Shown: piece by piece, positions 1-64,000 of the stretch
Numbering within the stretch: the first letter of the stretch is position 1
How the letters are laid out: each line of letters starts with the position of its first letter
Assembly: GCA_951406725.2 (NCBI GenBank)
Contig: OX597828.1
Location: 29,016,001-29,080,000 of the forward strand
Length of the DNA: 64,000 bases
Reading direction: 5' to 3'
From: Octopus vulgaris
Taxonomy: Eukaryota
Notes under the pieces: model-generated
Database searches by the model: none
Told to the model about the DNA's origin: nothing
What the model saw: only the letters and a program-made list of their open reading frames with translations
Position numbers and translations under genes: made by a program

Positions 1-221
1 CATATCTTAAACTCAAATTCTTACCACTTACAAAGTTATACGATATCTATTGACAGTTATATGAAATGGCCTATAATTGAGTATCAAGTTTTGTTGCCAA
101 GCATACAATTGACAAAGCATACAATTGACAAATACTATTGACAAAGTAATCCTGCAATTTAACGCCTTGACCAGCTGTGATTCTAAACATTTCTTTGTTG
201 TTATTGAATTTTTTCTCACGG

Positions 222-433
222 AAAGCCGTTGAGCTGGGAGAATCGTTCAGCCGTAGGACAAAATACGTTGACAGCATTTCTTCGGCTTTACGTTTCGAGT
301 TCAAATTATACCGAAGTCGACTTTTCCTTTCCTTTTTCCCAGAGTCGATAAAATGAATATCAGTTGAGCATTGGTGACGATATGATCGACTCGTCGCGTC
401 TCCCAAAATTTCAGGCTTTGTGCCAATAGTAGA
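222..433 (+). mobile_element. Degenerate tRNA-derived SINE, family A
   Basis: Diverged copy of the head/body/tail seen >20 times in the window (GAGCTGGCAGAA..GAGTTCAAATTCCGCCGAGGTCGACTTTGCCTTTCATCC..AAATTTCAGGCCTTGTGCC). Confidence 0.7.
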
Positions 434-873
434 AAAAAAAAAAAATTTCTTGTGAAATAATCAGTTCACGTTTTTATGTCCATCTATCTTTTTATTTCAA
501 TGATGAATTCACGACCGTTTTCCAGGGACTGAGACCTGGAGAGGAAAGAAGGATTTTATTCCAAGGCTGGAAATCTAACCCGAAGGCTTGTAATATGGAG
601 GTCTCCACTTTGGACCAAAGTAGCAGGTAGTAGTGTTAAAGAGAGCCTCGGAGCCTCGGATTAGGTGGTTATATCTCCCAAGAACAGGAACAGGTCTTCG
701 ACAGGTTTCCATACCAGTTCCGTTTACTAAATTTCTCTCGCAAGTCTTTGGTCAACTCGGAGGTATGGCGGTAAAGATTTCTGTAAATAAATCATTCCTG
801 GTGAATCTCTCAAAAGAGATGAATGCGCTAAATGAATATTCACGACCCTGACTATCTCCTTTTCCTTCATATA

Positions 874-1345
874 CAATAATCACATGCCATTTCGCGGTTC
901 ACCTATCACGTCCTCAGATTTTTGTGGCTAACACATGTAAATTTATATCGCGGCCTCCTCAGTATAACACGGGTTTCTGCGGCCGATAGATATTTATTTA
1001 TTTTTTAGATTTTAATCATTTCTGTGGTAAAATAAGCATTTTAATGACTAAAAATTAATAAATTAATAAATAAAAATACAGTACTGCACTATACAACACA
1101 TTAATTAAAATAAATTGAAAGAAAATACGTAGTGACTGCAGATGAGTAAACAGAGAATCGCACTTTATGGAAAATGAAATTAGGGAGGCGAGTGTGAGGT
1201 GTTGCTTTGCATTTATAATAAAATAAATATATGCAAATTATAAAAATAATGAGAAAATATATACAGTACTGTTTCTACTTCACGGATTTTCACCTATCGC
1301 GGGGCGTTTTGGAACGTAACACCTGTGATAGTCGAGGGATTACTG
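874..1345. mobile_element. Tigger/pogo-like MITE (Tc1/mariner superfamily, non-autonomous)
   Basis: TA-flanked; degenerate left TIR caataatcacatgc and right TIR cgagggattactg; shorter related copy at 51831-52038. Confidence 0.65.
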
Positions 1346-1510
1346 TATAAAACTTGTACAGCACTTCAAACAATCTACGCACACATAGACACACAAAGAC
1401 ACACAGACACACACGCGCGCGCGCGCGCGCATATAGACAAATTGACATATATATGAGGTATCCTGTTAAAGGTCACCACTTTTGTGTATAAATACGTACA
1501 CTATTATATG

Positions 1511-1582
<72 letters not shown>

Positions 1583-1785
1583 TGTATCATCATGTATGTG
1601 TGTGTATGTATTTGTTGACGTTGCTGTATGTTGACAACGGTTTCCGTCCGCCCAATTACACCGACAGGGTTTGGATGAAACCGATGGTGCAAAGACACCT
1701 GTTGCTAATTTCATCTTGCAGGCTCGACCCTGGGACCTAATGTTTGCAAAGCAAACTTCTTAACGACTCAATTACGTCTACTTCT

Positions 1786-1839
<54 letters not shown>

Positions 1840-1965
1840 ACACAGAGTCATGCACACATATGAACACGCAGATGGTATATATAAATGTATGTGTGTGTGT
1901 GTGTGTATATATACATATATGATATGTCTCTGTGTATTTATTAATGCGTGTATGTATATGTATAT

Positions 1966-1997
<32 letters not shown>

Positions 1998-2534
1998 TGT
2001 ATGTATAAGGAGACAGAAAGAGGATAATAGTTATATATAAAGATATAATATATACACACTCCATGCATCTCCCCATCCATCCATCCATCCATCCGCCCAT
2101 CCACCCATTCATCCATTCGTTCATTCGTTCATACATACATACATACATACATACATACATACATACATACATACATACATACATACATACATACATACAT
2201 ACATACATACATACATGCATACTGAGAAACAGAAGGACGGACACAGAGATCAGTGTGTGTGTGTGTATGTGTCCGTTCTTTTATTAAAGTCGTATAAATC
2301 ACAATATTTACATCATTAAATAATCTCTTTAACAAGTCAATAAATTGGTTTAGAGGTTCTCGGAATTGGATTATAAATAAATGAAGAAGGATACAAAATA
2401 ACTGAATGAGTAAAGAAATAAAATGCATAAAATAAAACAGTAATAAGGTAAAAAAAAATAATAATTCTCATTAATCGTATCGGGGAAGAAATAAGCAAAA
2501 GAATAAAACAGAACTACTACTACTAATAATAATA

Positions 2535-2922
2535 ATTTCAAATTTTGCCACAATGGAAGCAATTTCGGGTGAAGGGATTAATCGATTACATGGACCCCAG
2601 TGTTCGACTGGTACTTATTTTATCGATCCCGAAGGGATGAACGGCTAAGTCGACCTCGGCGGAATTTGAACTCAGGACGTAGCGACGGGCGAAATACCTA
2701 TTTCTTTACTACCCACAAGGGGTTAAACACAGAGAGGACAGACAAACGGATTAAGTCGATTATATTGAGCCCCAATGCGTAACTGGTACTTATTTAAACG
2801 ACCCCAAAAGGATGAAAAGCAAAGTCGACCTCGGCGGAATTTGAACTCAGAACGTAGCGGCAGACGAAATACGGCTAAGTATTTCGTCCGGCGTGCTAAC
2901 GTTTCTACCAGCTCGCTGCCTT
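2535..2922 (-). mobile_element. SINE family A dimer (head-body-tail1-body-tail2)
   Basis: Two body modules joined at gaaatag|gtatttcg (element strand). Confidence 0.85.
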
Positions 2923-2940
2923 AAATACTACTACTACTAC

Positions 2941-2971
<31 letters not shown>

Positions 2972-3217
2972 CTTTTCTACTTTAGACACAAGGCTTGGAA
3001 TTTGAGTGGAGGGGAGGGGGATGGTCAATCACATCGACCCCAGTACTCAACTGGTACTTATTTCATCGACCCCGTAATGATAAAAGGCAAAATCGACCTC
3101 GGCGGAATTTGATCTCAGAACGTAAAGACAGACGAAATGCTGCTATGCACTTTGCCCGGCGTGCTAACGACTCTGCCAGCTCTCGCCGCCTTAAACTAAT
3201 AACAATATCAATAATAA

Positions 3218-4679
3218 TGCTTTCTTTTATTGACCTCAAGGGCCCAAGACAGAGAGGGCAATATCGAAGGACGAGTTACAGCACAAAAAAAAAATATTAC
3301 AAAATCATGTGGGGTTAATATCAATCAAGGGGAGATACTACCACATTAAAGGATATAACACAGGATATATAATAGAAAGTAGAGAAATAAATAAATAAAA
3401 TCCCCTATAGAGGGGCAGTCCACTTAGGGTAATCTGGGGTAAACCCCGCACAAAATTCCCGGATCATCTCTAAGGCATGGGAAAGTGCCCTCTTACAGTT
3501 TCTTTCCTCCTGCTTAGAAAAACATATTCAGAGCCGATCCATTCAGTCTCACCACTCTTGCAACTGTTGACCACCTTTTGATAAACACGATAGAAGGCAG
3601 CACCTCCCCCTCTACCTTCACCTGCCTCTTCAAAGGCAGGTGAAAGGCTTGACCAGATAGGAATGTGCCTGTCTTCAAACCTTTCAGACGGGTCTACTAC
3701 GCAGCTTCTTTTGCCACAGCCACCAAGCAGAGCAAGACCTGCCTTCCTTCTCTGCTAAGGGAAGATGGTATGTCGATCTTTTACTATACACTCGTCAGAC
3801 AGCGGAATTCCTCTTACTCGCGACAACAGCTGTTCCACACGATCCCACAACTCTCTAATGCACGGACACTGAATTATTACATGCAGGATGGTTTCGTTCC
3901 CTGCAAGCACCTTGGGCAAGTTCGGCTGTTGGCGCTTCCATACCTGAAGAGCTTCTCTCGAACGGGCAATGCCCCTCTGTAGCACTGCTAAGCCAAAGAT
4001 TTTTGAAAATTATCCATGTTCTTCGACCCAAAGGTCCTCTGGAAGAGACTACTCAAACTGTTCTCGTCGATGCCTAGATTCAATGCTTGGCCATCATCAC
4101 TCATACCCTCAACTAGCCCCCTACAGAAATATTGGGTTGTTTTCCCGCTAACGGTTTTCGGCAGCTGTCACAATGCAGTGAGCGCCTGGCAACATTCTAG
4201 ATGCCAAACGCCCAACCTTGGTCTCCGTATGACTCGTGACTGCAGCTCTATCAATGAGATGAACTGCGGAAAGTCGAGTCACACGAAAGATGCCCACACC
4301 AGTTCACCCTTATTTTCGTCGTCGTCGTCGTCGTCGTAGTTCACATTATCTAAATCGCTTCAATATCTAAATCGCAGTGATTTAGATATTTCTGTAGGTG
4401 CGACAGCTTCAAAGTGTGACGCCGCATCATTAAGGATCTCATTCCAAGACCACCACGGTGTGGGTGTTAACAACAGATGGATCTTCTGACCAGTGGAACT
4501 TGACTCTTCCGTAAGAATTGGCAAAGCAAGCACTCCAATCTGGTCAGAGTTTTCTTAGGACAAAGTACAACGGCTAGGCTAAAGTGCACTACCGACCGAT
4601 ATATGCATTCGCTACTTCCGGCCGGCCTTTCAGAGATACCTTGTTTTCTGTCCATTTCCGGGTGAGCTTGGCCACCCTA

Positions 4680-4680
<1 letters not shown>
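3218..4680 (-). mobile_element. 5'-truncated, frameshifted L1/Tx1-clade LINE (ORF2 C-terminal part + 3' UTR)
   Basis: Minus-strand peptides KVSLKGRPEVANAYI, ..HPHRGGLGM.., QCYRGALPVREKL..RTCPRC..NETILHVIIQC (zf-RVT CCHC). AATAAA near the 3' end; 5' end abuts (TAA)n. Confidence 0.8.
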
Positions 4681-4733
<53 letters not shown>

Positions 4734-4736
<3 letters not shown>

Positions 4737-5030
4737 GTCGAGAGATATGACAGGTTAGCTTGGGAATTTAAGCAGTTGTAGTCGATGAAAAAGGTAGCAG
4801 TAGTACCAATAATTGTCGGAGCCCTGGGAACAGTGAGCAAAAATCTCGAGAAGTACGTGAAACAAATACGGGCTGCAATAAGGGTGGAGCACTTGCAGAA
4901 AACAGCACTGCTTAGAACCGGTCGAATACTCCGGAAGATGCTCGAAAAATAAGAGGTGTAACCTTAGTTTACTGGTAGTGAACAGCTGACACCGTAGTAC
5001 ATCTCCAGCGTTAGAAGCTGTGCAAAGGCA
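4734..5030 (+). mobile_element. R4/Dong-clade LINE 3' fragment (RLE C-terminus), pseudogenised
   Basis: KVERYDRLAWEFKQL*SMKKVAVVPIIVGALGTVSKNLEKY..LQKTALLRTGRILRKMLEK*; homologous to the 5580-6221 ORF; flanked by (TAA)n/(CAA)n. Confidence 0.8.
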
Positions 5031-5059
5031 ATAGCAACAACAACAACAACAACAACAAC

Positions 5060-5090
<31 letters not shown>

Positions 5091-5320
5091 TTAATGACAA
5101 TAATAATGGTTTAAAATTTCGGCGTAATGCCAACAATTTCGAAGGATTTGTTAACTCAATTACATCGACCCCCGTGCTCAGTTGGTAGTTATTTTATCGA
5201 CCCTCAAAAGAATAAAAGGCAAAGGCGACGTTATCAAAATTTGAACTCAGAGCTTAGACTAACGAAATACCGCTCAGCATTTGGTCCGGCGTAGTAACGA
5301 TTCCGCCAGTTCGCCGTCTT

Positions 5321-5352
<32 letters not shown>

Positions 5353-5514
5353 GCATAATGGTTCCAAATTTTGGTGGAGGGGACTAGTTGATTACATCGA
5401 CCCCAGTGTCTCACTGGTACTTAATTTATCGACCCCCGAAAGGACGATAGGCACAATCGACCTCGAAAGAATTTGAAATCAGAACTTATAAATAGCATTT
5501 TGTCTCACGAAGTA

Positions 5515-5555
<41 letters not shown>

Positions 5556-5558
<3 letters not shown>

Positions 5559-6372
5559 GCAGAGACTGAAGGTTTCATAATGGCAGCACAAGATCAAAGC
5601 TTGTTTACCAGAAATTACCAGGCTAACGTTCTCCGAAACGGTACTGACCCTAAATGCAGATTCTGCGACACATTTGACGAAACGATAGACCATCTCGTTT
5701 CGGGATGTCCTGTGCTGACACCAAACGAATACAAAAATCGCCACGATAGGGTAGGACAGTATATACATTGGAAGATATGTAAACACTACAAATCCGACAT
5801 TCCTGCTAACTGGTACGAACACCATCCTCAGCCAGTTGTTGAAGGTAAAGATGTCACAATCCTCTGGGATTTTCCAGTCAACACTGACAGAACGATCAAG
5901 GCTAATCGACCAGACATAATTGTTAAGGACAGGGAAGAAAATACCTGCAGACTAATAGAAGTAAGCGTCCCCACTGATAAAAATGTATCTGTCAAGGAAT
6001 TTGACAAACTTAGTAAATATAAGGACCTGGAAATCGAAATACAGAGGATGTGGAATCTTAAAACAAAAACTGTTCCTGTTATTGTAGGTGCCCTAGGTAT
6101 GATAAAAAAGGGATGTCAGAAACACCTAGACAATATCCCTGGAAAACCATGTCTCAAGGAAATCCAAAAGATTGTGCTAACAAGTACTGCCCACATCCTT
6201 AGAAAAACCCTATCAATGTAAATGTCTGTGTTTGCATTACATGGAGATATATCTCTACTTCCCCTCCCCAAGCTTTCAGCTGTATTTCAACAACTCTTAA
6301 CCTTCACTTGCCCTAGGGCGCTGGGTGTGCCCCGGCAGGTGATTGCATCAAACATGCAGATTAAAAGTAAAT
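5556..6372 (+). mobile_element. R4/Dong-clade LINE 3' fragment: CCHC zinc knuckle + restriction-like endonuclease
   Basis: Open frame 5556-6221: ETEGFIMAAQDQSL..CRFCDTFDETIDHLVSGC..RHD..WDF..NRPDIIV..IEVSVP..KLSKYKDL..VPVIVGALG. 5'-truncated, (TAA)n on both sides. Confidence 0.92.
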
Positions 6373-6379
6373 GACAATG

Positions 6380-6434
<55 letters not shown>

Positions 6435-7308
6435 TGATGATGATAATAGCAATGATTTTAAATTTTGCCACAAGGGCAGCAATTTTAGGGGATGGTGATG
6501 AGTGTTCAACTGGTACTTAATTTATCGATCCCAATAATAGTAGAAATAATAATTGCAATGATGATGATGATGATGATGATGATGACGACGACGACGATGA
6601 GGATTATGATGGTGGTGGTGGTGGTGGTGGTGGTGGTGGTGGTGGTGGTGGTGGTGGTGGTGGTGGTGGTGACGTTGGTGTTGGTGTTGATGATGATGAT
6701 GATGATGATTGTGATAATGTCAATAGCATTCCAGCCATTGAATAATTTACAAATTGAAAATAAGTCACTAGTTACTAATTAATCTGATATTTATGTCAAT
6801 AAAAATATATAAATAAATCCAATACTCTAAACTGAAAGTCGTTATAGCAACTGAAAAAAAAAATTAACGGTTTTATAAGTGCGAGTATATATAATATACT
6901 GTATATGCACACATATCTATATACATAGAGACAAAACCTTTATTTAGCAATTCAATCAATACTGAACGATATTATCCATACAAAACCATATAGAAAGTAG
7001 TTAAATATATTATATATATATACATACTATATTTGTTCCACGTCCTTACGTTGTTGTGTTTTCTCTTTGTGTTTTCATGTTTGGATTAACTTTATATATA
7101 TATATATTTATACATATGCATATTGGGCTTTTACACAGTCTCTGTCCACTTGGTTCACTCAAGAGACATTAGCCGTCCCGGGGCTATAGTGGAATGGAAG
7201 ACACTTGTCCGGGGCACTGACCAGTGGCATTGAATCCGAAACCATGAGCTTCTTGACCACATTAGAGTATGCTTACTCTTTATACTACATTTGTTTCTAT
7301 CTTTTCAG

Positions 7309-7431
7309 GTTGCCGGAATGTTAGTGACGTATTTCATATTGATGGTGCAGTTCCGAGATTCGGCTGAAACTAAGTTGTCTTTGTGCATGTGTTCGAATAG
7401 CGCAAATCGTACGTGGAACAAAACTGGTTGA
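7309..7431 (+). CDS. Terminal coding exon of a gustatory-receptor-like (GRL / 7TM chemoreceptor ion channel) gene
   Basis: Acceptor ttgtttctatcttttcag|, phase 0. Translates VAGMLVTYFILMVQFRDSAETKLSLCMCSNSANRTWNKTG*, matching the GR/GRL TM7 motif hhG..hTYhhhhhQF. Upstream exons not found in the window. Confidence 0.8.
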   Translation, partial: VAGMLVTYFILMVQFRDSAETKLSLCMCSNSANRTWNKTG

Positions 7432-7828
7432 GGGTCAACGTGCCTACTAACCGTCCCAAAAAAACCTCTGGTTCTTATTACTGGTTACCAAGACGTTCAA
7501 AGACATCCGTCCGTGTGTCTGACACTCTCTCTGTCTCTCTGTCTCTCTCTCTCTCTCTACAATATAAATATATATATATATATATATATATTTACACGCA
7601 TGAACACACCCTCACACGTGGAACAAAACTGGTTGAGGGTCACCGTGCCTACTAACCGTCCAAAAAAAACCTCTGGTTCTTATTACTGTTTACCAAGACG
7701 TTCAAAGACATCCGTCCGTGTGTCTGACACTCTCTCTGTCTCTCTCTCTGTCTCTCTGTCTCTCTCTCTCTCTCTCTCTACAATATAAATATATATATAT
7801 ATATTTACACGCGTGAACACACTCTCAC
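7411..7828 (+). repeat. Tandem duplication (~205-bp unit x2) covering the GRL stop codon and proximal 3' UTR
   Basis: Units 7411-7615 and 7616-~7828 both start ACGTGGAACAAAACTGGTTGAGGGTCA and are nearly identical. Confidence 0.92.
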
Positions 7829-8373
7829 ACATACACACACACGCACGCGCACAAGGTTTCGATTTCACACCACCCCCCTTCCCTGCATAGCACATCGTCT
7901 TCTAATGCTGCCCCAGGTAGACTAATGGAAACTATGCGGAAGCCAACCGTGTGTGTGTGTGTGTGAGTGAATGTGTGTGTACGTCCTTCCCCCACCACTT
8001 GATAACAAGTGTTTGTTTACGTCTCCGCAACTTAGCGGTTCGGCAATGGAGTCCGATGGTATAAGTAGACTTGAAAAGAAAATTAGTATTGAGATCCATT
8101 TGTCGACTAAAAACACTTTAAGGCAGTGCCCCAGCGTGGCCGCGTTTCACTGACTGAAACAAGTAAAAGATAAAAGACTTTTAAAAGAGGAATCTCTCTT
8201 TTCGACTACTACCTTCACAAAGACCAGACTAGCTTATCCTGTCTCTTCATAAGCTCGTCTCCCTAAACGTTCAGAATAATTTTTCCATCGTCTTGGCTTA
8301 ACAACCCTCATCGTTTGCTTTTACTGTTTTGTTCTCATTGTTCTATCTTTTACTATTTTTACTATTTTATTAG

Positions 8374-8735
8374 TGGAGGTGCAATGGCCCAGTAGTTAGG
8401 ATCGCGGTTTCGATTCCCAGACAGGGCGTTGTGAGTGTTTATTGAGCGAAAACACCTAAAGCTCCACGAGACTCCGGCAGGAGATGGTGGTGATCCCTGC
8501 TGTACCCTTTCACCGCAACTTTCTCTCACTCTTTCTTCCTGTTTCTGTTGTACCTGTATTTCAAAGGGCCGGCCTTGTCACTCTCTGTGTCACGCTGAAT
8601 ATCCCCGAGAACTACGTTAAGGATACACGTGTCTGTGGAGTGCTCAGCCACTTACACGTTAATTTCACGAGCAGGCTGTTCTGTTGGTCGGATCAACCGG
8701 AACCCTCATCGTCGTAACCGACGGAGTGCTTTCTC
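8374..8735 (+). mobile_element. tRNA-derived SINE, family C
   Basis: tRNA-like head (TGGCCCAGTAGTTAGG..GTTTCGATTCCC); 3' part shared with 37658-37982. Confidence 0.7.
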
Positions 8736-9153
8736 TCTCTCTTACTATTTTATTGTTTCTATTGTTTTGTTTTCAATGTCCTGTTCTTGATACCACTTTC
8801 ACCCTCCGCAAAAAAAAAAATTCCAAATTTTAGTTAATCTGCTTTGCGGGAAGGACTGTTTCAAGGAAGTCGCGTGGAGTAGATGAAACAGGGACAAATG
8901 AAGAAGAGGAATATTCTTTATGTTGTATGTGTCGTTTCTCTGTTTGTTTGTTTTTTTTTTGTTTTTTTTTCGTTGTCCGAAAAAAGTTCGTTTCTATGTT
9001 TTTGTTTTTATGTTTTCATTTCTCATTGTGTTCAACGTTTTTTTGATGTCCTATACCCATATATGCATGTATATATACATATATATGTAAGTATGTACAT
9101 ATATGTATGTATATATGCATATATTTATATATTATTTATATTATTATTATATA

Positions 9154-9515
9154 CTAGCACTATGACCCGGCAACGCCGGGTCATAGTGCTAGTGCGTGCA
9201 TATACAGCTGCATGCGTGCACACATACACACGAGTACTGTCCAAATCTCCGACCAATCACATACAGCTAGCAAGCTTTCAATTGGTGTATCAAGTTTTGG
9301 GCATTTTGATTGGGTTTTGGATAGAAAATTCACAAAAAAGTCACTTCTATTGATTTTTTAATGACTCTGCGGGATGACTGGGGAAATGTAAAGATGTGCA
9401 CGACCACACTTGGACGGTTTTCAATGACCATAGAAAGTGCGAGCTCTCTAACTGAAAAATTGCGGATTTGTATAAAGGACACACACACAGACATTTTGCC
9501 GTTTATATATATAGA
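9154..9515 (-). mobile_element. Non-autonomous Helitron, family H2 (copy 1)
   Basis: Element strand starts TC(TATATATATAAACGGC), ends in a hairpin plus CTAG, inserted at A^T without TSD; homologous to 26338-26705. Confidence 0.8.
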
Positions 9516-10284
9516 TATATATAGATAGATATACACACACACATCGCGAACTGCTTTCAATTTACATTTGCCAAATTCATTCACAAGGTTTTGGTCGGCC
9601 CGAGCTATATAGTAGAAGACACTTGCCCAAGACATCACGCAGTGGGACTGACCTTGGGATTGACCCTGCGACTATGCAGCTTGAAGTAAACTTCTTACCA
9701 CACAGCCATGGCATGGAATTCTTACCCGAAAGAATTCCATGTCATGTATTTGTCTACTAAAGTGAGGGTGTAGTGTATTGAATATAGCAGCGACGGATTC
9801 TTAATTCCCTGAAAGTAAAGACCAAACCATCATTTCTCCTGAGCATATAAAATTATTCGAGGAATTTGTTTCATTCCTTACAGTTATCTCCCTTCCTCCT
9901 TTAGAGTTGCTAACAATTGTCGCAGGTTTTTGTTATCTTTCATTTATTTATGTATTTATTTAGCAACATATGTCATCAAAGTGACACTGGGTTACAAATA
10001 TACGAAGCCCAATATATCCATCATGACTACTCGTCTAATAAGAAGGTACACTAGGCACATGCATCACAACTATATGTGTGCAACATGGCGATCTTATATC
10101 AAGACAAACAGCGCATGACCTTGAAGGTGGGGGCCCAGTTAGAATTTTCTTCGGGTTGAGTAGCGAATCTCGCTTAAAAAGTTCCTCAACAACGTTTGTT
10201 TAAGAACGATGAACAAAACCCATGTTTCCAGAGGTGAATTACCCAAACTATTATTATTGTTATTATTATTATTATTACTATTAT

Positions 10285-10623
10285 TCAGTAGTTTTATTTT
10301 TTATAGCGTGCTTTCACTTCACTACCGAGCGCAGCTCTGTGTGCCTTGGGTATGTGCTGTGATTTGTTGTGATGCTCTGATGGTTATTGTATGGAAAGTG
10401 TTCTGCGTAGGATGTGTGCAGTGCCTAGTAGTGCAATTTTCTGTATGTTATATGTGTTTGTAAGTCCTGGTGTTTTTGTTATGTATTTGTCTGAATATTT
10501 TTTTATCATGCCTAATGCACCTACTATGATAGGAATTGTTTCTGTTTTTAGATTCCACATTCTGGTTACCTCCATTTCCAGGTCTTTGTATTTTGAAAGT
10601 TTCTCCATTTCTTTTAGAGACAT
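10285..10623 (-). mobile_element. R4/Dong-clade LINE 3' fragment
   Basis: SLKEMEKLSKYKDLEMEVTRMWNLKTETIPIIVGALGMIKK..IQKIALLGTAHILRRTLSIQ*; (TTA)n on both sides. Confidence 0.88.
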
Positions 10624-10625
10624 AC

Positions 10626-10686
<61 letters not shown>

Positions 10687-10885
10687 TATCTATTTATTTA
10701 TTTACTTTGCTTTCCGTCTCCAATTTAGAGAGAAATATCAATGAATTTAGAATTTATTGCGTACGGCTTTCAATATAGCGTCCATTAGCTTAATTAACCA
10801 AATACATGTCATTTGCACCCCTGGATTATTTCTTTGAGCTCATTACATATATATACATACATACATACATACATACATACATACA

Positions 10886-10979
<94 letters not shown>

Positions 10980-11538
10980 CATGAATGTATGTATGTATGT
11001 GTGAGTGTGTTTGAATATATGCGTTTGTATATATAGATACATACGCATAAAGTGGTTTAATTATTCAAATTTTTAATACATAATGTGCTTAATTGGGCGA
11101 CTGAAGACGTTTAACGACGCTTAATTATTCAGTTTTATTTTATGTGATGCAGATAATATCCCGCAATTATATGAATACATTTCACCGTGTTTTACAATTT
11201 GTTCGATAATTTTTCTTCCCAAAATAAAACGTGATGCAAAATGCTATTTAATTATGTAATTTTAGACGCATTAAATACATTAAATGTTTTCTTCAGATAC
11301 TTTGTGTGCGGCCTATAACATTGTTTTACCAAATATGTCGTGACGTAGCAACTTAATTTAATAAACTGCAAATGCATATCTGATGAGTATCTCATAATAA
11401 AATTGCATCACTGCACGATATATTGTTTAAGGGAATTTTAATATTAGGAGATTTAGTGGTGAAGTCGCCCTTGATATTATTTCCAGCAAATTAGTAGAAA
11501 AGAGGTTGTTTCTATTTTCTCCCTCCATGTTTTTGTTG

Positions 11539-11570
<32 letters not shown>

Positions 11571-12823
11571 GGTAGTGTTATTTTCTTCCTTCGGTGTTTT
11601 GATTTTTTAAACTATTTTCTCTCTCCATGTTGTTGTTGAGTTCCAGATTAGTTCTGATTGACTAAACCTATGATAAAATAAAGGCTTTCCAACCGGGACC
11701 ATCATGCCTACCTGTATGTCTAGGGACGACTATATTGTCCAGTATCGTTTCTTTACTGAAAGTAATTTCTTTACTGGTGTAATTTGAAAGAATTCAGCTG
11801 CTATTTTCTGCATGCAGAGCGACCATTTAGGAGCTGTTTCTTCGTAGTCCTGTTTTATTCTCATAGGAAGGATGAATCCAACATTACAATCTAAACTCAT
11901 TAATTAAGTAAAGCTTTTAATTTCTTGTTTCCAGAAATTAGCTGGAACTCTCCATCGGATTGAAATCGTAAATAATCCGTAAGTAATGATATCGAGGCAT
12001 TGGGTTGGGTTCGGTCGATAAGTGAGTAGTGACGGCTTCGTGTTGGAATAGTTGTTGTAGGTCAGTAAACCTGGTGACAAGTTAACTATAGACAAATACA
12101 AATACTCTAACTTCTAGATTTCTTAAAACTGTATCCGCCCCTGGAGGTTATTAACTCCAAATGAGAAGAGGAGATAATCTAAAGATTCAATTCGCCATAG
12201 ATGACATGACAGTATGGGAAAGGACAAGATTACTGTGTGGAGATATGAGAACAGTGGTGGACACATGTTACTGACTCAGTAGCTACCATCAGCAATTGTC
12301 ACGTAGCCAAGGGACTTAGACTTATACAAAAAAGAGTAGAACACATTGATGGCATAGGTAATTTGCATAATTTAAATGAAAATGAGCGAAGGGAAATAAC
12401 TCACAGGGGCCAGAACGCATGTATTTGAACAACAGAGAAACATACAGGTATATCAAATATCGTACGACATAAATTCTTGATTTATCAAAATCTCTCTTTC
12501 TAGTCGGATAATGAACAAGTTGTTACTGTGGTTTAGCCTTCAGGTCAGCCGCGATTGAATACACATTTTATGAAAAATGTTTCAGCCAGGAACCATCCTG
12601 TCTTTATTCAATCTGGCCTTCATTTTTCCAAGGCGGTAAATGTAATTTCTTGATGGTATGGTTACTATTTTTAGCAAGTCGAGTGACTACATAGAGGCTC
12701 CTGCAATGGCTGAGATAAAATAAATAGGCATAGACAAACGGCTTTGCCGGGAATTGAACCAGCGTCAAATGGTTTGCCTAGCGAGCGCTTACCCTCGAAT
12801 TACATCTCTTCTACTTCATATAT

Positions 12824-13051
12824 ATTTCTTTATTGCCCACAAAGGGCCAAACATAGAGGGGACAAACAAGGACGGACAAAGGGATTAAGTCGATTACATC
12901 GACCCCAGTGCGTAACTGGTACTTTTATTTATCGACCCCGAAAGGATGAAAGGCAAAGTCGACCTCGGCGGAATTTGAACTCAGAACGACTGACGAAATA
13001 CCGCTAAGCATTCCGCCCGGCGCGCTAACGTGTCTGCCAGCTCGCCGCCTT
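12824..13051 (-). mobile_element. Full-length SINE family A with ~15-bp TSD
   Basis: Flanked by direct repeat cttctacttcatata. Confidence 0.85.
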
Positions 13052-13774
13052 CTTCTACTTCATATAATAAATTTGACGGGGGCACAACCACAATAGAAAA
13101 GTAGTTTATCTATAAATCCCTTTTCTCCAGAATATGCAAAGCTAAACACACACGTGAATCTATGGAAATGCTTCTATACAAGTGTGGAACCTGCTAGACA
13201 TAGAAACCAAATCGCCTTCATTTATTAGGAAAAATGGAATGATACTGAATATTGTAGCCCTCGATTCACTATGTCTAAAGAATAAAAGAAACATTAGATG
13301 ACTTATTTTTGGATAAACCTTAAAAGGTGGAATTTTAAAAAATCTTTTACTTGTTTCAGTCATTTGACTAGAGCCATGCTGGTGCACCGCCTTTAGTCGA
13401 ACAAATTGACCCCAGGACTTATTATTTTTAGGCCTAGTACTTATTCTATCATTCTCTTTTGTCGAGCCGCTAAGTTATGGGGACGTAATTACACCAAAGT
13501 AGGTTGTCAAGTGATGGAGCGGGGACAAACAGACTCACAAGCACACACCTACATATACATATATACGACGGGCTTCTTTCAGTTTCCGTTACCAAATCCA
13601 CTGACTGAAATTAAACAGCAGCTTTTTTTTCTTCGAGCTCACACACTCATTGGGTGGAAACTTGTCTTGGCTGGAGGTTTTGCCAAAGGCAAAACCTTCA
13701 ACCACTAGACGAGGCATTAGTTTTGGGGGGGGACTTTTTATCCTCACTCACATCCCAGTTGATCATTCCCTCTT

Positions 13775-13992
13775 TTACTCTTTTACCCGTTTCAGTCATT
13801 TGACTGTGGCCATGCTGGATCACCGCATTTAGTCGAAGAAATCGCCTCCAGGACTTATCTTTTGTAAGCGTAATACTTATTCTATCGGTCTCATTTGCCG
13901 GACCGCTAAGTTTGAGGAACATAAACACACGAACATCGGTTGTCAAGTGATGGTGGGGGAACAAACGCAGACACAAAGACACACACATATAA

Positions 13993-14070
<78 letters not shown>

Positions 14071-14252
14071 TCATATATATATATAAATACACGACGGGCT
14101 TCTTTCAATTTTCGTCTACCAAATCTACTCACAATGCTTTGGTCGGCCCAAGGATAAAGTAGAAGACACTCGCCCAAAGTGCCACGCAGTGGGACTGAAC
14201 CTGGAACTTTGTGGCTGGTAAGCAAGCTTCTTATCACATAGCCACACCTGCG
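13775..14252 (-). mobile_element. tRNA-derived CORE-like SINE, family B, with internal microsatellite
   Basis: Matches family consensus AGGCGCAGGAGTGGCTGTGTGGTAAG..CCTTGGGCAAGTGTCTTCT..(TG)n..CAGCATGGCCGCAGTCAAATGACTGAAAC; >12 copies in the window. Confidence 0.85.
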
Positions 14253-14439
14253 TATATTATTCTGCTATTGTTGTTGTTGTTGCTATATATATCTAGAAGG
14301 CGCAAGGCTCAGTGGTTACGGTATTCGGCTCACGATTGTATGGTCGTGAGATCGATTTCCAGGCGCCGTGTTGAGTCCTTGAGCAAGATACTTTATTTCA
14401 CGTTTGCAAGATTCTTTATGTGAGTTCGTGTGTTGAAGC

Positions 14440-14732
14440 ATATTCTGTTGTGTCTGAGGAAAGTCATTCTCTTTTTGTGCCTTATAATTTAACACACTCA
14501 CAGGTAAAATTTCCACTTGTTTGTTTCTTACTTTTCTAAATTTTTCTAAAATTTTCGTTGCGTCTTGCAACCTTTTCAATAGTTTTGACTCTTGAAAACT
14601 ATTGAAAAGGTTTCAAGGCGCAACGAAAATTTTAGAAAAATAAAGAAGGAAATGAGTGGAAATTTTACCGTTGTGTTAAATAATAAGGCACCAAAAGAGA
14701 ATGACTCCCCCTCCCCAGACACAACAGAATAT
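14440..14732. mobile_element. Palindromic MITE-like element (~140-bp imperfect arms)
   Basis: ATATTCTGTTGTGTCTG..CTTTTCAATAGTTTT / AAAACTATTGAAAAG..CAGACACAACAGAATAT. Confidence 0.75.
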
Positions 14733-16088
14733 TGATATATTGTTTACATTTAAAGCCTCTGTGTGTTAATCCAAATCAGTTTCTCATAAAAAAAAAATCA
14801 ATGTTTTTATTTTAAAATGTTGCAGATTTCCACTTTTAAAGGCACCATAAAATGTTTGGCAAAGTCTAAAAGTCCAATTTTTTTACATTTTAAGATTTAT
14901 ATAAATGATAGCGTTAAAATTTATTATTTTAGCGAAATCAATGGTGGGGCCTAATGTGAACAATGCAGGGATAATGTGAACAATGCAGGGATAATTTGAA
15001 ATCGGCTTCGGGCTAATCCCAGAGGTAATTTGAAATCGATTTCAGATTACCAGGGCATAACGTGAAATGGGTGGGAGTGGAGTGGGGCCGGGGGTAAGTT
15101 GAAGTCTTTATACCAGCAAGATAAAAATGTGTATCCTATTCACAACGCCAATATAAAGGCTCATGGTCAAGGGGTTAGGGTGTTGCACTCACGGGCGTAA
15201 GACCGTGGTTTCGATTCCCAGAACAGGCAGTGCATCGTGTTCTTGAGCAAAACATCTCATTTCGCATTGTCCCACTCAATTCAGCTGTAAGTAAATGACC
15301 CTACAACGAACTGGCGTTCCGTCCAGGAGCGGTGTTGTGATTTCGGTCACGCGTATGCCTTGGAAACCTTGTAACCGGCCTATGGAATACTAGGTCTCGG
15401 GACACTAATGTGCAAAGGGCTACCTTAACCCCTGCTCCCAGCAGTAGTTGATGACAGGACACGAACGTCAAACACTTTTCTCACTCACTGTACCAACAAT
15501 CTGAAATCAAACGATTCGGCCAGTTACGACTCACTGAAAAAATGAAAGCAAAATAAGAAAAGAACCACCAAATATATATTTTCTTTTTTCCTCATCTTTA
15601 TTTCATAATTTAACATATAATTTAGAGATATATAATTATAATAGTATATTATAATTAATATAATATTCAAATTCGTTCATCATAACTGCTACAAAGAATT
15701 CATGACTTGTATGTCATTTTCCTTTGGTTTTCGTTTCAATGCGCATTTAGTTTTTCCCCATTCAAGAAGCACAAAGTTGTTACCATCACTGAGGTTTCTT
15801 TCCTTTGCTTCCTTTTCCCTTTTTTTCTTGTGTGTTGTCTGTTGCTTCACAACTACAGTTTATTTCTGATCAGTGAAATATAATTCGGCGCATTATTCCT
15901 GAATGGTTTATATCTGGTGTTATTGCATTTTTTTTTTTTTTTTGATAAAGAACCCAACACATAATAGAAAGTAAGTTACATTTAAAACAGTTGACAAAGT
16001 AACGCATCAGGCAAAAAAAAAAAAACCCCAGACATTCTAGATCATTATAACTAAGAAAACTAAAAAATAAAATTTAGAAATAACACAC

Positions 16089-16145
<57 letters not shown>

Positions 16146-16146
16146 G

Positions 16147-16178
<32 letters not shown>

Positions 16179-17290
16179 TGTATGTATGTATGTATGTATG
16201 TATGTCAGTTACACTGTGTGTATGCGTTTGTGTGAGTGTTTAAATGTAAGTATTGCAACGAGAAGAAAGCAATGTATATTTGCTCAGTAAGTTTTGTAAA
16301 ATATATATATTTTTTTTTTATTTTTGAAGCTGGAAACACCTGAGAAAGTTACACGGGTGTTTTGAGTTACGGGTATAGCATTTGTTGAATTAAATATATT
16401 TTGACAGGTGATATAAAGGAACTTCGAGATCCTGTACTTTTAAAGTGTCTGTTTCAAAACTTAAAAATGAAAATAACGTGTGTGCGTGTGTATGCATGTG
16501 TGCGTGTGTTAGTGCGTGTGTGTGTATGCTGCGTGTGTGTGTGTTCATGTGTGTGTGTGTGTGTGTGTGTTCATGTGTGTATGCGCGCACATGGAGATAT
16601 CGTGTATGTACGTGCGCTTGTGAATGGGCTGCGAGATTTTTAATTTCAAGCAAAATTTTGTCCCGATGTTTTCCACTATTTTTTTTATTTCTCGAAGACT
16701 GTTCACAACAACACCAACAACAACAATATAATAAATACTTTTCTTATCCCACCAAAAGCCACACATTTTTGGAAGATGGTATACTCGAATGTAACGATAC
16801 CCCGATGCGTAGTTCATCGACCCCTGGAGGAAGCGAAAGAAAGCGGAAGTTGAATCCGCAAGGGATTTGAAATCAAACCGGAAAAGGGTCACGACCGAAT
16901 ACTGCAAGATATTTTCTCCTTCATTCAACCAATTTAGGCAAACCATCGCGCCTTTAATGCATGGTAACACGAGTGGTATGAAGATCAAGTTGGTGATTCT
17001 GTTTATCATTGCTGCTCTATTAAAATCGGGTTTTTTTTTTTTTCCTTAATTTTTGTAGCTTGTTCCAGTAATGTCTCTTCGTCCGTCGCCCTTGTGGCAA
17101 ATAACAAAACATTATTATCATTGTTGTTGTTGTTGTTGTTGTTAAATATTTCCCTATTTCTAAAACCTCAACGGCCCTAAACCATGTCGTAGTTACCTTT
17201 TTTTTCTGCTTCTCGATATATTTACTTCATTTTTGAACAACCTTCGCATGAATATATCCGTGTTTCAACATTAAATAACCATCGCTATTA

Positions 17291-17393
<103 letters not shown>

Positions 17394-17411
17394 TATTATT
17401 ATTATTATTAC

Positions 17412-17473
<62 letters not shown>

Positions 17474-18060
17474 TTCTTTTATTCTTTTATTCTTTTACTT
17501 GTTTCAGTCATTTGACTGCGGCCATGCTGGAGCACATTATTATTATTATTATATCCAACTCTCAAAAAGCAATAAAGAAATTGATATTGTGGTTGCTATT
17601 GTTGTTGTTATAAATCATTATTGATGTTGTTGTTGTTGTTGTTATAATTGCTGTTATCACATATTTGTTATATAGTCCGTATCATCAACATTTCTCTGTT
17701 GTTGTTGTTGTTGTTATTATTATTACTATTAGTGGTGGTGATGGTGTTTGTTGTGGTAGTGTATGTGTGTGTTTTTGTCTTACTAAATATGCAATTGTTT
17801 ATAAAATATTCCTTAAATTTTACATTAACATTCCTACACACACATACACATACGTACAATCATATATGCTTACATACAAGCGCATCCATCCACACACATA
17901 CACACGCGCGCGCACGCATGCGCACAGATATTTTCTAGGTCTTGCAGTTATGTAAATGCCATTCCTGATGTTGCTGAAGCTGTTGCTGCTGCTGTTGTTG
18001 CTGCTGTTGATATTCTGTTAGAGTTGTTCTTGGTGGTGTTGCTGCTGCTTTCTGCTGTTA

Positions 18061-18139
18061 TTACTGTTGTTGGTGTTTCCATGGTGAGAACTTCAGTGGA
18101 CCTTTGGGGCGGATATCTGAGGGTGGAGCGAAAGCTTGT
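18061..18139 (-). CDS. Terminal coding exon of a PDLIM/Zasp-like PDZ protein
   Basis: Strong acceptor ttttggtttctctctttgcag|. Phase 2 matches the donor at 25908 (AA|A = Lys). Encodes QAFAPPSDIRPKGPLKFSPWKHQQQ followed by TAA TAA. Confidence 0.7.
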
Positions 18140-18391
18140 CTGCAAAGAGAGAAACCAAAATGAACATTAACAAATTAGCATTAATTTAACAGTTGAAACA
18201 TTAGCAACAGAGTTTCGTTCAAATGGCGACAGTTCTAAAATTACGAACGAGCCTGCATCAATGAATATCAACAATTAACACATTCGCAACAATGAGTACT
18301 CATTAATCATCGATTGTTTTTTATCGCTAAATATTTAGATAACTAATCAACAAGTGGAATCAAGAAATAATTAATGCATTCGTAACAATGC

Positions 18392-18942
18392 AGGCGTAGG
18401 AGTGGCTGTGTGGTAAGTAGCTTGCTAACGAACCACATGGTTCCAGGTTAAGTCCCACTGCGTGGCACCTTGGGCAAGTGTCTTCTACTATAGCCTCGGG
18501 CCGACCAAAGCCTTGTGAGTGAATTTGGTAGACGGAAACTGCAAGAAGCCCATCGTATACATACATATATATATGTGTGTGTGTGTTTGTGTATCAGTGT
18601 TTGTTCCCCCAACATCGCTTGACAACCGATGCAGGTGTGTTTACGTCCCCGTAACTTAGCGGTTCGGAAAACGAGACGACGAGATGGTGAAGATGCCGAC
18701 GACCGCTCGGTTCAAAGTCTCCCTTGACCTCAAGTGGCCTGAACTCTCTACATGAACACCACTCTGTACATAACTCCATGTCCCCCTACATTGCCTTGCT
18801 TTTTGCTTTTTGAGCCAAAAAATTAACTAGCTAACTACTGGGCTTACAAAAAATAAGTCCTGGGGTCGATTTGCTCGACTAAAGGCGGTGCTCGAGCATG
18901 GCCGCAGTCAAATGACTGAAACAAGTAAAAAGAGAGAAAAAA
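18392..18942 (+). mobile_element. SINE family B interrupted by a CR1-like LINE 3' end (~18678-18836)
   Basis: Insert encodes EMVKMPTTARFKVSLDLKWPELST*, resembling CR1 ORF2 C-termini, with a ctaa-type tail; SINE resumes at tactgggcttac. Confidence 0.6.
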
Positions 18943-20256
18943 GACATGAATTATCGAGTGCTTTTATAATTAATTCCTTGCATAAATTAACATCTGTTTA
19001 TATCACTGACAATTTGTTTTTCTTTTCTTTTTTTAATTGTTCAAATTAAAGAACTGCGGCCATTCTGGAGTACCTTTTAGAAGAGTTTTAGTCGTCCATG
19101 TCAACTAGTAGTAGAGATTTTAAAATCTGATGTTTATTTTATCGATCTCTATGTCGAAATGCTTGACTATGTGTAAGTTAGCAGTTGGTTCAACGAATAA
19201 TAATTATTTCTAATTTTTAACCATGAGGCCAGCAATTTTAGAGAATGGGGCTGAGTCATTACATCGACCCCCATTGCTCGACTGGTACTTATTTTATCGA
19301 CGTCCCCTCCCGAAAGAATGAAAGGTAAAGTCGACCTCGACGAAATTTGAAGAAAATGCCTCTAAGCATTTTTTTGTTCGACGCACTAACTTCACCCAGC
19401 TCGCCGCCTTTGTTGGTGCAGTAATAATCCTTTTTAATATAGGTACAAGACCTGAGTTCAAATTCCGCCGAGGGCGACCTTGCCTTTCATCCTTTCGAGA
19501 TCAATAAAATAAGTACCAGTTAAGCACTGGGGTCAATATAATCGACTTACCCCCTCCTCCGAAATTGCTGGCCTGGTGTCAAAGTTTGAAACCAATATAG
19601 GTACAAGGCCTGAAATGTTGGGGCAAGGGGCAAGTCGATTACACTGACCCCAGTACTTGACTGGTACTTATTTTATCGGCTCTGAAAGGATGAAAGGCAA
19701 AGTCGACCTCGGCGTTCCTGAACTTTGCGTCCTGGACTCAGAACGTAAAACCTTAAGAAATGTCGCTAAGAATTGCGTCCGGTGGACTAAATATTCTGCC
19801 AACTCGCCGCTCTAAACAACAACAACAACAACAATTCTTTCTACACTAGGCGCAAGGCTTGAAATTTAGGAGTTGGAAATTAGTCGATTATATTGACACC
19901 AGTACACAACTGGTACTTATTTTATCGACCTCAAAACGATGAAAGGCAAAGTCAGCCTTCGCGGACTTTGAACTCAGAATGTAAAGACGGACGAAATCTT
20001 GGCAGACATTAATGGCTCTGATATCAAGAAACTGGCTTTTCTGTTCCGCCGCTCCTACAGTGTAACACAAAGAATTTTCGCGATGCAAAAGCATTTCTTC
20101 TTTCGTTCGTTCGTTCGTTCCTTTCACCATCGAATCGACCAACGGCCATCGATGAATCCTATGACAAGCATTGAAAGTTTTAGTTCTTCGTGGCTTTTCG
20201 TTGCATTGTTTTACGAGTGTTCTTACAAGACTCCCATAAGGCCGATTAAGCGAGAG

Positions 20257-20289
<33 letters not shown>

Positions 20290-20678
20290 GACAGAGACAG
20301 AGCGAGAGAGCCGGGAAGAAAAATGCCTCCTCCCTCCACTTCCACCTATCAGTATTTTAATTAGTAATTTATTTGCTAATCACTATCAGAAGAAGCATGA
20401 CAGGCAACATTGACGGAGGGATTCAAACTGAGAGGGAAGAAAGCCGGAGGAGCAAAGCATATTAGCCATTCTATCCGATGCCTTGACAACTACTGCTTCT
20501 GCTGCTACTGCTGCTGCTGCTACTGCTGCTGCTACTGCTGCTGCTGCTGCTGCTTGTTGGACTCTCGGTCTGAGTGACATTCTATTTCTAGTGGACTACG
20601 TTTAAATCATTGCTTCTTGTGTTGCACTCAACCATTACATCTGAGGTTACCTTTAGCCATTCTGCTTCAAGTAAAATA

Positions 20679-21157
20679 CCTATTTCTTTACTACCCACAA
20701 GGGGCCAAACACAGAGGGGACAAACAAGGACAGACAAACAGATTAAGTCGATTACATCGACCACAGTGCGTAACTGGTACTTAATTTATCGACCCCGAAA
20801 GGATGAAAGGCAAAGTCGACCTCGGCGGAATTTGAACTCAGAACGTAACGGCAGACGAAATACCGGTAAGCATTTCGCCCGGCGTACTAACGTTTCTGCC
20901 AGCTTGCCGCCTTCAAGTAAAATACCTATTTCTTTATTACCCACAAGGGGCTAAACACAGGGGACAAACTAGGACAGACATAGGTATTAAGTCGATTACA
21001 TCGACTCCAGTGCGTAACTGGTACTTAATTTATCGACCCCGAAAGGATGAAAGGCAAAGTCGACCTCAGCGGAATTTGAACTCACAACGTAACGACAGAC
21101 GAAATACCGGTAAGCATTTCGCCCGGCGTGCTAACGTTTCTGCCAGCTCGCTGCCCT
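20679..21157 (-). mobile_element. Two full-length SINE A copies in tandem
   Basis: Target-site sequence agtaaaatacc occurs three times (20670, 20916, 21158). Confidence 0.88.
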
Positions 21158-21263
21158 AGTAAAATACCATCGTCATCGTCACCATCATCATCATCACATC
21201 ATCATCAATGTAGGGATTCATAGCAGCAGCAGCACCACCACCAGTAGCAGTAGTAACAGTAGT

Positions 21264-21298
<35 letters not shown>

Positions 21299-22137
21299 TA
21301 GTAGGAGGAGGAGGAGGAGGAGGAGGAGGAGGAGGAGTACAAGCAGCAGTTTGTTCCCTCTTCCCACTGCCCCAAGAACAGTCCTGAGCCCTAATCTAGC
21401 AAACATATCCTCAAAGACATTCCAGCCGTGAACAACCTGTCTTTTTATGGATAAAGCATAGAACTACACCGTCAGTATTCGTTTTCTTATTTGCTATGAT
21501 ACAAGCGAGTGCGATGTTTGAAGGGGAGTTGGCCGCTGTTCAACAAGAAGTCAAGATTTAACAATGGAAGCGATATTTCATTTATGTCCGCAAAATGTGT
21601 GGAATCTCGCGCTGAAAATGAAAGTGATCTCAATGTATTAAGCGTTGCATAACTTTGTTTATTTTTATTTTTACCGTTTAACACATTGTGAAGAAATGTA
21701 CGGAATAAGTACATTGGATAAAAGAAGTTTTTGTTGTAGAAAAAGAAAGAATATGTACTCTTAATATAAAGTACCTGTTAACCCAATGTTCTGACACAGA
21801 AACGTTTGTTAATGTGGAATCTTTGTAACCTTTTGTTCAGATAACAGGCACACGCGCTTGTATTTATGCTCTATTAAACATAAGCGTTTCTCTTTCCATA
21901 CGTTTACGAGTCTATCAATCACTGTGTCTGTTATTATACGTACATACATACATACATACATACATACATACATACATACATACATACATACATACACACA
22001 CACATATATATATAGTTAATCCAAACAAGAAAGCACAAAAAAACACAACAACGCAAGGACGTGGAACAAATATAGTATTATTGATATATTAGAAGAAATA
22101 AGGTACTCAGAAATCTGGATGGCTTTGTATTTACAGA

Positions 22138-22516
22138 CTAGCAGTATCGCCCGGCGTTGTTCGGGTTTGTAAGGGAAATAACTATAAAGCATTTTTAGAG
22201 AGTTATAGCCAAAAAATAGCAAAAAAAATGGGGAAAAAAATGATGGTAAATTTTTTTTTTGATAGTTAAAAAGGTCGAGTTGCGTCCCCTGTGGTTTGTG
22301 TTTCTGATTGTCGACCCCATGTCGAATTTACCGATCTTTTTCAGAACTGGGGGAACTTTTCAAAATTTTCGCTGCGTTAGTTTTGAATTTTGACATTGGG
22401 CTATGTGTGTGTCAAGTTTCATCAGAATCGGTTGAAAGCCGTGGTCAGAGTGAGGGTACAAGAAAACAGACACACAGAAACACGCACAGACAAACTGCCG
22501 TTTATATATAGAGAGA
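22138..22516 (-). mobile_element. Non-autonomous Helitron, family H1 (copy 1)
   Basis: 5' TCTCTCTATATATAAACGGC, 3' CCCGAACAACGCCGGG hairpin + CGATACTGCTAG, A^T target. Confidence 0.82.
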
Positions 22517-22586
22517 TATTTATTAATATTTCACGTTTTTATAAATCATATATTTGCGCTTGCGTCCACTCTAGTGGAGTCTTCAA

Positions 22587-22968
22587 TCTCTCTATATATA
22601 AACGGCAGTTTGTCTGTGCGTGTTTCTGTGTGTCTGTTTTCTCGTACCCTCACCCTGACCACGGCTTTCAACCGATTCTGATGAAACTTGACACACACAT
22701 AGCCCAATGTCATAATTCAAAACTAACGCAAAGAAAATTTTGAAAAGTTCCCCCAGTTCTGAAAAAGATCGGTAAATTCGACATGGGGTCGACAATTAGA
22801 AACACAAATCACAGGGGACGCAACTCGGACCTTTTTAACTATCAAAAAAAAAAATTTACCATCATTTTTTTTCCCATTTTTTTTTGATATTTTTTGGCTA
22901 TAACTCTCTACAAATGCTTTATAGTTATTTCCCTTACAAACCCGAGCAACGCCGGGCGATACTGCTAG
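22587..22968 (+). mobile_element. Non-autonomous Helitron, family H1 (copy 2, inverted relative to copy 1)
   Basis: caa|TCTCTCTATATATAAACGGC..CCCGAGCAACGCCGGGCGATACTGCTAG|t; near-identical to 22138-22516. Confidence 0.82.
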
Positions 22969-23199
22969 TAGATTTATAAAAACATGTGACATATTAATAA
23001 ATATCTGTAAATACAAAACCATCCAGATTTCTGAGTACCTTATTTCTTCTCATATATAATACCTATACATCATCTCCAAACCTTCTAACATACATACATA
23101 CATACATACATACATACATACATACATACATACATACATACATACATACATACATACATACATACATACATACATACATACATACATTAGGAATGAGAC

Positions 23200-23298
23200 G
23201 CTTACAACACCTAGATTTCCCAAGCGGTTACCCATCTAAGTACTCACTAGGCTCGACGTTACTTAACTTCGGTGATCGGACGAGAGCCGGTGCTTTCA

Positions 23299-23307
<9 letters not shown>
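23200..23307 (-). pseudogene. 5S rRNA pseudogene (about 10 nt missing at the 5' end)
   Basis: Minus strand ATATCACGTTGAAAGCACCGGCTCTCGTCCGATCACCGAAGTTAAGTAACGTCGAGCCTAGTGAGTACTTAGATGGGTAACCGCTTGGGAAATCTAGGTGTTGTAAGC aligns to metazoan 5S; 5' end replaced by (TA)n. Confidence 0.9.
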
Positions 23308-23362
<55 letters not shown>

Positions 23363-23676
23363 CATACATACATACATACATATACATAAATACATGTGTA
23401 TTTATTTACATACATACATACATAAATACATGTGTATTTATTTTGTATTTCTCCTTAAGTGCAGTTTTAAAATTAGTGAGATTTAAAATTCCGTAAGCTG
23501 AGCTAAAGAAGGGTCCACTTCTTACTATTGATTAACATTCATATTATATAACAATTGTAGAGGTCAGCTGTCAAACTAATGTCACTGCATTCGCCCCATA
23601 GCCACCAACATGAAAACAAACTACCTTATTCTGACCTTTTTAGTGCATTTAGAATTAATTATTTAATACTTTAAAT

Positions 23677-24090
23677 AGGCGCAGGAGTGGTTGTGTGGTA
23701 AGTAGCTTGCTAACCAACTACATGGTTCCGGGTTCAGTCCCACTGCGTGGGCAAATGTCTTCTGCTATAGCCCCGGGCCGACCAATGCCTTGTGAGTGGA
23801 TTTGGTAGACGGAAACTGAAAGAGGCCTGTCGTATATATGTATGTATATATGTGTGTGTGTGTGTGTGTTTGTGTGTCTGTGTTTGTCCCCCTAGCATTG
23901 CTTGACAACCGATGCTGGTGTGTTTACGTCCCCGTAACTTAGCGGTTCGGCAAAAGTGACCGATAAAATAAGTACTGGGCTTACAAAGAATAAGTCCCGG
24001 GGTCGATTTGCTCGGCTAAAGGCGGTGCTCCAGCATGGCCGCAGTCAAATGACTGAAACAAGTAAAAGAGTAAAGAGAAAAGAGTAAAGA
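23677..24090 (+). mobile_element. Full-length SINE family B
   Basis: Head to (AGTAAAAG)n tail complete. Confidence 0.9.
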
Positions 24091-24330
24091 TGTTCGTAAA
24101 GTAAGAACTTTCTTTGACAATGCATGACATATTGAAGCCTAGATACGAAATACCAACAAACTGTAATATAATTTTAGTAATAGATAATACAGAAGGAGAT
24201 TTTAAATTAGAACAATTATTTGTGTATCAAAATTATAGGGCTTTAAAAGACAGCAATAAAGAAAAATTCTTCCGGTCAGTTGGCGTTTAGATGAGAAAGA
24301 ATGGGTCAGCTGATCAGTGTTTTAAGATCG

Positions 24331-24743
24331 TTTACTCTTTTACTCTTTTACTCTTTTACTTGTTTCAGTCATTTGACTGTGGCCATGCTGGAGCACCGCC
24401 TTTAGTCGAGCAAATCGACCCCGGGACTTATTCTTTGTAAGCCCAGTACTTATTCTATCGGTCTCTTTTGCCGAACCGCTAAGTGATGGGGATGTAAACA
24501 AACCAGCATCGGTTGCCAAGCAATGCTAGGGGGACAAACACAGACACACAAACACACACACACACAAATATATATATATATATACGACGGGCTTTCAGTT
24601 TCCGTCTACCAAATCCACTCACAAGGCATTGGTCGGCCCGAGGCTATAGCAGAAGACACTTGCCCAAGGTGCCACGCAATGGGACTGAACCTGGAACCAT
24701 GTGGTTGGTTAGCAAGCTATTTACCATACAACCACTCCTGCGC
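24331..24743 (-). mobile_element. Full-length SINE family B, inverted partner of 23677-24090
   Basis: Reverse complement of the same family, 240 bp downstream. Confidence 0.9.
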
Positions 24744-24746
24744 TCC

Positions 24747-24802
24747 ATGGCTTATTTTTGATGGCTTATTTTTGATGGCTTATTTTTGATGGCTTATTTT
24801 TG
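24747..24802. repeat. 14-bp tandem repeat (ATGGCTTATTTTTG)x4
   Basis: Direct reading. Confidence 0.9.
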
Positions 24803-25907
24803 CTCTCAAAGGTCTTTCGTGGGCAAGCTTTTTCGAGAAGTGAGCCACATGAGACATGAATCATCAAACGGTCCGCAATACCAAAAAAAAAAAAAAAGAA
24901 AAAAATTCATGGTACTTTTTCGTCAGGCAAACCATTCAGAACGTCTCGCGGGTCGCAGTTTGCCCATGAGTTCTAGAAACTCACCAAAGCATTTAAAGTC
25001 ACTAAATTAAAAGTTGTTTTCTTCGCATCAAATTCGATACTTTTTTTTTCTTTCACTGCTACTTTTATTATAAGAGCTCAAGGTGCCGAGCAGGCGAGAT
25101 AGTTATTACTCTGGACGAAATGCTTTGCGGCGTATCTTCCGGCTTTAAGTTTTGCTTTCAAGTACTGTCGAGGTCGACTCTGATTTTCATCCTTTCGAGG
25201 TTGAGTAAACAAGAACCACTCAAGCGCTGGGGTCGATGTAATATACTAGGCTACCCCGACAGCCATCTCTCCCAAAATTTCAGGCATTGTGCCGATAGTA
25301 GAAAGGATTTTCAATAAAAGAGTTTTCGCAATTGATACTACAAATGGAGAAGGGTTCTATTTTACTTCAAGAATTTTGGAAGATTTTCAATACGAAGCAC
25401 GCAATTGAAAACACTCATTCGTTACATCCAGCGGCATGAAAGGGTGTCTGGAATGCATTTTTGCCTGAAAGGGCAAATAATTTTCTTGGCTTTGATCTTC
25501 TTTGCATTGGCCTGCAGAGACTCTCGCGTTGGTTGCATGGAGGGATATTTTAGAATTTGCCAAGAATCTAGAAAAGCACATTAAAACAGAGCTTGTTCCA
25601 GTTTCCAAAGCGTTTAATCGACTGATTTAACAATGAGTTTCCAGATCGTTGCAGGCTTTATTCTGCACGCCCATCCGCCGCCACCACCACCACCAGCAGC
25701 ACCAGCAGCAGCAGCAGCACCACCACCCAGCTGTTAATGGTACTAATTTTCTGCTGACTGAGCTGGTGGAACGAGGAATAAAGTGCTTTGCTCAATACGG
25801 TATCCACTCAGGGGATCGAAACCATGACCGTGCGAACCTGAGTCAAATACGCTAACCACTATTAATTTCTATATATATATAGATAAACTTAAACGTTCTT
25901 TACTTAC

Positions 25908-26056
25908 TTAATGAGTGTCAACTGGAGCATATTGCCTGCATTACTAATTAATTGGTGAGCTTGCATGTGAGTGAGGTTCTGCGTATTTGTGCTGCCAATA
26001 GCTAAGATCGCATCCCCACCGTGCAGTCTTCCTTGGGCTGGACTGTTAGGAACAAC
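25908..26056 (-). CDS. Internal exon encoding the C-terminal half of a PDLIM/Zasp (ALP/Enigma)-type PDZ domain
   Basis: atattttctgtctgttttcag| 149 nt |gtaagt. Translates VVPNSPAQGRLHGGDAILAIGSTNTQNLTHMQAHQLISNAGNMLQLTLI(K), fitting PDZ consensus V.P.SPA...L..GD.IL.I......TH..A...I..AG..L.L.L. Confidence 0.9.
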
Positions 26057-26337
26057 CTGAAAACAGACAGAAAATATTTTGAAAAATTTACTTTAAAAAA
26101 TACAATCTACTTTAAATATACATGTTGAATAAATTAACGTAGCACGAATACAAATACAATCTATTTTAAATATATTACTACATGTTGCATAAATTAAGAC
26201 TGTATAAATACAAATAAAATCTACATTGATTATATTAAGGCGGTGCTCCAGCATGGCCGCAGTCTGGTGACTGAAACAAGCGAAAGATAAAAAGTACTAG
26301 CAGAGAAACTGCCCTCCGGGCGGTTTTCTCCTTGTTA

Positions 26338-26705
26338 TCTCTATATATATAAACGGCAAAATGTCTGTCTGTGTGTGTGTCCTTTATACAAATCCACAAT
26401 TTTTCAGTTAAAGGGCTCGCACTTTCTATGATCATTCAAAACCGTCCAAGGGTGGTCGTGCACATCTTTACATTTCCCCAATCACCCGGCAGAGCCATTA
26501 AAAAATCAATAGAAGTGACTTTTTTGTGAATTTTCTATCCAAAACCCAATCAAAATGCCAGAAACTTGATACGCCAATTGAAAGCTTGCTAGCTGTATGT
26601 GGTTGGTCGTAGATTTGGACAGTACTCGCGTGTATGTGTGCACGCACGCATCTGTATATGCATGTACTAGCACTATGACCCGGCAACGCCAGGTCATAGT
26701 GCTAG
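26338..26705 (+). mobile_element. Non-autonomous Helitron, family H2 (copy 2)
   Basis: a|TCTCTATATATATAAACGGC..CTAGCACTATGACCCGGCAACGCCAGGTCATAGTGCTAG|t. Confidence 0.8.
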
Positions 26706-28251
26706 TTGAGTAATATTTGCACATTAGATTCCCAATTTGTGCTATTTTTCTATTTTACATCTAATTCTTCTTTGAATTCTTTATTCATTTAATAGTATTC
26801 ACTCGCTCAATAAGTTTAGGGCATATATACAGAAATGTGCCCCACCAAATTTGTTTCCTCATAGCTTTCAGAAAAATGAGTATTTTTAATGACATTTTCT
26901 ACAAATAGCTTTTAGATTACGATTATATAGGAATTTAATGTTGAAAAATGGAGCGGCTGTTTCCTGCATTACGACTTATTTAATTATGGTATATTGAAAA
27001 AAAAATTGTTTTGAGACTCATGTGGTCCCTGCTATTTCTAGCGTACGTAGAGAACGGACAAACTTTAAGTTTCTTTAAAAGAGAGAGATTGAAACTACGT
27101 TAAAATAATCCTTTCTACTGAAGGCACAAGACCAGAAATTTTGCGGGAGGGGACTACTACGATTACATCAACCCCAGTGTTTCTGGTACTTAATTTATCG
27201 ACCACGAAATGATGAAAGGCAAAATCGACCTCAGTGGGATTTGAACTCAGAACGTAAGGGCGGACGAAATGTCAGTAAGCATTTTGCCCGATTTGCCAAC
27301 GATTCTGCCAGCTCGCCGCCTTAACTGCGATAAAAATAATGAAAGAAATATGCATTCAATAACTAGCGCTAGCATTGTTCTCCTCTTTGGAGAAAGATTT
27401 CTTTCGGAAAACTTTCGGTAAAGGGTAGAAGAATCCTCAAAAGTATTTTTCCCAACATAATTGTAATAAAATCATTAAATCGCATGAGGAGAACAAAGTC
27501 GAAATGCGTGAAGTGTCCGCCTCTCCATTTTTTTCTTTACTGAAATTCCGGTGTAACTGTAATTTGTACCATCTAAACAGTTTTGAAAGAAATATAAAAT
27601 TTCATTCAAAACCAGCCATTTTCCTGAAAGTTATAAGGAGAAAAAATTGGCGGGTAGAGGTGTACACTTCTGTAGTTACGTCCAACTAACGTAAATAAAT
27701 CAAAGCTACTTTTCTTATTCAGTTTTTTTATATCTCTTCAACAACACTCTACTAATATGAAAGAATTCTGGAATCAGCATAATTGGTTGACGCTGGCTTA
27801 GATTCATAATTTGTTAAAAGTAGCATTGTAAATATTTGAGCAACCATATATTTCCAGAAGTATAAACAGACGTTGAAAAGCGCTTCTCTTCAGTAAACTG
27901 AAATACGCATTGAATAACATTTTTGATTCAAGTGTGTACTTGAAATATTCAATTATAAAGAAGTTACAAAACAGCATTTTGATAAAAAAAAAAAAATATA
28001 TATATATATATATATTTTAACTAGAATTTATAGAAAAAATTCCAGACAGTCTAGCCTTTAATAATTGCACTCTTTTAGTAAACGTTACATAATGCCAACT
28101 ATTTGATAAGCAGTTTTCTCAATTGTAATAAAGATAACTACATGTTGGATAAGTTAATGCGGCGTAAATATCATATAACTAAGTACGGTCATTCATAGAT
28201 ATCTTAGGTTTTATACCCTCAAGTCAAAACTACTGCTGCTGCTGCTACTAT

Positions 28252-28285
<34 letters not shown>

Positions 28286-29125
28286 GATGCTTCTACTGCT
28301 GTTGTTGCAGCTGTTGTTTAATATTTGGATGGACAAAAATTACTGGAGTGTCGACCAAACCATTGATATTTCTCATGATTCTTGACGACCTGAGTTCAAT
28401 CCGATCAAGGACGAAATTTGCTTTCAATCTTCCCAACCGTCACAATGTCAATATAAAATAAAGTGTGGGTAATCCCGTGCCTGTGTTACAAGCAATTATC
28501 CTCTTCCTACTCATCCACCTCCTCCTCCACCTCCTCTCCCTCCGTCATCGTCCTCACCACCATCACTACCATCACCATTAGCGTCATCATTACTATCCCC
28601 ACTGTGATGATGATGACAACGACAACAACGACGACGACGATGATGACGATGATCACCATCATCATTAGTTTACCATTTATGACAGAATATAAACGAATTC
28701 TTCAATTGTAATTATAAGCAACAATAAGCAACAGATTGTTCACCAATTAGGAGAAAAAAAGTAGACCGATTCCTACGATTCTAGAATTTCCTAGAGCAAT
28801 CAGCAACAGGTTGTTCAGCAGTTTAGATAGAAAGTTAACCGATTCCAGTCAATTGTAACAAAACCAACACAGTAAACCAATCCAATATACCAAAAGAAAA
28901 CAATTTCTAAAGCTAAAACAACAGCAACAACAATAGCAACACCAGCAAACAGTCAAAGAGTTGATGGTAAAATAGCAAACAGGTCGGTGGTGCGGTTGCG
29001 GTAATTTGAATCTCGAAAGATCTCAATTTATACGACGAACATTGCAAAAGTATAGCAGTGCAGTAGTGTTGCAGCATGACCAAAAATAGTTAAAGAATTA
29101 GATGAACACAGAAATAGTATATCCG

Positions 29126-29198
29126 CATCGCTGGTAGGATTCGAACCTATGATCTGTGGGTTGAAAGTCTAGCGCGCTTTCCCCTGCGCTACAGAAAT
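29126..29198 (-). pseudogene. tRNA pseudogene (Arg-TCT-like body, anticodon now reading TTC)
   Basis: 73 nt: ATTTCTG TA GCGC AGGGGAAA GCGC G CTAGA CTTTCAA CCCAC AGATC ATAGG TTCGAAT CCTAC CAGCGAT G. A/B boxes present; anticodon stem broken. Confidence 0.7.
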
Positions 29199-29227
29199 AT
29201 TTATTATTCAATTATTAAATTATCTCA

Positions 29228-29990
29228 AGGCGGCGAGCTGGCAGAAACGTTAGCACGCCGGGCGAAATGCTAGGCGGTATTTCGTCTGCCGTTACGTTCT
29301 GAGTTCAAATTCTGCCGAGGTCGACTTTGCCTTTCATCCTTTCGGGGTCGATTAAATAAGTACCAGTTACGCACTGGGGTCGATATAATTGATTTAATCC
29401 GTTTGTCTGTCCTTGTTTGTTCTCTCTGTGTTTAGCCCCCTGTGGGTACTAAAGAAATTGGTATTTCGTCTGCCGTTACGTTCTGAGTTCAAATTCCGCC
29501 GAGGTCGACTTTGCCTTTCATCCTTTCGGGGTCGATAAATTAAGTACCAGTTACGCACTGGGGTCGATGTAATCGACTTAATACCTATGTCTTTCCTTGT
29601 TTGTCCCCTCTGTGTTTAGCCCCTCGTGGGTAATAAAGAAATAGGTATTTCGTCTGCCGTTACGTTCTGAGTTCAAATTCCGCCGAGGTCGACTTTGCCT
29701 TTCATCCTTTCGGGGTCGATAAATTAAGTACCAGTTACGCACTGGGGTCGACATAATCGACTTAATCCGTTTGTCTGTCCTTGTTTGTCCTCTCTATGTT
29801 TAGCCCCTTGTGGGTAGTAAAGAAATAAATTTTACGTTCTGAGTTCAAATTCCGCTGTGGCCGACTTTGCTTTTCATCTTTTCGGGATCAATAAATTAAG
29901 TACCATTTGCGTACTGGGCTCGATCTAATCGACTGGCTCCCTCCCTTTAAAAACATTTCGGGCCTTGTGCCTAGAGTTGGAAAGAATATC
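29228..29990 (+). mobile_element. SINE family A tetramer (one head, four body modules)
   Basis: ~186-bp module repeated from ~29278, 29461, 29645 and partially from 29832. Confidence 0.9.
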
Positions 29991-31239
29991 TGAGAGACGG
30001 ACTTCCGCTCCCAGGTTTTGGTTTTTAAATGTCATCGATGCTTCTGTTACTGCCTTTTGTGCTTTTTTTGTTTTCACTTATATGCTGGATAAATCAATGG
30101 AGTTCAAATACAATTTTATTTTAAATATATTACTAAACGTTGCATAAATTAAGACGACATAAATACAAATAAAACCAGCATTATACTCTGTAGGGGTGTT
30201 GGCCCAACCGAAACCCATTATTATTTTGAAATTCTGGTTAGTAGTGGTCCATATTATTTTGACCTCTATCCTTTGACCTACGAGAAACTTACGCTCCACA
30301 AAGCTCTCAGGGTCATTGATACATATGAGCCATTACATCACATGAAGGACTGGACCTTATGGGGTGGGGGAACTTATTGGAGACAAAGAAAGCAGAACTG
30401 AGACTTGGAATATTTTTGATTATGAAGCTGTTTTTTCATGATTGATCTGGGATTAACATGAAGGATCTGAACATTGACACTGTCGTCTGAGAGAGAGAGA
30501 GGGGGAGAGAGAGAAATTATTGAGTAATATAGTCCTAGGCACACCATAGAAAGGCAGGATAGTCGCGATTGGAACATCATTGGTCACACAGTTGCTCAAG
30601 TGGTATTGATCTGAGTTTGAATATAATGAGCAATAACATGATAGGGGTGGATGGAAGTTGAACACGAACGTACAACTTGCTTGAAATAGGAGCCAACACA
30701 TCCTTGTATCACCATCTTTAAAAAAGAAAAGGTGAGGGCTCAGAGCATGCAAGAATATGTTATATTCACTTTTCGTTTAATTTTTGAGATGTCAGATTTT
30801 TCGCCGCACTTCGTAGTTCAGGTCATTAACATAATTCCTCGGCAATACTGGACTAAGCACCTCTTATTGGGAGATGCAGTCTCAGCTAAAATATCTTTGA
30901 CCGCAAGCATTCTCGTTCTTGTACACAAGAACAATCATTACAACATCAACGACAACAATAATTACAACAACAGTAGAAAGAAACACACTTGACTAATTTG
31001 TTCACGATTTCCAAATGATTCAGGCAAGAAGTGAAGCTTCTAGAACTCTCAGGAAATCTCTTTAAAGCTAAGGATTTATTTGTGAAAATGATTTAACCTA
31101 AATTTCAACCATGATATTCTATTTTTGGTAAATCAGTATTTTTTTTTTTTTTGCCAATTTTCCGGTAAACATTCAGCAAAGCATGTTAAGAGCAGATTCT
31201 TTACTCGCTTTACAATTGCGCTTGCTTTAGTCTATTTCA

Positions 31240-31262
31240 TCATTCTCGACGTCCTCATTCTT

Positions 31263-31314
<52 letters not shown>

Positions 31315-31460
31315 CCAACAACACCTACAACAACAATAATAACACCACTACTACCATTGCCGTTAACATCATCGTCATTTTTATCATCGTTATCATCACC
31401 ACCACCACCACATTCAACCACTGCAGCAGCTGCCGCCATCGCCGCCAGGGTCACCATCAC

Positions 31461-31510
<50 letters not shown>

Positions 31511-31605
31511 CCGTCATCGTCGTCGTCGTCGTCATCGCCTCTACGATCCTCGTTTTACTCATCATTATCGTTATCAAGATGAAACGCCATGATCCTTACT
31601 CTCCT

Positions 31606-31638
<33 letters not shown>

Positions 31639-31680
31639 CACCACCACTACTACTACTGCGCTGCTGCTGCTACCGCTGTA
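31240..31680. repeat. Compound trinucleotide microsatellite (CAT/CAC/CGT/TAC)
   Basis: Direct reading; source of spurious poly-I/H/D ORFs. Confidence 0.9.
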
Positions 31681-31893
31681 AGAGGGCGGTGGATTGACAG
31701 GCTCGCTCTGCATTTTACACACAAGCACAGTTCAATCTCAGTTAACAACATCAAGGAATTATCAGAAAAAGACATGATTCTCAGTTATTTCTCACCAGCC
31801 AAGGATCTTTTCTAACTGGCGTCTATGAATAATCTGAATTCATAGACTCATTCCTAAAACTGGTATATTATTATTATTATTATAATTATTATA

Positions 31894-31948
<55 letters not shown>

Positions 31949-32280
31949 GCTTTTCTTCTTTCTTTTTATTTCCATTTCTTGCCTAGTGTCTAAGGTGGCG
32001 AGCAGGCAGAAGGAGTTAGCACGCCAGAGAAAATGCTTAGCGGGATTTAGTCCGCCGTTACGATCTCAGTTCAAATTCCACCGAGGTTGACTTTACCTTT
32101 CATCCTTCCAGGGTCGGTAAAATAAAGTATACGGGTCAAATGTATAGACAGATAGAAAAAGAGATGGATGAGAGAGAGGTGTTACAATTTATTAACTGAA
32201 CACGATTGGCACAAACACTTTTCCTCTCCGGATAAACATAAGAAAATGTGTTTACATATATAAACAAAAAAGAAAGAGAA

Positions 32281-32326
<46 letters not shown>

Positions 32327-33041
32327 GGAAAACGAGAGAAAATATTAAAACGCCTGATTTCGAATAAGCCAGAGCCGAATCAGCGACGCCAGATAGGCAG
32401 AGCCAAAACGTCTCATATTGGGTTGGAAATTAGTGGCCATGACCTGTTAGAGAACCTTTAAGATTATATTGGAAGGAAGGAAGGAAGGAAGGGAGGGAAG
32501 GAGAGATGAAGGAAGGAAAGAAGGAAGGAAGGAAAGAAGGAGGGAAGGAAGGATAATGTCCTCAAGCCTGGCTTCAGTGTACGCTGCTAAAGGACGTTCA
32601 GGTGTCAAGTGGTTCATGTTAGATCGGACGACGGGACGGATTAAGAATACCACCCAAATGGGTCTGAACGTAAAGAACCGGAACAAATACTACAAGGCAC
32701 TTTGTTTGACATTTTTACAGTTCCATCAATCCACAGCGTTTGGATTCGTACCACTTTATCGATTTCGAAGAACGGATGAGAGGCAAAGTTGACATCGGCG
32801 AGATTTGAACTTAAAGCGCAGTAAGTCAGAACCAAATACAGTGCAGAATTCCGTCTGGCGCTCTACCGATACTCCTACTTCTCTGCCTGAGAACTGCTTC
32901 AATCAGCGATATCATTCCCCCGTTTCTATATTTATGGCCTGGCGCCAATATTATTATTATCTCTCACTAGTTCCATCTCATACCTGTGTTTCTGTGTGTG
33001 TGTGTGGTATCTGAGGGTGCTTGTGTATGTATATGGGTACT

Positions 33042-33096
<55 letters not shown>

Positions 33097-33320
33097 GTGT
33101 GTGCGCGAGGGCGTATGGGTAATGGTTAGAGTGTTCCCACTCACTATTGCAAGATCGTGGTTTCAATTCGTAGACTGGGTGGTGCGTTGTGTTCTTGAGC
33201 CAATCGCTTCATCTCCTGTTGCTCTGCGATCTCTTCGACACCTGATGAGTGGCACACCTGTGCACCTGCTTAGTCAACGTCACTTTGCTGGATATAGTGA
33301 GCTAATGTGCAGCACGGAAA

Positions 33321-33680
33321 GAGCTCGCAGAATCGTTAGCACGCCGGTTGAAATGCGTAGCCGTATTTGGTCTGCCGCTACGTTCTGAGTTCAAATTCCG
33401 CCGAGGTCGACTTTGCCTTTCATCCTTTCGGGGTCGAAAAGTTAAGAACCAGTTACGCACTGGGGTCGATATAATCGACTTAATCCGTTTGTCTGTCCTT
33501 GTTTGTCTCCTCTGTGTTTAGCCCCTTGTTACGTTCTGAGTTCAAATTCCGCCGAGGTCGACTTTGCCTTTCATCCTTTCGGGGTCGATAAATTAAGTAC
33601 CGGTTGTGTACTGGGGTCGATGTAATCGACTAACACCCTCCCTCAAAATTTTCAGGCCTTGTGCATAGAGTAGAAAAGAA
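33321..33680 (+). mobile_element. SINE family A dimer nested within an older family-C-like SINE
   Basis: Host SINE (33108-33320, resuming ~33680) flanks the dimer with a repeated aatgtgcag. Confidence 0.7.
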
Positions 33681-34026
33681 TGTGCAGTACAGACATTTGA
33701 TCCTTATAAACGAATCATTTGTGCAGGTCGTTCGACGGGAGAGTCCATCGTGTCTGTATATAAATATAAACTCCAGCTACAGTCTATCTCCTTAGTTATC
33801 TTCCCTTTTACTTTATATTCTTTTATTTTCTAATGAATATATTTCCATGGGTGTTTTCTTTTTACAGAGAACACACACACACTCAGAAGGAGAGAGAATT
33901 ATGCACACACGCCTTCTTCCCCATCTCCTCACTGCCTTTCATTTACGTATACATAGACGTTCCCCATTTTCTCATTAATACCATAAAAAAACCTCTCTAC
34001 TTACCAACCACACAGACACACACATA

Positions 34027-34059
<33 letters not shown>

Positions 34060-34637
34060 CCTTTTCTTTTCGCCGCACGTTTTATCTAACCTACTTACTA
34101 CGCTCTATTATTCCCAACTGAGTAAATTTCTGTTACTTTACTTTTATATCCGATAAACAGGCTAATAAATGTATCTTACTGAACCGAAGTTGTAGTGATT
34201 GCAGAAGCTACGCCATTCTCCAATGCGATCATTTAAAAAACATAGATTTTATTCGGTGGGGAAATGTGGTTTTTTATTTATTTACTCGTCAGGTGTGACT
34301 ACATGACTGGATGGAGTAAATGGTATTTCAAGCAAGTTGAATGTTCAGGTGTTAATAGTTAGCAGAGTTTTGGGTTGGGTTGGGTTGGGTTTGGTTAGGT
34401 TAGAGTTAATTGCGGTAATTATAAAGGAAAAATCGAGAGATTTCGGTTTAACTCTTTCAAGAAGTGCGCAACGAAACCATGTCATTTCCGGTTTCAATTT
34501 CACTGTGCAGCATTTTTAAGCATGCATCCATGTATCATCTTCTGCTATAGCCTAGGGTAGAATTTGGAAGACGGGAATTGTATGAAAGTCCGCTGTATAA
34601 ATACATACATACATACATACATACATACATACATACA

Positions 34638-34668
<31 letters not shown>

Positions 34669-35053
34669 GCACTTTTCTACTCTAGGCACAAGGCCCGAAA
34701 TTTTTTTTTTTGTGGTGGATTGGGGTAGTCGATTAGATTGACTACAGTACGCAACTAGTAGTTAATTTATCGACCCCGAAAGGATGAAAGGTAAAGTCGA
34801 CCTCGGCTGAATTTGAACTCAGAGCGTTTAGACATTCGCTATTAGAACTTGTTGCCGATGGTACAAACTAACGACTTAATTGAAGCCGTTTACATATATT
34901 TCTATGAAGTATTTCGATGTTAAGAAATATAGTGACAAAATGAGTTCCGACTCCTGAAATTTGTTCTCTTTTTATTAATCTTTATATTTCATGTTGCTCT
35001 ATCAATTAGGGCACTAATTTGTTGTTCTGTACATGGAGTTATTCTTCTTTCTA

Positions 35054-35117
<64 letters not shown>

Positions 35118-35859
35118 ATTCTTTTATTCTTTTATTTGTTTGTTTCAGTCATGCGGCCATGCTGGAGCACCACCTTTAGTCGAGCAAATCGCCCCCAGGA
35201 CTTATTCTTTGTAACCTAGTACTTAGTATCTAACGGCTTCGTTTGCCGAGCAGCTACGTTACGGGGGCGTAAACACACCAGCATCGGTTGTCTAGCGATA
35301 TTGGAAGACAAACACAGACACACACACACACACATATGTATACGACGGGCTTCTTTCACTCTCCATTTACCAAATCCACTCACAAGGCTTGCCCAAGGTA
35401 CCACGCAGTGCGACTGAACCCGGAACCATATGGTTGTGAATGAAGCTACTTACCACACAGTCACACACACACATATACACATAAAAGTTCACAGATGCCG
35501 GCCTGGCTGTGTGGTTAAGAATCTCGCTTTGCAACCAAGTTGTTTCGGGTTCAATCTCACTGCATAGATCCTTGGGTACATGCCTTTTACTCTACCCCTG
35601 GACTGACCATTGCCTTCTGAATTTGCTAGACGGAAACTCTTTCCGTCTACCAAATTTCTTCACGCGGCATTGGTCAGTCTAAGGTGCCGTGCAATGAGAC
35701 TTAATTGGAAACAACATGGCTGCAAAGCGAGATTTCCAACCACACAGCAATGCTTGTGCCTATGATTAGCCATGCCTACATTGTTTCGATTTATTTCTCG
35801 TTTTGTACATTATTCGCAACCTATTAGTCTGTCACAAGACCGATATTCATGCAATATTT

Positions 35860-36279
35860 CTTTCTTTCTTTATTACCTTCATGGGCCTAAGCCTAGAGGG
35901 GAGAAACAAGGACAGACAAACGGATTAAGTCGATTACATCGACCCCAGTGCGTAACTGATACTTAATTAATCGACCCCGAAAGGATGAAAGGCAAAGTCG
36001 ACCTCGGCGGAATTTGAACTCAGAACGTAATGGCAGACGAAATACCTATTTCTTTAGTACCCACAAGGGGCTAAACACAGAGAGGACAAACAATGACAGA
36101 CAAACGGATTAAGTTGATTATATTGATTCCAGTGCGTAACTGGCCCTTAATTTATCGACCTCAAAAGGATGAAAGGCAAAGTCGACCTCGGCGGAATTTG
36201 AACTCAGAACGTAACGGCAGACGAAATACGGCTACGCATTTCGCCCGGCGTGCTAACGAATCTGCCAGCTCGCTGCCCT
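35860..36279 (-). mobile_element. SINE family A dimer with TSD attcatgcaatatt
   Basis: TSD at ~35846 and ~36281 brackets the whole dimer; internal junction gaaatag|gtatttcg. Confidence 0.88.
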
Positions 36280-37423
36280 AATTCATGCAATATTGAAGTT
36301 TACAGCATCATCAAAATGTCCATCAGATTGTCCTGCTTCAGTATTTTCAATACTGTATTAGTTTACATAAGCTTGTATGTAAACATTGCCCAAGCACACC
36401 CAATTTTACATACGTTACGGACACATACATTTCATACGTCATATATACAATGCTTACATGTCATATACAAAAACAAAACATCCTCACACAAGCGTTTGTG
36501 AACATATGACCAAAAAGTGAAGAGTCTTTCGGAACATAAGTAAGACAAAAAAAAAAGAAAAAAAAAACGCCTGACACCATTTCGAATCGGTGGTCTTGCG
36601 TCTTCACAGTAAGTCTTGTGTTTAAAGACAAGAAGGACGTGTGTGATGTCGATGTATATTTTGACCTAGAAATGCTTCCAGGTTTGCATTTGTCCGCTTG
36701 TCTGATTCTCTCTCTCTCTACTCTCCTCTTTCTCCCCACCCCACCCCCGTTCTCCCTTTTAACAACGGACCCCTATGCGAACATATCGGCTGGGTTAAAG
36801 CATGAAGCGTCTTATCAGAGTTTATCAAGAACATTTAAAAGTTAATTCTTTAAAACTGATGTGTCATAATTTTAAGATGAATCGAGTTATTATACGACTC
36901 TAACCTGTATTAAGATGAACTTTTGACTTCAAATAAAAATTATCCAAAATTATTAAAGAAAGAAAACAAACCCAACGAAAATATATAAAAGAAGCGGGAG
37001 GAAAAATTGCTAAATTCAACAACTTTTTCAACAATAAGTTTATACTTTTTCGAACTTCCTCACCTCGGGAATTGAATAAAACCGTTTTCTACAATAGTAA
37101 AATGGGTCCTGCATATTTGTGACATAATAAACCAAGAAATTTCAGTTTATTAATATTGCAACGTTTATTTTTCTGCATGGCTAGTTTTAATAAAAGAAAA
37201 ACAGGCGAGTGACAACTATGAAATTTTAAATTAATGAACCTGATGTCTATGGTGACAACTTCGGACATGTCGGGACCAACATGGATTTCGTCATCAAAGC
37301 AAAACAAACAAACAAACAAAAATTGAGTAAAGCTTGAAGCAGAGATATGAAAAAATTACTGAAAGGGCACAAAATGAAACCTCGTCAGTTGTACTGGAAC
37401 CACACTTTTCCCCACATATTTAA

Positions 37424-37492
<69 letters not shown>

Positions 37493-37617
37493 GACTGTCT
37501 GTGTATGTATGCATGTATGTACGTATACCAAGATAGGTAGATAAAACACGTGGATATCAGGAAGATTTTGAGAGAGGGTAAGCAAATATATATATATATA
37601 TATATCTGTGTGTGTAC

Positions 37618-37657
<40 letters not shown>

Positions 37658-37661
<4 letters not shown>

Positions 37662-37982
37662 GCGCGTGGCTTAGTGGTTAGGGCATTCGGCTCATGATCG
37701 TAAAGGTTGTGATTTCGATTCCCGGCGACGCGTTGTGTCCTTGAGCAAGACACTTTATTTCACGTTGCTCCAGTCCACTCAGCTGGCAAAAATGAGTAGT
37801 ACCTGTATTTCAAAAGGGCTAGCCTTGTCACACTCTGTGTCATAATGAATCTCCTTGCGAATTACGTTAATGGTACACGTGTCTGTGGTGTGCTCAGCCA
37901 CTTGCACGATAATTTCACGAGCAAGCTGTTCCGTTGATCGTATCAGCTGGGACCCTCGTCGTCGTAACCGACTGAGTGCTCC
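37658..37982 (+). mobile_element. Full-length tRNA-derived SINE, family C
   Basis: GGCGCGTGGCTTAGTGGTTAGGG..TTCGATTCCCGG head, GTGTCCTTGAGCAAGACACTTTA central domain; tail shared with 8374-8735. Confidence 0.8.
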
Positions 37983-37996
37983 TATATATAGAGAGA

Positions 37997-38044
<48 letters not shown>

Positions 38045-38405
38045 TCTACAGTATATACAGCTATGAATAATAGCGTGTAGAATATTGAGTTAAAAAGCCC
38101 TCGGATGAAAAAGAAGCCGAAGGCAGCCGGTAGGACCACGTCCGTGGATCTAATATAGAAAAAAAAACGGAGGAAAATTGGTCATAATATGCGCCAGAGT
38201 AACCGAATTTGCGGATTTATTTTATCAGTTTCTAAACACAAAATGATGAACATATACAGGGTGTTCATAAATTATCTTCACAACTTTACATAAAAGCGTT
38301 CTGTTATTTCTAATAAAAATTTGTTTGTTTGCTTATGTTTTCCAACCACTAGCGTCACACTTGAAACTCAAGAGTACCAACGAATTTGAACCAAACTGCT
38401 TTGAT

Positions 38406-38473
<68 letters not shown>

Positions 38474-38638
38474 CAGTCTCGAGTGTAACCGGCCAAAACT
38501 GCAGCAACGATCAGGAACTCGACTGAAGATAGAAAGCTCCGAATGACCCGTCTTGTTTTTTTCCTTTGCTTTTTTATATCGTCTAACTCTCCGGATGTTT
38601 TATTGTTGTCTGTTACGTTCTTATTCCATTTTTTGTTT

Positions 38639-38684
<46 letters not shown>

Positions 38685-40254
38685 ACATGAATATACATAT
38701 GCGCGCACGCACACACACACATATAAAACATATCATTTTTTCTACTAATTTTCACCCACAAAGTATTTGTCTACAAAAAGGTTACAAAAGAAGATACTTG
38801 ACCGAACGACCAAGCAGTGCATTTGAACCCGGAACCGCACAGTTGCGGAGCAAACTTCTTTACAATACAGTTATACCTGCGTCAGCTCAATCGCAACCTA
38901 AAATATCGACAACGGCCTTCGTAGATTCGCCAAACTGGAAGTTTACCTCTATCGTTATGTTACATATAGCGCAGATGTTTACATAATTAGATGTGTATGT
39001 AGCATGTGCCTACATCCACCCGAGAATAAATAAAATCTAAGAATATGTAATATAATAGTCAAGAATGTGAATGTCAATTCATAGCCAACACAAATATATT
39101 TGTGTGTGTAAGTTGGTGCAAGAATGTGTGAATATCTCAGTACGATTATGAGCATGTCTGTGTGTGTGAGAGAGAGCTGGAGATTTCTCATGCATTATGT
39201 AAGAATCTATTTATATATATTTATGTGTGTATATACAGCTATGTGTATGATGTGTGTATATATAGGCGTCCGTGTGTTTATGTATGTATACGTTCATATA
39301 GAACTATTTTTACCCAGATATAATTTACATATGCACATATGTGTGCATATATATGTGTATATACGCAAATATATATGTATGCATATAGACAGATATGCAT
39401 GTATGTAGATCTATGCATCCAAGCCCGTTTCAGGTTTGATAGACAAACCTGAAACGCATTCGTATATAGTCGTAAAGATAGTCATGCAATGAGCAAACAC
39501 CCATAGTTATGGTATTATAATCTTCAAATTATAAGACGAATAATGTAGTGCATGAAGTAAGTTGCAGACAATGGTTATCCAACAATGAGGTTCCAATCCC
39601 TGGTAGCGATATTTCGATTCTCAATTGATACAATTTCATTTTCCTTACGTCACTCATGTCCTTAAAAAAGTTATAAACGACATAAGTTTCATTTAATTTT
39701 TTTCGTATCTGAACTTGATTGCTTTAAGGGCAAAACTAAACTCTTGGAATGGATTAGAACTCTCAAGCAGCCTGGTACCTTATCCTTTCTACCGTCTCAG
39801 TCCTATGCAAGATTAAGTGGCCGAGGGATCATCCCCTTCTCCTGGACATGACGCTAGTCTCCCACAAATATTTTTATGTGACTTGCAATTAAATCTCTGG
39901 ATAAATAGAGGGAATGTTAAACACAATGTCTCGAATAAGGCAAAAACGAAAGAACGGCTATCGGAGTAGAACAATCCATAAACATACCACCTTGAAGTAA
40001 TTCTGACGTCTAAAGTGATTCACTGCTGTGCCTAAACCATATATTTTCATTCGAACGATCCCCTTCGATCTACAATTGATGTTGATTGCCAGTAGCGAAG
40101 TACACTCTGCCGTAAGCAATCGGTGTTTCAGTGAGAGTAGAACTTCCTCCCACCAGACTCAAAGACCCTTAAAAAAGGCGTTATAAGTGTGTTCCTTCCC
40201 TCCCTGAATAAACGATAAAAGAACGAACATTGACGTCGGTCCCACAGATTATAA

Positions 40255-40445
40255 CTTTCCTTCCTCAAACCCTTTGCTCCCACTGGAGCACAGACCATCA
40301 ACGACTCTTCTCCACTGATTTTCTCTTCTGCTTCTCTCCAGTTGGATCCCTGTGGTTTCAGCTCTCCTTCAATATTCTTTAGGATTTTGCTGTTCCGAGG
40401 GAAAGCCTTCTTTCTCAGGCCGTGTTGGTTTGGAATTATCACTAC
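40255..40445 (-). mobile_element. Degenerate RTE-clade LINE 3' end
   Basis: ..KKAFPRNS..IEGELKPQGSNWREAE../..QWRRVVDGLCSSG, resembling RTE C-termini. Confidence 0.55.
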
Positions 40446-41169
40446 TTCAATAACTTAACTTTTCTACGAAACACTCCCTTTTTTCCCATTGGGAAGAGGT
40501 GGACCACAGTCTGGCCTTTATCCTTTGACCTGTCCAGCATGGGACACCCTCCTAGGAGATTGATGCCAAACGGGGAGGCAGGGCGAGCTGGCAGAAACGT
40601 TAGCACGCCGGGCGAAATACTTAGCGGTATTTCGTCTGTCGTTATGTTCCGAGTTCAAATTCCGCCGAGGTCGACTTTGCCTTTCATCCTTTCGGGGTCG
40701 ATAAATAAAGTACCAGTTTCGCACTGGGGTTGATGTAATCGATTTAATCCCTTTGTCTGTCCTTGTTTGTCCCCTCTATGTTTAGCCCCTTGTGGGTAGT
40801 AAAGAAATATATTTTATCAACTACACAGGAATGACTGGCAAAGTTAACACCAGAAAGAGTTGAACTTAAAACCGTAGGCAAAACTAAATACAACAATGGC
40901 ATTTTACCATTTCTGCCAAAAAAAAACCCCACATAAGTAACTTAAATCTAAACTGCAATTGTTATTTATTTTAATTAATGTTTATTTTTAATTTTTGTTT
41001 TATTTATTTATACTACAAATATCGAATGGGAAAACAGTTTCATTTGAAATTTCCCTCCCTGTCTGAAACTGATAATGTTAAATACATTTGTGATATTTCA
41101 GTTCTGCCTATCAGTGCTGAAAGAGAGGTCGATAGAGTTGATAAAGTAAATATACAGAGGTTAATTCTC

Positions 41170-41200
<31 letters not shown>

Positions 41201-42763
41201 TTTTACATGAAGAACATTTGAAGCTGTCTGTGAAATTATAAACCACACAGAAAAAGATACATCATAGCAGAGCCGTAAGCACACCATCGTTTATTCTATA
41301 GTAAATAAATTTTTAAGACATCTGCAATCTGTCTGGCAAAGTTCCTGCCTCCACATGGTGCTAGCAGCCAGAAGAAAAGAGTAACATTTTGGTTTTTTTT
41401 AATTACTTATTCTATGGAAAGAACAACTCTAGCAGCTAAAATACGATCGTGGGGTGGAAAAAAGTTTTGCAGTATTAGAAAAATACTGTCGTATTGAAAC
41501 TTGAGATGATCGGCGTTGACCTTGAAAAGTGAAAACATATTATCTTGAAGATCAAGTTAACATTCTCTGTCTAAGCTGTGTAGTAGTTTATTGTAGTGTT
41601 TCAAATGCGTGAGAGTGTTAAGTTGGGGAAACTTCGATTAATTGAGATGTTATCTTTCATCTTTTATGTTTCAGTTAATGGACTGCGGCCATGCTTGAGC
41701 ATCGCCATGAAAAAAAATCGAGCTAATTGCACTCAGTACTTATTTTTAAGTACTAGGGAATTTTTCTATCAGTCTCTTTGACCGGACTGCTAAGTTACGG
41801 AGATGTAAACGAAACAACACTAGTTGACACACAGTGGGTTGTAAACACAAACACACACACATATACATACATATATATGTGTGTGTGCTTGCGTGTATGC
41901 GTGTGTTATGTTGGACGTGTGTGTGTGTGTGTATACACGACAGACTTCCACACACTTTCCGTCAACTAAATTCCTTCACAAGGCGTTGCTCAGTCCGGGG
42001 GCTATAATAGAAGTCACTTGATTGTGCAATGGAACTGAGACTGTATATGTTCTAAGGTGGAGTGGCGGGGGATATTCAAAATCTAAAAACCATCTGCAAG
42101 GGAGTTAACTCTAATAGTATCAACTACTGACATCCTTTTTTTACAAACGAAAATAACGCAGGCAGGAATTTATGTTGTCTTTAAAGCCAACTGGTGTCTA
42201 TTGTCTATAAAACAATAGACACCAGTATAAAATATGATAAACAAGGCTCCCTTCCCAATTTGAATTTGCAATATTAGGGTCAATCCTAAGGTGGCGAGCC
42301 CGCAGAATCGTTAGCACGCTGGGCAAAGTGCTTAGCAGCATTTCGTCCGTTTTCACGTTCTGAGTTTAAATTCTGCTGAAGTAGAATTTGCCTTTCATCC
42401 TGTCGGAGTCGATAAAATAAAATAGGATTTGAGTGCTTGCGTTGAGTAAACTCACTCAATCTTTCCCCCGAACTTCCTGGTTTTCTGTCAAAATTTAAAG
42501 CCAGAATTAGAGTCAAGCATGAAGGCAATATTTAGGCAGAATCGCTTGACAAAAATGCCTTGTGGTTTTAGTTATGGTCCTTTCCGTCCAGTGTTCAAAC
42601 TCCACCGGCGTCAACCTCGACGTTTATATTTTCGAGGTCGATTAAATAAGTACTGGTCATGTAATTTGGAATATATTATACCTTATGTACTCGAGCCAGA
42701 AGCTTTCATATTTTCGTTAAACGATAAGTAACTTTCAGATACTTTCTCGTTGAATATGCGTGT

Positions 42764-42861
<98 letters not shown>

Positions 42862-42957
42862 GTGTACACAACTGGCGACTTCATTAGGCAATAAGTAACT
42901 TTCAGATAATTTTTCGTTGAATATGCGTGTGTAGATAGATAGACAGACAGACAGACT

Positions 42958-43001
<44 letters not shown>

Positions 43002-43015
43002 TGTAGATAGATATG

Positions 43016-43072
<57 letters not shown>

Positions 43073-43073
<1 letters not shown>

Positions 43074-43979
43074 TGTTTCTTTATTAGCCACACAGGGCTG
43101 CACACAGATAGAACAAATTACAAGGTAGAGCTTTTCTTTTGAAGGTTTAAAAAAAAAAAAAAGGAAGGGGGAGTTTCGATCAAAAGGGATCGTAAAAGGA
43201 GAGAAAGAGGACAAAAATAAGGGGGTTAAAAAAAGGGGGAGAGGAAAAAAAAAAAAAAATTTGATCAATAGGGATCGTTATCACAGAAATGTCAATATGA
43301 AGTGTAAAGGGGAGGACAGGTGAGGTTTACCCGTGGAAAGAAAAGCCTACGGAAAAGACCACGGTAACCTCGGTCAATGGGGTCACATGTTATATTTCTT
43401 TTTTTTTTTTTTGCAATAAGCAACTCTCTGTTTTCAATTTCTGGGTTCATAGGATCATGCTCAAGGTGGCTTCGTCATTCATACGTGCCATTCTTGCTAC
43501 ATTCACCCATCTTTTTTTAAAACATTCGCTAGACAAAACTTGCCTCTCTACTCTCACTTTCCTTTTCAAGTGGTACTTGAAGAAGTTGATGAGAGATTGA
43601 CCAGAGAGGAAAGTGTTTGTCTCCAATCCTTTCAGACGCGTCCACCAGATACATTCTTTCGCCATAGCCACAAGGATGATGAAAATAGCTCTTCCTTCCC
43701 GTTTGAAGGAGGGAGGCGTGACAATATTAACGATAGACTCAGCTGATAAACCGACTCGTCCCACACGTGACAGCAGTTGTTCGACACAAGCCCACAGGTC
43801 GGAAATTGTTGGACACTGCACGAGTGCGTGCAGAACGGTTTCGTCGCTCTGACCGCATCTCGGGCAGGTCGGCCCCGTGTTTCTCGAGCCGTGTCTGTAG
43901 AGCTTATCCCGACCGGGTAGCGCTTCTCGGTAGCACTGCCAGGCCAGGGATTGCTACTGAGAAGCGCTACCCGTTCGGG

Positions 43980-43980
<1 letters not shown>
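43073..43980 (-). mobile_element. 5'-truncated L1/Tx1-clade LINE inserted in (GATA)n
   Basis: Open frame SLAWQCYREALPGRDKLYRHG..CPRCGQSDETVLHALVQCP..AKECIWWTR..(stop 43447), 3' UTR, AATAAA, then (ATCT)n. Confidence 0.88.
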
Positions 43981-44068
<88 letters not shown>

Positions 44069-44268
44069 TGGTCCATAGATAGATAGATGTGTACAAAACT
44101 GGCGACTTCATTAGACAATAAGTGTATAGAATAGAAAAGTTGCGTGGTGTGGGTTAAAGAACAAAGTTATGCTCAAGTCTGCTTTTTCCGGAAAGCCGAT
44201 ACAAATAAGTAATTGTAAAAACGTGTTGTTAGAGAATTCAGTCGACAAGAGTGCCTAACCTACGCACG

Positions 44269-44322
<54 letters not shown>

Positions 44323-45073
44323 CATTTCTACATTGGGAGGATGAATCACGGAAGAACAGTTAGGTTGTTATCTCAAATGATATCCTCCTTGTACCTCATC
44401 TGACCGACAACCTAACCTTTATAACAAACGATAAACAGAAACACACGAAATATAATAGCTATTCTATTTTATTAACGAATCAATAATCGTTTTTTAAAAC
44501 AGAAGTATGCTGGCAGAAAAGATAGGAGGCTGGGTAAAATATCTTATAGTATTACGGTGAAACAGAACGATCTGCGGAAACTAGTGACGGTATTTGTCAG
44601 CAATTGGTAAATACATACAGTTTAAAGGTGAAATAAATTGGCTTGCCAGGGGGAAGATAACAATAGCGTTTGGCAAAGAGATTATCATTGTGTGCCTTGC
44701 CCAAAACATCACAAGTTTTCTCTTCCTCATTGCAAACTAACGTATTGCACATTGTGAACTTTTTACATTTTACTATTTAGTAACATCCCCTCAATGTTCT
44801 GGGTTGAAATCCTTCGTAAAGCATATTTTCTTGCTAATCTCCCTTGATTCGATAAGATACGTACCGGTTATATACTAGGGTCACGTCAGTCGACCTATAG
44901 AAGATACTTTCTCCTTACAAATATGGAGGTATAAGATATTTTAGGCACAACCGTTTGGCGCCGCCTATTTGGTGAGAGATTTAGAAATAAATTACTTCTA
45001 TTTTCAAAAATCAGTGAATGTATTTCACTTGAAACATGTTTTTTCAAAGGCGGATAGGCACCGACCGCTAACT

Positions 45074-45135
45074 AGCCATGCTACTCCAGACTGATGACGA
45101 GCAATGACTCTGAAACTAGTCTCTGGTTGCTGGCT
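45074..45135 (+). ncRNA. Candidate minimal type-I hammerhead ribozyme
   Basis: AGCCA-tgctact-CCAGA CTGATGA c GAG caatga CTC t GAAA CTAG TC| TCTGG-ttgc-TGGCT: intact core, GUC site, palindromic stem III, stem I with internal loop; C-U mismatch at the base of stem II. Confidence 0.65.
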
Positions 45136-45736
45136 TTGCTGGGTGGAGGTGATTGTCTCCACTTTGAAAACATAAGGACACAGGAAATGTGTCAAGTGCA
45201 ACAGGAAACGGTGTTTCCTAGGGCTAAATACGAGTTTAGATTTGTTCTCATATTGGAAATTAATTTATGAAAGACGTTACGTATAATTGTTGGTTTCATA
45301 TAACCACAGATTTAGCACAGATACAACATTATTTTAGCAGAATCTTTGGTTCCACAGCCTTTCCTGATTTTGCTGAACCAGGATTGGTCACCTTGGTCAA
45401 CACGCTCTAAATCAAACAAATATCGAATTTACTTTAATAATTAAGAGAAATATGGATACCCGTATATTAGTATATATGATACCTGTTTGCTGATACTGTG
45501 CGGTGCGAAATACTAGTTTGTACACGGTAGCGGTAAACTAGTCTAGTGATTGTGATGATGTGAAGTTTTTGTTCGTAAATTAGTGCGGATTATAAGAGGT
45601 CTCGGATCAACAGTGTCTGGAAAGTTGGTGTTCTAGCTGTAATGTCGTGGAAGAGATAATACGGAAGCGATTCTGCCTATGACCTTTCCAAGAACTCCGC
45701 TCCAACTCTGGTGGAAGTAATATGGTTTATGTTGGA

Positions 45737-46139
45737 GGGTGGCGAGCTGAAAGAAACGTTAGCACGCCGAGCGAAATGCTTTGCGGTATTTCGTCTGTTT
45801 TTACGCTCTGAGTTCAAATTCCGCCGAGGTCGACTTTGCCTTTCCTTCTTTCGGGGTCGATAAATCAAGTACCAGTTACGCACTGGGGTCGATATAATCG
45901 ACTTAATCCGTTTGTCTGTCCTTGTTTGTCCTCTCTGTGTTTAGCCCCTTGTGGGTAGTAAAGAAATAAGTATTTTCGTCTGCCGTTACGTTCTGAGTTC
46001 AAATTCCGCCGAGGTCGACTTTGCCTTTCATCCTTTCGGGGTCGATAAATTAAGCACCAGTTGCGTACTGGAGTCGATCTAATCGACTGGCCCCACCTCC
46101 CTAAAAACTTCGGGCTTTGGGTCTAGAGTAGAAAAGAAC
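45737..46139 (+). mobile_element. SINE family A dimer
   Basis: Junction gaaataag|tattttcgtc at ~45970. Confidence 0.85.
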
Positions 46140-46189
46140 ATAGTTTATGTTGTGTATCTCGACGGCTACGAAAAAACAAACAAAATAAA

Positions 46190-46490
46190 AGCAGGTGGAA
46201 GTTTTGAGGATTACAGCTTTTAGAAGAAATGATGAGAAAAGAGTGGTTGCTGAGGCCTATTGGGTGTGAGACGGTAGGGTTAAGGGGGTGGGGAAGAAGA
46301 AATGGGATGTGTGCTTTTGATTGAACATGAGTAATGATCATATGAAAACGTAAACCATTGTAGTTGTGATGGAATAGAAAGAATGAGGTGACAAAGTGCC
46401 TGTAAGTCAAAGGTTGGCATCTGCATTTTGAGCGACGCTCTGCCAATTAGTCTGGCATCCTGCTGTTTGTGATGCGGTCTGGAAAGTTTA
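46190..46490 (-). mobile_element. Highly degenerate CR1/Jockey-like LINE 3' fragment
   Basis: QPLTYRHFVTSFFLFHHNYNGL resembles the L..RR....L..FY.Y.NG motif; frameshifted. Confidence 0.4.
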
Positions 46491-47091
46491 TGTCCTTGTG
46501 GTAATTTACCAAGGTAATATGTAAGTGGTTATAACAGAACTGAACTAACGTAAACTGAGAATTGGAACCACGCCGAGCTTTGCGTGTTTCCAGTTCTCTT
46601 CATTTGCCAAAAATTTTACGATTGTGTGGTTAAGAAGCTTGCTTTACAGTCAAGTAGTTCCAGGTTCGGTTCTACTTCGTGACACTTTGGAATCTTGGGC
46701 AAATGACTTCAGCTGTAGCTCCAGAACGGCCAATGCCTTGAGAGTGAATTTGGTGGACGGAAACTGTGTGGAAGCCAATCTTTTTTTTATCTGTATGTGT
46801 GTGTGTGTACGCATGTGTGTGCGTATGTGTGCGCGTGTGCGAGTGTCTTTGTGTCCGTGTTTGTCGCTCCAGTTTTGCTTAGTTTATATTGGCGTAACTT
46901 AGCGTTTCAGGGGTGCGGTGGGGGAAAACCGATAAAATAAGAACCAGATTCCAGAATAAGTACCAGAGTCAATTTGTTCGGCTTAGAACTCTTCAATAGG
47001 CTGCTTCGGTATATATGTGTGTGTGTGTGCGTGTATATATATATGTGTGTGTGTATATGTATATATATGTGTGTGTATATATGTATATATA

Positions 47092-47145
<54 letters not shown>

Positions 47146-47293
47146 TATATATATATATATATATATCGAGAGAACAACGAAAGAAACAAATGGAAATTAA
47201 GACAAGTAACATAAAGAACGACCTTTTCATCAGTTTTCGGCCGTTTATCTTCTCCATATTTCGAGCAATTACGACAAGATGTGTCTTCGAGAA

Positions 47294-47331
<38 letters not shown>

Positions 47332-47491
47332 AATAAAATCAAGGACCGAAATTTGTATACGGCAGCATGACATGTTTATTTTGGTTGTATTAGTTTACCA
47401 ACAGTAGCACATTTCTCCTTATATCCGGGTTTTCCTGTTTCATACACAATTTTTCAACGTCATTTAAAGGTTCATATTCGTGCATGGGCAA

Positions 47492-47575
<84 letters not shown>

Positions 47576-47970
47576 AGAAACAGAAAGAAAGACTGTCATC
47601 TACATCTAAACATTGACCCTACTTATCTTGTAAATATTTCAAAAAATAAAGAGCCAGATTAGCCGATAGACATCGACAAGAGTAACAAAAATATCTGGTT
47701 GTACCATATTTCCTACTTCGCTGTCGTGGTAGAAGTTAAGAAAGGAAAGCAAAAATAAGATACATTTTAACTACCGAAAGGAACAAACAAATAAGTCTCT
47801 ATACAGTGACAAAAAATATATACAAAGAAATAAAACAATAAAATAAAACAAGACTTGCTTCTACACTTGTCTCTTAGATTTTCGTTTTGTTTTTTTACGA
47901 TACCACTCAGCAAACCGTACATAAGAACCTTGTTATTGTTCTAAATTGTATCTATATATGTGTATATATG

Positions 47971-48060
<90 letters not shown>

Positions 48061-48090
48061 CATACATACATACATACATACATACATACA

Positions 48091-48126
<36 letters not shown>

Positions 48127-49406
48127 TATATATATGATTTTGATTTTGATTTTTCCAGTTTCAGCTAATGAGCTGTGGCCATGCTGGGGCACCGCCATAT
48201 ATATATATTCTTTTATTCTTTTATTCTTTTATTTGTTTCAGTCATTTGACTGCAGCCATGCTGGAGCACTGCCTTTGTCAAACAAATCGAACACAGGACT
48301 TATTCTATCGGTTCTCTCTTGCCGAAGCGCTAAGTTACGGGGATGTAAACACACCATCATCGGTTGTCAAGCGATGGTGGGAAAGGAACACAGACACACA
48401 CACACACGCACACACATATATACGACGGGCTTCTCAGTTTCCGTCTACCAAATCCACTCACAAGGCTTTGGTCGGCCCGAGGCTATTGCAGAGGACACTT
48501 GCCCAAGGTGCCACGCAGTGGTACTGAACCCGGAACCATGTGGTTGGTATGCAAGATATTTACCGCACAGCCACTCCTCTCTATATATATATTCTTCAAT
48601 ACATTGCCTCTCGGACTGTATCAACCAATTTGCACCCCACCTCATTTTTACCTCAGTAGTATACTTAAGACTATATTTTACAATGTGCTATTATTTCTTT
48701 CAAATACTAGGGTGAGATTCGAGAGATTTGGCTGTTATTTCTAGCTGGTCGTGCAACCAAGTCCCGTAATTATCTCGAAGATTGCATAGTTTTTGTTATG
48801 CCCTGACCTGGTGTTCCCTTGACCAACAAGGAAAATACATTCCATCTAATTCCATCTCATTTCTGTCTTTTTCTTTTTTTTTTTAAGCATCGTCTTTCCC
48901 CGACTGCTTTGTCTGACGTGACCTTTTCTAAGACTGATGTTTTTGAGGTAGATTTGGCTATTATTTTCAGCAGGTCCAACGAACTCGTAGGGGTTCCTTC
49001 GTTTGTTCATTGATGAAGTTGTTATAAGGAAGATGGTGTGATTGTATAAATAGTCTTTATAATCTACAACAACCGTTTATGGAGAAATTCTTCACAATAA
49101 CCATTCCTTTCCGACTCTCAGCATAGAGAGAATAAGATATAATGTAAAAGAAACAGGTAAAAGAAAAATAAATTCTTAGGGAATATTTTAAGGGTCTTCT
49201 CTTACCTGCTTGAATGTTATCTCAGAGACAGACATAACATAAAAGGTAAGGAGAATGAAATATAAGGAAAAACCAGGGAACTAGGGTGAAATAAGAGACG
49301 TGTGTAACCACACACACACACACACACACACACACCCTGTTGGTGGTTAAAAGGGAGGAAGCAGGATATATATATATATATATATATGCATGTATATATA
49401 TATATA

Positions 49407-49449
<43 letters not shown>

Positions 49450-49555
49450 GATGGCGGGTAAGTAGATAGGTAGGTATGTATGTGGGAGTAAATGTCTGTG
49501 TTCTCAGGGTGTGTATGTTGTTCTATGATTGTGCCTATTTACTCCTGCCTACGTA

Positions 49556-49632
<77 letters not shown>

Positions 49633-49756
49633 AAGAGAGAAGCAGAGAGCAGGAAGACGAGCTGGAATAAAAATGCTTAGCTTAAAAATAGATTAATCTA
49701 GTAAGAAACAAAACAATTTTGCAGCATGAGGCGATGGATAGCACACACATAGACAT

Positions 49757-49791
<35 letters not shown>

Positions 49792-50179
49792 CAGGCGCAC
49801 ACATACACATACGTACAGTTACATACGCACTTGCATAGACACAGACACACGCTCGCCCACACAGACACACACTTCCACACATTCGCAGTGCCTCAGAGAA
49901 TGGTTTGAGCCCGGGCTGCAAGTCTGCGGTAATATGTAAACACTTGCCGAGGTGTCAACAGATTCCGGGGACAACGAATCCCCTACATCCGGGTCTCGTA
50001 GACTTTGGTCACAGCATGGTTGTGTAGTTAAGGAGCTTGCTTTCCAACCATGTGGTCTCAGGTTCACTTCCACTACGTGCTACTTTGAACAAGTGTTTTT
50101 TTTTTTTTTTTTACTAAAACACCGGACCAACCAACTCCTTGTGGGTGAATTTGGTAAACGGAACGTGTGTGAAAGCCCG

Positions 50180-50221
<42 letters not shown>

Positions 50222-50746
50222 TACACACATTCACACACACACACATGCGCACGCACGAATGCACGCACACAAATGTATATGTGTGTATGTGCATACGCAC
50301 GTTTGTATCTGTGTATGTGTTTGCGTTTGCCCTCCAACAATGCTAAACAGCCGGTGTTAGTTTCTTTACATCCCTATGATTTAACTATTCGGCAAAAGCA
50401 AAACTGATAGAACAAGTACTTGACTTTAAAGAACAGAAACATACTGTGAACGATTTGCTCGACTAAACCCTTCATAGCGGTGCCCCAGCTTGGTCGTAGT
50501 CTAATGACCGAAACAAATAAAGGATATAAAAATAGAAAGATGTATATAAAAATCCTTTCTATAATAGGCACAAGGCCTGAAATTTTAGGGGTTGGGGTTA
50601 GTCGATTATATCGGCCCCAGACCTCAACTGGTACTTTTTTAATGACCCCAGATAGATGACAGGAAAAGTCGACCTTTGCCGTACTCAGAACATAGACCCG
50701 GAAGAAATACCGCTAAGCAATTCGTCTGGACCGGCAACTTTGCTGC

Positions 50747-50792
<46 letters not shown>

Positions 50793-50798
50793 CCACTA

Positions 50799-50980
50799 CA
50801 AACATTTTTTTCTTTTTTTCTCTCCTTGTTTCTCTCCTTGTTTTTTCTGTGTCCCTTTCTGTAGAAGAGCGTATGCTCGAAACGTAAAAGACTTTTTTCT
50901 ATTCCTGAGCGTTATACTAATGCACCTGTTTGTGTTTTGTACACCACCTGTCTTCGTCTTTTGTTTTTTTCGTAAACTCT

Positions 50981-50983
<3 letters not shown>
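50799..50983 (+). mobile_element. Short (TA)n-embedded element with a hammerhead-like motif (50855-50890); Penelope-derived by inference
   Basis: CTTT CTGTAGA A GAGC gtat GCTC GAAA CG TA AAAG; related to 60161-60365. Confidence 0.6.
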
Positions 50984-51034
<51 letters not shown>

Positions 51035-51071
51035 AATGACACTCATAGCTGAAACTAGAATCAATCAATCA

Positions 51072-51141
<70 letters not shown>

Positions 51142-51453
51142 CACTCATTCACAGTTAGTGAGGAAGCGATATCCCCGTAAGGGATTGTTAAAAACAATCC
51201 AGATGCATTACTTTCCCATTGTGATACAAATAAAATGAACCAAGCATCTATTATATTTTTTCTTCTCCATTTTCTTTTATTGACTTTTTAGAGTAGAAAA
51301 AAAAGCCACCAACTGATGAAGGGTTGTTCTTTATGTTGTTTGTTTTGTTTTCCATTCGTGTCTTTCGTTGTTTGAAAGAATAGTTCATATTCCATGTGCT
51401 CGTGCCTCGTGCGTCTTTTTGTTGTACACGTTTCGTGACGTCCTGTGCCCACA

Positions 51454-51553
<100 letters not shown>

Positions 51554-51562
51554 TACATATAT

Positions 51563-51667
<105 letters not shown>

Positions 51668-51830
51668 CATATACATATATACGTATTGTTGTATGTACAT
51701 ATACGTATGTATATATGCATATATATATATATTAAAGGCGGTGCTCCTGCATGGCCACAGTCAAATGACTGAAACAAATAAAAGAGTATATATATCATAT
51801 ATATCATATATATATAAATATATATATATA

Positions 51831-52038
51831 TAGTAATCCCTCGCCATATCGCGGTTTATTATTTAAGCTTACGTCTATTCCTCCTTGGTTTTGTTGTGTA
51901 TTTATAATAAAATAAACATATACAAATTATAAAAATAATTAAAAAAATATACAGTACAGTACTGTTTCTACTTCGTGGATTTTCACCTATCGCGGTGGGT
52001 TTTGGAATGTAACACCCGCGATAATCGAGGGATTAGTG
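51831..52038. mobile_element. Tigger/pogo-like MITE, internally deleted relative of 874-1345
   Basis: (c)AGTAATCCCTCG..CGAGGGATTAGTG, TA-flanked. Confidence 0.7.
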
Positions 52039-52171
52039 TACTTATTTAATAAATACTCAAGAAGCCTCATTAGGCGTAGAGTTACGTGTTCAAGCAATTG
52101 TCAAATTGGATAAGAAAATGACACCAGTTTAACAAATATATATGTATACATATGAGTGCCCGTGCGTGTGT

Positions 52172-52223
<52 letters not shown>

Positions 52224-52959
52224 TGGTGTGTGTGAATAATTCTAGATAGGGACAAATGAGATATGGGAGCCTCAGGAAATGAGGTGCCTAAGAAAATATG
52301 CAGCCTTATTTTTAGCATGAAAAAAATATTGGCATCGCTATATTATAGATGTCTGTGAGTCTCGGTGGAATCGTTTCTGCAGGCCTATCAAATGGTTATT
52401 CTATGTGAAAGCGTGTTTTGTATGTGTGTGTGTGTGTGTGAGTGTGTGTGTGTGAGTGTGTGTGTGTGTGTTTGTGGTAGGGGTTCTCATTTTTTCTTTC
52501 TTACTTTTTTGGTTTTTTTTGCTTACTTGTTGGTTAGTTTCAGATTAATTTCACTTAATTTAGAAATACTATTTTCTTTCTTTTTTTTTTTTTTTTGCTT
52601 GTTTTGTTTCTTGGTTCTGGTTCTTTGAAAAGATGTTTATTAAGATGTTTAAACCTCGAATATTAAATTCAAGAAAATAATGGTTTCTTGAAATAGTCTT
52701 CAAGCTGAAAATATTTATTTACAGGTGGGAAAGAGTTTACCAAATGAGATGATATGAACGTCCTACCTATTTTGGTTCTTCCAAGGATATTAGTGACGTA
52801 AGTGAAACTAAGTGGTTGAACATGAGGGATTCCTTAGAGGCGGTGAATTGGCAGAACCGTTGGATAGAATTCCTTGTGGTATTCGTTCCGGCTTTCTGCA
52901 TCCCTCTGAGTTCGATTCTTGCCGAAGTCGACTTCATGCTTTTGCAGGATCAATGAATA

Positions 52960-53425
52960 AAGTTAGTTAATTCTTTCCGCGCCATGAGGCTGCAACAAGA
53001 TCTCTCCAACCAGCTCGGTTTTCTGCCACTGTTCTGGTCTCATTCCAGCTTTTCCGCCCTTCACGTCTCCTTTTCTTGTCAATAGTCCATCACCATGTGG
53101 CCTTAGGGCGCCTTGCTGTTCTTTTCTCCTCACGTTTCCACTTTAGCGCCACCGTACAACCGCTTTTACGATCTTGTTTGAGGACATGTCTGATCCAGTT
53201 CCAGCATCTGTATCTTATTTCGTCCCTGACCCCGTTTATGCTCGTCGTCGTCCCGTTTGGCTCATTTCGTTCTCTTAGCAACCACTTGATGTCGAGTATT
53301 CTCCTTAAGCATAGGAATCGGAAGCTGTCCATTGTTTTTTCTTCTATTTTTATTACTTTCCAGTTTTCACATCCGTAGAGTAATACATATCCAGTTTTCA
53401 CATCCGTAGAGTAATACAACTTCAT
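52960..53425 (-). mobile_element. RTE (BovB-like) LINE 3' fragment
   Basis: VLLYGCENW..FLCLRRILDIKW..RCWNWIRHVLK..ALKW..RRPKATW; internal ~31-bp duplication at 53360-53418. Confidence 0.85.
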
Positions 53426-53635
53426 AATGGAGGGGCGATCCTTTTCTCTTCCTTTTGTAACGGTTATTCAAAGATTCAGCTGTGCTACTTAGCATCGAGT
53501 TGAATCAGGTTGATGAATATGTTAAAAATATAAGTATCTGTGGAATACTCAACCACTTACACGTCAAATTTATGAATAGGGAATCAGTTGGTCGAATAAT
53601 TGAGCGCTCAATTTATTTTAATTAATCAGAGGAAG

Positions 53636-53983
53636 GGCAACACGGAGGCCCTTAAAAAGCATCACCAAAACTTTTAAAGCTCAATATCATAAGCCTTAAA
53701 GAGTAGCACCAAAATATTTAAATAGTAACACTAAGATCTTTAAAGACCATTTCTGAGATCCTTAGATAGCAACACCAAGACCCTTAAATTGCAGAACCAA
53801 GGTTCTTAAAGAGGTGCACCAAAACCATAAAAGAGCAGCAATGACATTATTGAAACAGAGCGCGCTTAAGAGGCAGCACTAAGACCCTTTTAAGAACAGC
53901 AACAAGACCCTTTGAAAGTAGCACCAAGGCCCTTTAAGAACAGCACCATGATGCTGAAATAACAACACCAAGATTCTTGAAGG
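53636..53983. repeat. Degenerate ~22-bp minisatellite (consensus ~GCAGCACCAAGACCCTTAAAGA), about 15 units
   Basis: Periodic CACCAAGA..CTTAAA motif. Confidence 0.8.
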
Positions 53984-54016
53984 TTCTCCAAGAGTGTTAA
54001 GTTTGGTGTGATTGAT

Positions 54017-54382
54017 TACTCTTTTACTCTTTTACTCTTTTACTTGTTTCAGTCATTTGACTGCGGCCATGCTGGAGCACCGCCTTTGATCGAGCAAGTA
54101 ACGCTAAGTAACGGGGATGTAAACACACTAGCATCGGTTATCAAGCAATGCTAGGGGGACAAACACAGACACACAAACATACACGCGCACACACATATAT
54201 ATATATATATACATATATACGATGGGCTTCTTTCAGTTTCCGTCTACCAAATCCACTCACAAGGCATTGGTCGGCCCGGGGCTATAGCAGAAGACACTTG
54301 CCCAAGGTGCCACACAGTGGGACTGAACCCAGAACCATGTGGCTGGTTAGCAAGCTACTTACCACACAGCCACTCCTGCGCC
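54017..54382 (-). mobile_element. SINE family B (internal deletion)
   Basis: Matches 24331-24743 with ~55 bp missing. Confidence 0.85.
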
Positions 54383-54861
54383 TGATTGTTTGAATTTCTG
54401 TATATTAATGTTTGCAAGAGAGAAAAAAAAATGCATGTAATGTGGTGGTGAGGATTCTAGACGGGGTTCGGTCTGAGAAGGCATGATTCTGTAAAATCAT
54501 TCCTGCAGGATCTAGGGAAGATAGATACTAGAGGAATGATAAGAGAGATAGAAGTGAAAAATCAACTCCAGTGCGAATCCAATTCAGGAAGTAGATTAAT
54601 GAGATTAAAATCGGCCAATGATCACTGCCTTCCATCCATTTAATAAGGATACTGATCTCTATAGATACATGGAAAAATCGGTAGATCGTCAGAAAAAAAA
54701 ATACTATTTCGTATTTGGGTATATCGAAGTTATGAATGAAGATGCCATTCGGGTCCAGTTTGCCTCTAATCGTTTCGCGGTCAAAAATATGAGTAGGGTG
54801 GTTGTTACGAACAGGACCTCTGTATCTCATTCTTACTTTTGACCACTAACCTGTCTATCTA

Positions 54862-55000
<139 letters not shown>

Positions 55001-55095
55001 ACTTAATTGTCCGTTAGTTTATTAGTATATAAGAAATTACTGTCTCTAGCTAGCAAAAATTCATGCTACTATGTTTGTCTCAATACGTACACATG

Positions 55096-55126
<31 letters not shown>

Positions 55127-55339
55127 CCACACACACACAAACTCATGCATATTACACATACATGTATTCATACACACATTCATATACACGTACATGCATA
55201 AACATTTCCTATATGTTTGTCCTTCCATCAATAAACACACACATTTACACGCTGGTTATCGTCGAGAAGAAATAACACAAAAGTAAACAACGATTCATAA
55301 AAGAAATCTAATCACCTTCCATCACACAAACACATATGA

Positions 55340-55387
<48 letters not shown>

Positions 55388-55584
55388 GCACATATACTTC
55401 ACTACATAAAATCATGTTGTAGCAGTAGAGCGACAGATGGAGAATAATGTTTATTTATGTTCAGAACTAACAAAATGTTTCGCAGCTTATTTTATATTTC
55501 CGTCTATGAAAGTTAAACTTGGCTAAATTCCATTCCGAACGATACCAAACTGAAAGATATTTTTGAAGCTCTATATTTGTGATG

Positions 55585-55671
<87 letters not shown>

Positions 55672-55723
55672 TATATACGGTATATATACACACATATATA
55701 TATATGCGGTATATATATATATG

Positions 55724-55776
<53 letters not shown>

Positions 55777-55950
55777 TATATATATATGCACATACATATA
55801 TACACATATACATGCATATATATATATATATATACATATCTATATATATATGATATATATATATGCATATATATATACATATACATATAAACACACACAC
55901 ACATATATATATATATAGATAGACAGACAGACAGACAGAGACAGACAGAC

Positions 55951-56026
<76 letters not shown>

Positions 56027-56031
56027 GGATG

Positions 56032-56115
<84 letters not shown>

Positions 56116-56258
56116 TGGTAATGCTGGTCCACCTTCAGATTTCATACTTTGTTATCCAGTAGAAGTATTATACGAACTTCCAGGTTGGCGTTTGGGCATC
56201 AGCCGTGTGTGAATAGATGATTGAAAAAATCTGGAGTCAACAAGAACGAGTACTGTAG

Positions 56259-56483
56259 GACATTTATTTTTTAATCACTACAATTGTTTCCATGCAAAGT
56301 AGTTCTCCAGGTTGCAGGTACTTGAAGCAGAGAACGTGAGCTTACGGAGCCAATATTTATATATCGCCTGAGGAAACACGACTAGATCTCATAATGCAGA
56401 GAAATAGTTGCATAATCAAGTAACTGCATGCCTGGAGAACTACGTTGCGTGGAAACAATTGAAGTGATTAAAAAATAAATATC
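56259..56483. mobile_element. Palindromic element (~65-bp arms) with a hammerhead relic in each arm
   Basis: ATTTATTTTTTAATCACTACAATTGTTTCCATGC..CTCCAGG / CCTGGAGAACTAC..GGAAACAATTGAAGTGATTAAAAAATAAAT. Confidence 0.7.
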
Positions 56484-56541
56484 CAACCGTATTCCTTCTT
56501 CCCATGTGTGTTTGTGTTTGTGTGTGTGTGTGTGTGTGTGC

Positions 56542-56605
<64 letters not shown>

Positions 56606-56941
56606 GTGTGCGTGTGTCTTTCTGTCTCTGATTTCCTCCCCATCACCGCTTGATAACCGGTATTGCTGTGTTTACGTCCCCGTAACTCAGCGGTTCGACA
56701 AGAGGCCGATAGAATAATACTAGGCTTAAAAAAAGTCCAAGTCGATTTGTTCTACTAAAAACCCTTCAAGGCTGTGCTCCAGCATGGCCGCAGTCAAATG
56801 ACAGAAACAAGTAAAAGAGTGAAAGAATATAACGATCTTTTAAGAAGATCGCATATCGTGTACGTATTGTTTATCCATTTCTGAACAAAATCATTGGTAC
56901 AGTTCTATATTTAAGAGATGAGGCATTATGTACATTATTTA

Positions 56942-57160
56942 CATTATTTACATTTGACGGATATTTGTCCTCATCTTATTTCTTGTTAACACAGCGTTTC
57001 GGCTAATATACCCTCCAGCCTTCATCAGGTGTCTCTGGGAAATTTGGAACCTGGGTTCTCATTCCTAAGATAATAATTTTTAGATGTTACTAATAATATT
57101 ATTATTATTCCAGGCAGTACCTGAATAATAATAATAATATTAATAATAATAATAATAATG

Positions 57161-57202
<42 letters not shown>

Positions 57203-57313
57203 TCGAAAAACACCTTAGGAATGAGAACCCAGGTGAAGGCTGGAGGGTATATCAGCCGAAACGTTGTGTTAACAAACAAGATGATGGCAAATATCCGTCA
57301 AATGTAAATAATG
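56942..57313. mobile_element. Palindromic element with a hammerhead motif in its arms and an (AAT)n centre
   Basis: Arms CATTATTTACATTTGACGGATATTTG.. and ..CAAATATCCGTCAAATGTAAATAATG; minus strand 57032-56989 reads ACAC CTGATGA A GGCTG..TAGCC GAAA CG CT GTGT. Confidence 0.75.
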
Positions 57314-58591
57314 AATATTATTGAAGTGAATTAGGTCCAGCTGAGAATTAAAATCAAGGTTCCCGGATTTGGCCCTTTGGGAGCTGATGTCTTTTTCTAA
57401 TGTCTACATAAATAATGTTATAGATGTAGCTAAATGTAGAAGAGAAATGACCGAGTTGTTCTGGATGTTGTTTAACCCCGAGTCCTGGATTGCGAGACTT
57501 ATGATCAAAGGTGGTGTTCTGACCGTGATCGTGCGTCTTTTCTTCAAATACACAACACCCAGAATACCAAAAATCTAAAGTGTCCTTCTTTTCGCAGACG
57601 ATGTGATGTTTGAAAAGAGACGTGGCTTACTGCTGTTTCAAACAGAGTAAACGGCCACGTAGAAGCTCCACCGTAAGTTTGTGAAATGGCTAAATGAATA
57701 CGGTTGAGGCTGGATTACTGACTCGTAAAACCACAATAAGCGTTTCATTGAGTGTGTTTCTTGTACATTTAATTAAACTCGCCTCAGATCATGTCACATT
57801 CGCAGATAACCAGCGACTGTTATGGTACTGCGACTAACTGACGCCATAAAACCAGTACTCCATACAAAACGTCCTTGGAACGAAGGCGAGATTTAAAATT
57901 TATTTTATTTTACAAACTGATGGCATAGTATCTTATGGCTAAAACAGTACAAATGTGTACTACAACTACGTATTTATCAACTAATTTCAGAACCCTTTTC
58001 TTTATCATGTACCCAATGGTCTTCGATAATTCGTTCTAATAATGATTAACCGTTGCCACATCTGCCAAAGTGAAGCCTTCATAAATACAGAGCTGATAAC
58101 ATTGCTATCGGATTGCAATGTCGTGATAAAAAGGTTACCCAACACTGATCTAAAGAAACAGGGCCTCAACTATGATTGCTATCAATAGTGTGTTTGTATA
58201 CATTTTAATATTGGTTTCAAAAGTTTCACACAAGGCCAGAAGTTTCGGGGAGAGAAGGGGCGAAACAATTATATCGACACCAGTGCATAACTAGTATTTA
58301 TCTTATCGACTCCGAAAAGGTGAAAGGCAAAGTCGGCCTTGGCAGAATTTGAACTCAGAACGTAAAGGCGGACGTAATGCCGCTTAGCAATTCGCCAGCC
58401 GCGCTAACGATTCTGCCAGCTCGCTGCTTTTTAATATTGGCAGAAGGCCAATAAATTCGGGGAGGGGGGTCAATCAGTTACATCGATCCCAGTACTCAAA
58501 TGGTGCTTAATATATCGACCTGGAAAAAATGAATAGGCAAAGTCGACCTCGACGGCATTAACGAAATGCCGCTAAGCAATTTGTCTGGCGT

Positions 58592-58623
<32 letters not shown>

Positions 58624-58701
58624 AGAAGAAGAAGAAGAAGAAGAAGAAGAAGAAGAAGAAGAAGAAGAAGAAGAAGAAGAAGAAGAAGAAGAAGAAGAAG
58701 A
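58592..58701. repeat. (GAA)n microsatellite
   Basis: Direct reading; source of poly-K/F/S/L ORFs. Confidence 0.95.
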
Positions 58702-59531
58702 AAGTAAAAGCGAAATTGAGAAGAGAAAAAAAAAATGAAAAGCGATGAAAGGCAAGCAAGAAAAAAGAAAGACGGGCAGACAGGCAGACACACAGACAGA
58801 TCGAGAAGCAAATACAACAATCATAACAAAAAAGACGACAAAGAAATTAAACGAGTTTTCACATCTTGGCTACTGTTTAGATTTTGGTTTTGTTTTATTT
58901 TGTTTTTTGTTGTTTCTGTTTTCATTTTTTTTTTTTTTTTATATTCTTGCAACGATAATGTTTTGGCATGAACATAGATAAGATTTCTATTACGTCAATG
59001 GACCAGGAGCCAGACCAATTTTCCTTTCTTCTTTCTCTCTCTCTCTCTTTTTTTTTTAAAAAATTTTTTCGCCAATTTCTTGTCAGATTTTGGTATTCAA
59101 CAGGTCAACGTAACGGAACCCTCATTTTAAAAGCTGTAAAAGTTCGGATACATTCGTGGATGTGTAATAGTCCACGCATGCGCACGCGCCTGTATGTGTG
59201 TGTTCGTGGATGTAGATACATATATTGGCGGAACATAATGAATCCATAAATATATATATATATATATATGTTCAGCTGTCCATTGCATTACAGAAATTCT
59301 GGTCTCTACATACTGAAACTGCAAATGCAGAACAACTAATTTCAGAATACGGCTTCTAACTTGCACTCTGAGGGAACCTCGGATAAATTTAATCACGTTC
59401 ACGAATGCTTATAGCTCTTGCGAATCTCTCAGTAATATCAGAAAATAATCTCACCACTTTAATTTATAATTACACTTACTTTTGTAATACGAACTTTTTG
59501 CACACTCACACACACACACACACACACTACG

Positions 59532-59586
<55 letters not shown>

Positions 59587-59607
59587 GCACGCATGAATAT
59601 ATATATT

Positions 59608-60006
59608 CTTTTTTACTTTAGGCACAATGCCCGAAATTTAGGGGCAGCGGGCCAGTCGATTAGATCGATCCCAGTAAGCAACTGGTACTTAATTTATCGA
59701 CCCCGAAAGGATGAAAGGCAAAGTCGACATCGGCGGAATTTGAACTCAGAACATAAAGACAAACGAAATACCTGTTTCTTTACTATGCACAAGGGGCTAA
59801 ACACAGAGAGGACAAACAAGGACAGACAAACAGATTAAGTTGATTACATCGACCTCAGTGCGTAACAGGTACTTAATTTATCGACCCCCGAAAGGATGAA
59901 AGGCAAAATCGACCTCGGCGGAATTTCAACTCAGAACGTAACGGCAGACGAAAATCGGCTATGCATTTCACCCGGTGTGCTAACGGTTCTCCCAGCTCGC
60001 CGCCTT
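59608..60006 (-). mobile_element. SINE family A dimer
   Basis: Junction gaaacag|gtatttcg at ~59771. Confidence 0.85.
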
Positions 60007-60036
60007 ACGTTACATATATATTATGTCATATATTAT

Positions 60037-60119
<83 letters not shown>

Positions 60120-60160
60120 GTATATATATATTGAGCATGTGTGTGTATATATATATATAT

Positions 60161-60360
60161 GTGACCTCGTGTGTATCCTTGGCGATTTTTTTCCCCTCTG
60201 TCTTCCCTTCTCTGGATCTTTCCCTCTCCTATGTCTCCGACGAAGAGCTCCGCTCGAAACGTTAGACCCTCCTTCTTTCCGTCTTTCCTGAGCGTCCAAT
60301 AATACTATATTTGTTCCACGTCCTCGCGTTGTGTTTTTTTGTGCTTTCTTGTTTGGATTA

Positions 60361-60365
<5 letters not shown>
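60161..60365 (+). mobile_element. Short (TA)n-embedded element with a hammerhead-like motif (60233-60267)
   Basis: GTCT CCGACGA A GAGC tcc GCTC GAAA CG TT AGAC; 3' part also at 7025-7095 (+) and 22016-22083 (-). Confidence 0.65.
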
Positions 60366-60424
<59 letters not shown>

Positions 60425-60454
60425 CATACATACATACATATATACATACATACA

Positions 60455-60488
<34 letters not shown>

Positions 60489-61037
60489 CACACACGATAT
60501 ACATATACACATGTATATGTACCTCTATATCCTAACGTAGATTCATATAAACAGCATATAATTCGGTCTTATAAACAGAGCCAACGCCTTAACGCCAAAT
60601 TTCGAGTTAATAACCACCAGTTCCAGGCACGAACGCTGAACTAAACCACCTCTTGACAATATTCCAGGTGTCTGCAGTCATAAAACGAAAATAAGATTTC
60701 CCTGATTTCGTTCTTTGACGGTTTTATCTTCAACAAGTCGCCCAGTTTATCTCAAATTTTAAAACTGTACTTTTTCTAATAAAATTCAACTGTTAGGTTA
60801 TCTTGTGTTTGTTTCTTATCTCCCTCTGGTACTGCCATATCCAGCAAGCCTTTGGATTCGGTCATTGGTGTCGTGTTTGATAACCCGCTAATAACAATCT
60901 TTGCCTTGTGCTAGAATTTCTAGAGCAACAGATTAAAGATGGCGGAGGAAATGGCGAGATTACGATAAGTTCGGATGCACTGTATTACTTATTTAGGCAT
61001 TTGTTCTTTCCTTTTTGCATCATTATTATTATTATTA

Positions 61038-61076
<39 letters not shown>

Positions 61077-62551
61077 GCAGTAGCAGCAGCAGTAGCAGCA
61101 AATACTTTGACTCTTTATACACCGAGTTCAAATCCTGCCATGGTCAACTTTGTCATTTTTCTCTGCACGAGAACTGTTAGCACGCCGGGTGAAATGCGTA
61201 GCAGTATTTCATCTGCCGTTACGTTCTGAGTTCAAATTCCGCCGAGGTCGACTTTGCCTTTCATCCATTCGGGGTCGATTAAATAAGTAAAATGATGTAC
61301 TAACCAGGTACTGGGGTCGATATTACCAACTTGTCCCTCATCCTTCGCCTAAATCTTCCTCCGCCTCCTCCATCGCCGTCGTCGTCATTGTCATCGTCTT
61401 CATCGTCATCATCATCGTTGTCGTGATTGTTAATTGCTTATCGCCCCACATCAGCGAAAATGTCTCTTTTTAAGACTGGCCATGTGATTTGAGGAATATG
61501 TGGCTGCTATATTCGTAGATCGAGAAAAGGTTAGGCCATCACATACCAGCGCTGACATAGTGAGTCTTGCTTGCCATAGCTTTGTGCAACTGATAACATC
61601 CCAAAAGATCAAAATAGTTGACAGTTCAGAAACATCTCGTCTCTTTTTGCTTTTTCTTATGACTTAGTGAAAGCAGTATTATCGATTTATTTGTCCTCCT
61701 AGGTTAGCTGTATTCAACCAGACCGACGAACAAAGACGTTCCAGATGTGATTATCCACTATTTTTGTAAGAAACAGTGTATCTAGAACAACATCATTCAA
61801 TGTATCCATTTCTTTTTAAGATAACAGATTATGATCTGAAGGTGATTTGCTTGCTATTTCTTGCGGATCGAGTCACTGCGTAGAAGTCAAGTAGTTGGCG
61901 CGGTTAGCTCATGCACGAAGACAGTATAATTGAGTGTTTAGGAATAATCCAACAATGCTTTATACACAAGTAAACTACACACACGTAAGCATATGTATAT
62001 ATATACACGCACACATATATATAGGGCAAACTTTCTCTGCACAGGTTTCGTTTACCAAACTGCACCCCGTAAGACACGGGTGGATACTTGGCTATGATAC
62101 GATTGGTAACGAACCTGCGACGACGTTGTTGCCCAGTGAACTCCTTATTCTTACAGTCATGCCTGTATCTGTGGCAAGTATTCACGAACCCTCATAAAGA
62201 ACCCTAAAATCTAGAACAAGGCTCTCGTTCCTACAAACCTGTTGATGTGACATCATAAACAATTCGAGAGCGATGTGGTTAGCGAAAGCTTGTTTGGTAA
62301 GATAATGGAAGTCTCCATGCGTTAATTGCTCGTAAGTAACCGTGCAATAAACCCAAGAAACATGTGTGTGCGTGTAAGTATGCCTGTCTGTCAGCATGTA
62401 CGTATGTATGTAAGTATGTATGTGTGTGCGGGTGTGTGTGTGTTGTTTATTCTGTCGTTTATTATTAGTATATTTGATGGATAATCAGTAAAATTTGAGA
62501 AGGGTGATGGTGGTCTGTTTTAGTAAGATAAGATTTAGAATAGCTCTGTGT

Positions 62552-62587
<36 letters not shown>

Positions 62588-62749
62588 TCGGCATATGTTG
62601 ATGCTCCGTGATAACTCTGATGACTACAATGTTTTACCATGTTTCTCTTTGTAGCACATCACACGATGGACTACTTTACACTTGCATACAAACATATGTG
62701 GACACACACATACACACATATATACCTACATACATACACACACACACAC

Positions 62750-62810
<61 letters not shown>

Positions 62811-63305
62811 GTTATGTATACTAGTGGTGTGTCTTGATTTGTATATAAACCATTTTACTATTCAGTTTAGATAGTAAAATGTTTTATGTACGCTAAAACA
62901 TTTTATCAACGCATGAGGCCTGCCTTGTTGTAAATCGCGTATATTTCCCACCGGGTTTTCCCCACGACACTGGCCTCGCCCATCTTTGCTATTTACTGCT
63001 TCTGTGATATATGCAGCCTTGCTCACATAAACACGTATCCACAACCGCGCGCCTTAATATCAACAGTCACGTTTTACTTATTCGAGTACTTATTCCCATC
63101 GATCTACATGCGTACTTCTACATATACTGATATACACGCGCATAGCCATAGCTTCATAGGCACGGGCATGGCTAGGCGTTTAAGAAGCATGTTTTGCGAC
63201 CACGTTGTTTCGAGTTTAGTGTCTTCTACTGTAGCTTCTGATCGACAAACGCCCTCTGTGTGAATTTGCTGGACTGAAATTGTGTGAAAATCCGTCGTGT
63301 ATAAT

Positions 63306-63367
<62 letters not shown>

Positions 63368-64000
63368 GCAGCATCTGCGACAACAACAACAAATTGTGTG
63401 AACAGCACAAATGAAAAGTGAAAGGAACTAACGTAGTTATATCATGAAATATCTTTCAGTAGACATTTTAAATCACCGTAACTGATACTTCTTTCGATGG
63501 CGATAACTGCAGATCAACTCAGACATTCTAATTAATTTGCTGTAATTCCGGATTAAACTATTAAACTTTCCTAATGAACAGACCAAATATCTACGACAGC
63601 CGTTAATATAGAGTGTAGTAGTTTCAACGATTGACCAATTGATCGTGAAATTGTCTGTCTGTATATGTCTTAATTTCAGATACCAAGTAAACGGGGAGAA
63701 TGGGGGTGTACTCTGTTTTTCAGTATATTTAAATGAATGCATGAGTGAACATACCTACTGTTAAGCTTGTTGGCAGTCAAACATTATAAACTTTATCGAC
63801 CATCATCTGTAAGTCATCTTCGCGCAGAACCATGTGCCTTTGTGACACAGCATGAGAAGGAGACATCATTTAATATTATTGCATTTGTAGCGAGATGATG
63901 GGTTTGGAAAATTTCTATCTGAAATCTCTGTTGTCCATCCACATCATGACAATAACAAGGTTTTGAGCACATCTATGACTGACTATGTTTAATATTTATT

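Follow-up and report, generated by a model that had tools for sequence, protein, structure and literature searches.

The probable pore-helix exon of an insect-GR-like gene in Octopus vulgaris and its head-to-head paralogue

Insect-type receptor channels and the octopus locus

Cephalopod chemosensation is usually framed by chemotactile receptors, ionotropic receptors (IRs) and GPCRs, and to our knowledge almost nothing is known of the ligands and roles of insect-GR-like seven-transmembrane channels (GRLs) outside insects. In the insect gustatory receptors (GRs), as described in the available text of PMC12635824, the pore is lined by S7b of four subunits, its closed hydrophobic gate is formed by the Phe of a QF pair, and a ligand in the S1-S6 pocket swaps the Gln into the pore. 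The hallmarks of Gr genes are given in the accessible parts of PMC9998090 and PMC6150509 as the TYhhhhhQF motif together with three phase-0 introns at the 3′ end, and Class-A 7TMIC takes in the animal Grls (bioRxiv 10.1101/2023.08.30.555482, accessible part). GRLs have been reported across Protostomia, including Mollusca (PMC7746228 and PMC11526382, excerpts), and among the roles described for those outside insects are the sensing of light or oxidants and a part in egg laying and in early patterning (PMC7746228, excerpt). A full-text literature search, made mostly among the main texts of openly accessible papers, found no study of a cephalopod GRL, and the accessible text of PMC5850775 mentions neither octopus nor cephalopods.

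The nAChR-derived chemotactile receptors of cephalopods and the IRs are also ionotropic sensory receptors (PMC12635824 and PMC11526382, accessible parts), but their folds, pentameric nAChR-like and iGluR-like, are unrelated to that of GRLs. Whereas the structure and function of the chemotactile receptors have been tested, the octopus GRL pair described here is known from sequence and from the predicted fold of an orthologue.

The window, that is, the whole stretch of DNA analysed, is 64,000 nucleotides of the O. vulgaris genome (G000:C15:29016001-29080000; genome 2.8 Gb). Our main reading, to which we assign a probability of about 0.88, is that an intact O. vulgaris GRL (7TMIC Class-A) gene, GRL-A, has its spliced last exon at positions 7309-7431, which encode the predicted pore helix of a likely tetrameric, ligand-gated cation channel. 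Such a gene is an expected family member in molluscs, and its last exon is already labelled gustatory receptor in NCBI; new here are a corrected model of GRL-A, a paralogue (GRL-B) and the head-to-head arrangement of the two. Correct models of two intact octopus GRLs make the question of their ligand and role directly testable.

The last exon and the structure of GRL-A

The exon at 7309-7431 (C15:29023309-29023431, plus strand, 123 nt) is the fourth and last coding exon of GRL-A and encodes most of pore helix S7b, a 25-aa predicted extracellular tail and TGA; it translates as VAGMLVTYFILMVQF followed by the tail RDSAETKLSLCMCSNSANRTWNKTG. It lies behind a pyrimidine-rich, T/C-rich tract with a CAG acceptor (7269-7308, plus strand, ending TTTTCAG) and is read in phase 0, as a sequence-only reading of the window had described; the Cys pair (CxC) and the two sequons (NRT, NKT) which that reading gave for the tail are likewise present in the O. 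vulgaris sequence. The TYhhhhhQF signature is TYFILMVQF (7327-7353, plus strand), in which the gate is predicted to be formed by Q and F, a role taken from the accessible text of PMC12635824. A strict TY-(5 hydrophobic)-QF pattern was sought in six-frame translation over 224 kb, made up of the window and the 160 kb upstream of it; two matches were found, both in GRL last exons (exon 4 here, and C15:28966570 on the minus strand), compared to two matches in total in 20 shuffles of the same 224 kb (0.1 per shuffle). The motif at the 7309 exon is beyond chance.

The exon had been described as hidden, which it is not: all 40 of its residues stand unchanged at the C-terminus of CAI9733792.1, an annotated O. 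vulgaris protein. A search with the exon among longer proteins gave two of four candidates, both of which include it, namely CAI9733792.1 (100%; 249 aa, named 'gustatory receptor for sugar taste 61a-like') and UniRef A0A0L8FSD6 (97%; O. bimaculoides 'Gustatory receptor', 413 aa). The former is GRL-A itself and the latter its orthologue, and both differ from the four-exon model. The NCBI model has, in place of exon 1, 122 aa read from a tandem-repeat ORF whose position is 4.8 kb upstream of the true start, together with a stretch of intron; for its repeat-derived beginning, this 249-aa model was rejected. The short-unit tandem repeat that supplies its first exon (L005, C15:28998735-28999100, between GRL-A and GRL-B) gives similar peptides in three frames. 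The O. bimaculoides model skips the 69-nt exon 2, a segment that is present in the homologues of Lottia, Mactra, Mya, Solemya, Lineus and Owenia. Judged by these sequence comparisons, both public models of GRL-A are faulty. The 'sugar taste' name is likely an automatic best-hit label, and we also rejected 'sugar receptor' as a function. The match to Gr64a is one at the family level (~13% identity in structural alignment).

Mapping the two public proteins on the 224 kb, followed by reading of the splice sites, placed exon 1 of GRL-A at C15:29003884-29004927 (1,044 nt; N-terminus and S1-S6), exon 2 at C15:29012952-29013020 (69 nt) and exon 3 at C15:29015756-29015845 (90 nt; S7a and hairpin; outside the window), all on the plus strand. 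Earlier seven-transmembrane exons had been predicted to lie upstream of the window, and exons 1-3 were found there, the last intron measuring 7,463 bp; exon 3, with its S7a and hairpin, is also the TM7a-like exon with a phase-0 end that had been foreseen. The three introns (8,024, 2,735 and 7,463 bp) are all GT-AG and phase 0 and lie near the 3′ end, falling after aa 348, 371 and 401, with the motif Thr 59, 36 and 6 residues further on. Intron 3 starts 155 bp before the window and fills its positions 1-7308 (plus strand). The frame is open over 441 aa with a single stop, at its end, an in-frame stop lies two codons ahead of the ATG, and the hydropathy plot has seven segments with peaks of at least 1.5. 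Junctions 1-2 and 2-3 are predicted from the splice sites and the open frame. Scored with a profile from 35 more distant rows (the five closest omitted), the four-exon product reached 253.6 bits; leaving out exon 2 lowered this to 216.1 and leaving out exon 4 to 209.4, and the NCBI model scored 94.1. The O. bimaculoides orthologue is 91.7% identical over exon 1 and 97% over exon 4; conservation of the peptide in other cephalopods, also anticipated, extends to O. bimaculoides at 97% over 35 aa. No AATAAA or ATTAAA was found within 3 kb after the GRL-A stop.

A tandem duplication of two 205-bp units (7411-7830, plus strand), 89.7% identical over 214 columns, overlaps the end of the gene; unit 1 begins in the last seven codons of exon 4, stop included, and extends into the 3′ flank. 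The O. bimaculoides model stops five residues earlier, exactly at the start of the 205-bp unit. Its tail ends NPT, and the two O. vulgaris sequons are absent there. Among 44 motif-bearing proteins (near-duplicates included), a sequon follows the motif in 25 and CxC in 13. In mollusc and annelid GRL tails (P0007-P0010, P0073 and others), CxC and then an N-glycosylation sequon recur after QF. The sequons and CxC would fit an extracellular C-terminus, even though the O. bimaculoides tail is without a sequon, and the CxC might be disulfide-bonded where the predicted pore opens to the outside.

Splicing into 7309, which the sequence-only reading required, was looked at in four runs (X1-X4) over window positions 7120-7520, the RNA status of X1-X3 being presumed. 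In X2, from a related organism, a 208-nt contig of depth 2.2 covers 7309-7437 with three differences and carries a 79-nt loose end exactly before 7309; in the 30 letters of this end that were shown, 27 match the end of exon 3, compared to 9 for the genomic end of the intron. Exon 3 is joined exactly to 7309 in this one low-depth contig of presumed RNA. The three differences in its exon-3 letters are synonymous (by eye), as is the listed change at 7347. The same-species X1 contig spans 7310-7466 with zero differences and no loose end, coverage in X3 runs from 7440 onward only, and X4, a presumed DNA control, gave no coverage of the exon in the 76% of the run examined.

A low contig depth, a 205-bp duplication that begins inside the last codons and an NCBI model broken by an N-terminus from a tandem-repeat ORF are what could be expected if the exon were a pseudogene relic or a chance motif outside any working gene. 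This alternative is largely refuted, and we consider it very improbable: the four exons are open and in phase, 92-97% of residues are conserved with O. bimaculoides, the X2 exon-3 differences and the listed 7347 change leave the protein as it is, the paralogue has identical intron positions, and the motif turns up 0.1 times per shuffle.

Family membership and the paralogue GRL-B

The assignment of this gene to the insect-GR-like seven-transmembrane family, first proposed from the exon, is supported by gene structure, by a profile match to Gr64a and by the fold of the orthologue. The TYhhhhhQF motif is present in S7b of both GRL-A and GRL-B (TYLVLLIQF in the latter), the three 3′ phase-0 introns that are a 7TMIC Class-A hallmark occur in both by their position relative to the motif, and, where some 400-450 aa and seven transmembrane segments are expected, the products have 441 aa (A) and 439 aa (B), with a helical bundle in the orthologue model. 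The suggested search against 7tm_7 and Trehalose_recp gave a divided answer, since the O. vulgaris protein P0001 passes Trehalose_recp (PF06151; 22.4 bits, cut-off 21) but just misses 7tm_7 (PF08395; 26.1 bits, cut-off 26.6). The O. bimaculoides protein, P0002, scores 20.8 bits on 7tm_7, and the relatives P0007 (Lottia), P0006 and P0005 pass it. In Pfam, the 40-aa exon 4 peptide alone matched no family, exon 1 of GRL-A none, and exon 1 of GRL-B gave a weak TMEM72 match only. A single-sequence phmmer search of PDB with P0002 returned nothing; a 40-row profile retrieved 16 sequences from PDB (E ≤ 1), every one of them an insect GR, OR or Orco, the best being Drosophila Gr64a (E 6e-26, positions 30-401). 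In the Atlas, the nearest clusters are 7tm_7/Trehalose_recp at 0.95.

The protein folded was P0002, i.e., the O. bimaculoides model without exon 2 and not the O. vulgaris product. AlphaFold returned a helical bundle (pLDDT 86, pTM 0.86) with two short strands forming a beta-hairpin and a final helix, 373-407, that bears the motif; S7a is fused to S6 in this model because exon 2 is missing. The structural comparison that had been proposed came out in favour of the family, with 23 Foldseek matches at E ≤ 0.001, of which the 21 listed are all insect OR, Orco or GR (TM 0.54-0.68). A GPCR (rhodopsin-like 7TM) fold was rejected, as GPCR chains reach a TM of at most 0.15 by query, with E of at least 0.29. 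With the insect GRs and ORs (Drosophila Gr64a and Gr43a, Bombyx Gr9, Orco, MhOR5), the octopus proteins share the fold, profile homology, TYhhhhhQF and the three 3′ phase-0 introns, but identity is 12-16%, and no expansion was found in octopus.

Closer relatives were found among other animals, a phmmer search of 1.84 billion representatives returning 62 proteins at E ≤ 0.001, 10 of which were looked up and seven named (Lottia, Mactra, Mya, Solemya, two of Owenia, and Lineus). The GRLs compared were those of Lottia gigantea (V4AUT3), Mactra antiquata (KAL4225658), Mya arenaria (XP_052798265), Solemya velum (KAL5005431), Owenia fusiformis (CAH1786853) and Lineus longissimus (XP_064628567). They share with octopus a length of 429-450 aa (Lottia, Mactra and Lineus), the C-terminal block, TY...QF and, mostly, a tail with CxC and a sequon, but the four compared for identity are 23-27% identical to GRL-A, and octopus has two paralogues that group together.

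The second of these was found by a search of the genome with exon 4, which gave another match 57 kb away on the minus strand. GRL-B (C15:28991039-28966502, minus strand, loci L006-L008) is intact and encodes 439 aa. Its predicted exons, all on the minus strand, are exon 1 at C15:28991039-28989966 (1,074 nt), exon 2 at C15:28984374-28984306 (69 nt; the best of 320 AG-GT candidates, with a score of 30 against 3 for the next), exon 3 at C15:28979795-28979706 (90 nt) and exon 4, with the motif, at C15:28966588-28966502 (87 nt). The introns fall after aa 358, 381 and 411, and their distances to the motif Thr (59, 36 and 6 residues) are exactly those of GRL-A. The two proteins are 23.8% identical over 411 columns, and GRL-B has only five hydropathy peaks of at least 1.5. 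A homologue search with its exon 1 returned no octopus protein and two proteins at 38-39%, one of which is P0005.

A quick tree was built from A, B and 32 of the fetched proteins, 34 rows in all (short fragments omitted, no outgroup root and no named insect rows). In it the branch of A, which also holds O. bimaculoides and P0006, joins that of B, P0004 and P0005 with an SH-aLRT of 94, within a 13-row clade that includes Lottia, Mactra and Solemya (SH-aLRT 97). Since the octopus paralogues group together at 94, the A/B duplication is likely younger than the divergence from gastropods and bivalves.

Beyond this pair, a local profile found no third GRL over the 224 kb. Genome searches with exon 1 of A, exon 1 of B, the Lottia GRL, exon 3 and exon 4 recovered A and B, plus weak matches elsewhere (C9 at E 3.2 and 0.56, C5 at E 0.23). 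A genome-wide PF08395 search gave 36 weak matches, none at the GRL locus; the sole one over the cut-off (C2, 27.6 bits) contains a stop. The corresponding PF06151 search gave no matches, and its controls were silent too. As these domain searches miss even the GRL locus, the copy number is at least two.

Gating, possible roles and neighbouring repeats

Because the exon encodes S7b with its motif intact, insect-type gating is likely in GRL-A, by analogy; channel activity of GRLs outside insects is presumed. Extrapolating from the insect GR structures, S7a and the S4-S6 ends in the cytosol would hold four subunits together; the four S7b helices would wall the pore, and the Phe of QF would shut its extracellular gate. 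A small ligand in the S1-S6 pocket would then tilt S7b and let the Gln take the place of the Phe, upon which cations would flow and depolarise the cell, while the tail with its Cys and sequons would lie outside.

As for the role, no more than two copies were found, and both belong to old lineages; for this reason we favour, at roughly even odds, a sensor that is narrowly tuned to a single cue or a few, whether internal or external, and that works in a small population of cells, over a broad repertoire of taste receptors. GRL-A might instead sense external chemicals in neurons of the sucker, the olfactory organ or the lip, making up a further ionotropic system beside the nAChR-derived receptors and IRs. 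The canonical gate motif is intact in both paralogues, the sugar receptor Gr64a is the closest solved relative by profile, and insect GRs are ligand-gated taste channels (PMC12635824, accessible text); however, two copies are no expansion, and ~13% structural identity makes the Gr64a match a family-level one; we regard this role as less likely than not. A low copy number together with deep conservation (molluscs, an annelid and a nemertean) would also suit a conserved housekeeping or developmental function, that is, a developmental, light- or oxidant-sensing or otherwise non-chemosensory GRL comparable to Nematostella Grl1, C. elegans LITE-1 as well as GUR-3, or the egg-laying motoneuron homologue. 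Roles of this kind are documented for non-insect GRLs (PMC7746228 and PMC5850775, excerpts), but the signature motif of the octopus protein is fully canonical, and we consider such a role rather unlikely.

GRL-A and GRL-B stand head-to-head, with 12,844 bp between their start codons. For P0005 (B-type) and for P0006 (A-type, 36%), the ENA record gives a contig 81,305 bases long, a hint which, if one shared contig is assumed, would fit a linked pair conserved in another lineage. It is conceivable, though we regard it as distinctly doubtful, that GRL-A and GRL-B are co-regulated from the 12.8-kb head-to-head region, form an obligate heteromer, have been linked since before the split from the P0005/P0006 lineage and make up a third ionotropic chemosensory or interoceptive system of cephalopods. 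If true, this two-gene heteromer system would be small enough for complete deorphanisation and would offer a clean test of non-insect GRL sensing.

The part of intron 3 that lies in the window contains microsatellites and retroelement remnants. The 3′ remnant of a non-LTR retrotransposon at 5556-6218 (plus strand; zf-RVT 19.4 bits, under the cut-off) starts at or near a (TAA)n run, as do further short ones at ~4735-4950 and 10384-10689, and we take these remnants to resemble TAA-targeting elements of the R4/Dong type. A LINE remnant with a zf-RVT domain over the cut-off (32 bits) lies at 43450-43953 on the minus strand. Tandem arrays of 184-244-bp units occupy 20665-21168, 29276-29934 and 35865-36229; the same repeat is also dispersed in the window and is probably a SINE family.
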